DNA of 64,000 bases, from assembly GCF_006345805.1 (NCBI RefSeq), contig NC_043001.1, forward strand, positions 21,824,001-21,888,000, written 5' to 3'. The translations under genes were made by a program, and so were the position numbers. This document shows positions 1 through 64,000 of this stretch, one piece after another. This DNA is from Octopus sinensis (lineage: Eukaryota). Within the stretch, counting starts at the first letter, position 1. The number at the start of each line of letters is the position of its first letter. The notes under the pieces are model-generated. The model had not been told where the DNA came from, made no database searches, and saw nothing but the letters and a program-made list of their open reading frames with translations.

Positions 1-144
1 CAAGAAATGGGAATGGAAGAGGGGTGTTTGTCAATGTAACCACCTTATCTCCTCCCCATCAAATTGCTGGCCTCGTGTCAAAATGTGAAACCATTATTTA
101 ACAGATGCACTGATGATACATGCTGGTAGAATCACTAGCATATC

Positions 145-561
145 AGGCGGTGAGCTGGCAGAAGCGTTAGCATGCCGGGTGAAATGCTTAGCGGTATTTC
201 GTCTGCTGTTATGTTCTGAGTTCAAATTCCACTGAGGTCGACTTTGCCTTTTATCCTTTCGGGGTCGATTAAATAAGTACCAGTTATGCACTGGGGTCAA
301 TATAATCGACTTAATTCGTTTGTCTGTCCTTGTTTGCCCACTCTATGTTTAGCCCCTTGAGGGTAGTACAGAAATAGGTATTTCGTCTGCCGCTACGTTC
401 TGAGTTCAAATTCTGCCAAGGTTGACTTTGCCTTTCATCCTTTTGGGGTCAATAAATTAAGTACCAGTTATGCACTGGGGTCGATGTAATCGACTTAATC
501 CCTTTGTCTGTCCTTGTTTGTCTCATCTATGTTTAGCCCCTTGTGGGCAATAAAGAAATAA
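145..561 (+). mobile_element. tRNA-derived SINE family B, head plus two tandem bodies
   Basis: AGGCGGTGAGCTGGCAGAA head, GAGTTCAAATTC B-box, CCTTTCGGGGTCGAT core; body repeated. Confidence 0.85.
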
Positions 562-840
562 GTATCATTAGCATATCAGACAAAATGTGCACAGTATTTC
601 TTTTGGCTTATGTTCTGGGTTTAAATTCCACCAAGTTTTGCCAGCCCTTTATCATTTTAGGATCAATAAAGTAAAGTATCAGTCAATTACCAGTGTTGAT
701 GTAACTGACTTGCCCTTCCCTTCAAAACTGCTGGCCTTGTACCAAAATTAGAGTTACTACTGAACTTAGTCATTTTACAAATAAAAATGGTTATCACTGA
801 ATAATGTTTAAATATGAAGCAAAATAAAAAGATATATTAC

Positions 841-1081
841 GCTGTATAACAGATGCCAGCTGTGCCATCAAGAACTTCAGACTTCTCATCATCATAACAC
901 CAGTTTATGCTCAGAGATTTTGTCTTTTGGGTTTCTCTTGGGGGGTCGCAAGCAGTTACCCTGCCAAGCCAGGGATGGTTCAAACGATAGCCTTCTGGTA
1001 ACAGCTGATTTACAGAGGCTTCTCCACGTTCTATACGGCAACATACTGCACGAGCAAGGTGACCATGATCATAAAGATAAC
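841..1081 (-). CDS. ADAR: ADAR1 deaminase exon (241 nt), last exon visible in the window
   Basis: ttacag|GT acceptor and GC|gtaata donor. Encodes YLYDHGHLARAVCCRIERG...NHPWLGRV...LSINWCYDDEKSEVLDGTAG. The C-terminal part of the domain is absent from positions 1-840. Confidence 0.94.
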
Positions 1082-3281
1082 CTGTAAATATAACAAAATA
1101 GATAAAACATATATACACCCACCATGGTTTAAAGTAATTACTAGTAAGTACCAAAGTAATTGCTACTTCTAGTTCCTTCTATTATATTATAGAGATGGCC
1201 ATTCAGATAACATGTGTCAAAAATGAGAATTCAAGGAAAATAATGAGATGATAATAGTAAAAGCTAAAAGGCCCTAAGATATATTTAAACGTTTACAGGT
1301 TGTGTTTCATGATGGGAAGAGTATTTCAACATTTCAGACAAGGTTCATTGTTGAAGGGCCCTGCCTCTATAACTAAAATTCACTTCTCATCATCATACAC
1401 ATTTTACTGATCTGGGTTTTTTTTCCAATACAAACTAGTTTCCTGAGATTGTTATGTTATACTTTATATCTAAATCTTCTATGGAAGATTAACTATAACT
1501 GACTTTGATTACCTATTCACAGATTAATGATTTCAAATATTTCATTGTATTTCTACAGTGACTCAGTCCATCTAACAAATCGGGTATTGGTAATAAGTCA
1601 TCTGTTACTATTAGCCTCAGACAGACCAGTATCCTAATTACAGTGAGATTTGTCTCTCATTCACTGAATGCCATGAAATCAGAGCTAAATAGAGACACTT
1701 AAAAGTCTTTTGAAGCTAAGGAACCATTTAAGGTATCCATTTTTATATTTTTAATTATTTAATGTTCTCAATTTCTCAAACTGAAATATTTTCTTTTATT
1801 TACTGGGTCTGAAGGAAAGAAGTGTGCTCATGGTGTTTGCACACTCTCTGAGAATGGTAAGATTGATGTCATTAATGGTCCTCTTGAACTATTGCAACTC
1901 AGCACATGTGAAAAGGACGTGCGCAAGGAAGGAGTTCCAAAATGGCCAGCATTCTAGGAAAGAATTGGGCATTGTGATCACTATGAGCCCTGGGGTGAGG
2001 GGCACAAACAGGATAAGGAATAAGAGAGGAGTAGGACAAGAAAACTTGAGTGAAAGTAACAGAAGCCCAGCCAGCTTAAAAAGCAGATAGAGAAAATAGT
2101 TTGCCTGTATGCTTAAGGCTAAAGAATGTTGGAGTTATTTTATGCCCATCAACCAGGTGGCCTTTGTCTGGCCTTTGATAGGAAGTCTGTGTGACCAGCA
2201 GCAGTAGCAGACGTCCAAGAATTTGGACCTGGAGATCTCCATTTCCAGCGACTTCGAGGGCCACCTCCCAGTGGTGTCAGGCGTCAACGAAGAGCCCTCA
2301 ACTACAACGAGACGACCAAAGTTTTTTTTTTTCCCAAGGTCTGGGGTCTCCCGCCCCTAAGCCCTAGACCATCACCTAATCACCCTCACCCATCTTGTTG
2401 CTTAACAACAACAGCAGCAGTAGCACTGTCCCAGATGTGGGAACAATACTCCATTTTTGTCTTCACCTAAGCTTTGTAAAAGCTTGGTACTAAAGTAGCT
2501 TCTGGACCTGAAGTGGAAGGCCAATCTTCAGGATACAGCATGAGCTTTTAATAGGAGAGACCTTTGGTGAGAGTGAAACCCAAAATTTTGGCACAGTCAT
2601 AAGACCTTTAGTTGTGTGCTAACAAACAACTGGACAATTCAACAGATAAATACAATTTATTTAATTATATATTATACTGTATAAATTATACAAAGGTTAT
2701 TCAAAAGATAGTTGAAATTTCCTAAATTTATCAATACAGAAGGAAAATCACATGCAAAATATTTAATAACTATATCAATCATATCACTCTCCAGATTAAT
2801 ATGACAAAATTAAACTGCATATATAGAAAAGAAACAAAAACTGTAACTCTTTTGACCCCGTTTGAATTGAGTTTTAATACTGTTATTATTCACAATGTGT
2901 GAAACAAAATGTTATAGGGTAAAAATTTATATACAATACTTTAAATAATTTCAAATTTAGTTAAAACATTACAATGAAAATGTAATTAAAAAAAAACCCT
3001 TTAACCCTTTAGAATTGAAACTGGCCATATTTAACCCAAATATTCTACATGTTTTATGTTCAGATCAGCCAGATCTGGTCTCTCACACCTAATCTACAAT
3101 GTCATTTGAAAAATTAAACAATTACATCATTGAAATCTCAAAGCTATGAAATAATGCATGATTAATTCAAACAATGTGAATAAATACAAATTACATTTGA
3201 CAGTGTAATCTGAAAGCTACAGGATTAATTCATTGTCGATATTAAAATTAAAACAGTTTTAGATTAAGCATAAAGAAATAC

Positions 3282-3464
3282 CTAATGTCAGCGAATCTAA
3301 ATATATAGGCTCGATGAAGTGGCTCAGAAGAGCCCCCTGCAGACCAACAACGTTCCAGCGACAAATTTTATCAGAGCAAGACATTGTACGCAATCTTTCA
3401 CCACGTTGAATTCCATCCCATGTTTGTTCAGTGAAATCAGCATCGATTGGAATGGTTCCTTCGC
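3282..3464 (-). CDS. ADAR: ADAR1 deaminase exon with base-flipping loop and SCSDK motif (183 nt; not in the ORF track)
   Basis: atttag|GC acceptor and TAG|gtattt donor. Encodes [62 protein letters not shown]. Confidence 0.96.
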
Positions 3465-4097
3465 CTAAATAGGTAAAAAGACAAAAAAGAAACGGCTAAA
3501 TATTTTGATTTTATAATCTTTTTAAACTTGAGAAAACCTGCAAGATGGTAAAAATATCATAAAATTTTACAGCTTTGGGTTGTAAAAGATAAATAAAAAT
3601 AGAGAAGTCTTAAATGAGTTAAAATGATCACAGAGTAAAGAAACTTCTTGATCATCAGAATTTTATTTATTTATTTTATATTGCAATTTTTTTTAACAAA
3701 AAATAGCATCAGTGATTTACAGAACAAGTACGGTGTGTCTCTAATTTAGTGGTCTTCATTCAAAGGACAGGTTTTAACTTTTTTTTTTTTGCAGATGTAC
3801 ACAGTGAAGGACATGTAAACATATACACATGCACACACAATGGGCTTCTATTTTCAGTACAGTTTCCATCTATTAAATTCCATTTACAAGGTATTGGTTA
3901 ACCTAAGGTAATGATAAATGATATTTGCCTAAGATGCTACACAATGGGAACAAACCTGGTGCTATGTAGTAGTAATCACATGGACATGGTCTGATGAAAA
4001 AAATTAAATTTATCTGATAAATTCATTCTCCCACAAAAAATATTTGAAAATGTAATAGTGTACAAGATTTAAACTAATTCTTAAATTCTTCTATATA

Positions 4098-4707
4098 TTG
4101 GGTTATCCCATAAACAATGTGGTATTTTTCAATTGCATGAACTAAAAGTTGGAGGGGGATGTGATAAACCACCTGCATCAACTTGCTATAAAAACAGGTA
4201 GCAATTTTACCTTGTACTTATTCTTAGTGCTGTTTGATTTTAAAGTTATTTTTTCAAAGCTGTAATGGAAGTGACAAAGGAGCATATTTGGCATATTTTG
4301 CTTTATGAGTTCAATAAAGGCAATAATGCAATGGAAAGTGCTAGGAATACTAATGCAGGACATGGGATCAGACAATAACAGTAAAACAGTGTCAACAGTA
4401 GTTCCAAAAATTCTGAGACAGAAACTACAGCCTAGAAAACAAGCCTCATCCTGAAAGATCTATAGAGCTTGATGAGAACATCTTGCAAACTCTGGGGGAA
4501 CAAAATCCAATCATAACTGTTGAGGAACTATTAGAAAAGTCTGGATTTGGTCATTCAACCAGTCATTCAAGTCAGCACTAGAAGAAAAATTACCACCTTT
4601 GGTTTCAAGACTAAAAGTGTTCTTCCATCAGGATAATGCTCAGCCACATACAGTGAGGATGACACTTCAAAGGCTGGAGCAGTTTGAATGGGAAATGATG
4701 CCCCATG
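4098..4707 (+). mobile_element. Degenerate, internally deleted mariner transposon
   Basis: TA|TTGGGTTATCCC start. Broken frame MEVTKEHIWHILLYEFNKGNNAMESARN... and VFFHQDNAQPHT (second catalytic Asp motif). Stops, frameshifts, 3' end lost. Confidence 0.85.
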
Positions 4708-5002
4708 GATCTGAGCTTAGAACACGAAGCTGGAAGAAATGCTGCTAAGCATTTTGGCTGGCATGCAAAGAATTCTGCCAGCTCGAAATAGAAGCTAATA
4801 ATCCTTTCTGCTATAGGTACAAGGCTTGAAATTTTGTGGGGAGGGGGGACAGTTGATTACAGTGACCTCAGGGCTCAACTGGTATATTTTTCATCAACCC
4901 CCAAACGGATGAATGGCAAAGTTGCCCTTGGCAGAATTTGAACACAGAGAGTAGCATTGAATGACATGATGCTAAGTATTTTGCCTGGCATGCTAACGAT
5001 TC

Positions 5003-5230
5003 TTATTTCTTTATTGCCCACAAGGGGCTAAACATAGAAGGGACAAACAAGGACAAAGGTATTAAGTCGATTACATTGATCCCAGTGTATGACTGGTACT
5101 TAATTTATCGACCCAGAAAGGATGAAAGGCAAAGTCGAACTCGGCAGAATTTGAACTCAGAACGTAACGGCAGATGGAATACAGCTAAGCATTTCGCCCG
5201 GTGTGCTAACGATTCTGCTAGCTTTCCGCC
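5003..5230 (-). mobile_element. tRNA-derived SINE family B
   Basis: Full-length reverse complement of 145-375. Further - copies near 14570, 23973-24199, 36347-36579 and 55926-56135. Confidence 0.85.
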
Positions 5231-5557
5231 ATACACAGAAACTAATGATAAAAGATAAAAATATTCAGAGAAATTATTTAAAAATTTTAGCTTAGTTCTG
5301 AAAATGGGGTGATTTGTGCAAAAATCAGCTGGTTAGCAAACTATGACAACTAAATAGTATTGGATTCAGTGAAAGAGATTCATATTCACGTACATTTTAA
5401 TCTAATAATTTAATCATGGGCATTTCAACCTACAAGTTTTTACTAGATTTCGAGAATGAAATTATTGACTTCCTTAGAAGTGGTATTATAAGCTAACATA
5501 TCAATCATAAATTCTTTTTGTGCATACAATATATCAGAGTAGGAACCAGCATATATA

Positions 5558-6412
5558 CAGGGTATGATGGGTAAATTGTCGCCATTTTATATTTTTTTTA
5601 ATTTGCACATGTGCATCGTTTGTTTTTGATTTTGTCAACTACACAGTACAGTAGGGTCAACTGGGCACTGTCTGTGAGAAAAACAGTACCATGTCACTAT
5701 TCACTCTGCCAGAAATTTGTAAACGACATGCTCTACTGTTTGGTAGTCACACCAAAAGCCCCAATATGAACATTTCAGAGTGTTTTGGTGTCAATCTGAG
5801 GACAGTGCAGAGGATTTGGAAAGAGTTGGATGAGTCTAATGGTGATTATGAAGGTACAGCAGCTCGGAAAACTCACTCTGATTGTTCTGATAAGAAAAGA
5901 ACTCCTGAATTTGTTGGTGAGATCCAGGCCATGATTGATAACGATCCCTCCAAGTCAATCAGGTCCATCGTCAGGGACATAGGAGTGTCTGAGTTTCTTC
6001 TTAGGCACACAGTGCATGAAATCATTCAGTATTTCTCATACAAGATGAGAAAGGGCCAAGTTTTACCCGAAGCCATCAAGGCAAGAGGAAAGACTGTGCT
6101 ATAAAGCTTTTGAACAAACTCAAGCATCCCTCTCCAACCGAACATGCTTTGGTTTTTCTCAGATGAGAAAAATTTTTGTCACACAGAACAACTGTTGGCT
6201 TGCTGTGTCCCCAAAACATGTACCAAAAGCGATAAAAATCAAACATCCAGTCAACATCATGGTGTTTGGTGTGATCACTAGTGAAGGGGACATTCATCTT
6301 CTGACACGGCCACAGACTCAACATGGAGGCCTACATTAAGTGCCTGGAGGAGGTAGTGGTGCCCTAGGTCAAGAGAGTGGCTGCTGGAAGACCTATGTCT
6401 GACAACACACAC
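5558..6412 (+). mobile_element. Degenerate Tc1/mariner transposon (maT-like), 3' truncated
   Basis: TA|CAGGG start. ORF 5691-6104 is a paired-HTH region; after frameshifts come WFFSDEKNF and KHPVNIMVFGVITSEG. The last catalytic residue is not present, so DD spacing cannot be measured. Confidence 0.85.
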
Positions 6413-7244
6413 CCATGCCTGCACTTATTTATGGATTTTGAACATTTATGGATTACTTAAATGAGAAATATTAAAGTAGCAAGGAAGTATATATTAAACT
6501 GAGCATGAAATAAACCCTACTATTTTTAGGTTTTATCATAGCATTCATCCATAGATTTCATTAATATCAATAGTATGACAATAGTATATATATTTTTAGA
6601 ACAATCACTAGAGATAAAAGCAACATAGGTAGCAATGATAATAATAATATTGTTATCATAGTGACAGAAATTTCTGATATTTTGGATTGGTAACAAAGTT
6701 CACTAAAATGAAACTTAATAAATCAATAAACTGAAATAGAATTATAAATAGCAACTCTTTGGAGAAGTAATAGGATCTTTCTCCAGCATCATATTTACTC
6801 AGATGAGGCACTATTTGGAATAAAACTGTTGGGGAAATTTTGGCAATGTAGTTGATAGTTGTTAATCTTTATTAGTATTGGTACAGTAACTATAAAAATG
6901 ATGGGATTTATTTCTGCCTTCTTTCAGTAATCCTTAATGTTTTTGTTTTAAGCCTTGCTCTATTTTCTTTTTGTGTTTCATATTGTCTTCTTTCAGTTGT
7001 TCTTTTTACCTCCATTCACTCTCCTCCATTTTTCTCACTGCCTCCCTCCCATATTCCATTACTTCTCTTCCCCTCTATACATACAGATTTCCTTCTTTTT
7101 TCCCTTTCTCAATCAGATTCTGCCCCTACCTCTTTCTCTTCATTTCTCAATGTCTTCTCCCACTCATTTTGATAACATACATGAACCTCTCTCTTATTTT
7201 GTCTGTCATTTACTCATTCTCTATACCTCTTACTCTCTCTTTCT

Positions 7245-7633
7245 CTCTTTTACTTGTTTCAGTCATTTGACTGTGGCCATGCTGGAGCACCACCTTTAGT
7301 CGGGACTTATTCTTTGTAAGCCCAGTACTTATTCTATCGGTCTCTTTTGCCGAACCGCTAAGTGACAGCGACGTAAACACACCAGCATCGGTTGTCAAGC
7401 AATGCTAGGGGGACAAACACAGACACACAAACACATACACGCACACTTATATATATATATACATATATACGACAGGCTTCTTTCAGTTTCCGTCTACCAA
7501 ATCCACTCACAAGGCATTGGTCGGCCCGGGGCTATAGTAGAAGACACTTGCCCAAGATGCCACACAGTGAGACTGAACCCGGAACCATGTGGTTGGTTAG
7601 CAAGCTATTTACCACACAGCCACTCCTGCGCCT
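7245..7633 (-). mobile_element. tRNA-derived SINE family A with internal microsatellite
   Basis: Reverse complement of AGGCGCAGGAGTGGCTGTGTGG head, GGTTCAGTC B-box-like motif, CTTGGGCAAGTGTCTT core, GAAACAAGTAAAAGAG tail. Confidence 0.85.
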
Positions 7634-7653
7634 ATGTTATTTTATCACATTAA

Positions 7654-7873
7654 CCCTTTCGTTACCAACCTGGCTGAAACTGGCACTGGCTCTAAGTACA
7701 AATGTCTTGTTTTCATAAGTTTTGAATTAAAATCTTCCACCAAACCTTAGTCACAATTTATGTACCTAACACTAGCTTAATGATAACTAAGTTATTTTAC
7801 TAAATTCTTTGTTATATTTAAAGTAATTGAAAGAAACTCAGAGCATCTCAAAATAAATATAGTAACAAAAGGG
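7654..7873. mobile_element. piggyBac-type MITE family 1
   Basis: TTAA on both sides; TIR CCCTTTCGTTAC / GTAACAAAAGGG. Further copies at 20551-20770, 21426-21647 and 35307-35515. Confidence 0.88.
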
Positions 7874-8569
7874 TTAACACACTAATTCCCCAATACCTCT
7901 ATTGTAGAGTTCTTTCTTTCTTCTCTTACTACCTCACTGCCTTTCCCCACCCACACTTTTTATTACCATCCCTCCCAATATTTAACGATCTCTTGATGAC
8001 TGTTTGTCTCACAAGCTGCTGATTTCCAACCTTGTATGCTACCTACCATCATCATCATTTAGCATCCATCTTCCATGCTGGAATTGGGTAGCTGGATAGT
8101 TTGACAGGATCCAACAAGCCAGAGAAATGCATTTCATGGACTTTTTAAAAGGTGTTCGCAGAATTTAAATAACGACCAATTTCATTCACACACAGAGACC
8201 TGCTTTTCCCTAAACTCATTTACATTCGATTATTCATGCATAGTAACACTATACACAGTGAAACACGAGTGCTTCATTTCTTTCAAATCACTATTATTCA
8301 GTATCGCATTTCACACACAGGTAACAGACAATCTGTCCTTCACTCTGAAAGAGAAACCCTTTCTTGCTTGCAAAAGTAGGAGCTCCCTGAACATCTTTCA
8401 GCCTGTTTTATTATGCTTTCAGTACAGCCATCAAGTGTTCATCAAGGTTCAGTTCTCATTCTTCCTCTATTTATATAGTTCTCCAAGCTATAACAAGGGA
8501 ATGTGTAATACTAGCTGCTTGTGAGAAGTTCTATATGCTTATGAGGTAGTGCCAGACATAGGAATAAAA

Positions 8570-8860
8570 GAGATCTAGGAGTAAACTCAGCAAAGACTAA
8601 AGTTTTTGAAATACGGAAAGAAGAGAGGACTCCTCTGCTATCAAGGAAAAGGTTTTGCTAAGTACACAGGAAAAGTAACTGGTAGGAACTCCATACAGTG
8701 TACACAATGTGAGCTAATGAGTGGTCAAGAAATGACAGCTAATAAAGACCTTGTTACAGTAGTTAGTAGTGAGAGAACTAATAAAATTTTTTTTTTCAAT
8801 GTTTGAATGACTCCATAGAAGTAGTTGATAGCATCTGTTACCTAGGCAACCAAATCAGCT
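8570..8860 (+). mobile_element. RTE-clade LINE remnant (C-terminal RT region)
   Basis: Broken frames LGVNSAKTKVF, GRNSIQCTQCEL and DSIEVVDSICYLGNQIS. Confidence 0.7.
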
Positions 8861-9617
8861 GATATAATATAAAAACTAAGCCATAACCAATACAAACACA
8901 TTATAACAATGTTTCAACACAATAAAGATTGCTTTGAGTATAAAATTGTATGTCCATTCATTTGGTCATTTTTACATCCATTTTTGTATGACAGTATAAG
9001 TTAGATGAATATATTATTGAGGTATTGTTTTACAGCCAGATGTCCTTCCTGTCACTAACCCTAACCTGGTTTCAAGCAAGGGACCTATTTCTTATTTCTC
9101 ATGTCTTTGAAGACACAAAGTGAGCAGAAGACTTTTTTTTAACAGAAGAAATAACATCACTGCTTGTAATTCAGTAATTTTTAGAAGTTAAAATGTAAAC
9201 AAACAAACACACACACAAAATACTCATACACACAAACAACAGGCTCCTTTCAGTTTTCCATCTACCAAATATGCTCACAGGGTTTTGATCGGTGTGGGGC
9301 TATAGTAGAAGACACTTGCTTAAGATGCGACAAAGTGGGGCTGAACCTAAAACCACATAGCAAGTGAAAGTTATACAATTTTATCATTATTCTCTTTTAC
9401 TTGTTTCAGTCATTTGACTGCGGCCATGCTGGAGCACCGCCTTTATTGTAAACACAGTCAATACATATGACAAAATATAGAACATCCTGAGGAAAATATA
9501 CACATAACAAATTTAATTTTTTTGAAGTACATGTAGCCTTTGTCTTGATCAAATCAAACTAAGTCAAAATAAGAAAAAAATTACAAAGATACAATACAAA
9601 AAAACCCATACAAACAG

Positions 9618-9681
<64 letters not shown>

Positions 9682-9935
9682 CACACACACACACACACAT
9701 ATATAGACAGGCATACATGTTTTCACACATAAATGTATTCAGAGGAGTTGTTTTAAAAACCAATAATGATATAAAAAGATGAAAGGAATCCTGACATCTG
9801 TAACTCGTGTAACCCAACACCTTCAGAAAAAACACCATTAATCAATACCTGTGAGGAGACAAAAATATTACCAAAAGATATTTTTACCTGCAAATGACAC
9901 ACAACAACAAATAAATACAATAAAAGTGTACGAAC

Positions 9936-10042
9936 CTCCTTCCACTTTTGTTCGCAGCAATCCTTGTACACTGCTTGAAAAAGTTGGATTATGAATATGC
10001 TTGTTTTCCTCCTCCATTTTTGCATTACTTGAGTCAGTATCT
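9936..10042 (-). CDS. ADAR: ADAR1 deaminase exon, 5' binding loop region (107 nt)
   Basis: ttcacag|A acceptor and GAG|gttcgt donor. Encodes DTDSSNAKMEEENKHIHNPTFSSSVQGLLRTKVEG. Confidence 0.93.
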
Positions 10043-11879
10043 CTGTGAATTAGGAATAAATAAATCACCATCATCATTTAGTGTCTGCTTTTCATGCTGG
10101 CATGGGTTAGACGGCTGGACTGGAAACCGGTAAGCCAGAGAGCTGCACCAAGTTCCACTCTGGTTTGGCATGGTTTCTATGGTTGGATGCCCTTCTTAAT
10201 GCCAACTTATAGAAAAGACACAACAAAGATACATTGTGATGATGAGCCAATGACTCCAACCAATTAAAAAAAGGAGGATCCACCCTGTTAATAACTTGAT
10301 TCTGAATTCAATCAAGCAAGTTAAGACACTCAGCAGAGGCATCAGCCCAAAGATAGCAGCAATATTCAATGTAAGGTCAAATGGTAGCCTTACAGAGATA
10401 CAAGATACTGTCAAGCATAGGAAAATTTGTGAACACAGAAGAGAGATCCAACTTTCTTGGCAGCCGACATGGGAATGGACTGAACATATTTGCTTCAAGT
10501 GAGATCTGTGGTCACAGTCAATACCAAGAAGTTGGATACTGTAGTTTTCTGGAAGATCAACCTGCCCATAGTAATGAAAAGAGAAATGGCTGCCATAATG
10601 ATTAGGTGCATGGGTAGTGGACAGGGTGTTTTGTTCATGATCACAAGGTCATGGGTTCAATTCCTGAACCTAGTGGCTCATTATGTTTTGCTTGCTCCAG
10701 TCTGCTCAGCCGTAAATGAGTCCCTAGTGCAGTTCTCTTTCCCCCCTAGCTGTCACATCACTGATGCTCCACTGAGTCACAAGAGAGAGGGCCAAGAAGC
10801 TGTGTTTCTCTGTACATGACTACATAGGCACCTCAAAACAATTATCAAATGTGTAGTACAAGCTACCAAGTCATATGTGTTCGCAAATGACAGCTAAGCT
10901 TTATTCTATTTTATTGTATCATCAGTTAGTACAAACCATTCTGAGAATCTATCCTATTTTGTGATACTAATAAACAAAAGTGTTAAAGAGTATTAGAAAC
11001 GTAATTAGGATAAGAAACTGAAATTTCTTTTTGTCAAGATTCTCATCTTAAAAATGAGTCTACAGAATGGAAATTGAGAAGACAGTATATATTAAAATTG
11101 GGATAAATAGAATTGTTAGAAAAAGGAAGGAATAATTTTGATGTAGAAAGGAATCATCATCACTTAGCATCTGCTTTCCATGCTGACAATGGATGAGATG
11201 GTTTGAATGGAATTGGTAAGCTGGAGAGCTGTACCAGGTTCCAGTCTGATTTTGGTTTGTTTTCTATGGCTAGATCCCCTTCCTAATGCCAACCACTCCA
11301 AAAGTGTAGTGGGTGCCTTTTACGCATCACTGGCACAGGTTATTATTTTTATGATAAAAAATGCTATAAAAGTTTGAGCAGAACCTAAATGGTTCACAAC
11401 TATTAGAAAAGAAATTTATGCTCCAGTAAACAGGACTACCTTATAACTTAACACTTCATTTCAAATTCTTTTGAAACAACAGATTCCATTTCAAAGTATA
11501 TTTCTGCCATAAGAAACAAGATTAGCTACAAGAAATCCTGGTTGCAAACTTAACATAAGAAGGGAAAGATCTTTTAAAATGTTTTATGAAATCAATTAAG
11601 TTTTTATATGGAGTTTACTATCCATTCTTCATAACCTAATAATACAAAGTGATCTTCACTGGGGGAAGAAAAAACTAAACAGAAAACTGAAGTATTTTAT
11701 CTGTAGCTAACTTGTTATGACTAAAATATTTTCAGCATGGATCTAGTATATGCTGTGTAAATTTATTACCCTACAATAATCTATGTGTAGAAAGCAATTT
11801 TCAATTCTCCCTTTCAGTATTCATGTATATTTCATAAACATAGAATGCAATTGTTTTAGATAAGTAAAAAAAATATTAC

Positions 11880-12035
11880 CTGGGTGAAAAAAGAGCTCCA
11901 TCTCCACAAGGAGCAGTAGATATATATAAATGGAATGTTATATTGGTTTTAATCCGGCATATACTACGTTCACCTTTCTCGAAGAGATCATTGGGTACTT
12001 CTGCATCATACTCCAGTAAGTGTCTGTATAGATAT
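11880..12035 (-). CDS. ADAR: ADAR1 deaminase exon with PCGD motif (156 nt)
   Basis: ctgcag|A acceptor and CAG|gtaata donor. Encodes YLYRHLLEYDAEVPNDLFEKGERSICRIKTNITFHLYISTAPCGDGALFSPR. Confidence 0.96.
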
Positions 12036-12909
12036 CTGCAGAAGATAAAAATAATGGTTTTGCATAATAGTATCAGAAACATTTTGCCACCAATATTTCT
12101 ATGGAAATTATTTCCATTTTAATTCTCTGTTTGAATTTAGTCTATTGTACAGTCATTTTCCAAATAATACTTAAACATACAAACATACCACTTCTCAATG
12201 AACAGACAGCTCTTTATTAATTTCTTAAAAGGTCTTATATTTTCTTCACCTGTCACACAATATAATTCAAATACTAATATATCAATAGACCCATGCTTCA
12301 CTCGGGTTTTGGTGGTGGTGTTCTTTTGTTGTCTCCTTTTCCCTTTCTTCTTTTGTTTGTCTTCTTTGCCTGGTTCTTTTTATTGCCCTCTTCTTTTTCT
12401 TTTTTCATCTTTATCTTCTTTTTCTTCTTCCACTCTTTCTTTTCTCCTTTTCCCATATTCCTCACCATGGCAACCAAACGATACCCCCCCCCCGAGCGAC
12501 TTGCAGCCCTCCTCACACCATTGTCCACCCCATTTTAGCCCCCCCCCCCGTGTAAATTTTGGCGCCAATCCAACCCCATCTACCGCCCCTTAAACTGTTC
12601 CCATCCCAAAATGAGACAAATAACCAAGAAATCAAACAACTTTTTTGCATTTCAGCTTTATAGACATTGATATATCAATATCTTATAAGCTAATTTACAA
12701 TAAGCAAGTGATTAAGTATATAAGTATCTCAAAACAGATCAGCTTCCTAGAAAAAGCTGTTACATTTTTATTTATTTACTCATTTACTTCCTTTTGTTTT
12801 TGAGGATATGTCTCCAAAGAAAAGAGTCTGTGAAGCAGAATGTAGACACCAAATCTGCAGCAGCAGTAGTACCTGTCGTCATTGTTGTCATCACCACCAA
12901 TACCTGTTG

Positions 12910-13100
12910 TCATCATCATCATCAGTTAATGTCCATTTTCCAATGCTAGCATGGGTTGGATAATTTGGCAGGAGCTGGCAAGCCAAAGGACTATGCCAAA
13001 CTTAACCATCAGCTTTGGCATGGTTTCTATGGCTGGATGACCCTCCTAATGCCAATCACTTTACAGAGCATACTGGGTACTTTTTTTATGGACCAGCACC
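12910..13100 (-). mobile_element. Short RTE-tail repeat
   Basis: Reverse complement of the same family. Further - copies near 10066, 11155, 20800, 28600, 30203 and 63900. Confidence 0.8.
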
Positions 13101-14827
13101 AGCACCAGCAAGGTTACCATATAACTTGGAAGGCAAAGACCCCTCAACTAAGAGGAGTAATGGTATTGAGTGGGGTGGCTTTGTAGCAGATGATGAGTGA
13201 TTAAACTATGATAGCTGGACAGAAATAGGTGTCTTGCTGTAGAGGAAATACATGGTTATCCCAGGTGAAATGTGAGAGAGTGGGGGTGGGGGAATAGACA
13301 ATTCATTATTTTTCCAAGTTCAATTAAGTGAAATCACAAGTCTGCTTCTAGTCTTTTGATTACAGAAAGATATTCCTAAATGCTTTTCTGCTATAATGTA
13401 AGAATTCTGATTTCCTCCTTAGCAGTTGCAAGGTCATATTGTTCAGTTTTAATTATTTTTTGTGCTATTAAAACAAATGTATATATATGAATAAAATTCA
13501 ACCATTTCAAAATTGAAATTATAAATTTCCCAAATTCTAATATTTCTTCACATATTTTGATGCAAAGGAATACTAAAGCTCCCAAATGCACTACCCTGTA
13601 TTACGAGGTGCGGTGAAATATATTGAGATACTGCAGACACTCCATTTTCTATTTGTTGTAACTTTCCCGGGCTGGAACTGTGCCACAAGCATAGTTGTTA
13701 CTGACATGATTTATTGGCTTGTGCTAAATTAATGGCATAGTAAAAATATAGACTTGGCTTTTTTTATATGTTTTGTTCAGCCTTGGCAAAACTTTTGTTG
13801 TATAGGTTTTATGGATAATCTATTGTTATTCCTTGAATTTTCCTGTGTCCATTATCTTCTATAATGTTGTATGAGCCAAAGTTTCAGGTAATGCTTTAAG
13901 CTGGAGAACACTGTGAATGAAATACTGTGCCAAGTATGGTGAATATCAAAAATATTGAAGAATCAATACTTTTATAGAATATTACAGAAAATGAAAAATT
14001 CTTCCATTAAATAGTTTCAGACATGCATATTTTTTATATTAAAAAAATAATGAAAATATTTCAATTGTTACATACTGAAATCAAAATTATTTGCTTTTGT
14101 TTATATTTTGGGAAAGCACTTTCTCAGTGACATAGTTATTCTTTACAATAAGATTCAGAAAGTTGCTTAATATCATTAAGCTAATTTGATCACCTTCTGT
14201 TGGTAGGTTGTAGTCAAAATGACTGGAATCTCGATAAAATCTTTTTGAAAACAACTAATAACATTTATCTTTTTCTTGTTTCAGTCATTAGACTGTGGCC
14301 ATGCTAGGGCACCACATTAATCAGTATTCTTTTGTATTATTTTGATAAATAAAATGTATAAAAGGTATATATCTTTCCTTAAAATGATTAACAGAGAACC
14401 TGTTCCTTTCAACCTTCATTCGAGATGATGATATGCACAACGTAATTCAATGCATAAATTACAGGATTTGTGAGTCAAGACATACATTCAAATAAATAAT
14501 GAACACTAATAATTTCACAAAAATGAAATTGATAACAATGATAATAATGATGATGATAATAATAATCCTTTTTACTAAAGGCACAAGGCCTGACATTTTT
14601 GGGGAGGATACTAGTTGATTACATCAACCCCGAAAAGATGAAAGGCAAAGTCAACCTCAGTGGAATTTGAACTCAGAATGGAAGGACAGACAAAATACTG
14701 CTAAGCATTTTGCCTAGTATGCTAACAATTCTGCTGGCTCACCACCTTAAATGGTAATAATAAAAATAATAATATAAAGGAATTAACAAAGCAAAACTAA
14801 ATCTGAAATCTGAAGGGAAAAACTTAC

Positions 14828-14921
14828 CTCAGAAAACCTCGGCGTGTGATTATTTCAGCATGAGAGTCATTGACACTGTTGCCTTCCAAACTCAAATGAT
14901 CACCGGTTAAACAGCGGTTAC
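14828..14921 (-). CDS. ADAR: ADAR1 exon with catalytic HAE motif (94 nt; too short for the ORF track)
   Basis: ctttag|GT acceptor and GAG|gtaagt donor. Encodes [32 protein letters not shown]. Confidence 0.96.
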
Positions 14922-15541
14922 CTAAAGGTGTAATAGTTTTTCATTTATAACTTGAACAAACACAAAATACACAGACACATCAAAATAGCTGTAATGTTGA
15001 TTGCCAAAGCTAAACTAAATTCTGTTCTATGTTGCCAACTACATTTATTGTAGTAAGATTTCTATGCACCAACCAGATCTATCTTTTCCAAATGGGCACC
15101 ACCTGATGGTTTTTTTTTTTTTTTTTTACTACACACACAAATATATTGCATGGCAAGATAGAAGTAACATGCTCAACTGCCATATTGCACCTTGCACAGA
15201 TAATTACTATAAAGAGCAATTTACAACACAATCTGAATTAAAGACTTATAGGTTACTTCAATGCATTCAACTGACTACTGCTATACCATAGGTCACAATT
15301 AGATAAGCTGATGAGAATTTTTCACAACAATACTTATTGCTTTAATGAACTATAAAACATGTCTATAGAAATATAAACATAACATACACACACTTAACTC
15401 ATTTTTCCTGGGTCTCTTTTAATCTCCTTTCCTCTCTTCTTTCTTTTCCCAGCCTCTTCTGGGCTTTCTTCTACTATCCAACAAAGGACTATGCCAGAAA
15501 CATATTTTTATTCTATAGCAATTTTATCCTTCTTTGAGCCT

Positions 15542-15706
15542 ACTACACTCTCGGAGTGGTTGGCGTTAGGAAGGGCATCCAGCTGTAGAAACTCTGCCAG
15601 ATCAAGATTGGAGCCTGGTGCAGCCATCTGGTTCGCCAGCTCTCAGTCAAATCGTCCAACCCATGCTAACATGGAAAGCAGACGTTAAACAATGATGATG
15701 ATGATG
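15542..15706 (+). mobile_element. Short RTE-tail repeat
   Basis: TTGGCGTTAGGAAGGGCATCCAGCTGTAGAAA...(GAT)n. Further + copies near 15940, 22200, 49545 and 61630. Confidence 0.85.
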
Positions 15707-16675
15707 AGCCTGTTGGCAGTTGTTTTTTATTATTTGTAATTGCTTTGCTTTATCATATGCTTGCATGGATCTTCCATATTTATTCAACCAATACTTTGGA
15801 TCACCTTAATTTTTGGATTATTTTAACACTTTAGTTATCATTTGATTACCATCTCAAATTACATTGGATCTTCATCATTGGTCACATACACACAGAATTC
15901 CCCAGCTGTTTTTTTGTCTTGCAAGTTACATGGCAACCTCACTAGTGCCAGTGGTATGAGAAAAGTATCCAATACACTCTGTAAAGTGGTTGACATTAAG
16001 AAGGGCATCCAGCTGTAGAAACCATGCCAAAGATAACACTGGAGATAAAAGCAGCCCTGTACACACTTACAAACAAAGAAGGAACAGCTGTATATGCATA
16101 TTTCAACTCCAAGTTTGGTCAACTGTCCACTTTCATTAACTACCCGCAACACCACTGCTTATGTACCCACTGATATTAATCACTAAATAATGTAGGCCAA
16201 TTTGCATGTTTAATGTCCTTTTGGCAGATAATTGGAATATTAAATGAGGTAGTTCACATTAATGGCAAAGTTTCACTAGTAATTAATTCTAAATAATTAA
16301 ATTAAAACTATTTAAATAAATTATCATGTTTCAACTAATTTAAGATATTACTGCTATCATTAAGACAAAATTGATGTTGAATTTATGTAAATATTGTAAA
16401 TATTCAGACCATAAAGGTAAAAAGGTGAAAAAAAAAAAAGGGACAAGGGTTGTAAAATGTATGTTAAAAGATAATTGCAGTCTAAATTATTGATCATTGT
16501 GATCTCTTTTAGCAATAACTGTTAAAGCAAGGGATCAATTATAGATCAAATTACTTAAATATTAAGTATCATTTGGAATTGATAATTTAATAGTATTCTT
16601 CAAGTTATTATTACTAAAGAAGGTTACAAGGGGTCTGTAAGTTAAAACCTTGATATGAACTTGTTCTTTACTCAC

Positions 16676-16859
16676 CAGTTCCAACACTGATAACAATTCC
16701 CGTATCCGTTGGTGATCGCTTCATCACCAAAGCGGCGATTACTTTTCTCCCAGCAAGGTTCTCGGGGATTTGCAAGGCAATATTGTTAAATGCCTGGTGA
16801 CTCAAGGCAGCCATTTTATCGAAATGTGTCATTTCTGCAGGTGGAATTGTTTTCAATGC
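16676..16859 (-). CDS. ADAR: ADAR1 exon, start of deaminase domain (184 nt)
   Basis: ctatag|GCA acceptor and ACTG|gtgagt donor. Encodes ALKTIPPAEMTHFDKMAALSHQAF...GRKVIAALVMKRSPTDTGIVISVGTG. Confidence 0.95.
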
Positions 16860-16940
16860 CTATAGAGTAAAAAAATAAAATAAAATAAAAAAAATAAAAT
16901 AAGAATTAAAAATAGAAAATAAAGATTTACAAAGTAATTT

Positions 16941-17395
16941 ATGGCTGTGAGATTAAGAAGCTTGCTTTTGCAACCACACGGTTTTGGGTTCAATCCCACT
17001 GCATGGCACCTTGGGCAAGTATCTTCTACTAAAACCCTGGGCATTGTGAGTGAATTTGGTAGGCAGAAATTGTGTGGAAGTCCACCGTGTGTGTGTGTGT
17101 GTGCATTTGCTTCTCCACTGCTTAACAACTGGTTTTAGTTTACGTTATTTACACTCGATGGATATTTGTCCTCATCTTGTTTGGTGTTAACAACAAACAA
17201 GATGAGGACAAATATCTGTCAAATGTAAATAATGTACATAATTCCTCATCTCTTAAATATAGAACTGTTTATAGTTTATTTACATCCTCATAACTTAACA
17301 GTCCAGCAAAAGAGAAAGATAAAACAAGCACCAGACTTCAAAAGAAATCCTGGGGTCGATTTGTTCAACTAAACAGCTCAAGACAGTGGCTGCAA
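16941..17395 (+). mobile_element. SINE family A, interrupted by a palindromic element
   Basis: Head at 16941, about 80 nt from the exon acceptor at 16859; insert near 17142-17270. Confidence 0.75.
17142..17235. repeat. 94-bp near-perfect palindrome (probably abutting terminal inverted repeats)
   Basis: Perfect 23-bp arms at 17161-17183 and 17194-17216, extended by imperfect outer arms. Confidence 0.9.
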
Positions 17396-18768
17396 TCCAA
17401 CAACAGGAACAACTACTGTAAACGCTAAGTTGCTGAAATGAGACTGCAGATCTGAAGCACATAGGAGCCTGAATGAATGATGAATGCAGAGAACAACAGA
17501 CACATTTAGTGCATCAGTTGTATCTCAATTTCAGTTAGTAGACAACTGCAACTGGTTAATGTGTTATTGACTCAGTAGAGATAAAAGCATGAAGCCAAGT
17601 TTTGCAAAAGAGACATCAAAACAATAAGCCTTTGAACTACTCAACCAATTTCCTGTCAGTCTAATCAAAGAAGCAATATTTTGTAAGTTGTAACTGAAGT
17701 AGTCTGCTGAAGAGTGTGTCGGTATAGAGAAAGACTAAGAAAATATGACCTCACAATATACAGACATAGTAAGGATAACAGTGTGATGATGGCATACATC
17801 ATGCCTGATCAATAACTGATGGTTGCAATTAAGGAAAGTTTCATGTACCACTGGCAGTGGTAGAATAAATATGAACCAAAGCTGGATTAGCAGGTTCATA
17901 TAATTGGCATGTTAAATGATTTTTAAGAAGTTGTACTTTGACTCTGGGTTTTGTAAAAGATAAAATACTTCTTAGATTTCAATTAGTAAGGACCTCTGAC
18001 CAAAAAGAAATTACATCCAAATGTCAAATGTAATTATTTTGTCATAATAAGCTGATTTGTCTGTTGCTTTTGACTCCAGATTGGTTAACCTTACAATACA
18101 AATCTTAGATAGTTTTTAATTTAGATAACTTTTGAAATATGAAGCCTTAACCCTTTGCCTGTCCTGTGTATCACATTTCCCTGTTGTCTATGTATCATAT
18201 ATGATACACATTCCCAATTTCTTTCAACAAGCAGAGTAACTTGAGATTTATGGAAGTAAAGTTTTATACTACTCAGAACAGTGGCAAATAGTAATACAGA
18301 AAGTAAAAGGGCTAAAAGTCTAAAAACAAGTATGGACATTTAGGACAAACCTATGAAAATGCTTTGGACAGGCAAAGGGTCAAATCATGAAATTAGTTAA
18401 ATAGTTGAAAGTATTAGCACAAAATAGACACATTATCTAATGATTCTTAAAACATAATCAAGATTTTTTGCATTACAAAAATCATATTATCACACGTAGC
18501 AGTTCTATTAGATTTTTTAGTTAAAATTTCAAGCAATGAAAATAGGTAAAATTATTGAAACAAAAACCCCATGTTTTTTCTGGTTTTTCTATTTCTAATT
18601 AACAACAACAGAAATTAGCTTAAACAAACGTAGGATGAAGCCAATTTTAAACACATTTGATCAGTGTTCTAAAATCAATATGTTTTTTGTAAATAAAATT
18701 GTCAATGAATAAATGTTATCTTTTACAAACTGTAATATGAACACAGCATTTTTCGGTAAAATACTTAC

Positions 18769-18913
18769 TGAGACGGTGTTCTCTAACTGATACTGTCCTT
18801 CAGCAATGAGAATGCGCAATGTCAGATCGGCTGCCTCTTTCTTACCATCCTTCTTACTGTTGCACTCCATACTGGGGAACTGGCGTTTACCAAGAATCAC
18901 GGCGAATTTAAAC
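18769..18913 (-). CDS. ADAR: ADAR1 exon, C-half of dsRBD (145 nt)
   Basis: cacacag|G acceptor and TCA|gtaagt donor. Encodes FKFAVILGKRQFPSMECNSKKDGKKEAADLTLRILIAEG with the KKxxK motif; phase matches the upstream donor. Confidence 0.95.
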
Positions 18914-18994
18914 CTGTGTGGTGAAGAGAGAAAAAAAAATAATTCCCAATACAATAACATTAAATGTTTTATTTATCACTTCAATCATTGCATA

Positions 18995-19364
18995 TCTATA
19001 TATATAAACGGCAAAATGTCTGTCTGTGTGTGTGTGTGTCCTTTATACAAATCCACAATTTTTCAGTTAGAGGGCTCGCACTTTCTATGGTCATTCAAAA
19101 CCGTCCAAGGATGATCGTGCACATCTTTACATTTCCCCAGTCACCCCGCAAAACCATTAAAAAATCAATAGAAGTGACTTTTCTGTGAATTTTCTATCCA
19201 AAACCCAATCAAAATGCCCGAAACTTGATACGCCAATTGACTGCCAGCTAGCTGTATGTGATTGGTCGGAGATTTGGACAGTACTCGCGTGTATGTGCGT
19301 ACACACGCAGCTGTATATGCATGCACTAGCACTATGACCCGGCAACGCCGGGTCATAGTGCTAG
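18995..19364 (+). mobile_element. Non-autonomous Helitron
   Basis: A|TC 5' end, subterminal hairpin CCCGGCAACGCCGGG, CTAG|T 3' end, no target site duplication. Confidence 0.85.
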
Positions 19365-22300
19365 TGTTTCAATAAATCACAAGAATCATTTCTAGTTTGT
19401 TTTCCTTTGAAGTATTTCTGCTGTTTATCTAAATGTTATTTAATCAATCTGCACAGATATGAAAATATGAACTAAAGATAAGCACTGAAAAAAAGAAAAA
19501 AAAAGAGAGAAGCGATTCTTCTACAAGCTGAGACTGCAAATGTTCTGATTCCATGTTTAGGTAATTTCATTTCCCTTACGTTGTTAAACACCATTTCAGA
19601 TATTTATAAATTCCTGTTTTCCATAACATCACTGGTTTCATGCATATAAACTTAACCCTAGTCAACATTGTAGATATTGTAAGGTCTGCTAATGTGAAAT
19701 AATAAAATCCAAGGAAATTAGTGCTGGTCTGCAGTGGCAAATAGTAAATATAATAAAAAGTATAAAATAGTGAAGAAAATTTTATGCCATGAGAAAAAAA
19801 AAAAAGCAAACTAATGTTTCAAGAAGAATTCTTCTTTGAAAAGAGAGATGAGAATTTTGCTTGTGCTTATTGATAGATTGGGAGTACTGAAAGGAAAAAC
19901 ATATAACAATAGAGAATCAAGGGGGGGGGATGAAGGGAGGAGGAGGGAGGGGGCTAAAGGGAGGAGGAGAGAGATGAAGAGGGAGAAACTGGCATTATGT
20001 GATAATTATTGTTGATGTTTAAGTTGCATGGAATCTAACTCTTCTGTCTTGGCACTGTTACAATGGTGTGTGTGTGTGTGTGTGTGTGTGTGTCTGAATA
20101 CATAAAGACACACAAACATATGCAGACATAATCAATAAAGTGACACCTCCTAGCATACAAAGTTCTAATATGTTTCTTCACCTTAAAAAGAAAAGAAATT
20201 TACATGATACCAAAATGCAGATTATAAGTTGATTGCAGCCTAACTTAAATCTCAGATAGTCTACTTTTATATTTTGTAACTGAGTTCCAGCATTGTAGTC
20301 ACATACAATTCAAAGATGGTTGGTAACATTTTCTTACTAGGGAGCACTGTACACAATACATTTTGCATTGTTAAAAAAAATGGGTTCTTTGCAGGTGTGT
20401 ATTGGGAACATTAGAGCCAGTATTCTTCTAATTGTGGTTTGTTTCTTGTAGCAGACCAAGTTTTATTTTCAGTGACATTTTGAAACAGAATTTTTCATCT
20501 TTCAGATCATTCCAGAATGCTTAACATACTCTCAACTATTTCTTCTTTAACCCTTTCATTACTGTATTTATTTTGAGATGCTCTATGTCTCTTTCAATTA
20601 CTTTAAATATGACTAAGAATTTAGTAAAATAACTTAGTTATCATTCAGCTAGTGTTAGGAACATAAATTGTGACTAAGGTTTGGTGGAAGATTTTAATTC
20701 AAAACTTATGGAAACAAGATATTTGTACTCAGAGCCAGAGCCGGTTTCAGCTGGCTTGGTAACGAAAGGGTAAATACAAAAATAAGCTACCAAGCCCCAG
20801 CTGTCTGTTGTGGCTTGGTTCTACAGCAGGATGTCCTTCCTAACACCAACCACTTTACAGAATGTACTGGGTGCTTTTTATGTTACTGGTATGGGTGCCT
20901 TTTATGTGTCACTGGCACAGGTGACCTTTACATGTTACCAGCATGGGTGTCCTTTATGTGTTGCTGGCATAGATGCCTTCTGTGTCACCAGCACAGGTGC
21001 CCTTTATGTGTTACTAATAATATACAAAAACAATTTGAAGTTTGAGAACTCAATATTATAAGTCTGCTATATATTAGTTCAATCCCTTCCTTTTAGTCTT
21101 ATTGTAGCATAGTCATTTAAGAAATGCTGCAGTCTTATGAAGTCCCTTGCTTCTTGAGGCTCTATTCAATAACTAAATTCAGCTCTCATATAAAAATGCT
21201 AACCCCTTTAAATAGTATGACTCACGTAACCATTTAGTTGAGTCACGTGATTCAGTAACTATATCAAGCTTGCAAAACTACAACACAAGGAATCTTATAT
21301 CTCTTCTTCCTTTTTATAAGATTTATAAAATTCCCATAATATCCTTGTTTTCAGACTCACTGCAATTGGCCTGTGTGACCCCAAACTATGTGTGGTCACA
21401 CATCCTGAATAGTCCCACAGATTAACCCTTTTGTTACCGTATTTATTTTGAGATGCTCTGTGTTTCTTTCAATTAATTCTAAATATAACAAAGAATTTAG
21501 TAAAATAACTTAGTTATCATTAAGCTAGTGTTAGGAACATAAATCGTGACTAAAGTTTGGTGGAAGATTTTTATTCAAAACTTATGAAAACAAAACATTT
21601 GTACTACAGAACCAGAGGCAGTTTCAGCCGGGTTGGTATTGAAAGGGTTAAATGTAAGCACACGGCAAGTCCAGTTATACAGATCTGTTTTCCTTTCTTT
21701 CTTTTTTCTCTCTTTTAGTAGTCGTAGCCAAATTACTTGAGACTGATTGACTTCTAGCACATACAACCCTAGCCACTACTTTTCAGCACTTTCTATTATC
21801 TTTCAATAACAACACATCTGATTGTATGCATCTTAGGCAACCATAAGAAACTATTCATTACATTATTCCACAACTACTTCAACAGGTTTCCCATGCATTT
21901 ATTAAAACTTCTTTTTTCTATTGATTAAGTTTATTTTCCTCTCAGTACCTAGGTTTTTGACTGCTGCTCCTTTCTGCTTTTCTTTTCCTTTTTTTTTTTT
22001 TACTTTCACTTTCTTTGTCTATCTGAAGACAAAGTGTTTACACAAGCCTATATATATAGTATTGACTAGAAATGTATAGATATGTTCGTGCATGAGTGTA
22101 TGTCTGTGTGTTTGTTTATGTCTGCACTTCTATGAAAATAACAAGCTAGAATGGGTGATGTTGTCATCTTTTCTGTTGACAAATTGTCCACTGGTCTTGC
22201 ACCATCAAACACATGTAGAATAAGAGATCCCTTGAAAAAGAGATGAAGGTTAGCAACAGGAAGGGCATCCAACTATAAAACAACGCCTCAGTAATAATGT

Positions 22301-25300
22301 TTGTCTAACCCATGCTAACAAAGTAAAATGGACACAAAAACAACTAAGTGAACAAATTTTCACATATTTCCTCTTCACAACAAAGGCAAGCTGCCATAGT
22401 ACCAACAATGCTTGAAGTACATTTTGATAATGTGCTGGACATACTTTGTTAATATTCCAAGCTGCAACAGTATTACAATTGTTTAATGTGTTGATTTACA
22501 AAGGAGTCAGATGCTTCTTCTCTCTCTCTCTCTCTCTACTGCTATAGTCAGAGACCATACATTCTTCTATTGATCTGAAATACATTTATCCTAGTTCACA
22601 GTATCCGTTATTACCTATAATACTGTACTATATTACAAAGTCTTCTTTTTACACTGCATGTAAAAGGATTTCAATAGCCAGAAATGACTTTCATTATGAC
22701 ATACTTTAAATGCCGTGAAAAACAACAACAACATTTAGTCGTGTTTTAACCTGCAAACAAAATACAAAGCACATATGTTACACACCATCATTTTCTGTAA
22801 GCAGACCAAAGAACTCATCTGTATTAAACAGTAACATTAAGAAACTTCAGTGCTGCCTCCTTCAACAATAATAATAATGCCACTGATGTTATTTTTATTC
22901 ACCCTTCACATGCATAACTACACACAAACACACACACACACATACACACAACATATATATCCATATGTATCATACAATCATCCCTATCTTTATCATCTTG
23001 GATTTATGAAATAATTTTCCCTGCTGAAAATTAAACCTAGCATCATCTACTGCATCCTAATTTCCTTGACCTAATTCTGCTTCATGCATTCTTTATCCAC
23101 ATCATGCAGCTTCTTTTTTCTTCTCATCCAACAATATTGATGTTACATGCCACACTTATACAGACAGACACGAAAATACACATACACATACACAGGAAAA
23201 ACATATATAAGTAAATACATATACATATTAACGCACTGAGAAAAACAAGCTAACTATCAGAAGATGCCGTATAAGGGATGTCTGCAATGATTCAAACACT
23301 GATTTGAAGTTAATAGTCATGGAATAGGTAAACTAAGAAAATTATGGATTGAAATAATTGGACATATTCTAAAAATATTTATATTGATATAGGAATAGAA
23401 ATGAAAAGCCATAAAATATGCTAGCATGGAAAAAAACTAATAACACTGAAAACATCTACTTATACATATTTGCAGCATAATGAGTAATTAGTTAAACAGC
23501 TAGCTAAACAGAGTGATACATAAATTCTCTTCATATCTGGTAATTTTTATCTTTCATCAAAACTGGTTATTATTTTTGTCTTTCTACTGCTTCTGCTCAC
23601 AGTTTTTCCTTCCCAAACACTTTTCCAGTTCATTAATCTCAAATTATTCCTCGATAAGCAATAAGAATTCCTTAATTTTTTGTAGAACATACAGAAAGTG
23701 ATAAAGTCTGATGTATTAATTCTGCTTTTATACACTCACCAGGCATACTAAACAGCACACAAAAATTTTACATCTTCCAAAAAAAAAAAAAAAAAAAACT
23801 ATTTCTTCTCTGAAATTCCTCACATACTAGTACATTTTTACCAAACACTAATTCCTCATTTCAAATTCAAACTGATGCTGTAACCAATCTTTTATTCTAA
23901 GAAAGCTTCTTCTTTGAAATGAAAAATAAAAAGTTTTCCTCATGATAGATTTCAAATGCATTGTCATATAGGTTTCTTTATTACCCACAAGGAGCTAAAC
24001 ATAAAGGGGACAAACAAGTACAAACAGATTAAGTCGATTACATTGACTCCAGTGCATAACTGGTATTTAATTTTATCGACCCCTAAAGGATGAAAGGCAA
24101 AGTCGACCTCGGCGGAATTTGAACACAGAACGTAACGGCAGTTGAAATACGGCTACGCATTTCGACCGGCGTGCTAACGTTTCTGCCAGCTCGTCGCCTT
24201 ATGTCATATATAAGAACAGAACAAAAAAGGGCAACTAGGATTACAACTCTCCTGTGAGAAAATACATTTTCAGTAGATACTGAATATAATAGGAAGAAAT
24301 ATCAAGCATATAATGAGGAGAGGACAATTCAAAACCACTGAGAACCATAGGATTTGGTTGAAGCGGTTGCAAGACAAGTTCAAGTACCCTGAAATACCCA
24401 TCATGCTTTGCTTCTCTTATACACAATAAGAGCCAAGTCAAGCTGCCTTATTATTTTCCACAGGGTCAATGCCATTACAGTATTATGGTAGTCAAGCTCA
24501 GGTGAAGGAAGAGTCTGTTCCAACAGGACTCTGCTCTCTCCCACATGGTCCTCATGACCAAAAGAATAGCTGGCAGAGAGTTTGCATGATCATGTGACCC
24601 CAACATATGGTCCCCTAGTTCACCCATTTTGAACCCCCTACTACAATATCTGGGAAGTCATCAGAGAGACCAGCAACCCAGAGTAAGAAGGATTTGTCAG
24701 AGACTACTGTTACAGGTGTAGGGTGCATGGGTGGAAACCACTTGACCTGTTTTGCCTTCAATTGTCACAGTGGGGCCATCATTGGGGATGAGGGTGACTG
24801 TTGAACAGCAATTTGGAAATCACAAAAAGAATATTGATTGACCTAGCTTTTCTTCTATCTTTAATTTAACAGGCTACACAAGAATAAAGAGTAAAAACAA
24901 AACAATTAGCATAAATCAATAGATTGAAATATAGTTACACAAAGTTAATGTCATTTGTTTCCATGTTAACATGAATTACATGAATATGTTATTGGGGCAT
25001 TATTTTACAGCTAGATATTTACTTCTTCTTTAACCTTCTTTTTTTTTTTTCAAGTAAGGGATTTCTCATTTCATGCCTTTGAAGTTTAAAGCCAGCAAAT
25101 GATTTTTCACAAGCAAACAATGTAACTGCTTGTAGCGCGTGATTTTTGGAGACGTGTAAATGCAAGGGCAAATGTAAACAAGTACACAGACACACATGCA
25201 CATATACGCACACACAACAGATTTCTTTCAGTTTTTGCCTATTAAATCCATTTACAAGGCTTTGACTATAGTTAAATATAAGTTTATTCCTAAATAAGCA

Positions 25301-26424
25301 TAAAAGTTTAAAATAACAAAAAAACTGCAAATATTTTTTCATCAAACTTAAGAAAACCATGTATGACCTTCTGTTATGACTAACAATACAATAAAATCGT
25401 AAGCAGATCTAACAGCTAATTCATTCAAGAACCAGTGCTTGCAACATATTCATTCATTCTGTAACCCAATTAAATAAAAAGAAACAACTTTGTCAGAATA
25501 CATTAGGAAGCTTAAGAGAAAAAAAAATTAATTGCAATATTATATGGAATTTAGATTGCAGAGTTAAAGTGCCTAAAAACCTCACATATACCATATGTGC
25601 TATGTACATTGGAAGCATTTGAGAGCCAGTTTCCTAATATTCTTCTATTAAAAAACATTCTGAACAGATTATGAACAACATGCATAGAAGTTTTTAAACC
25701 TTTCCAAACTCAAGTTTCCTAAATTTTAGCTTATATAGCGGTTTTAGTTCTTCCTTTTCTTATTTTCCCTTTTCAGTTTATCTCTTTATGCATTACATAT
25801 ATTATAAAATGATTTCAGGAACATTATATATCTAAGTATCTGTATTAAACAAATGTGTAATGTTTTACAATGAATAATATTACATCGATAATATGTTTTA
25901 GATTCTAATTGTCGTGCATTCTTTTGAATAAAAGACATTTCTATTACATAATATCGGTCTTTATGGCGTAATGAAAAGAGATAACATTATCCATACGTAA
26001 AAAGACGGAATTCATTCATTGTGAATAACATTGTGGCAAATAGGATTTAAAAAATAATGACAGTTTGAAAGGTAGGACAATCTCCTTTACGTAAACAAAA
26101 ATAACATTAAAATACTATGACAACAATATTTTGTTTTTGTAATTGATCTAAATATAATTTTGAAATATTTCAACATTCAGTTTAGTATCTATTTCAAAAG
26201 CTTAAACATTTAATTTGTTTTGGAAAGCAGCAATTTTATTGAGTTGCTTTATTTATACTATCATTTATATTTTCATAAAAACATTGGTTCAATATCTCTT
26301 GTGGAAAAAAAAAACCCATAGTATTAATGTACAATTAGAAATGAAATTTATTGTAATTATTCAAACCATGATTTTATATTATTCTTGTAAATCAGAACTA
26401 GGTTTAGACTTTTTTTTCCCTGCC

Positions 26425-26955
26425 TTTAACCCTCCAACGCGGAGTATAGGCCACTTATAATTAAAATATGTCGCATAATTTTTCGCTTCTGTACTTATAC
26501 TCTGCCATGAATGTCCCCCTTTCTCTAGTTCCTTTTGTGTTGATCTCCACCATGAGTTCTTAGGCCTACCTCTCTTTTTATATCCATCCGGTTTCCACTC
26601 TAAAGCATTTACGCTACATTTGGTGTGTCTTTTCTAATTGCGCTACCAATCCACTTCCAATTTTTCTTAGATATTCGCTCCCTAATCGAAACTTGATTTG
26701 TTCTTTGCCATAGCTCCATATTGCTTATGTGTTTGGGCCATCTAATCTTAAGTATACTATGCAAGCATCTGTTGATGAATGATTGTATTTGCTTATTTGA
26801 CTTAACTGTTGTTCGCCATGTCTCAGCCCCATACAATAACACTGCTTTTACGTTAGTGTTAAAAATTCTTATTTTGTTCTTTATTGAAATTACACTTGCG
26901 CTCCATACTTTTTTTAACAGGTGAAAAGCAGTCCTTGCCTTACTTATTCTAGACT
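26425..26955 (-). mobile_element. RTE-clade LINE 3' fragment
   Basis: LLYGAETWRTT...RCLHSILKIRWP...KNWKWIGSAIRK and a degenerate RGRP motif. Confidence 0.9.
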
Positions 26956-29440
26956 TATGTTAAAATAAAATTAAGCATTGTAATATATTCTTCCTAGTAT
27001 GTTTTCATTATCTAGCTAATATTAAACCTTTTTGATACCAACCAATTTGAGCCCCTTCTTGGTTCTATGATATAAACTTCAGGTTTCAAAGTGGCCTGCA
27101 TTTAAACTTACCATCAAGATTTCACATAATTTTACATTTCAAACATCAGCTTAATAATGCCAAAGTTATTTTATTAAATTCTTCATTATCTTTAAAACCA
27201 ATTAAAACAACAAGTGCAATTTAAAAGAAACAGAGTAACAAAATGGTTAAATATGTAATAAAATAAAATTATTTTCACACATTTCACTAAGTATAAATAT
27301 TTATATTTTATACCATATAACATTTGTTATATTTCTAGTAAGTTAACAGTCTGTTTACATATTTGAGTATTTTTTTTAATAGTTTTTTTTTCACTATTTC
27401 CTTTTACTTACTTTTCAATGTTTTCCCCCCAGTTCTTGACATAAGTTATAAATTAGTTGCCTTGCTTACAGATTTTATATATAAGCAATGTTTTCAAATA
27501 AGTATCTTATTTTACTATAGTACATTTATATACAGATGGAGAGAGAGAGTGTGTGTGTGTTTGTGTTGAAGAACAGTAAAGTATGGTATAAATATTTGCC
27601 AAATAGTGCACAGATAAATCAAAACTTAAATCCCAACTCCTTCATCAGGGCAGGTAGCTCTGGTGTAGGGATCAGCTATAAGAACAATGTCTATCAAGCA
27701 GGTAAAAAAAAAAAGTAAGCAAAGAATATCAGGTGTAAGTAATGTACTTATATGGAATACAAATAAGCAAAAGGAATGATGTAGAAGCCCACTTGTCTTT
27801 ACAGCTGTTTCAGAAATCTATACTAAAGTCACATAATATTGTAGTGTACAAAACAACACAAATTTTTTTGGGATCCGTGTGGTGAAATCATGTTATCCTC
27901 ATCAGAAGATTCTGGCTATAAAAATTCATGTTATTCTATTCACCTATGATACTATAGGACTTTATCACATGGTTATGGCAACAGTCATAGTTTGCCCAAA
28001 ACAGCTGTACAGATAAGACTATCACATTATTCCTTTTGTTTATTTGTATTCCTTGTAAGTGCATTCATTATGCCAACTTTTGTTTATTAACTTTTTTTAC
28101 ACACACACATTTAATCCCTGCTTTTTCACACTAGCATGAGTTTGCATGAAGACATATCTCAGGCATTGTTGTTTTTATTTGTTTGTTGTTGGTCCTCCGT
28201 TTGCAAACCCTGACCTGTTTTTCAAGTAAGGGATCTTTTGTTTCACAGGTCTTTGAAAATCCAGAACAGCCTATCATAATGCCAACAAGGAATGTAAACA
28301 TTATTCATCATTTTGCACTCTACACATATGATGAGCTTCCTACAGTTTCCCTCTCCCAAACTTACAAAGTAATTGGAAGAGGCAATCAGACATTATAAGA
28401 TGGGATGCTACTTGGATGAGATGCAATTACTAACAAAAATGTGTATGAGTATTTATATATCATTAAATTGCTATATAGATGAATAGAAAATAAGTTATGG
28501 ATGATAAAGATTAAATCAAAGTTATATTATAACTAGGAATTGGTAAACAAGTCTAATAAGAAAAATGTCAAAGCTACATGATAAAATCGTCATCAGTTAA
28601 TATTTGTCTCCATGCTAGCAGGGATTGGACAGTATGGGTGCACCATGCACCAGTTGTCTGTTTTGGCATGGTTTTTATGGCTGGATGCCCTTCCTAATGT
28701 CGACCACTTTACAGAGTGGCATTAGGAAGGGCATCTAGCTGTAGCATATAAAAATGTTTAAAATGTATAACAAGATAGGAGAACGATAATGATACGGCTG
28801 GAAGAGGAGATACAAAAGACACACATTATAAGAAGAGTCACCTTGCATTAATCCTTTTGATAACAACCTGCTTGAGACCATCTCAAGTTCTAAGATACAA
28901 ATTCTCTGCTTTAAAGCGATCTAAATTAAAACCTCCCACCAAAATGTCATATTAATTTATGCTCCAAGTCCCAGCTTAATAATAACAAAGCTTATTTTTA
29001 AAATTATTTATTATTTTCCAAATTTATTGAAATAAAAGTAACATTTTAAGAGAAATAAGGAAGCAAATTGATTATAAACGTAAAATATTTTTTTTAGATA
29101 TGAATATAATTAAAAGTTTAAAAAAATCAATAATATTCAAAAGCAAGAGATTGGCTTTAACTATCAGAAAAAGGAATAACTAATAATACCAAAGTAAATA
29201 AATGTAATAATTATGTATGTAACCTTAAATTTTAATCGTTATTAGTAATATTAATTTGTAGTAATATTCTAGAGGTGGATATATATTAAGCTGTTCACCA
29301 TTATCTTTTGTCTCTCTTCAGTTTCCAATTAATCATTACCGACAATTCTGTTTAACTTTCCAAATAATATGGACCTTTCTTAATCTTGAAATCAATTCAC
29401 ATATTCTTTATATAATGTTGTGCATGTGTATGCATTTATG

Positions 29441-29443
<3 letters not shown>

Positions 29444-29489
<46 letters not shown>
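29444..29489. repeat. Pure (AT)n tract
   Basis: Direct reading, about 23 units. Confidence 0.95.
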
Positions 29490-29492
<3 letters not shown>

Positions 29493-30764
29493 TGAAGACA
29501 AAACCCATATATGTATAAATGTATTTATGTGTGTATGTACAAAAATTAGATATAGATACATGAAGCAAAATAAATTATACCCATTGCAAGTCTATGTAAT
29601 GATACAAAAAAAAAATAAACACACAGCTGCATATATAATTGAAACATAATGGATAGGGAGATTACCGACAAATAATTAGAAATGGAAGGTGAGATTCTAA
29701 AGAAGGAAAAGAAATTATCCATTTCAGAAAAATCATTGGTTTAAAATATTTCAGAGTTCTAAGTGACTATATCTTCAAAGAAGGACTAGTTAAGAGTGTC
29801 TTTAGGGTAATTGGTATTAGGAAAAAAGGATTCTATATAACTCAGGAGTGCATATATTGCATGGCTTATTATCATAAGTGTATATCATACAGTGTGTGAA
29901 AGAACTTTCTAAATGATTTTGAAAAGGAATAAGAATTTAGAGACTAAATATGTGATGATAATGAAGTGACTGCTCACATATTAGAGTTATAAAATAAATG
30001 TGTGTTAACTATTTTTAAGGAGTTGGTAGTTAAGACAATAAGACAGAGAGGAAAAATCGGTTTTGACTAAAGTTCAAGCAATTTCCTGGAGAAGGTAAGT
30101 AATAATATTTGTAAATTTTTAGCTGTGAGAATTTTGTTGATCTTGTCGACTTTAAGACAACTAATATTCTGGATTGCAATGCAATGCATTAGCGAGAATC
30201 ATCATCATCATTGTCATTTAACGTCCGCTTTCCATGCTAGCATGGGTTGGACGATTTTGACTGAGGGCTGGCAAACCAGATGGCTGCACCAGGCTCCAAT
30301 CTTGATTTGGCAGAGTTTCTACAGCTGGATGCCCTTCCTAATGCCAACCACTCTGAGAGTGTAGTGGGTGCTGATCTATGATGCTGATTTCTTGCTTTGG
30401 GTAAGAACAATACTATAGGATAGAGATACTAAACGGGCAGTCACATGACTTAAATGAAAGTTGGACAAATTAAAACTATTTAAAATGAGGGAATATCTCA
30501 ATAATTATTTAAAAATATTTAACTGAGGAATGAAATTTTTTTATATCTTTATGCTAATCACTTTATATTACACTATACTTAGGATTATAAAAAATCTTAG
30601 CAGAAATAGGACTATTCCAAAGAATCCAACCCCAGATGATGTGCATTACAATAATTCCACATGTGTCTAAATCACCTTTAATATTATATTAAAACTCACG
30701 TTTATCATGAATAATTAATTTATATCAATTAATCACAGATTAATGCTGATCAAAATTACTTTAA

Positions 30765-30984
30765 CCCTTTAGTGTTTAAACTGGCCATATCCGGCCCAGA
30801 TATTCCACATGTTTTATATTCAAACTGGCCAAATCTAGCCTCTCACACCTAACCTACATTGACATTCTAAAAATAAACAATCACATCATTGAAACCTCAA
30901 AGCTATAAGATAATGCTTGATTAATTCAAAACAATTTGAGTGGAAAAGTATTAGATTTAACAGAGTAATCTGAACACTAAAGGG
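30765..30984. mobile_element. piggyBac-type MITE family 2
   Basis: TTAA|CCCTTTAGTGTT ... AACACTAAAGGG|TTAA. More decayed copies at 3005-3224 and 34034-34230. Confidence 0.88.
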
Positions 30985-31647
30985 TTAATACTTACTTTAA
31001 TAAAAATATGAATAAAATAATAAAATACGTCAATCTCTGCTCAGTAATCTGGCTTTGTCACATTGAATAAAATAAATAAATCTCTATTGAAACAGTCTGG
31101 TTTTGTCATATTGGTGATAGCAGTATTATGTAAGTAAATTCTATTGTAAATAAAGAACCTATTATAAATAAGAATTTCAATAGCCACAACTCAACTATTT
31201 ACATACAAATACACTATATTTACATATATAGTTCTTTTAAGCAGTAATTCAACAGTGAACAATAGTTAATGAATTAATATGTTTTATAAATATTATATAA
31301 CATAAAAGCAATTTATTTCATAGAAAATATTAATTTACAATATTAAATTAATATTTTCTATAAACAGCAAATAACTGTTTATAAAACAGAATGCTATACT
31401 CTAGTATTCTTTTAAAATCGATTGTTAATTAAAACTGAGTAGTAAACACTATACAGCTAGTTTTATTTAGATTAATCTTCACTGAATCTTAGGTAAAGAC
31501 TTAATAATATATATTAGAAAGTAAAAAAATTGAAAGTTCTATTCTTTATGGGAGTGCAAAATGTTTAGTTCATGTGTAAAAAGGTCTTGTTCATGTGCAG
31601 TATAATTAGTAGGTGGTGTAATTAATAAATTAATATGATCTGCCAGC

Positions 31648-31764
31648 ATCCTTCTTTTTAAATACATTATTAATCAAACCTATTTTTCTCTTAATTAGTG
31701 GCTAAATAAAAAAAAAAATTATGTAATCAGGGGTTACATAGAATAACCTTCACTCTTAAAAGAC

Positions 31765-31797
<33 letters not shown>

Positions 31798-31911
31798 ATC
31801 CTTCTTTTTAAATACATTATTAATTAAACCTATTTTTCTCTTAATTAATGGCTAAATGAAAAAATTTATGAAATCAGGGGTTACATAGAATATCCTTCAC
31901 TCTTAAAAGAC

Positions 31912-31985
<74 letters not shown>
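31648..31985. repeat. About 150-bp tandem duplication, each unit ending in an (AT)n(GT)n tract
   Basis: CTTCTTTTTAAATACATTATTAAT recurs at 31651 and 31801, with a few substitutions along the units. Confidence 0.9.
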
Positions 31986-31990
<5 letters not shown>

Positions 31991-32088
31991 CGTGCATTAT
32001 ATATATATGTGTGTGTAATGCTTTTACACACACATACAAGTACTTATCTCTGTCTCTGTCTCTCTCTATCTCTTTCTATCTATCTATC

Positions 32089-32120
<32 letters not shown>

Positions 32121-32759
32121 CTTACATCATTATAATTTTTAGCATCCATTTTTCTATACTTGCCTAACTCAGGCGGAATTCATTAAGACAAATTTTTAAC
32201 AATCAGGTACCCTTCTTGTTGCTAACTCTCATCTGTTTTACAAGCAAAAGTAATATTTTTGGAACTGAAGGATGCCACTTGTATGGTGGTGACACTCATT
32301 TACAGCTTTCATGCAATGTAAAGACAAGAAGGTGTACACACGCATGTGCACACACACACACAAAATAGGCTTTTTATCAGGCATTTCAGTTTCCATCTAC
32401 CAAATCCACTCACAAGTCTTTGAGTAGTCTAGGGCTATGGTAGACAATACTTGCCTAAGGTGCTTTGCAGTGGGTCTAGGTTTGAAACTAGTGATTCAGA
32501 AGCAAACTTCTTAACCATACAGCCATGTTTAGCACAAGTTAACAGGACACAAAAATACAAATATACAAATTAATATTCCAAAAAAAAAAAAGAAAAAAAA
32601 AGAAATAAACATTGTGGTAATTATCACAGGAGTGTAAGATATGTCTAGTTATAAATCTGAAAGAGAAGTCTAGTTCATTGGCTGGATAAGCAGTTAGTGG
32701 TGCAATTAGAAAACATATAATATATTAACCACCAAGGCAGAAGCATGGTTGTTAATGTA

Positions 32760-33068
32760 AGTATGTTTTATATATTGTGAAGCAATTCTTTCCAAATTCT
32801 CATAAAGCAGAATCTTGGCATCTGCAGTACACAAGTCACATGATGTTTTATTTCCAATGTAAGATTTTCTCTTAGCCAGTACACTCCATTCAAAACCATA
32901 ATGGGTGTTTGTGACTCTAAGATGACATAAGTATCTGAATTTTTTTTTAGTGGGGTTCCTGAATGGATCTATGTGTTGGTAGTATCTGAATATGAATTTA
33001 GTTGTGGTACAACCAATCCATGCTTTATAGCAAGTACTAGTTTTAACCTGACAGTTATACACTATTTC
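32760..33068 (-). mobile_element. Penelope-like element, GIY-YIG endonuclease remnant
   Basis: IVYNCQV...AWIGCTTTKF.FRYYQH..PFRNP...FEWSVLAKRKSY...CDLC pattern, typical of PLE GIY-YIG domains. Confidence 0.75.
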
Positions 33069-34414
33069 CTTACCTAAGCAGTTGTGAAATTGCAGTTAGT
33101 ATTATTACTTGAACTACTTGAATTTAATTTAGCTGTGTTGAATCATGTAATATTCTAAGTTACATAGTAAATAGGATAGTTTTACAATTTATATTGAAAA
33201 TTTTATAGTATTTGTGCTGATGGGTAGTGGAGAAAATACTTAACTAAGCAAAAACATTTTAGCTACAGTATGGAACAACTGCATAATTATGAGGATTACA
33301 TTAGAATGATTTCCGCACAGGTTTCTATTAATCCGAATTACAGAGTGAGCTATAGGTTATTTTCTCCTAAAATCTTTTTAACAAGACACTCTTGTAATAT
33401 GGGGGAAATAGTTGTTAAAAATTTGCTTATTAGCATAAAGGTATTCTAAGAAATATGCCCTTAACTAAATACTTGGTTATACCATTTGTTAAGATAAATG
33501 ACAAGTGTTTCTATGCTGAGTGTACAAAGAAATACTCTGCTAAAAACACAATGAGCCAGAAACCAAAGTAAACCTGAGTTCAATGGCAGCTGGTACTCCG
33601 AAGTTACTATCAACCTTTCCTTGTAAAAATTAATAACACACACACAAAAATAAATATGCATAATGAACCAGAAAAAAACAAACAAACAAAATAAACGTAT
33701 TTAGAATTCTGGAAAAAGGTAATCAATTCTTCTCAACCCAAGTGGATAAATCTTTCATCTTTATATATGATGATAGCAAAGAAGAATATAAAAAACTTGA
33801 CAACAGAAATTTCCTACCTAAAAATTACATTGAAAAATCAATCCATCACAAATTTTTACTTAATATATCTCATCAGCTACAAACTTTTGCTTTCAACAAA
33901 ATAAAGAAACTTTGTATTTGTGATAAGAAAATATTGTTGTCTACACAAGAAGATAATTTTCTTAACATTTCACAATATGTCTTAGCCCTGCTCGAAATAC
34001 ACACCTGAATTTCAGCACAAAATTTCACCTTAACCCTTTAGTATTCAGATTTCTCTATCAAATGCTTTGAATTAATTATGCATTATGTTGCTGTTCTGAG
34101 ATTTTGGTGATGTGATTGCTTATTTTTAGAATAATTGTAGTGTAGGTGTAAGAGATCAGAATCTAGCAAATTTGAACATAAAACAGGTAGAATATTTTGA
34201 CCAAATATGGGCTGCTTAAATGCTAAAGGGCTAAATAAAAATATCACCAAAAACAGAAAGTTGAACAGGAATTACTTTATCATTCTATCAAGACTCTTAG
34301 CAATAAGGCACAATAACAATCAATGACAACCTGTGAGACTTATTCAGGTGTAAAAGCAATAAATCAGGATGTAAAGGCAATAACAAAAATGCACTTAACA
34401 AGAATCATAATCAT

Positions 34415-34805
34415 AGGCGCAGGAGTGGCTGAGTGGTAAGAAGCTTCATTACCAACCACATGGTTCCAGGTTCAGTCCCACTGCGTGGCACCTTGGACAA
34501 GTATCTTCTACTATAGCCTTGGGCCGACCAAAACTTGTGAGTGGATTTGGTAGATGGAAACTTAAAGAAAGCCTGTCGTATATATGTATGTGTGTGTATA
34601 TGTTTGTGTGTCTGTGTTTGTCCTCCCAACATTGCTTGACAACCGATGCTGGTGTGTTTACGTCCCTGTAACTTAGCGGTTCGGCAAAAAGCGACCGATA
34701 GAATAAGTACTAGGCTTACAAAGAATAAGTCCTGGGGTCGATTTGCTCAACTAAGGGCACTGCTCCAGCATGGCCACAGTCAAATGACTGAGATAAGTAA
34801 AAGAG
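34415..34805 (+). mobile_element. SINE family A, full length
   Basis: Complete head, microsatellite and tail. Other + copies at 45552-45919, 55297-55649, 59064-59488 and about 62617. Confidence 0.88.
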
Positions 34806-35306
34806 TACCTCTATAAGATCTGAGAAATAATGATAAAATTGTAATATGTAAAAGTGATAGGAGTAATCTGTTATGAAGAACAAAGACAAATCCATAAGAA
34901 ACCTAAGCAACACTAAGAAAGACACCAGGGCACAACTAAAAATTAAACTCAATAATGCTTACATAGGATCTACTGTGTCCCAATATCTAGGAAGGATTAG
35001 CCCCACAATCATCATAAAGTCTCACAAATAAAATAAACCCTTCACCCTGTAATCTCCAAAATCAACATACTTACACATAAAATTGCTACGTAACAAGATA
35101 ACACAAAGAAATTTATGCCACAAGGATGCATAATATACACACACCAAATTAATTCATAAAAATTTTACAGGAAACTTACAAAGTTGAAACATTCCTACTG
35201 TGGATGCTGGTAATCTTTTTACCAATATTCTGCTAATGGAAACTATAACTATAGGACATACACAACCTATAATAAAACCTTGAAATAAACCAAGAAACAT
35301 CCTTAA

Positions 35307-35515
35307 CCCTTTTGTTACTGTATTTATTTTGAGATGCTCTGTGTTTCTTTCAATTACTTTAAATATAACAAAGAATTTAGTAAAATAACTTAATTATCAT
35401 TTAGCTAGTGTTAGGAACATAAATTGTGACTAAGGTTTGGTGGAAGATTTTAATTCAAACTTATGAAAACAAGACATTTGTACTCAGAGTCAGGGCTGGG
35501 TTGGTAACGAAAGGG
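35307..35515. mobile_element. piggyBac-type MITE family 1
   Basis: TTAA|CCCTTTTGTTAC ... GTAACGAAAGGG|TTAA; opposite orientation to 7654-7873. Confidence 0.88.
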
Positions 35516-36881
35516 TTAAAAAGTTTGTGTTTGCCAACAAAAGCAAGGTTCTCTTTTGCTGTCCACAAGGCCACCTATTCACAAAGAGGGACGGAGTGGT
35601 TATGGATTATCCACTCGGTCCACAATTCAGCATTTAATATTGTTAACATAGTCCAGATAACTGAAGTAATATACAAATGTCATCATAAACATGAAAGCTG
35701 AAATCACAGCTCAAGCTGTCACATCTGACATACACACACACATGTGACATTCTCACTGACTGACCATGTCTTTACAACATGGAGCTACTGCAGTATATTA
35801 TCTTAAATGTAAACATTCAAATTATAAGAAAACTGAAAGGAATATTTTCAAAGAACATCCGAGCGGTAAACTTGATCTGTCGAATGGTTTAACACCATCA
35901 CCTGGTTCTGGAGTACATTTCGTGGAGTCCACTCTGTTGCTAGCATTCAAACCAGGTTTCCAGTTTGAGGATAATTTCCTCTCACCAGTGTCAGAGGTCC
36001 TGCAATAGAGTCTTGGACACCACTCATCATTCTATGACTAAGCCGTTAAGATAGAAAAAAAAATTCAAGCCCTTAGATTTTTGCATTTCAGATTTATCGC
36101 AAGTATCTCATGAACAGCACATAAAAGGTTACAGAGTGGTCCAATGGAAATTTTTAATTATACAAAGTGCATAATAATTTTTCTACCATAGGTACATGTC
36201 TGGAAGTTTTGGGGGAGTCAGTTACATTGAACCCAGTGCTTATCTCGAAAGGATGAAAGGCAAAGTCAATTTCAGCAGAATTTGAACTCAGAATGTAAAG
36301 CCAGATGAAATGTCACTAAGTATAGTATTTGGCATGCTAACAATTCTTATTTCTTTATTGCCCACAAGGGGCTAAACACAGAGAGGACAAACAAGGACAG
36401 ACAAAGGAATTAAGCTGATTATATCGACCCCAGTGCATAAGTGGTACTTAATTTATCGACCCCGAAAGGATGAAAGGCAAAGTCAGCCTTGGCGGAATTT
36501 GAACTCAGAATGCAACGGCAGACAAAATACCGCTAAGCATTTCGCCTGGCGTGCTAACGTTTCTGCCAGCTCGCTGCCTTTGCAAAGTGCATAATATTAA
36601 CAACAACTATTGTAGGGCTTTACCTAAAAAACACAAACTAAATTCAGAATGGACAACACCAATATGGATATTAAATTCTCACTTCTGGCACTACAGAGAA
36701 AATGCTGTAGATCTTAATACTATCAATGATTATTTACTGATTAAACTAGCCATAATTAAACTAGCTGATTGTACTCATTAAACTAGCCATAATATAATCA
36801 TGCAGTCATCAACCTTTTACTTGTTTCAGTCATTGGACTGCAGCCATGCTGAGGCATCACGTTGAAGAATTTTTTAGTCAC

Positions 36882-37173
36882 TTCAAATGGAAATTGTAGT
36901 TGTGATACTCGTGCCGGTGGCACATAAAAAGCACCATCTGAATGTGGTCGATGCCAGTGCCACCTTGACTGGCTTCCATGCCGGTGGCACGTAAAAAGCA
37001 CCCACTACACTTACGGAGTGGTCGACGTTAGGAAGTGCATCCAGCTGTAGAAACACTGCCAGACCAGACTGGAGCCTGGTGCAGCCTCCTGGCTTCCCAG
37101 ACCCTGGCCAAACCGTCCAACCCATGCTAGCATGGAAAACGGACATTAAATGATGATGATGATGATGATGATG
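36882..37173 (+). mobile_element. 5'-truncated copy of the RTE 3'UTR
   Basis: Collinear with about 62240-62583, including the GTGCCGGTGGCAC units and the (GAT)n tail. Confidence 0.85.
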
Positions 37174-37563
37174 AAATGAGCTGTTCTCCCCACCAAACAT
37201 TTTTTTTGAAGCCTAGCATTCATTCTATTAGTCTCTTTTGCTGATCTGTTAACTTACATGGATGTAAAGTCACCAATAACAATTGTTAAGCAGTGATGAG
37301 GAACAGACACAGATACAAAGACACACACATTGATATATAAGCAGCACACTTCTTTTAGTTTCTGTCTACCAAGTCTACTCACAAGGGTTTGGTCAGCCCA
37401 AAGCTGTAGTAGAAGACACTTGCCCAATGTGCCATGCAGTGGGACTGAACCTGGAAGCACGTAGTTAGGAAGCAATTATATAGGCAACCTACCGATAACC
37501 TGTTCAGGAAATACTTCAAGTGTTCTACAAATTTGATATAAAGCACTAAACATTTTCAAGTAG

Positions 37564-37603
<40 letters not shown>

Positions 37604-37802
37604 ACATAAAAAGAAAGAGAGACCCATTCAGCTTGTTGACATTAATTATATGTACATTCAAATGAAACGAATATAAGAAAAAATATGATGCAAATAAGGA
37701 GTTACCAATATTTCATACATCTCATATTTATTTATACATATACACATTATTTACATACATACATACAAATTTACACAAACACACATATATACGCCATGAT
37801 AG

Positions 37803-38090
37803 ATCGTTAGCCACTACACACATTTTTTTCTCTCCTTGTTTTTTCTGTGTACCTTTCTGTAGAAGAGCATAGGCTCGAAACGTAAAAGACTTTTTCTATT
37901 CCTGAGCGTTATCGTTAGCCACTACACACATTTTTTTTCTCTCCTTGTTTTTTCTGTGTCCCTTTCTGCAGAAGAGCATAGGCTCGAAATGTAAAAGACT
38001 TTTTCTATTCCTGAGCGTTATACTAATACATCTGTTTGTTTTGTACACCACCTGTCTTCGTCTTTTGTTTTTTTTCATAAACTCTCCCAA
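37803..38090 (+). repeat. Dispersed repeat with an internal about 109-bp tandem duplication, each unit carrying a hammerhead-like motif
   Basis: Units start at 37803 and 37911. A single-unit copy lies at 57872-58044. Confidence 0.8.
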
Positions 38091-38244
38091 TACACTTAGC
38101 AGCTTGTTAAATCTAAATAACAGGAATATATCTGCAACTAATGAAAGAATTTTCTTATAAAAAGTAAATATAATCATATCTTAATAAAAAAAAGTAAATT
38201 AAGTCTATTAAAAATAAAAAAAAAAAAAAAAGAAATTTACTTAC

Positions 38245-40496
38245 AATGGTCGATGAGAAGGTCCTCTGTGTGATAAGAGCTTAAATTCAACAGGTAAATG
38301 GCGCTGTTGAGCATATTCCATCAATGCACTTACAGGATTTTTGTTAAGGGCAGCAAAACTCTCTGAAGTGATCTGCAGATTTGGTGCCAGTGAGTCAATA
38401 CCAGCCTTGTCAGCTCCTTTCTCAGCCGCTTTGTCGGCCAACGCCTGCGCTACTGCTGCTGCCTTGATTTCAGCTAAAGTTGGAGTTTTAGTTTCAGTAG
38501 TTTCACTTGAAGAGGAAATGGATGTATTCTTAAGAAGATCTTGGATATTATCAACTGAATTCTTTTTATTATTTGAGTTGTTAACAGTGGAATTTGAATT
38601 AGACTGAGATGAAGATTGATTATTTGAAGCATTTTGCTTTGGACTGTTGGCCCTTTGTTTTGAGCTCGAAGCAGATTTGGAATTAGAAGATCCTTGCTTA
38701 GAGCCTGAGGAACCTTTTGACCCAGAGCCTTTAGAATTTGAAGCAGTTTGTTTTGAAGATGACGTCTGCTTAGAACTTCCAGCAGACTGTTTAGAACTTG
38801 AATTACTTTGCTTGGGACTTGGAGCAAATGATGTAGTCGATGACGTTGAAGTGGAATTCGTAGCTGGTGCCCTTGAGCTTTCTATCAGTGTGGTGCTATT
38901 GTTCCACCTAGAATTCTTTGACGTTGAGGACGACAAGGATGCTGACGAAGATGATGACGACTGGTTGAATTCCTTAGAAGAATTGCTTGAATTAGATACA
39001 GCAACATCTCCTTTAAAGACCGGATCTTTTGCAAGGAGCTCATGAGGGGAAGGAGGTAGATGAGAATTTCTACTCGCCTGATTTGATGCTGATTTCTGTT
39101 CGTTTGAAGACCCAGGTTGTTTTTGGGAATTATTATTTTGGTAATAAGCACTTTTCATGTTGCTAGAGCTGATGCCATTGTCCGCCAGTAGAACATGTGG
39201 AGGCGCAGGAGGTTGCCGATTTCCACTAGAAAACTGACGAGACATGGCAGAGTTCACAGATGAAGAACTTTTTCCAGCAGGGATTTCAGTTTCGTAACTG
39301 GCTGCGTTCTTTGCCATAATATAAATATCTTCACCAATAGTGGTGACTATTTTCTTTTTACATAAACTATGCAAATGCTTTTGAGTTTCTTCGAGAGAAA
39401 GGCCTGTATGTTTAGCTATTTCACGTGATTTAGCAGAACCATTCATGGTTTTATCAAGGAAGGATATGATTTTAGCATGTGGGTCATGCGGGTCAGAATT
39501 GCAAGCCTTTATATTTGAGTTCCGTTTGGGAGAGATTTGATCGTGGGGCGAATGGTCCTTCGAGTCTTTCTTCAAGGAACTCAGGTGTACGCGAGACATA
39601 TCCGGACCCTCTCGGTCCATCTGATGGTAACAAACAGGCATATCTCCAAAAGAATGATTTGCATAGTTCATAAAATTACTAGGGTATGATTGATAGTTTC
39701 CGTCATAATGTCTTTCACGATCATCCTGCAAGTCTATCTTTTTCTGTTGGATGACCATCCTGTCATTACTTTTTAATGGCATCATGGTACCATTTGAAGA
39801 ATTTTGCATGTTAAAGTTATCACAATTTCTCCTTCGTGGCTTACCACTTTGTTTAGATTCAGAAGTTACAGGAAAATGTCCTGAATAGCCTTGGCCATAT
39901 CCACCACTATGTGGATAATTAGCAATTGCTGTTTCCAGGGCCTCACAATCATCTGGGCTGCAACTTTCTGAACGTAATCTATTTGGAGAACTAGTGTTTC
40001 CAATAGAGAGAATTTCGGTATCTTTACTACTGTGACTGTAGATGAGAGATTCATTCTTACTTTCTGAGTATATATGAGATGGTGGACAGAAACCATGCCA
40101 TTCACTTCTATAGGTTGATCGTTTTGAACGCTGGTAATTATTATTGGGAGTCTTCTGTCCTCTATAACTTTCACGGTTATTAGCATAGAAATTTGGTGGT
40201 GTTCTTGATACTGGGCCATGCTGATAGATTCCTGGACTACTAGAATAATGAGACTCATTCTGGTTATAATTTGTATGAGATGCAGGTGGATCAGCAATAA
40301 CCCATGTTGGCGGCTGCATGCCGTGCTTTCTTATCAAACCACGTCTATCCATGCTGTACAAAGTCGGATTCACTTCTTTTCGTGAACGAACACTTACAAG
40401 ACGTGCCAGTTCCATGGTCTTTACAGGGTGAGTCTTATGGACTAGATAATTCATTATGCGGTCTTCCCACTCGGGATGTACATTCAAATTTGTTTC
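38245..40496 (-). CDS. ADAR: ADAR1 large exon (2252 nt): Z-alpha, low-complexity linker, second winged helix, Ser-rich region, N-half of dsRBD
   Basis: 748-aa ORF. Acceptor ctgtag|GAAACA at 40496 (phase 0), donor CCATT|gtaagt at 38245 (phase 2). KEVNPTLY...PPTW Z-alpha signature; NKNPVSALMEYAQ...GPSHRP dsRBD start. Confidence 0.95.
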
Positions 40497-41307
40497 CTAC
40501 AGGGAAGAGAGAACAACAAATACATCAGTTATTGCAGGAAAAATAAAACTCAGTGAATATGATAAAGTCTTAGGCAACTAATTAGAAGCTAGATATATTT
40601 TTAAAATCTATTTCATATCAAATATAATTCCATTAAACCCATGGAAATATATTCAATTTTTAAGAACTAACAATTACAAATATAAATAACAGCTGTTGTT
40701 CATAACATTAAAAAAAATTTGAATTATTTAAAATTTAAATTATATATTTAAATATAAAATAAAAGGAAGAATTTTGGAAAATTTTTAATAAAAATCCTTG
40801 TATTTTTATACTGAAATAGAGAACGTATTAATAAAAAAATTAAGAAATATAATCACCAGGTTGCAAAAATATAATCAATAATAGTAAAAAATGTTATTAT
40901 CAAAGTCAAAAACCATTCAAAACCACGAATAATATAAACCAAAAACATTATTAATAAGTAAATTGTTGACTGAAAACAAGAAAGGGGGGAAAAAAAGCAT
41001 AGCAGAATTTTTTTGATATCAACAAAATTTTGCTGTTCCAGAGAGTATATAGCAAAAGGAATTTCCAGAACTGCAAGAGGTATACAAATCAATATTCACC
41101 AATATTTTATCAACCATTACATATTCACATTGGATTTTTATGATTTAGCTTTTACTAAATATTAGTTTTGATATTTTAATATTTTTGTGTATAGGCATCT
41201 TACTTCTAACATTTCAGGGTGTTATTTTAATAATTCAATGAAATATGTTACCATACCCAAACAAACATGGAGTCTATAGTATTTTAAGCAGAGTCCTATA
41301 TATCTAT

Positions 41308-41583
41308 GTGGCTCAGTGGTTTAAGTGTTGAGACGACAATCATGAGGTTGTGTGTTCGATCTGTGGACCATGCAGTGTGTTGTGTTTTGTTCTTGAGCAA
41401 GACACTTTATTTCACATTGCTCCAGTTCATTCAACTGTAGAAATGAGTTGCAATGTCACTGGTGCCAAGCTGTGTTGGCCTTTGCCTTTCTCTTGGATGA
41501 TGTTAGTGGTATGGAGAGGGGAGACTGGTATGCATGGGCGACTGCTGGTCTTCCACAAAACAACCTTGCCCAGACTTGTGCCT
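41308..41583 (+). mobile_element. Older tRNA-derived SINE (family D)
   Basis: GTGGCTCAGTGG A-box, GTTCGATC B-box, CTTGAGCAAGACAC core. Related pieces near 10600, 50715 and 57610. Confidence 0.7.
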
Positions 41584-42029
41584 TAACAGTTTAGGCAAGG
41601 CAAAGTTGGCTCAGCAGAATTTGGACTCAGAAAGAGAAGATGAAATATCGCTAAGCATTTTTGCTCGGTTTGTTTATGATTTTGTCAGCTCACCGCCTTA
41701 ACTAAATGAAATAATATAAAACATTTTGAACTTCAGTTGAAAACATCTGAAATCGCAAATAACTCTACTGTTTAATGGTTTGCATTAGATATTGATTATG
41801 GTTGATAGTGGCTGTAGTTTTGGCACATTTTATAAACAGATAAATATAATCAAAATAAAAATAAATATAAAAATGGGATAACAAGTTGGTAATATAACCA
41901 ATGTGACATCTAGTGGTTAATAAAACTGATTGATAAATGTTATCAATCCACAATAAAAGGATTAAAAAGAAACTTAAAAGAGTTAAGATATTGTATTAAT
42001 GTGTAAAGATGTTTATAATGCTTTCATCA

Positions 42030-42720
42030 TACATCCTAACCATCAGAATGGATTTCATAGAGTCAGAATTGTTAAAGACTTATTTATCCTGCACCACACC
42101 ATAGTGATCTCTCACTCTTGAGAATTTTGGTAAAAGTAATGTTGCAAAGCTTTAAACTGTGCCTGGCAAGAGAACCTCTTTGCTATGTTGTACATCTATT
42201 GGTGCCGTCCATCTGTCTTCCATGCCAACATGGATCAATTCAGCCCACATTCCATCAACTGTTCAGTATATAAATGTTTGGTTATGCTTGCTCTAATCTA
42301 CTGCTTTCACTAAATTAATAACCTGCTTGTTGTTAACTCTAACCACACACATTCCTATACAGACGATACCACTCTTAATTCTTCTTTGACATTGTGCACA
42401 CAAGTCTTATCCAAAAGAATTCGACACTTGCTACTGCTTCTGTGAACTGAAATCTCAAAACATCCTTCAATGAGGACTTAGTGACTTAGTTGTCTAAATC
42501 AGAACTACAATACAATCACTACAAATATCAAGGAACAGCCTTGTACTACATTCTCCAAAGACATAAACAACACATAACTAAACTAAAGCCCTCAATATGG
42601 CTAAATTTTAAGTCCCACAATGTCTAATGAACTCATGCTGTCTACAAATATATACCAGTGTCAAAACTGCAGCCCAAAGACTAGATTTCCTCTTTAAGGT
42701 CAGAAAATGTTAATCTACAT
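42030..42720 (+). mobile_element. CR1/L2-group LINE reverse transcriptase remnant
   Basis: NHQNGF, SLENFGKS, HSYTDDTTL (YADD-like at 42356) and TAAQRLDFLFKVRK in broken frames. Confidence 0.7.
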
Positions 42721-42830
42721 GATGGTTGGCAAAGACCCTTCACTGGAATGCTGATTAACAAAGACTTGCTAGAATTCTGCAATCATTAGTTGAAAGATGC
42801 ATTTTGAACTGGCAAGTTGCATATTGTTTC

Positions 42831-43387
42831 TTATTTCTTTATTGCCCACAAGGGGCTAAACTTAGAGGAGACAAACAAAGGGATTAAGTCAATCAGATCG
42901 ATCCCAGTGTGTAACTGGTACTTAATTTATTGACCCCGAAAGGATGAAAGGCAAAGTTGACCTCGGTGGAATTTGAATTCAGAACGTAACGGCGGACGAA
43001 ATATTTCTTTACTACCCATAAGGGGCTAAACAAGGACAGACAAACGGATTAAGTCAATTATATCGACCCCAGTGCATAATTGGTACTTATTTAATCGACC
43101 CCGAAAGGATGAAAGGCAAAGTCAACCTCGGTGGAATTTGAACTCAGAATGTAACGGCGGACGAAATACCTATTTCTTTACTACCCACAAGGGGCTAAAC
43201 AAGGACAGACAAACGGATTAAGTCAATTATATCGACCCCAGTGCATAACTGGTACTTATTTAATCAACTTCGAAAGGATGAAAGGCAAAGTCGACCTCGG
43301 CGGAACTTGAACTCAGAACATAATGGCAGATGAAATACCACTAAGCAGTTTGCCCGGTGTGCTAACGTTTCTGCCAGCTCACTGCCG
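42831..43387 (-). mobile_element. tRNA-derived SINE family B trimer
   Basis: One head at about 43387 followed by three head-to-tail bodies with junctions near 43003 and 43170. Confidence 0.85.
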
Positions 43388-44088
43388 TTGCATACTGTTT
43401 CTATCTAAACTCAACCAATATGTTTGTATTCTTTTCTCTCATCCTCTTTATTGTATCTTGCCTCATTTTATTCCTGTGCTAAACCCTTTCTCCAATCATT
43501 CTTCTTCAGAATAGTGAACCTCCGGAACTCCCACCCAGCTGCATTCTTCTAGCAAATATTGACCAACAGAGAATCAAGCTAAACATCAAAATTCTGATGA
43601 CAAAACCAGAAGTTACTACACACTCAGATTTTAGTTCAAATTCTCATCTAAGCTGCTTTAAATGAAGCACCTTTTTTTTTTAAATGGTTGCAATGTTGAG
43701 AATTAACAGTGTTATTAAGAAAAGAGGATGAGATTATAAGAAAGTCTGGGAAATGAAATAAAAGTAAGTAGAAAAATAAAACAGGGTATATATTTTAAAT
43801 TAAAACAAGAATATTGCATTTAACTGCTGAACTATCTGGTAATTTACAGGAATAACTGAATGAAGGAAAGGACATCTAAAAGTAAAAACTACTACTCCAC
43901 TAAAAATTATCCCATCCTTGCCAGCATGTAAAATATATGAGTAAAACAGTAAAATGAAAGAAACTAGCAGTAATTATTCAAAGTTAATCTTCAGCAAATC
44001 AATGTGGAAAGGATTGTTGCATGGTCCTAACCCTAACCCTATAATCAAAAGCATTCTAGCTGTGACTATAATGTTGTTTTGTATATCA

Positions 44089-44472
44089 TCTCTATATATT
44101 TAAAGCTGAAGTTGTCTGTGTATGGCAGGTTTGGTAGCCTTCAACTAACACTATCTCCTCCGAGACCCTGCGGCGCAAGTTGACCAAAATTGAGAGTATG
44201 ATAGAAGAACACTTGCTCTTCCTTCCATAGAAAAAAAATTCAAATCGGACCAAGCTAAGACCCAAAATTATTTACATCAAAAAGGTGCTTTTTTTCTATG
44301 AAAATCCCTATTTTTTACGATTTTTTTTACTGCTGTGTCGCCATTTTTCAGTGTATTTCAACCAGAAAAATGTTCACTTAAAGAGAATAACAAGCTACAT
44401 AATGCAAAATTTTTACTTTTCAAAAATTCCAATTCTAAAGGGTCGAAACAAACCCGAGCAACACCAGGTTAG
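44089..44472 (+). mobile_element. Non-autonomous Helitron with decayed 3' end
   Basis: A|TCTCTATATAT start; AACCCGAGCAACACCAGG hairpin remnant; TTAG|T end. Confidence 0.65.
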
Positions 44473-46373
44473 TTAATGATATTGTTCGATGTGTCTTTCC
44501 TTTTTGAAAATAGTAGGCTATAATTTGAAGGAGATTTGACTGCTGATCTTAGCAAGTCAAGCAACCACAGAGAAATTCCTGTTTTGATTTAATATAAAAA
44601 AGGTTAAAGCTCAAGTATAGACAGAGACATATATCGTAATATAAATAAGATAAACTCTAGCCATAGCTATGTAGTTAGAGAGTTCGCTTTGCAACCATGT
44701 GTTTCTGGGTTCACTCTCCCAGTATGATGAAATGTATTCCCATTAAGAAATTCACCAGTGTATAAAACAGCTAATAATATTATACCTGACAATTATACAC
44801 TATTTATGATATGCCTAATGCTAAATAATTGCAATCTTCCAGGATGATTGGACCTTTTGTTTTTCAAAATTTCCCCCATTTATTTTAACCATATATAATT
44901 AAACTGAACACAAAGTATGATAAATATAACTAAGTATAAAAACTGCATATATTAAAATTATTTCAAACACGTAGAATCCCTTAGTGAACAGTTAATACAA
45001 GGGAAATAATCATTTGTTTATAATATTTGGTGGGATTAGAAGTTTGAATGTGAAACTTAGTAATTTCTTTTTTTTTATAAATGATAGATTAGAAATTGAA
45101 TTAATATCTAGAAAACTACAAAGAAATTTTAAATCAAAGAACAATTTTTAATTTTATTAATTTTCAGCGATCCCAAAGTACCATTGATTATTGATATCAA
45201 TAATTTCTCACTAATAGTTTCTATGAAGCTCCTGACGCTACATGTAATAAAGTAATATGTTATATACCTACCTTGAAAATATCATTAAAGTTTAATTATA
45301 ATTAAAATATTATTAAAGTTTAATTATAATCTGTCTTGATCATAAGACAATATCACAAACAGAATAGACACAGCAAAGAGTCAATTGAAGATGGTTCTTA
45401 TACAAAATACATTTAATATTTCGAAAACCACATTCACATTCTTTAGAATGCATTAAACTTTGCAGTGATTGGTTTCATAAAATGGTCAACGGTCAGACAG
45501 ATATTATATATTGCTGAGGACCAATAAAACCAAAACACATCCAGAGCTGTTATGGCTGTGTGGTTAAAAAGCTCACTTTGCAACCACGGGGTTTCGAGTT
45601 CAGTCCCACTGCATGGCACCTTGGATAAGTGTCTTCTACTTTAGCTCCAAGATTACCAATGCCTTATAAGTGAATTTGGTAGGTGAAAACTGTGTGGAAG
45701 TATGCCTCATGTGTGTGTGTGTGTGTGTGTTTGTCTCCTAATTCTTGACAGCCAGCATTGGTTTGTTTATGTCCCTGTAATTTAGCTGTTCAGTGAAAGA
45801 GACCAACAGAATAAGTATCAGATTTAATAAAATACATGCTGGGGTCGATTTATTCAACTAGACCTTTCAAGGTGGTACCCCAACATGGCCACAGTCCAAC
45901 AACTGAGACAAATAAAAGACATCGATATCTACCAAAGATTAGGCTCATTCCCCTCTGCATGCCATCATTTAATTTTTACTCAATTTAAGTTCAGGAGTTC
46001 TCTCAAGAATTTTCAGTAATGCTAATGATTTTTCTTCTCATCACAGGTGTTATTTTAAATTGATTAGAAATTCTTTTGGATTCACTACATTAAGCATGTT
46101 AGCCTACACTTTACTACATATTTACATGCAGAAGGTATCCCTGAGAAATTTTCCAATAATAAATAGAGAAAAACCTTCAAGAATTCTTTTAGATTTACTA
46201 CATTAGATATGTTAGCCTATATTAAACTATATGCTTCCATGCAGTTGATATCTCTAAGAAATTTTCCAATGAAAAAAAAGTTATACGACAGTATATAGAC
46301 TGATGACGTAGTATATAAAAAAAAATCTATCTAACATTTAACATAAAGAAGATCAAAGCAGTTTTCTTCGTAC

Positions 46374-46399
46374 AGAAGGTCCACTCGCTTTTGTATTTC
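46374..46399 (-). CDS. Candidate 26-nt micro-exon (G-NTKASGPS)
   Basis: tctttgcag|G acceptor and TCT|gtacga donor. Phase 1 in and phase 0 out, which links ATG 48379 in frame to 40496. Confidence 0.4.
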
Positions 46400-48345
46400 C
46401 TGCAAAGATTTAATTAAATAGACCTTTCCTTTCAATTACTTTAAAATTTCCACAAATATTAAAATCTTAGATCATCATGTGAAATATGGTAGCTAGTCCT
46501 AAATCATCTTCATAATTTAACATCCACTTTTCCATGATTGCAGGGGTCAGAATTTGTTGAAGCAGATTTTCTATAGCCAGATGTTTTGCCTGTCTTCAGG
46601 GAAGGCAATACTTTCCCATGGCCAAATGTGTTTTTCATAGAAATTTTACAAGTGATGTAGTTTGGAAATGAACATCACTTGTAATTGTTCATTTCTGAAC
46701 AACATCACTTGTACGACAGTGATGCTTGTTTAAAACCACCACATAATGTTAAGACAACAGTACAACACACACACTTGAAAGACTTATAGCTTTCGTCTTT
46801 CAAATCCGCTCACAAGGTTGGCCCAGGATTATAGTAGAAAACACTTGTCCAAAGTGCAGTACAGTAGGGCTTAACATGAGAGCATATGGTTAGAGAGCAA
46901 GCTTCTTCACTGCACAGCCACATCTGAGCTTGTAATCAGAAAAGCATACAGCTGTTTCGAAGAACCACACAGAACATTCTTAACATTAGTTTTTAACAGA
47001 ACAATATTATAGGAATACCAATCGTCACATACACAAGCTACCCAACCCTAAAATGTTTAAGAACTTGTTATTTAACAATAAAATATTTAAGTACCACCAT
47101 CTGAAGAAGTGCTTTAGATGCTTTGAGGATCACAAAAGAAGGAGCGGAAACAGTTTTGTTTTTGCTTGTGATTTGTTTTCTTTTCCATAGGAATCACAGC
47201 AGCTAAATATATCTCACTACTCTTAATTACTATATACATTATTGTTTAACCCTTGGCTAACGCTGTGTAAACCAATGATAAAAGAGTAGCTGTCATATTT
47301 CTTTTCAGGCAAGTGTACCTAGGTCCATATTACATTAGTCAATGTGTTCCTCCCTACTTTTAAAGATGGTTAGGTATGACACGAAAGAGAGGCATTGCTA
47401 TTATTTCTAGCAGGTTAAGTGACCATGTAGATATGGACGAGCGTGTGCTCATTTCTGTTGACTTTAACTATTGGTAGAATCTACTTTTATTACATTTGAA
47501 TTCATTGGAAACATACTGAATAAAATTAAATTTTTTCATAATTCTCGTCTTGAAAAATAAATCTATATTCTTAAAATTTACATAAAGAGTAAAATGTTAA
47601 TTTATTCACTAAGAAATTTACATTATATTTGTATATATACCCTTTCACTAAAACTTGATTAAAAAAACTAGTACTAACAATTAGGTTTAATGCCAAGAGT
47701 TTACTAATTAAGAAAAAAAAATTGCTAAAAAAAACGTCAATAACAGTTAATTCAATACATCTGAAAAATAATGAACAGTTTAGTGTTTATAAAATTATTA
47801 TTTTTTTTTTTTTTATTGGCAAGACAGAAATGTAGGCAGGCAAGGAGGAGATGGTGCAATTTATTGATAAGAGGAAAGCAAAAAGATGCCCCCAACAGTT
47901 TAGAAGGAATTAAATAGGAATAACCACTCAAAAGATTCATTGAAGACAATAGTAAGTAAAATTCCTCAAACAAGCAGATAAGCAAGAGATAAATTAAAAA
48001 GCAAAACCTGTAGCCTTATTAGCAATCTAATTAAACCATATACCAATCATCAAAATGTTTCAAAGTGTATTTAGTAGGCATACGCAGCAAGTCAAGTCAG
48101 AGAGAAAAGGTTTTCAAGGAGGGTAAGGACAAATGCACTCAGTCGGGTTAGATGTGACTTTGAGTAATCAGTAAATCATCCAGATAAGTTCAGCACTTAC
48201 AAACCAACAAATGCAAACAATATATTGATGGTTATAGGAAAAGAAGAAGTTTTGTTGCAGAGAAAAAAACCCCACCAAGTGAAGCCAATATTGTTTAACT
48301 TGCACAGAAAAACAAGGTTAGTAGCACTTAAAAAAGTGTTCTGAC

Positions 48346-48396
48346 CTTCGCAAGAATGGGCAAGGTTTGAAGATACCATTTCTTGGTAAGGTCAAC
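48346..48396 (-). CDS. Candidate 5' exon of ADAR1 containing an ATG at 48379 (MVSSNLAHSCE-G)
   Basis: Long T-rich tract then ttttag|G acceptor, AAG|gtcaga donor, ATG in GAAATGG context. Frame-compatible with the large exon via 46374-46399. No transcript evidence. Confidence 0.5.
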
Positions 48397-48767
48397 CTAA
48401 AAATATAAGAATTAAAAAAAAAATCAACAAAAATCAGTTCTTACATACCTAAATTTAGCTACTGATAAACAATTTACTAGCTGATTTTATTAATTAGCTT
48501 GATTGTAAAACGCTTCATTTTTAGATGTTACAATATCTCAGATAGTTTAAACTTTCCTCACAAAGATAGAAAAAGATACAACTTAAAATATAAATTATTC
48601 ATGATGCTTTACATTGCTTTTGGTCATACATATTACATTAAAATATGACTTTAGATTGGAGCATATTCTAAAAAGAAAACCAAAAGATTTCTGATAAATG
48701 AGCAAGATTTCTTGGTCTTTGAACTTATGTGAAGATATTTTAATGAAAAATAAAATAAAAAAATTAC

Positions 48768-48872
48768 AGAGTCTAAACCAATATTCTTCCTTCCGTACTG
48801 ATGGCTCCATCCAGAGAATAAGCTCAAATGTTCATTCATGTTGAGGATCTTCTAGAAGGCTCAGTTGAAAAT
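48768..48872 (-). other. Candidate upstream exon (5'UTR or alternative start, ATG at 48839)
   Basis: ttttgtag|A acceptor and weak TCT|gtaatt donor. More GC-rich than its flanks. Confidence 0.3.
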
Positions 48873-49959
48873 CTACAAAATAAATTTATTCATTTTCTTA
48901 TAACCACTTTACGTGGTGTTACAAGAAGAACGTCTAAGACTTTTTGACTAATGATGTAATGTGGATATAACATTGTATAAACTGTCACTTGCAAAGCAAA
49001 TTGCTGGGATTCTATAAATGTGATGATACCAAGATTTTTCTTCATTTTTTTTTAATGGAGGGTAGGTCATGAAACTATGAAACTGCCTATATCCTAACAT
49101 TATATTTGAAAAAACACACAAAGAATGTTCATTTTATTTTTCTCTTAGTTATAAGATGAATAGCATATCTTGAGAACTTTCAGCCAGAAAGCAAACACAA
49201 CTATTCAAAAATCTCAGACAATCTATACACTAAGAAACAGACTGTCAAATATCTACAGACATCAGATAAACATTGAAATCAGACATAGCAACTATGATTA
49301 CATTAGATCCTAATCTCACAACAGCCTGCTACCTCTTCACCAATTTTTATCTTTTACCAGCTCCATCCTCCCACCACCACCACCCTCTCTAAAATGTGAG
49401 TAGTCATGTAGCTACTCTACAGCAAGAAAACTGTTTTGTTCAAGCCCTTTTCTCTCATATTTTATCCCTCTCTAATCTTTATTTTCCTACTGTAAAGATA
49501 TCCCCTCCCACTCTTCAGCATTTCTAATCTTGCAAGCAGTATGGTGACCTCACTAGTGCTGGTGGCATAAAGAAAAAAGTGCCCTGTACATGCTATAAAG
49601 TGGTTGGCATTAGGAAAGACATCCAACTGTAGAAACTGTTCTGGGGCCCATCAGACCATATCAAACCATCCAACCTATGCCAGCATATAACATAGATGTT
49701 AAAATGATTTTGATGATGATGATGATGATGACAACAATAACACTGATGATGATGGTGTGTAAATAATTTTATATGTATTTCCATGTTCCGATATAAATAC
49801 AAAAGAATACAAATTTTTGCATCAGAGTTTAAACATTCTAACATCAAGATGATACATACACCTTTTACATGAATCAAAAAGCAGACACCATATCAACTTT
49901 ATGGTACAGAAATTATTAGTAGTAACAGAAAAGAAATAAAAAAGCAATTTTCCTTATAT

Positions 49960-49978
49960 ATATGTGTGTGTGTGTGTG

Positions 49979-50058
<80 letters not shown>

Positions 50059-50218
50059 ATATGTGTGTGTATATATATATCCGTATATATATATATATAT
50101 ATATATATACATACACACATATATATATACATACATATATATACATACACATACATATATATACATACACATATATATATATATACACAGATACACATAT
50201 ATATATGTATATATATAT

Positions 50219-50257
<39 letters not shown>

Positions 50258-50280
50258 CATATATATATACACATATACAA
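49960..50280. repeat. Compound (AT)n/(AC)n microsatellite
   Basis: Direct reading; source of the YI/CV-repeat ORFs. Confidence 0.95.
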
Positions 50281-50902
50281 GCACACAAGACGTAGTATAT
50301 TTATTAGATAACTGATACTCTGTCAGTTACGACAATGAGGGTTCCAGTTGATCCAATCAATTGAACAGCCTGCTCATGAAATTAATGGGCAAGTAAGTCG
50401 CTGAGTGCACCACAAACACACATACACATTTTTTTTTCCAATTTTCATGCAAAAAATATTTTTTTAAATATTTATTTTGAATCTGTATATAAGAAAGAAT
50501 AAGTACACAAATTATTTTGGATCAGTTATGATTTATGATGAAGTTACTGATAGCTAATGATAGAAAATGGGAATAACATCATGAACGAAGAATTTCAAGT
50601 TAGATATAAGTGACAGATATCCTCAGAACACAGTGAATGCATATTTTCATTCAAATATATATTCATTAGACATCTCCAAATGAAAATATATGGGAAAATA
50701 TGTTAAAAGGTTAATATAATACTCAGGGAGATTCAGCATGGCATAGAATGTGACAAGGCTGGCCCCTTGCAATACAGGTACAACTCCTTTTTGCCAAGCG
50801 AGTGGACTGGAGCAACATGAAATGAAGTGTCTTGCTCAAGGATACAATATGTTGCTGGGAATTGATCTCACAACCTTATGTTTGTGAGCTGAATACCACA
50901 AC

Positions 50903-51120
50903 CCACAAGGGGCTAAACACAGAGAGGACAAACAAGGACAGACAAACGGATTAAGTCGATTATATCGACCCCAGTGCGTAACTGGTACTTATTTAATTGA
51001 CCCCGAAAGGATGAAAGGCAAAGTCGACCTCAGCGGAATTTGAACTCAGAACGTAGCGATAGACGAAATACGGCTACGCATTCACCCGGCGTGCTAACGT
51101 TTCTGCCAGCCCACCGCCTT
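50903..51120 (-). mobile_element. SINE family B inserted into an older tRNA-SINE head
   Basis: Flanked by the 13-bp direct repeat ATACCACAACCAC (50893-50905 and 51122-51134). Confidence 0.8.
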
Positions 51121-51217
51121 TATACCACAACCACTAAGCCACAAGCCTTCACATTTACACAACTGGTTGAGCAAACATTCATCTATCTACTCCACGATAC
51201 CCCACTCAGCAAGTATA

Positions 51218-51613
51218 TCTTTATATATAAAAGTCAAGTTGTGTGTCTGTCTCCACCGATTTAGGTTCCTAACTACTCCCACATTTTGCGGTGCAGTTTA
51301 ACCAAAAGCGAGTATCTTATAGTCGTGATTCATATCGGGCCCTTCTGGGTATTAGCGCGCGTCTACGATGAGTCTACGATTTTAAAAAAAAACTGACCAT
51401 AATTTTTCCGCATTTTTAATGCATTTTCGCTCAGTTTATATAAGGGAAGTAACTCTCTAAAAATGTATTATTAAATCTCAGAACGTAAAAAGCTACAGTA
51501 ACACCCCCTTTGTGGTTAGCCATATTGAGATGGCTATTATACTTTACATCTCTAAAAATGCTTATATAGTTATTTCCCTTACAAATCCGAGCAATGCCGG
51601 GTGATACTGCTAG
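51218..51613 (+). mobile_element. Non-autonomous Helitron
   Basis: A|TC start; TCCGAGCAATGCCGGG hairpin then CTAG|T. Confidence 0.85.
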
Positions 51614-52314
51614 TAAATGCTATTTGTATACTTATGCCAACCATTGTATATATATTTATACAAAGTGAGATCGGGGCTATGAGTGTAACCAACTATGGGA
51701 TATCAGTTATCCAAAGTAACTCATTTTTAACTGCATATTACCTCAATACATCTGACTAATACAGGCAGAATGAGATACCTTTATCTACAGGCTGAAACAG
51801 CTGTAAGATCCATTTTATGTGTAATATTCTTACGGTATTATTCTTACATATTGATGTATATTGTTTTGTTTTGTTGGATTTGGATGTTCCTATTTATGTA
51901 GTTGATAAATAATATGAATTGGTAATATCTGTAAGTCGATGATTGTAATGAATCTGTTCCTCTATTTTCTTATTTGCATTATATATTTATACATATATCT
52001 AATATCATACACACAAAGAGAGACATACATATTCATACATACAAACACAAAATGTATGCACATCATACATGTTATGTCTACATACCTACTAGCAACAAAG
52101 AGTTTCAGAGTAAACGGAATATGTGGCAGAGAGGGAGCATGAAAGACCTGGGTGAAGATGATCTGAAGATAACACACCTTATGAAGGAGGTGACACAGGA
52201 GACAAAAACACACACACAAGCAAAAGAGAGGAGAGAAGACATAAATACACTCATACACACATGCCCTTACATTCTCTTTTACTCTTCTACTTGTTTCTAC
52301 TTTTACTCTTCTAC

Positions 52315-52641
52315 TCGCCTTTAGGACTTATTCTTTGTAAGCCTAATACTTATTCTATTGGTCTCTTTTGCCAAACTATTAAGTTACAGGGGCGTAAACA
52401 CACCAGCATCGGTTGTCAAGCGATGTTGGGGGAACAAACACAGACACACAAACATATATACACATATGCATATATACAATGGGCTTCTTTCAGTTTCCGT
52501 CTACCAAATCCACTCACAAGGCTTTGGTTGGCCCGAGGCTAATAGTAGAACGCACTTGCCCAAGGTGCCATGCAGTGGGACTGAACCCGGAACCACGTGG
52601 TTCGTAAGCAAGCTACTTACCACACAGCCACTCCTATGCCT
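52315..52641 (-). mobile_element. SINE family A
   Basis: Reverse complement of 34415-34805. Other - copies at about 9241-9360, 25130-25270, 32340-32530, 37210-37474 and 46790-46922. Confidence 0.85.
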
Positions 52642-54247
52642 ATATATAACATATATAAAACGTCTATATATAACATATATAAAAGATAGTTAAATACATT
52701 ATACACACACACATTACATATACGTAAATACACACATTGAAACATACACTGGCAATCCAGTATTAATAACTGCATGTGTGAAAAATTGTATGTATTTCTC
52801 TTAAACACACAATCATACATATACATTTACGAATGTATTCATAATTGTGAACACACCTCTTAACATATACATGCATACTTTTATGGGAATACATACACAC
52901 ACCTAACTACATACATATAAATACATATATGTATATACACGATGAGGGAGATGAAATTTGACTCAACAGTAAGTGTGACTATTATTTGCGAAAGTGCTAT
53001 AAAGTGAAGATGTCTTTTATTTAGCTTAGTTGTTGGTTTGCAGCTTTTGCATAAATGTCTGCTCTCAGTTAAATGCAATGCAGAATTGTGACAGTTGACA
53101 CTGCATTCAAACGTATATGAATTTTCAGACTACCAATAGAAAGATAACATTTATTACATGACTGTCATGCATGCATGTACGTATATATGTATGTATGAAA
53201 GAGCTTGAATTTGCAAAGACCATATTCATATGAAGCAAGCTCATCCCTATTCAAACCATATGCATTAACATTTAGCACACTGAAGGCAAATTATGTCACG
53301 GTATGAGTTTTCTCCCTTTTTGATGCAATACAATGTGCCTGCATCCACAGGGGAGAAAACCTGTATAGCAACATGATTTGCCTTCAGCATGCTAAAGGTT
53401 GATTAGATTAGGCCATCCATGTCACCCAGTTTTAAAAACTAATAAAAATCAACAAATATTCAGCATCCTTTACTAGTCACCTGCATGACACCAAACCAAA
53501 GAAATGAAAGCACTCTTCCAACACTCGTTTGCTTAGATTTCCACATTTCAGTGAAAGTACTACTGAAAGGCCATCGACAGGGAAAATATAAAGCTGATAT
53601 AGAGTTTTATATAAAGCTTTATATAATGTATATATGAAGCTGGCTAACCTGAGAACTTCCTAACAGAAATGCCTCATAAACAGCTCCTCAACAGATGCCT
53701 ATGAGAGCTGGCCAACTGCTCTATGCACAAAACATATACATGCCTGTAAACTTACTTTGTGTACCAAGTCCAATGCAACAAGACAATAAACAGGCAATTT
53801 GATTCAGCTCATACACATCTGAATCAAGGAACATCTTTTCACACATGCATCATCATTCATAAAACACTTTGACAAATGTAGGAACAAGAACATTGCAGTC
53901 ACCATCAAAACCATAGCAGCAGTAATCTGTGATGCCAAGCAACTTCTGACACCCCTGGGGGTTCCATGATAGAACTTCTTGTTTTGAAGTGGTCTAGAAT
54001 TAAACCTTCCTTCAAAATTTAATTTATATTCTAAATGCCAGCTTATGAACATAATTATTCTAATAAATTCTTCATTACTTTCAAAATTAATTAGAACAAA
54101 GGCAAAGGCCTTTTCAACAAATATGATAACAAAAAGGTTAAACAAACCATTCTGATTAAAATAAGCCAAATCATTGCTTTTCAAAAGTGGTATTTTACCA
54201 AAAATATCATGACTAATTAAATATTTTTGAGGTAATATTTTAATAAC

Positions 54248-54280
<33 letters not shown>

Positions 54281-54346
54281 GGTGCTAAATATTCTAACGA
54301 TGATGCCATTACCAAAGCCATCTTTCTATAACAAATTGTGTGTACA

Positions 54347-54379
<33 letters not shown>

Positions 54380-55110
54380 AGTGAGAGAAAGAGGTGTGTT
54401 TATACATAAATATACGTTTGTATATATGTATAAACATATGTTTAATGTGTGTGTGTGTGTGTGTGTGTAGCTGGATTTTCATTGTTTATTTTTTATTTTT
54501 TTATTTTCACAAGTCCTTTCATGTTTCACAACAACCTTCTGGTGATGCTAAAATGGCATTGATAACTACGTGGCAATTATGTGCAGTTTCAAAAGAGATA
54601 ATCTATAAAACGATCTTAATATTACAACAATTTTCAGATGAATGATATCGTTAGATCAAATTAAATTCAATTGAATATTATAATACATTCAGAGCTTGTC
54701 TGAACTTCAAAAGTTTCTTTTCATTCATCCAACTTTTAACATGAGTCATTAGATTTATAAAATTGGAATATTGGAAAATTTTTCTTGTAGCATATTTCCA
54801 AAGGATTACTTAGTGGGATCTCTCTGATATTAGTCAGAGGGGACCCTAACATGTAACTGCTGATGTGCACACATATATGCGTTTATGGTTTATATTTGCA
54901 TTGGTATTTTTCTTTGTGTCTTTGCTTTGATACACTGACCATCTTGTATAAATGACATTAAAAATATTCTGCTTACATTGATCATGTACCACTAAAAAAG
55001 GTACTATTCTCTAGTCTTTCGTACCTCTTATTGGGGTTGCCTGAAGTTCCATAGATAATGCTTTTGCAGAGAAAGACAAATGATGGGAGAAGAAAGAGTA
55101 AAATAAAGAA

Positions 55111-55172
55111 AAGGAATCATGGTCAAAGAATGAAAGTGATCAATCACTTTCATTCTTTGACCATGATTCCTT
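55111..55172. repeat. Perfect 30-bp inverted repeat with 2-nt spacer
   Basis: AAGGAATCATGGTCAAAGAATGAAAGTGAT-CA-ATCACTTTCATTCTTTGACCATGATTCCTT. Confidence 0.95.
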
Positions 55173-55828
55173 GTAATGGATAAAGACAAACTTCAAATCT
55201 GAAAAAGAAAATTTTAATTTCATTCACATACACATGCATGCACACACCAATACATGCGTACATACTCAGACACACAGACATACTCACACACACATGATAA
55301 GAAGCTTGCTTCCCAACCACATAGTTCTGGGTTCGGTCCCACTGTGTAGCACCTTAGACAAGTGTCTTCTACTATAACCTCAGAGCAACCAAAGCCTTAT
55401 GAGTGGATTTGGTAGACGGAAACTGAAAGAAGCCCATCATAAATGTGTGTGTGTGTGAGTGTATGTATGTATTTATGTGTCTGGGTTTGTCCCCCCACCA
55501 CTGCTTGACAACCAATGTTAGTGGTTCAGCAAAAGATACTGATAGAATAAGTCCTAGGCTTACAAAGAATAAGCCCTGGAGTCAACTTGCTCAACTAAAG
55601 GTGCTGCTCCAGCACGGCCCTAGTCAAATGAGTGAAACAAGTAAAAGAATAAAGGTATCAATCCATTTCCTCAGTATTTCATGACTTTTTTTTGCCAAAA
55701 TACTGACGAGGTAATTTGTTAAAATCATATAATTTCACCAAATGATTGTGTAATTCTGTCAGTTGATTCATCAAAACACATGTATGCTTTATAAAGTTTA
55801 AATTACCAAATATATTTCTCGTATTTTA

Positions 55829-55877
<49 letters not shown>

Positions 55878-58119
55878 TATATATTTATTTATATGGGTGT
55901 ATGGTTGTGAATGTGCATGTATATATATTTCTTTATTGCCCACAAGGGGCTAAACATAGAGGGGACAAAGACAGACAAAGGGATTAAGTCGATTACATCA
56001 ACCCCAGTGCGTAACTGGTACTTTATCGACCCCGAAAGGATGAAAGGCAAAGTCGACCTCGGCGGAATTTGAACTCAGAACGTAACGGCTAAGCATTTCA
56101 CCCGGCGCGCTAACGTTTCTGCCAGCTCGCCGCCTTATATGTGTGTATATATACATGTGCACATATATATACACACATATATATCATCCGCTTTAACATG
56201 CATTTTTTATGCTAGCATGGGTCAGATACATGTGTACATGTGCACACATACATATGGTTACCTGTGTATGTGTGTGTATCTATACATGTGAAATTTTTTT
56301 GTGCACTGGAATGCCTTACATATTTTAGCTTTCTCCTCCCTTCTGACTTTAATTTGCGTTGCATTACTGATAGATTACAAACTAATTACTGGGTCCACTC
56401 AATCAACAGTGCCTCTTTCTATAGTTTGTGCCCCAGTATTATTGTGAGAAATCAATATTATAATATTCTAATTATTTCATCTAATTTACTGATTTCCATG
56501 AATCATTACTTGACTTTGCAATAACTGAGTTGATTAACACAGTATCCTAATCATTGATTAACCTAAATCCTATCTGTGTTCAGAATAGCAGACTTTGTAT
56601 TATAATTTATTAAGATTGTTTACAGAACCAAAAAAATGCCAAAATTTCATAACAGTAGTTCTAGGTAACCACATTCAAACTATATACTAGTTGGCGTTTT
56701 TAAGTACTTTGTTTTTTTTGTTGTTTTTTTTTAGTTTTTTTTTTAAATGGAGAGCTATAACAAGATTAATTTTCTACATTGATCGAAAAGAGACTTTCTA
56801 AATCCAGCAGCAAATATTTAATGAATGATGATTCATTAACAAATAAATTATGTAACAGTAGCATAATCTATTTGAATATACATTCACAGATTTCATTTTT
56901 TCTTCTTTTTTTTTTTACCTCGTCATGCAAATAATTAAAAAATAAAAGAGAAAACTAAGAAACTATCCTTTTTTTTAACCACAATATCAGATAAAAAGAG
57001 AATTTGCTATTTAACCACTTAACTGTGATATTAAATTTCATGGTTTTTCCAGTAATGTCAACCAAACAGTAGAACTGGTATTTTCTGCATGTTGTGATGC
57101 CGCAATAAACTTGGCATATTTCAACAAAAAATTTGTTTTAAACATGACATGCCTCAACAAGAGACAAGACTGGTATATAAAACTGCTTTCCACAGTTAAA
57201 TGTAAAGAAATTTTGAGTGGATATATGGTTTTTGCAGTTAAAGAGTTAAACCAACCTAAAATAATGTCAGATTGTAAGAAAATATTCCTCACAGATAACA
57301 GTAATTCTCTGTCTTGTGATTTCATATATTTATACAGGATCTGGCTAAACACTAGATTCTCTGTATTTCATAAAAAAAAATGATTAAGCTGCCGTAAGCA
57401 ACTAGGATATTCAGTTAGTGGTTCATGAATGCAGAGTTTAAATCAAGCATTTCTTAGCTTTTTCTAATCAGAAAACAGTTCAATGTGCTTGAATTTACCT
57501 ACCTACAAAGGAATAGAGCTCTAGGAATAAATCAACTGTGATGAACTATCACCCTGTATAGAAGGAAAATGCCATATCTATTTAATGCTACATAAAATGG
57601 AATTGCATAGAGGTGCATGGGTTAGTACTTAGGATGTTGGACTCATCATTGTAGGGTTGTCATTTCAATTCCTGGAGTGGGTGGTGCATAGTATCCTCAA
57701 GCAAAATAATTCATTTCACATTGCTCCAGTCCACTCAGCTGGCAAAAATTAGTAATTCCTGAGAACATGAGATATTTTTTCCAGGAACTCACTGGCCAGA
57801 AATAGCAATGTGCATTATACATGTGTATTATATACAAATACGTTATATATATATACGTATATGTGTATTTTAGATCGCTAGCCACTACACATTCGTTATT
57901 TTCTCTCCTTGTTTCTTTCTGTGGAAGAGTGTAGGCTCGAAACATTAAAGACTTTTTCACTTCCTTAGCATTATACTATTACATCTGTTTGTTGTCTACA
58001 CCACCTGTTTTCGTCTTTTGTTGGGTTTTTTTGTGAATTCTCCCTATATATATATATATAAAGGAAAGAATTAATAGAGTCAAAAAGAAGAGGGAGTACG
58101 ATTCAACTATAATATATAT

Positions 58120-58545
58120 ATATATATGCATATCTATATATATACACATACATACTTATATAGATATATGTTTGTATGTATGTATACACATATATACCTA
58201 TATATATATATACATAAATTTATATATATACACACACACACACATATATATGCATATATATACATACACATATATAGATGCATATATATATATACACATA
58301 TACATTATATACATACATATATATACACATATACATATATATACATACATATACATATATATATAATATATATACATACATATATATATACATATATATA
58401 TAATATATATACATACATATATATATACATATATATATAATATATATACATACATATATATATATACATATATAATATATATGTATATATAATATACACT
58501 TTATATACATATATACATATGCACACACAAACACATATATATAGG
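58120..58545. repeat. Compound (AT)n/(AC)n/(ATAC)n microsatellite
   Basis: Direct reading. Confidence 0.95.
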
Positions 58546-59204
58546 CACCTTGTCATTGTTTTATTATCAACCTTCCATGCATGCAGAGACACTGAAGCAG
58601 ATGCATACATGTCAAGGGAAAAAATATGCAGTCACACACACACATACATGCACAAGCTTCTTTCAGTCTCATCAACCAATTTTTTGCACAATGTATTGGA
58701 CAACCAACAAGTCTAGCAGAAAACATCCATTGCAGTGGGATTGACCCACCCAATAATGCGATTCTGAAGTGAACTTCTTAAACCACTCAGCCATGCCAGA
58801 ATCAATCTATCTATATGTTCATTCCTACAGCTGTTTCAATAATTCTTACACAAAATGGTAGAATCATATCTTCATATTTCTCCATGGAAATTGTTCTCTG
58901 AAGATACAATTCTTTCATATTGTGTAAAATGTTTTGAGACATCCTGGATAGTCCACTGTTATGCTTTCTAATATAATTTGGTCTGTTAATGTATTATAGC
59001 TTATATTTGCACATTGAATTTTAACATTATTGGTTATCTTTTGCACATACAAATCATAACTCTAGGAGTGTTGCTTACCAACCACATGGTTCCAGGTTCA
59101 GTCCGACTGCGTGACACCTTGGGTAAGTGTCTTCTATTATAGCCTTTGGTCGACCAAAGCCTTGTGAGTGGATTTGGTAGACAAACCGTCATATGTATGT
59201 ATAT

Positions 59205-59275
<71 letters not shown>

Positions 59276-59599
59276 ATGTGTGTGTGTCTGTGTTTGTCCC
59301 CCCAACATCGCTTAAACGCGCAAACCAAAGGTGGTGTGCTTATGTCCCCGTAACTTAGTGGTTCGGCAAAAGAGACAGATAGAATAAGTACTAGGCTTAC
59401 AAAAAGAATAAGTCCTAGGGTCAATTTGCTCGACTAAAGGCGGTGCTCCAGCATGGCCTCAGTCAAATGACTGAAACAAGTAAAAGAATATATATATATA
59501 TGTATGTGTGTGTGTAAACACACATTTAAATATGTGTATGTATGTATAACCATCTATTTATTATCTTTACTTGATCTTCAATTCTATACCATGTAACTT

Positions 59600-61560
59600 C
59601 CGCACCCTGATAATGGGAATAGAAGTTTTACAAAATATAAAATTCAATATGACCTGGTATTGGGTATGATAGCAGTGACCATCAAAGTATGCCCTGCATT
59701 AAGAAACAATTGTAGAGATGTTTGAAATGTGTCCATAAATAGATTCTTTTGTTTTGTATTCATGCCATAAGGTGTGTTGAGCCTTCATGTGAAGCCTAGT
59801 GTATGTACCAGTTAGGCATTCTTAAAGTTCCTTCTGCACAGTCTAGGTTAGGTGTCCAAGAAAAAGACTGTTCTCTACATATGCCTTGAAAGAAGGTCAG
59901 CCTTGGTAATTTTGAAATACTTGCTTACCCAATACTGTTTAGCTGGTTACAGGCTCTCCAAGTTTGTCCCTTGTATGTCACAGAGTTTCTCTTACTTTCA
60001 ATAAAGCAGGACCCAAGTACCTTGGGTCCTATGTCACTTGAGCTGTGTACTGTTGTCAGAATAAATTAGCAGGCGACTTTCATCCTCATTGATGGCCATG
60101 AGGAATTACAACCGTGTTTCGTGGCCTGCTACCACAACAGCTCCTTTATAGGATCCAGTTAGCTCAAGACATCATCAGGAGGAACCACGTCTGGTTTCGG
60201 CCCCTACTCCTCTACCATTTTGACGTAGCGGCCCCTGCCCCTTTTGGAGGTGTCTTCAGCTCTGGTGTTGGGTGCATGTCTTCTGTCTTCTTCTTTCTTC
60301 TGTTCCCTGGATTCTTCGATGTATCATCAGCGAGAGTCAGTCGGTGACTGACTGACTTGTCAAATTTTTTCCTTTAAATTTCTTTACATTGAGAAACACA
60401 TTAGTTGTAACATTCTCAAAAGGTGTTAACAAAACATCACACAGTTAATAAGCTGTGAAAATAAGATCATTATTATAGCGAATGTCAGGAGTGATATATG
60501 CTCTGCTGTCATGATCACTTTTGCTTGATGGTGAGGCCTTTGTTTTAGATGAGATCAAGACACTGCATAAGAATGTAGTCCATCCTGTTGTTGAGAGAAA
60601 CACTTTTGTTAAAAAGACTCTGCTTTGCACAAAGCTTGATGGGCTTTATACAAGACAGCTTTGACAATATCACCCAAGATACTGTAGTTTAATAGTCAAT
60701 GTAACATGGTCCTTCTGTTGACACTATTATATGCTTTGGAAAAATCTACAAATACAACTGATGCTTTATGCTCAGAGATTCTGAACTCTTCAATGAGTTT
60801 TCTAATGAAAAAGAACTCAATTATGTTGATCTATGATAGTATTGATCTGCCTTTGCAGAAGCCACTTTTCTGGTATAGAATGGGATTGATATCAGGAGAA
60901 ATTCTATAAAGGATCACAGAGTTGTAGATTTTTGAGGTTAGAAGTGAGGGTGTAATACCGAGGCGGATGAAGAACACCTTTCTTTAGAAGTGGAATAATG
61001 GCATATTTGGCAAAGGTTGTGGATTTGTTTCCTTTATAGTTCTTGTTACAGAAGTTCAATAAATATTTGTGGAAAAGTGGACTCTTCCAGATGATAGTGT
61101 CTTGACATTTCTTTGATAATTTTAAAGCATCTTCTAGAGTAAATAGGCTAATCTGACCATTAGGCTTTCTGCTACTTCATGGTAGAAAAGCAGATAACTG
61201 TCAAATTTGATGAGATATATTCCACGAAGAATCAATCTGAAGTGCTGAAATCAGGCATCTACATGCTGGTCATAAGTTTTCTCTACAACAGAGACCAATG
61301 GAAAGCCTGATATTTATAAGTTCCAATGGAGTTGTCCAAGCAGTAGCACACTCATTCTCAATGTGGGGATTGTTGACTATTTCAGTTCTAGAGTGGATGT
61401 GGGCTTCTGGTGCTTCATACACTTCATCACATGTGACTTTAGCTGAACTGAAATGCCTTTCATTGTGCCCAAAAGATCAAAACTGATATTTCTACACTGC
61501 TTTCTTCAGATCCTCTCTGGCGTTTGTTAACCTTCACATTGATAGCGAAGATTAGTGGCT
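59600..61560 (-). mobile_element. Degenerate RTE-clade (RTEX-like) LINE, RT to C-terminus, interrupted by a GC-rich insert near 60050-60360
   Basis: IIPLLKKG; VFVDFSKAYNSVNR (about 60718-60757); DIRYNNDL (YADD position); YLGS; LTGTYTRLHMKAQ...SIYGH...YFDGHCY. Confidence 0.85.
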
Positions 61561-61840
61561 TCTTTCTCTTCTTTGAGAACACTATATCTCTGTTGACAGA
61601 GACACAAACACAAAGTGTATGTATATACTAGCCCTCGTGCCGGTGGCACGTAAAAGCACTCACTACACTCTCAGAGTGGTTGGCGTTAGGAAGGGCATCC
61701 AGCTGAAGAAACTCTGCCAGATCAGATTGGAGCCTGGTGCAGCCATCTGGTTCGCCAGACCTCAGTCAAATCGTCCAACCCATGCAAGCATGGAAAGCGG
61801 ATGTTAAATGATTATGATATATATATATATAGTATGTGCA

Positions 61841-62579
61841 TAGACATAAGAAGCATCGGATGTGGCATGCAAGAGAGACGTTTGCGTTGGTATGGTCATG
61901 TACTGCAGATGGAGGAAGAGAGCTGTGTGAAGAAGTGCCACTCTCAAGCAGTGGAAGAAATCCAGGGTAGAGGGAGACCCAGGAAGACATGGGATGAGGT
62001 GGTGAAGTATGACCTTCGAACATTGGCCCTCACAGAGGCAATGACAAAAGACCAAGACCTCAGGAGGTATGCTGTGACTGAGAAGACCCGGCAAATAAAG
62101 TGAGTCCACAGCTGTAACCTACACCAGTGTCACATAACCAGTCCACTCAAAAGTACCTTGGATCGTAGGGCAACATGCCATGCATGAGGAGACCTAATGA
62201 GTCAAGTACATCAACATCAACAGCAATATCAAAATCAAATCAAATGGAAGTTGTAGTTGTGATTCCTGTGCCAGTAGCATGTAAAAGGCACCATCTGAAT
62301 GTAGCTGATACCAGTGCCACTTTGACTGGCTTCCGTGCCAGTGGCACATAAAAAGCACCATCTGATCGTGGTCAATGCCAGCTCCTCTGACCCCGATGCT
62401 GGTGGGCACGTAAAAAGCACCCACTACACTCTCGGAGTGGTTGGTGTTAGGAAAGACATCCAGCTGTAGAAACAATCAGATTGGATTGGGGCCTGGTGCA
62501 GCCTCCTGGCTTCCCAGACCTCAGTCGAACCATCCAACCCATGCCAGTATGGAAAACAGATGTTCAATGATGATGATGA

Positions 62580-62583
<4 letters not shown>
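61841..62583 (+). mobile_element. RTE LINE 3' end: ORF2 C-terminus, 3'UTR with internal tandem units, (GAT)n tail
   Basis: QERRLRWYGHV...RGRPRKTWDEVVKYDL, stop at 62101-62103. UTR ends AGGAAAGACATCCAGCTGTAGAAA...(GAT)n. Confidence 0.9.
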
Positions 62584-62616
<33 letters not shown>

Positions 62617-64000
62617 GGCCTGGCTGTATGGTTGAGAAGCTTGTTTCCCAACCATGTGGTCTTAGGTTCAGCCCTTCTGCATGGTACCTTGGGCAAGTGT
62701 CTTTTACAATATCTACAAACTAAGCAAAGCCTTGAGAGTGGATTTGGTAGACAGAAATTGAAAGAAACCTGCCATGTGTATGTATATGTATGTATGTATA
62801 AGTGCTTATACATATGTATATATGTATGTATAAGTGAGTGTATATATGCATTTGTGTGGACCCTTATCTAGACATCATGTGAAGGTTGTAAAGGAGCATC
62901 ATTGTCATACAAACAAGGTTCTTTATTTCCAGTTTTCCATGATTAGCTATGAGAAAATATTACCTTACTTGGAAACAAGTGAGGGTTAGTGACAGGAAGG
63001 GCATCCAGTCAGAGAATATCTGCCTCAACAAATGTCATCTGACCCATGCAGGCATGGAAAAGTGGATGTGAAATGATTACCACATTTTAGTACAAGTCGT
63101 ATATTTAACCAATAAACAGCACTGCCATGGGATTACAGTGACCTCGATAAAGCAAAGCAACAGACCAACCATGGACACTGTATTATGTAGTCGAAGACTT
63201 AAGATGTCTTCAGCAGGCATGGCAACTCGTAGAAAGCCAACCAACTTTCAATAAAACCAATTCCATAGCGTTTCGTAATAACAATCAAGACCACTTTATT
63301 GATTTTGTAAGAAAGTTGGAGAAATTTGACAACAAATGAAGTGAAATTATAACGGAGACTGTAATGAATTTTGGTATTAATTTTTGAGATCTAGAAACAT
63401 ATTGTTGCCCCATAGACACCTACAGAATCTTCACCCTGTCCATACTGAATGTAATGGGTACAATTGGGATAACATACAATTATTGTGCCCAACCCATGCT
63501 AGCATGGAAAGCGGACGCTAAACGATGATGATGATATTCCTTTGTTCTATGCATTTTATTTATTACAATAAACAAAATATAAGAATATTATATAACATAT
63601 AAGTATAAATATATATATCATCATCATCATTGTTTAACATCGGTTTTCCGTGCTAGCGCGGGTTGGACGGACACGGGTCGGACAGATATATATCTATATT
63701 CAGAGTGAGAGAAAGAGAGAGACACACACACACACATAAACACACATAGACAGCCATGAATTCTTATCAAGTGCTGCATAAAGAATATGCCAAGATTTTA
63801 CAAAAGCCAAACTTCCATGCTTATGTACACACACATATACATATAGATATATACAAATATATGTGTGTGTCTATATATCATTACTGAACAGCTGTTTTTC
63901 ATACTGGCATGGGTTGGACAGTTAGATAGAATTGGCGAGCCATAGGGCCATACTGTGCTCCATGTCAGCTTTAGCATGGTTTTTACAACTGGATGCCCTT

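What the first reader, a model, noticed from the sequence alone, without database searches (positions are those of the whole stretch)
38245..40496. ADAR1 with about 750 aa of mostly disordered N-terminus but only one dsRBD
Seen: one 2252-nt exon encodes Z-alpha (40475-40293), about 270 aa of low-complexity linker, a second winged helix (39485-39315), about 270 aa rich in Ser/Asn/Lys, then half a dsRBD. Only one dsRBD precedes the deaminase. Known: human ADAR1 has three dsRBDs, and a Ser-rich N-terminal extension has been reported for squid ADAR1, so the extension itself is not new. Inference: its internal modular structure (separate findings below) may compensate for the missing dsRBDs in a lineage with very extensive recoding.
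Basis: partly seen in the sequence, partly recalled or inferred. Interest (0 to 1): 0.7.

Follow-up and report, generated by a model that had tools for sequence, protein, structure and literature searches.

The report
Octopus ADAR1 big N-terminal exon
This is the large second coding exon of the octopus RNA-editing enzyme ADAR1. Its long serine-rich N-terminus and single RNA-binding domain are already published for squid, but it also holds a strongly conserved second winged-helix domain that the published description says is missing.

Summary
Window 38245-40496 (minus strand) is one 2252-nt exon with AG/GT splice sites. It is 100% identical to Octopus sinensis ADAR1 (XP_029636176).

The exon encodes, in order:
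- a canonical Z-alpha domain;
- a ~270-aa low-complexity linker;
- a second winged helix;
- a ~265-aa Ser/Asn/Lys-rich stretch;
- an Ala-rich helix;
- the first half of the only dsRBD.

No other dsRBD-like or Z-alpha-like piece exists anywhere in the 64 kb, in any of six frames.

The architecture is already known. Vallecillo-Viejo et al. 2023 described it for squid ADAR1 (Z-alpha, 623-aa "serine-rich domain", one dsRBM, all in one exon).

The "missing dsRBDs / compensation" reading is not supported. One dsRBD is the usual non-vertebrate ADAR1 state (gastropods, bivalve, annelid, scorpion, hemichordate, crinoid; Grice & Degnan 2015).

The part that goes beyond the literature is the make-up of the "SRD":
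- The second winged helix is 88% identical between octopus and squid, with dN/dS 0.03 at saturated dS.
- It matches a profile of non-cephalopod ADAR1 Z-alpha-like domains (E about 1e-8; hhalign probability 95%).
- It lacks all the Z-contact residues, so it is Z-beta-like.
- A PPxPxELL motif is shared with a gastropod ADAR1.

The parts
38245..40496 (-). Large coding exon of ADAR1 (2252 nt; aa 73-822 of O. sinensis isoform X1, aa 56-805 of O. bimaculoides X2)
   Evidence: Open frame; splice sites; tblastn to P0001 99.6%; 0 differences from P0128
40293..40472 (-). Z-alpha domain with the Z-contact residues kept (K-E-V-N-P-T-L-Y ... P-P-T-W)
   Evidence: Pfam z-alpha E 1e-7; PDB hits to human ADAR1 Z-alpha/Z-beta; alignment; dN/dS 0.014
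39492..40292 (-). Linker 1, about 265 aa, S/N/Y/R-rich and low in hydrophobic residues
   Evidence: Composition; pLDDT below 40; dN/dS 0.06
39867..39992 (-). Conserved island inside linker 1 (SSPNRLRSESCSPDDCEALETAIANYPHSGGYGQGYSGHFPV); function unknown
   Evidence: 93-97% octopus-squid identity in 30-aa windows; dN/dS 0.027; short helix in the model
39306..39479 (-). Second winged helix (wHTH2): a degenerate Z-alpha-family, Z-beta-like domain without Z-contact residues
   Evidence: Pfam FaeA 23.8 bits, above the gathering score; 21.2 bits / E 1.2e-8 to a profile of 94 non-octopod ADAR1 Z-alpha-like domains, against a maximum of 11.0 in 2000 shuffles; hhalign probability 95%; 88% identical to squid; dN/dS 0.03
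39450..39452 (-). AAA lysine codon in helix 1 of wHTH2, homologous to squid K414 (published as edited at all three positions)
   Evidence: Residue-number mapping; codons; PMC10278661
39174..39218 (-). Proline motif, copy 1 (RQPPAPPHVLLADNG)
   Evidence: Invariant between octopus and squid; hit by the motif profile
39006..39062 (-). Proline motif, copy 2 (HLPPSPHELLAKDPVFKGD), shared with Pomacea ADAR1
   Evidence: BLAST to Pomacea aa 54-70, 65% identity; coleoid-only profile gives 14.8 bits against a maximum of 7.7 in 1340 shuffles
38556..38831 (-). Ser/Lys/Asn-rich core with [S/P]KQ repeats. Composition is conserved; sequence is not
   Evidence: S 36%, K 12%, 7 [SP]KQ units; squid 29% / 12% / 5 units; 23-27% identity in windows; no DNA tandem repeat
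38400..38486 (-). Ala-rich helix before the dsRBD. It contains the AAA codons homologous to squid edited K750 and K754 (38430-38432, 38418-38420)
   Evidence: Helix 674-692 in the model; 90-93% identity; codons
38247..38372 (-). N-terminal extension and first half of the single dsRBD
   Evidence: Pfam dsrm positions 1-29; dsRBD profile E 8.8e-12; best match is human ADAR1 dsRBD3
18769..18913 (-). Next exon: second half of the dsRBD
   Evidence: tblastn; dsRBD profile positions 33-69; acceptor
804..16868 (-). Deaminase-domain exons (16674-16868, 14818-14922, 11879-12043, 9916-10044, 3280-3465, 804-1166). The last coding part is off the window
   Evidence: tblastn; Pfam A_deamin 3.7e-100 on P0001
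48346..48396 (-). Optional 17-aa micro-exon (VDLTKKWYLQTLPILAK) of isoforms X1 and X3
   Evidence: tblastn 17/17; isoform sequences
48768..48839 (-). Alternative first coding exon (MNEHLSLFSGWSHQYGRKNIGLDS) of isoform X3
   Evidence: tblastn; P0130 N-terminus

Best explanation
The region is the large second coding exon of the Octopus (sinensis-type) orthologue of ADAR1, the A-to-I RNA-editing deaminase. It is the octopus counterpart of the published squid sqADAR1.

Shown here:
- The protein reads Z-alpha, linker, degenerate second winged helix, two proline motifs, a Ser/Lys/Asn-rich basic tract, an Ala-rich helix, one dsRBD (dsRBD3-like) and the deaminase.
- The single dsRBD is the ordinary non-vertebrate ADAR1 state, not a loss.
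- The published 'serine-rich domain' is a composite. It consists of two low-complexity linkers around a strongly constrained winged helix that belongs to the Z-alpha family by profile comparison. That helix has replaced every residue that contacts Z-form nucleic acid.

Inferred:
- The dsRBD and deaminase carry out substrate binding and catalysis.
- Z-alpha targets Z-prone dsRNA.
- The second winged helix acts like vertebrate Z-beta: a structural or partner-binding module rather than a Z-binder.
- The net-positive, phosphorylatable Ser/Lys tract adds unspecific, tunable affinity for RNA or RNA granules.
- Editing of the AAA lysine codons in helix 1 of the winged helix and in the Ala-rich helix tunes these modules.
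For: Identity and structure of the gene.

Only one dsRBD in 64 kb. No further Z-alpha-like piece.

Same composition as the published squid SRD. Here it is 645 aa, S 21%, K+R 11.5%, net charge +20. The paper gives 623 aa, about 20% S, about 12% K/R, charge +20.2.

The comparison sequence P0002/P0136 is squid:
- Ten published sqADAR1 residue numbers match at one constant offset.
- Three published sqADAR1 qPCR oligos match its contig at 72 of 72 nt. The 30-nt probe, the one oligo tested, has no match in the octopus window within 3 mismatches.

Constraint: synonymous sites are saturated (pS about 0.7), yet dN/dS is 0.014 for Z-alpha, 0.03 for wHTH2, 0.06-0.10 for the linkers and 0.022 for the dsRBD end.

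wHTH2 belongs to the Z-alpha family by profile. It hits winged-helix Pfam models above the gathering score. The Z-contact residues K/N/Y/PP/W are replaced by E/Q/H/ED/Y.

Single dsRBD in other invertebrates: and PMC4323055.

dsRBD3 affinity.

Motif shared with Pomacea.
Against: - No confident 3-D model of wHTH2 was obtained: pLDDT 55.7 with a two-sequence alignment, and Foldseek was meaningless.
- Pfam's own z-alpha model does not hit wHTH2. Single-sequence searches give only insignificant hits, to SelB winged helices and PKZ Z-alpha at E 0.2-0.5. 'Z-alpha-derived' therefore cannot be separated cleanly from 'some winged helix'.
- No positional orthology to a particular Z-alpha copy of other invertebrates was found.
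- All functional roles for wHTH2, the motifs and the Ser/Lys tract are inference.
- In vitro, squid ADAR2 edited more of the tested Kv1 sites than squid ADAR1.
- Nautilus and decapodiform sequences other than one squid could not be obtained.
Confidence: 0.85

Rival explanations
1. One reading: coleoids lost two dsRBDs, and the long modular N-terminal extension evolved to compensate. On this view it is part of why recoding is so extensive in this lineage.
For: - The basic, Ser/Lys-rich tract (net +15 in linker 2) could bind RNA unspecifically.
- The region upstream of the dsRBD is more than twice as long as in the gastropod, bivalve and annelid models sampled: 775-792 aa against 89-386 aa.
- Squid ADAR1 is the most highly expressed ADAR in the nervous system.
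Against: - One dsRBD is the rule in non-vertebrate ADAR1, including lineages with little recoding (PMC4323055). There is no loss to compensate.
- The tract between the PPxPxELL motif and the dsRBD is about as long in Pomacea, Gigantopelta and Perionyx: 170-220 aa against 224 aa.
- In vitro, squid ADAR2 edits more of the natural Kv1 sites than ADAR1.
- There are no functional data on the extension.
Confidence: 0.1
2. The 'second winged helix' is not a domain. It is a short helical patch in a disordered region that matches helix-turn-helix profiles by chance, as the published squid description implies (wholly disordered SRD, no Z-beta).
For: - AlphaFold confidence is low and Foldseek finds nothing.
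- The Pfam z-alpha model is silent on this segment.
- The only non-ADAR relative in 1.8 billion representatives is a repeat protein of generic winged helices.
Against: - The segment is 88% identical between octopus and squid at saturated synonymous divergence, with dN/dS 0.03. That is as constrained as Z-alpha and the dsRBD.
- A profile built without any cephalopod sequence scores it 21.2 bits, against at most 11.0 for 2000 shuffles. hhalign gives probability 95%.
- The Pfam FaeA winged-helix hit is above its curated cut-off.
- It has the highest pLDDT of the exon in the shallow model, higher than the genuine Z-alpha.
Confidence: 0.12
3. Further dsRBDs exist but are encoded by unannotated or alternatively spliced exons, as with the optional extra dsRBD of squid ADAR2.
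For: - Squid ADAR2 has such an optional exon.
- This gene does have optional 5' exons.
- Exon 1 and the far 5' intron lie outside the window.
Against: - A dsRBD profile built from 1-, 2- and 3-dsRBD ADARs, run with all filters off against every stop-free piece of 15 aa or more in six frames of the 64 kb, finds only the two known halves.
- RefSeq isoforms X1-X3 of two octopus species, and Argonauta, have one dsrm.
- The cloned squid cDNA has one.
Confidence: 0.03

Closest known systems
Squid ADAR1 (sqADAR1, Doryteuthis pealeii; Vallecillo-Viejo et al. 2023, PMC10278661)
   Same: Orthologue. It has the same order Z-alpha, Ser-rich region, one dsRBM, deaminase. Z-alpha, the Ser-rich region and the dsRBM start lie in one large exon behind a very long first intron. 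Composition and charge are the same. The exon product is 77% identical. The edited lysine codons are AAA in both species.
   Different: The paper treats the 623 aa as one disordered domain with no homologues and states that Z-beta is absent. Here the region resolves into two linkers, a constrained Z-alpha-family winged helix, two proline motifs (one shared with a gastropod) and an Ala-rich helix.
Human ADAR1 p150
   Same: Z-alpha with the same Z-contact residues, a second degenerate winged helix downstream (Z-beta), a dsRBD3-like dsRBD with its N-terminal extension, and an ADAR1-type deaminase.
   Different: Human ADAR1 has three dsRBDs and short linkers. Human Z-beta keeps N, PP and W and loses only the Tyr. 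The octopus second winged helix has lost all of them, and it is separated from its neighbours by about 270 and about 320 aa.
Other invertebrate ADAR1 (for example sea urchin, Saccoglossus, Antedon: three Z-alpha-like domains + one dsRBD; gastropods Pomacea and Gigantopelta: one dsRBD)
   Same: One dsRBD before the deaminase, and one to three winged helices of the Z-alpha family. The later copies drift towards generic winged-helix profiles such as TrmB and FaeA. The PPxPxELL motif and a Ser-rich linker before the dsRBD are present in Pomacea.
   Different: Their N-termini are 290-390 aa, not about 790. Their linkers are less Ser-rich (13-18% against 32% in linker 2) and not Lys-rich.
Vertebrate Z-beta domain
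   Same: A second Z-alpha-family winged helix within ADAR1 that lacks the residues needed for Z-form binding.
   Different: Direct orthology is not shown. Similarity is at profile level only.

Membership tests
[quoted passage not shown] | C-terminal A_deamin domain with the HAE proton-shuttle/zinc motif and the zinc cysteines | tested here: met
   Pfam A_deamin E 3.7e-100 on P0001. DSHAE, TAPCGD and SCSDK are present. Six deaminase exons map into the window.
[quoted passage not shown] | At least one dsRBD N-terminal to the deaminase | tested here: met
   One dsrm at aa 776-841 of P0001, split over two exons in the window. It carries a KKxxK motif, SKKDGKKEA.
[quoted passage not shown] | Z-alpha domain (this distinguishes ADAR1 from ADAR2 and ADAD) | tested here: met
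   Pfam z-alpha E 1e-7. The K, N, Y, PP and W contact positions are conserved in the alignment.
[quoted passage not shown] | Groups with ADAR1 rather than ADAR2 | tested here: met
   The best solved-structure matches are human ADAR1, while the ADAR2 dsRBD scores far lower (28 bits). The closest named homologues are ADAR1. No tree was built here. A tree is published for squid.
[quoted passage not shown] | A-to-I deaminase activity on dsRNA | not testable with these tools
   Shown in vitro for the squid orthologue (PMC10278661, abstract). Not shown for octopus.
Coleoid sqADAR1-type ADAR1 with serine-rich region | About 620-650 aa of Ser- and Lys/Arg-rich, net-positive sequence between Z-alpha and the single dsRBD, all in one exon | tested here: met
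   645 aa, S 21%, K+R 11.5%, net +20, against the published 623 aa, about 20%, about 12%, +20.2. It is a single exon.
Coleoid sqADAR1-type ADAR1 with serine-rich region | Orthology to the cloned squid gene | tested here: met
   77% identity across the exon to P0002. P0002/P0136 was identified as squid ADAR1 by 10 of 10 residue numbers and 72 of 72 nt of published oligos.
Vertebrate-type ADAR1 architecture (Z-alpha, Z-beta, three dsRBDs) | Three dsRBDs | tested here: not met
   One dsrm and no further dsRBD-like piece in 64 kb.
Z-alpha / Z-beta winged-helix family (for the second winged helix) | Significant sequence-profile similarity to Z-alpha-family domains | tested here: met
   21.2 bits, E 1.2e-8, to a profile of 94 non-octopod ADAR1 Z-alpha-like domains; shuffles reach at most 11.0. 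hhalign probability 95%, E 3.6e-8. Caveat: the Pfam z-alpha model itself gives no hit, and generic winged-helix models do.
Z-alpha / Z-beta winged-helix family (for the second winged helix) | Winged-helix fold (three helices plus a beta-hairpin wing) | tested here: inconclusive
   The three helices are predicted at the expected places, but the wing is modelled as a helix and pLDDT is 55.7. Foldseek is uninformative.
Z-alpha / Z-beta winged-helix family (for the second winged helix) | Z-form contact residues (human K169, N173, Y177, P192, P193, W195), which define a Z-binding Z-alpha | tested here: not met
   The aligned positions read E, Q, H and, in the wing, EDIY. It should therefore not be filed as a functional Z-alpha. 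At most it is Z-beta-like.
Z-alpha / Z-beta winged-helix family (for the second winged helix) | Binding to Z-DNA or Z-RNA | not testable with these tools
   Needs CD B-to-Z conversion or EMSA.

The most novel reading that the evidence does not exclude
The coleoid 'serine-rich domain' is not a de novo, wholly disordered domain that replaced Z-beta and two dsRBDs. It is an in-place expansion of two ancestral inter-domain linkers around a retained, strongly constrained Z-beta-like winged helix, which the literature says is absent, and a proline motif shared with gastropod ADAR1. A lysine codon that squid edits at all three positions sits in helix 1 of that winged helix, and two more sit in the conserved Ala-rich helix next to the dsRBD. 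Self-editing would then tune folded modules rather than bulk charge.
Probability: 0.55. Interest if true: 0.45.

Novelty: already known. Interest (0 to 1): 0.3.

Why it matters
ADAR1 is one of the two active editing enzymes behind the exceptional mRNA recoding of coleoid cephalopods, and its odd N-terminus is a candidate explanation.

The architecture itself is published, so the finding as written adds nothing new, and its 'compensation for lost dsRBDs' premise is wrong.

The modest gain is a sharper map for experiments. The 620-650-aa region is not one featureless domain. It has defined, testable modules, each with exact coordinates:
- a Z-beta-like winged helix;
- two proline motifs;
- a basic [S/P]KQ tract;
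- an Ala-rich helix.

Three reported self-editing lysines fall inside conserved modules. This tells people making deletion or point constructs where to cut.

Tried and rejected
1. AlphaFold2 on the whole exon product and on the second winged helix alone. Only a two-sequence alignment could be supplied. Confidence was low everywhere, including the genuine Z-alpha, so the models are used only for relative pLDDT and helix positions.
2. Foldseek of the small model against the PDB. No match reached E 0.001, and the result was rejected as meaningless.
3. Single-sequence search of the winged helix against the PDB. Only insignificant hits, to SelB winged helices and PKZ Z-alpha.
4. Search of 1.8 billion representatives with the winged helix. 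It found only the squid orthologue and two unrelated repeat proteins, so no deep alignment could be built.
5. Protein searches returned almost nothing, and one search returned no hit longer than 867 aa. No Nautilus or further decapodiform ADAR1 was obtained.
6. Assigning the second winged helix to the first, second or third Z-alpha-like copy of other invertebrates. Scores were 14-20 bits to all of them, so no assignment was possible.
7. Orthology to the N-terminal winged helix of Gigantopelta ADAR1. BLAST E 0.39 only, so it was left open.
8. The PPxPxELL motif beyond Pomacea (annelid, tick, others). Scores with a coleoid-only profile lie within shuffle noise, so it is claimed only for Pomacea.
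9. Local RNA structure around the edited-lysine codons. z = +1.99 and -1.44, nothing unusual.
10. DNA tandem repeats in the Ser/Lys tract. None of note, so the repetitiveness is at composition level only.
11. Exon 1 (MANSS...) is not in the window.
Full report
**What is there**

Window 38245-40496 on the minus strand is open for 750 codons. The next longest stop-free stretch in any frame of the 64 kb is 173 codons. A polypyrimidine tract and AG precede position 40496, and GTAAGT follows 38245.

Its translation is identical to Octopus sinensis ADAR1 isoform X1 (XP_029636176; 0 differences). It differs at 3 residues from the O. bimaculoides protein. An alternative first exon in the window also carries the O. 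sinensis spelling. The window is therefore O. sinensis-type, and the gene is an annotated RefSeq model.

**Gene map**

- After the big exon comes a 19-kb intron.
- The second half of the dsRBD lies at about 18769-18913.
- Six deaminase exons follow, down to 804. The 3' end is off the window.
- Upstream lie an optional 17-aa micro-exon (48346-48396) and an alternative first coding exon (48768-48839).
- The main exon 1 is not in the window. This fits the very long first intron reported for squid.

**Domains**

Pfam on the exon product gives z-alpha at aa 9-69 (E 1e-7). It gives a winged-helix hit at aa 342-384 (FaeA-like, 23.8 bits, gathering score 20.7), with HTH_Crp_2 and TrmB hits up to aa 394. 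It also gives the first 29 positions of dsrm at aa 721-749.

The full protein has one dsrm and one A_deamin.

I built a dsRBD profile from ADARs with one, two and three dsRBDs. I ran it with filters off against all 2842 stop-free six-frame pieces of the window. It finds only the two known halves. A Z-alpha-family profile likewise finds only the two winged helices of this exon.

The single dsRBD is closest to human ADAR1 dsRBD3 (63.9 bits, against 52.6 for dsRBD1 and 40.9 for dsRBD2). The alignment runs into the N-terminal extension.

**Already published**

Vallecillo-Viejo et al. 2023 (PMC10278661) describe squid ADAR1 as follows:
- It has one Z-alpha, a 623-aa 'serine-rich domain' (SRD) and one dsRBM.
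- The SRD is about 20% Ser and about 12% Lys/Arg, has charge +20, carries 67 phosphorylation motifs and is predicted to be disordered.
- The protein has 'no Z-beta'.
- All of this sits in exon 2.
- They state that coleoids in general have it.

The octopus equivalent measured here is 645 aa, 21% Ser, 11.5% Lys+Arg, net +20. A 2024 review repeats the description. The headline of the finding is therefore known.

**The 'missing dsRBDs' premise**

Every non-vertebrate ADAR1 with a full Pfam row scanned here has exactly one dsrm. These are Pomacea, Gigantopelta, Tegillarca, Perionyx, Centruroides, Saccoglossus and Antedon.

Grice & Degnan 2015 infer one ZB + one dsRB + AD as ancestral, with three dsRBDs in vertebrates.

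Nothing was lost in coleoids, and lineages with little recoding share the state. The compensation idea loses its premise. What remains is the published, untested speculation that the basic tract adds RNA affinity.

**Identifying the comparison sequence**

Only one other N-terminal orthologue could be found: P0002, a genomic exon, and P0136, a transcript.

Ten residue numbers published for sqADAR1 are N110, K414, K750, K754, K833, H942, E944, R948, R949 and C996. All of them match P0136 at a single offset of +5, and at no other offset.

The three published sqADAR1 qPCR oligos match its contig at 72 of 72 nt. The 30-nt probe, the one oligo tested against the window, has no match there within 3 mismatches.

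P0002/P0136 is therefore Doryteuthis pealeii ADAR1 or a very close relative. Synonymous sites between octopus and this squid are saturated (pS about 0.7).

**Internal structure of the 'SRD'**

Octopus-squid identity is far from uniform. dN/dS by segment:

| Segment | dN/dS |
|---|---|
| Z-alpha | 0.014 |
| Island in linker 1 (aa 169-210) | 0.027 |
| Second winged helix | 0.030 |
| Ala-rich helix plus dsRBD half | 0.022 |
| Linker 1 | 0.06 |
| Linker 2 | 0.10 |

The [S/P]KQ-rich core (aa 556-647) keeps its composition: 36% against 29% Ser, 12% Lys in both, and 7 against 5 [S/P]KQ units. It is only 23-27% identical in 30-aa windows. There is no DNA-level tandem repeat.

**The second winged helix**

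This segment covers exon aa 340-397, window 39306-39479.

- It is 88% identical to squid.
- A profile built only from 94 Z-alpha-like domains of non-octopod ADAR1s scores it 21.2 bits (E 1.2e-8 for one sequence). The maximum in 2000 shuffles is 11.0.
- hhalign of the coleoid alignment against that profile gives probability 95%, E 3.6e-8.
- In the alignment, the Z-contact positions (human K169, N173, Y177, P192, P193, W195) read E, Q, H and EDIY.

It therefore cannot be called a functional Z-alpha. It resembles Z-beta in being a degenerate second copy.

Caveats:
- Pfam's z-alpha model does not hit it.
- Single-sequence PDB hits are insignificant.
- The structure models are of low confidence and Foldseek is uninformative.
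- No particular copy in other invertebrates is its clear counterpart.

In the shallow whole-exon model it is nevertheless the most confident stretch, ahead of the genuine Z-alpha. This contradicts the published statements that squid ADAR1 'lacks Z-beta' and that the SRD has no homologous domain anywhere.

**Proline motifs**

HLPPSPHELLAKDPVFKGD (39006-39062) and a weaker copy, RQPPAPPHVLLADNG (39174-39218), are invariant between octopus and squid.

A coleoid-only profile of the first motif scores Pomacea canaliculata ADAR1 aa 54-70 (PPPPPKELIQRDPVFSGD) at 14.8 bits. The maximum over 1340 shuffled N-termini is 7.7 (BLAST).

Similar strings in an earthworm, a tick and others are within noise, and I do not claim them.

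Downstream of the motif, Pomacea, Gigantopelta and Perionyx have 170-220 aa of 13-18% Ser low-complexity sequence before the dsRBD, against 224 aa in octopus. That half of the extension is thus not coleoid-specific in length, only in its Ser/Lys richness.

The total N-terminus (about 790 aa) is still more than twice that of the sampled non-coleoid models. Some of those models may be 5'-truncated.

**Self-editing sites**

Squid K414, K750 and K754, each reported as edited at all three A's, map as follows:
- K414 maps to the Lys in helix 1 of the second winged helix (FLDKT).
- K750 and K754 map to two Lys in the Ala-rich helix (ALADKAAEKG).

All three are AAA codons in the squid contig and in the octopus window. 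Local RNA folding there is unremarkable.

**Verdict**

- The architecture is already known from squid and annotated in RefSeq.
- The compensation inference rests on a vertebrate-centred premise that the data do not support.
- The residual novelty is modest. The 'SRD' is a composite with a conserved Z-beta-like winged helix and an older proline motif.
- Function of these modules is inferred, not shown.

Noticed in passing
window 48346-48396 (-) and 48768-48839 (-): An optional 17-aa micro-exon (VDLTKKWYLQTLPILAK) and an alternative first coding exon (MNEHLSLFSGWSHQYGRKNIGLDS) lie 8 kb upstream of the big exon. They correspond to RefSeq isoforms X1 and X3. The squid transcript P0136 carries a diverged version of the micro-exon (ANLIKKRNHPFLPLVFK). 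All isoforms keep Z-alpha, so this is not a p150/p110-type switch.
   Followed up: partly
window 39450-39452, 38430-38432, 38418-38420 (-): AAA lysine codons homologous to squid K414, K750 and K754, which are published as edited at all three positions. They lie in helix 1 of the second winged helix and in the Ala-rich helix, not in the Ser-rich low-complexity part. Whether octopus edits them was not checked, since no RNA data were available here.
   Followed up: partly
window 38245-38499 (-), last 85 codons of the exon: Octopus-squid synonymous difference is clearly lower here (pS 0.46) than in the rest of the exon (about 0.7). This hints at an RNA-level constraint. A local fold of this stretch is no more stable than shuffles (z +1.99).
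   Followed up: partly
window 39867-39992 (-): A 42-aa island in linker 1 (SSPNRLRSESCSPDDCEALETAIANYPHSGGYGQGYSGHFPV) is 93-97% identical to squid, with dN/dS 0.027. A basic KPRRR patch follows it. No family match was found and its function is unknown.
   Followed up: no
whole window: The exon product matches O. sinensis exactly and differs at three residues from the O. bimaculoides RefSeq protein (G/S at exon aa 135, S/N at 443, Q/P at 467). So few amino-acid differences across 750 residues of largely low-complexity sequence is notable.
   Followed up: partly
P0124 (not in the window): A 1085-aa protein made of more than ten tandem FaeA/MarR-like winged helices. It was the only non-ADAR hit for the second winged helix among 1.8 billion representatives (E 1.3e-7). 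Its origin is unknown.
   Followed up: no
window 38200-38240 (-): A long poly-T run lies directly after the exon's donor site, in the 19-kb intron.
   Followed up: no
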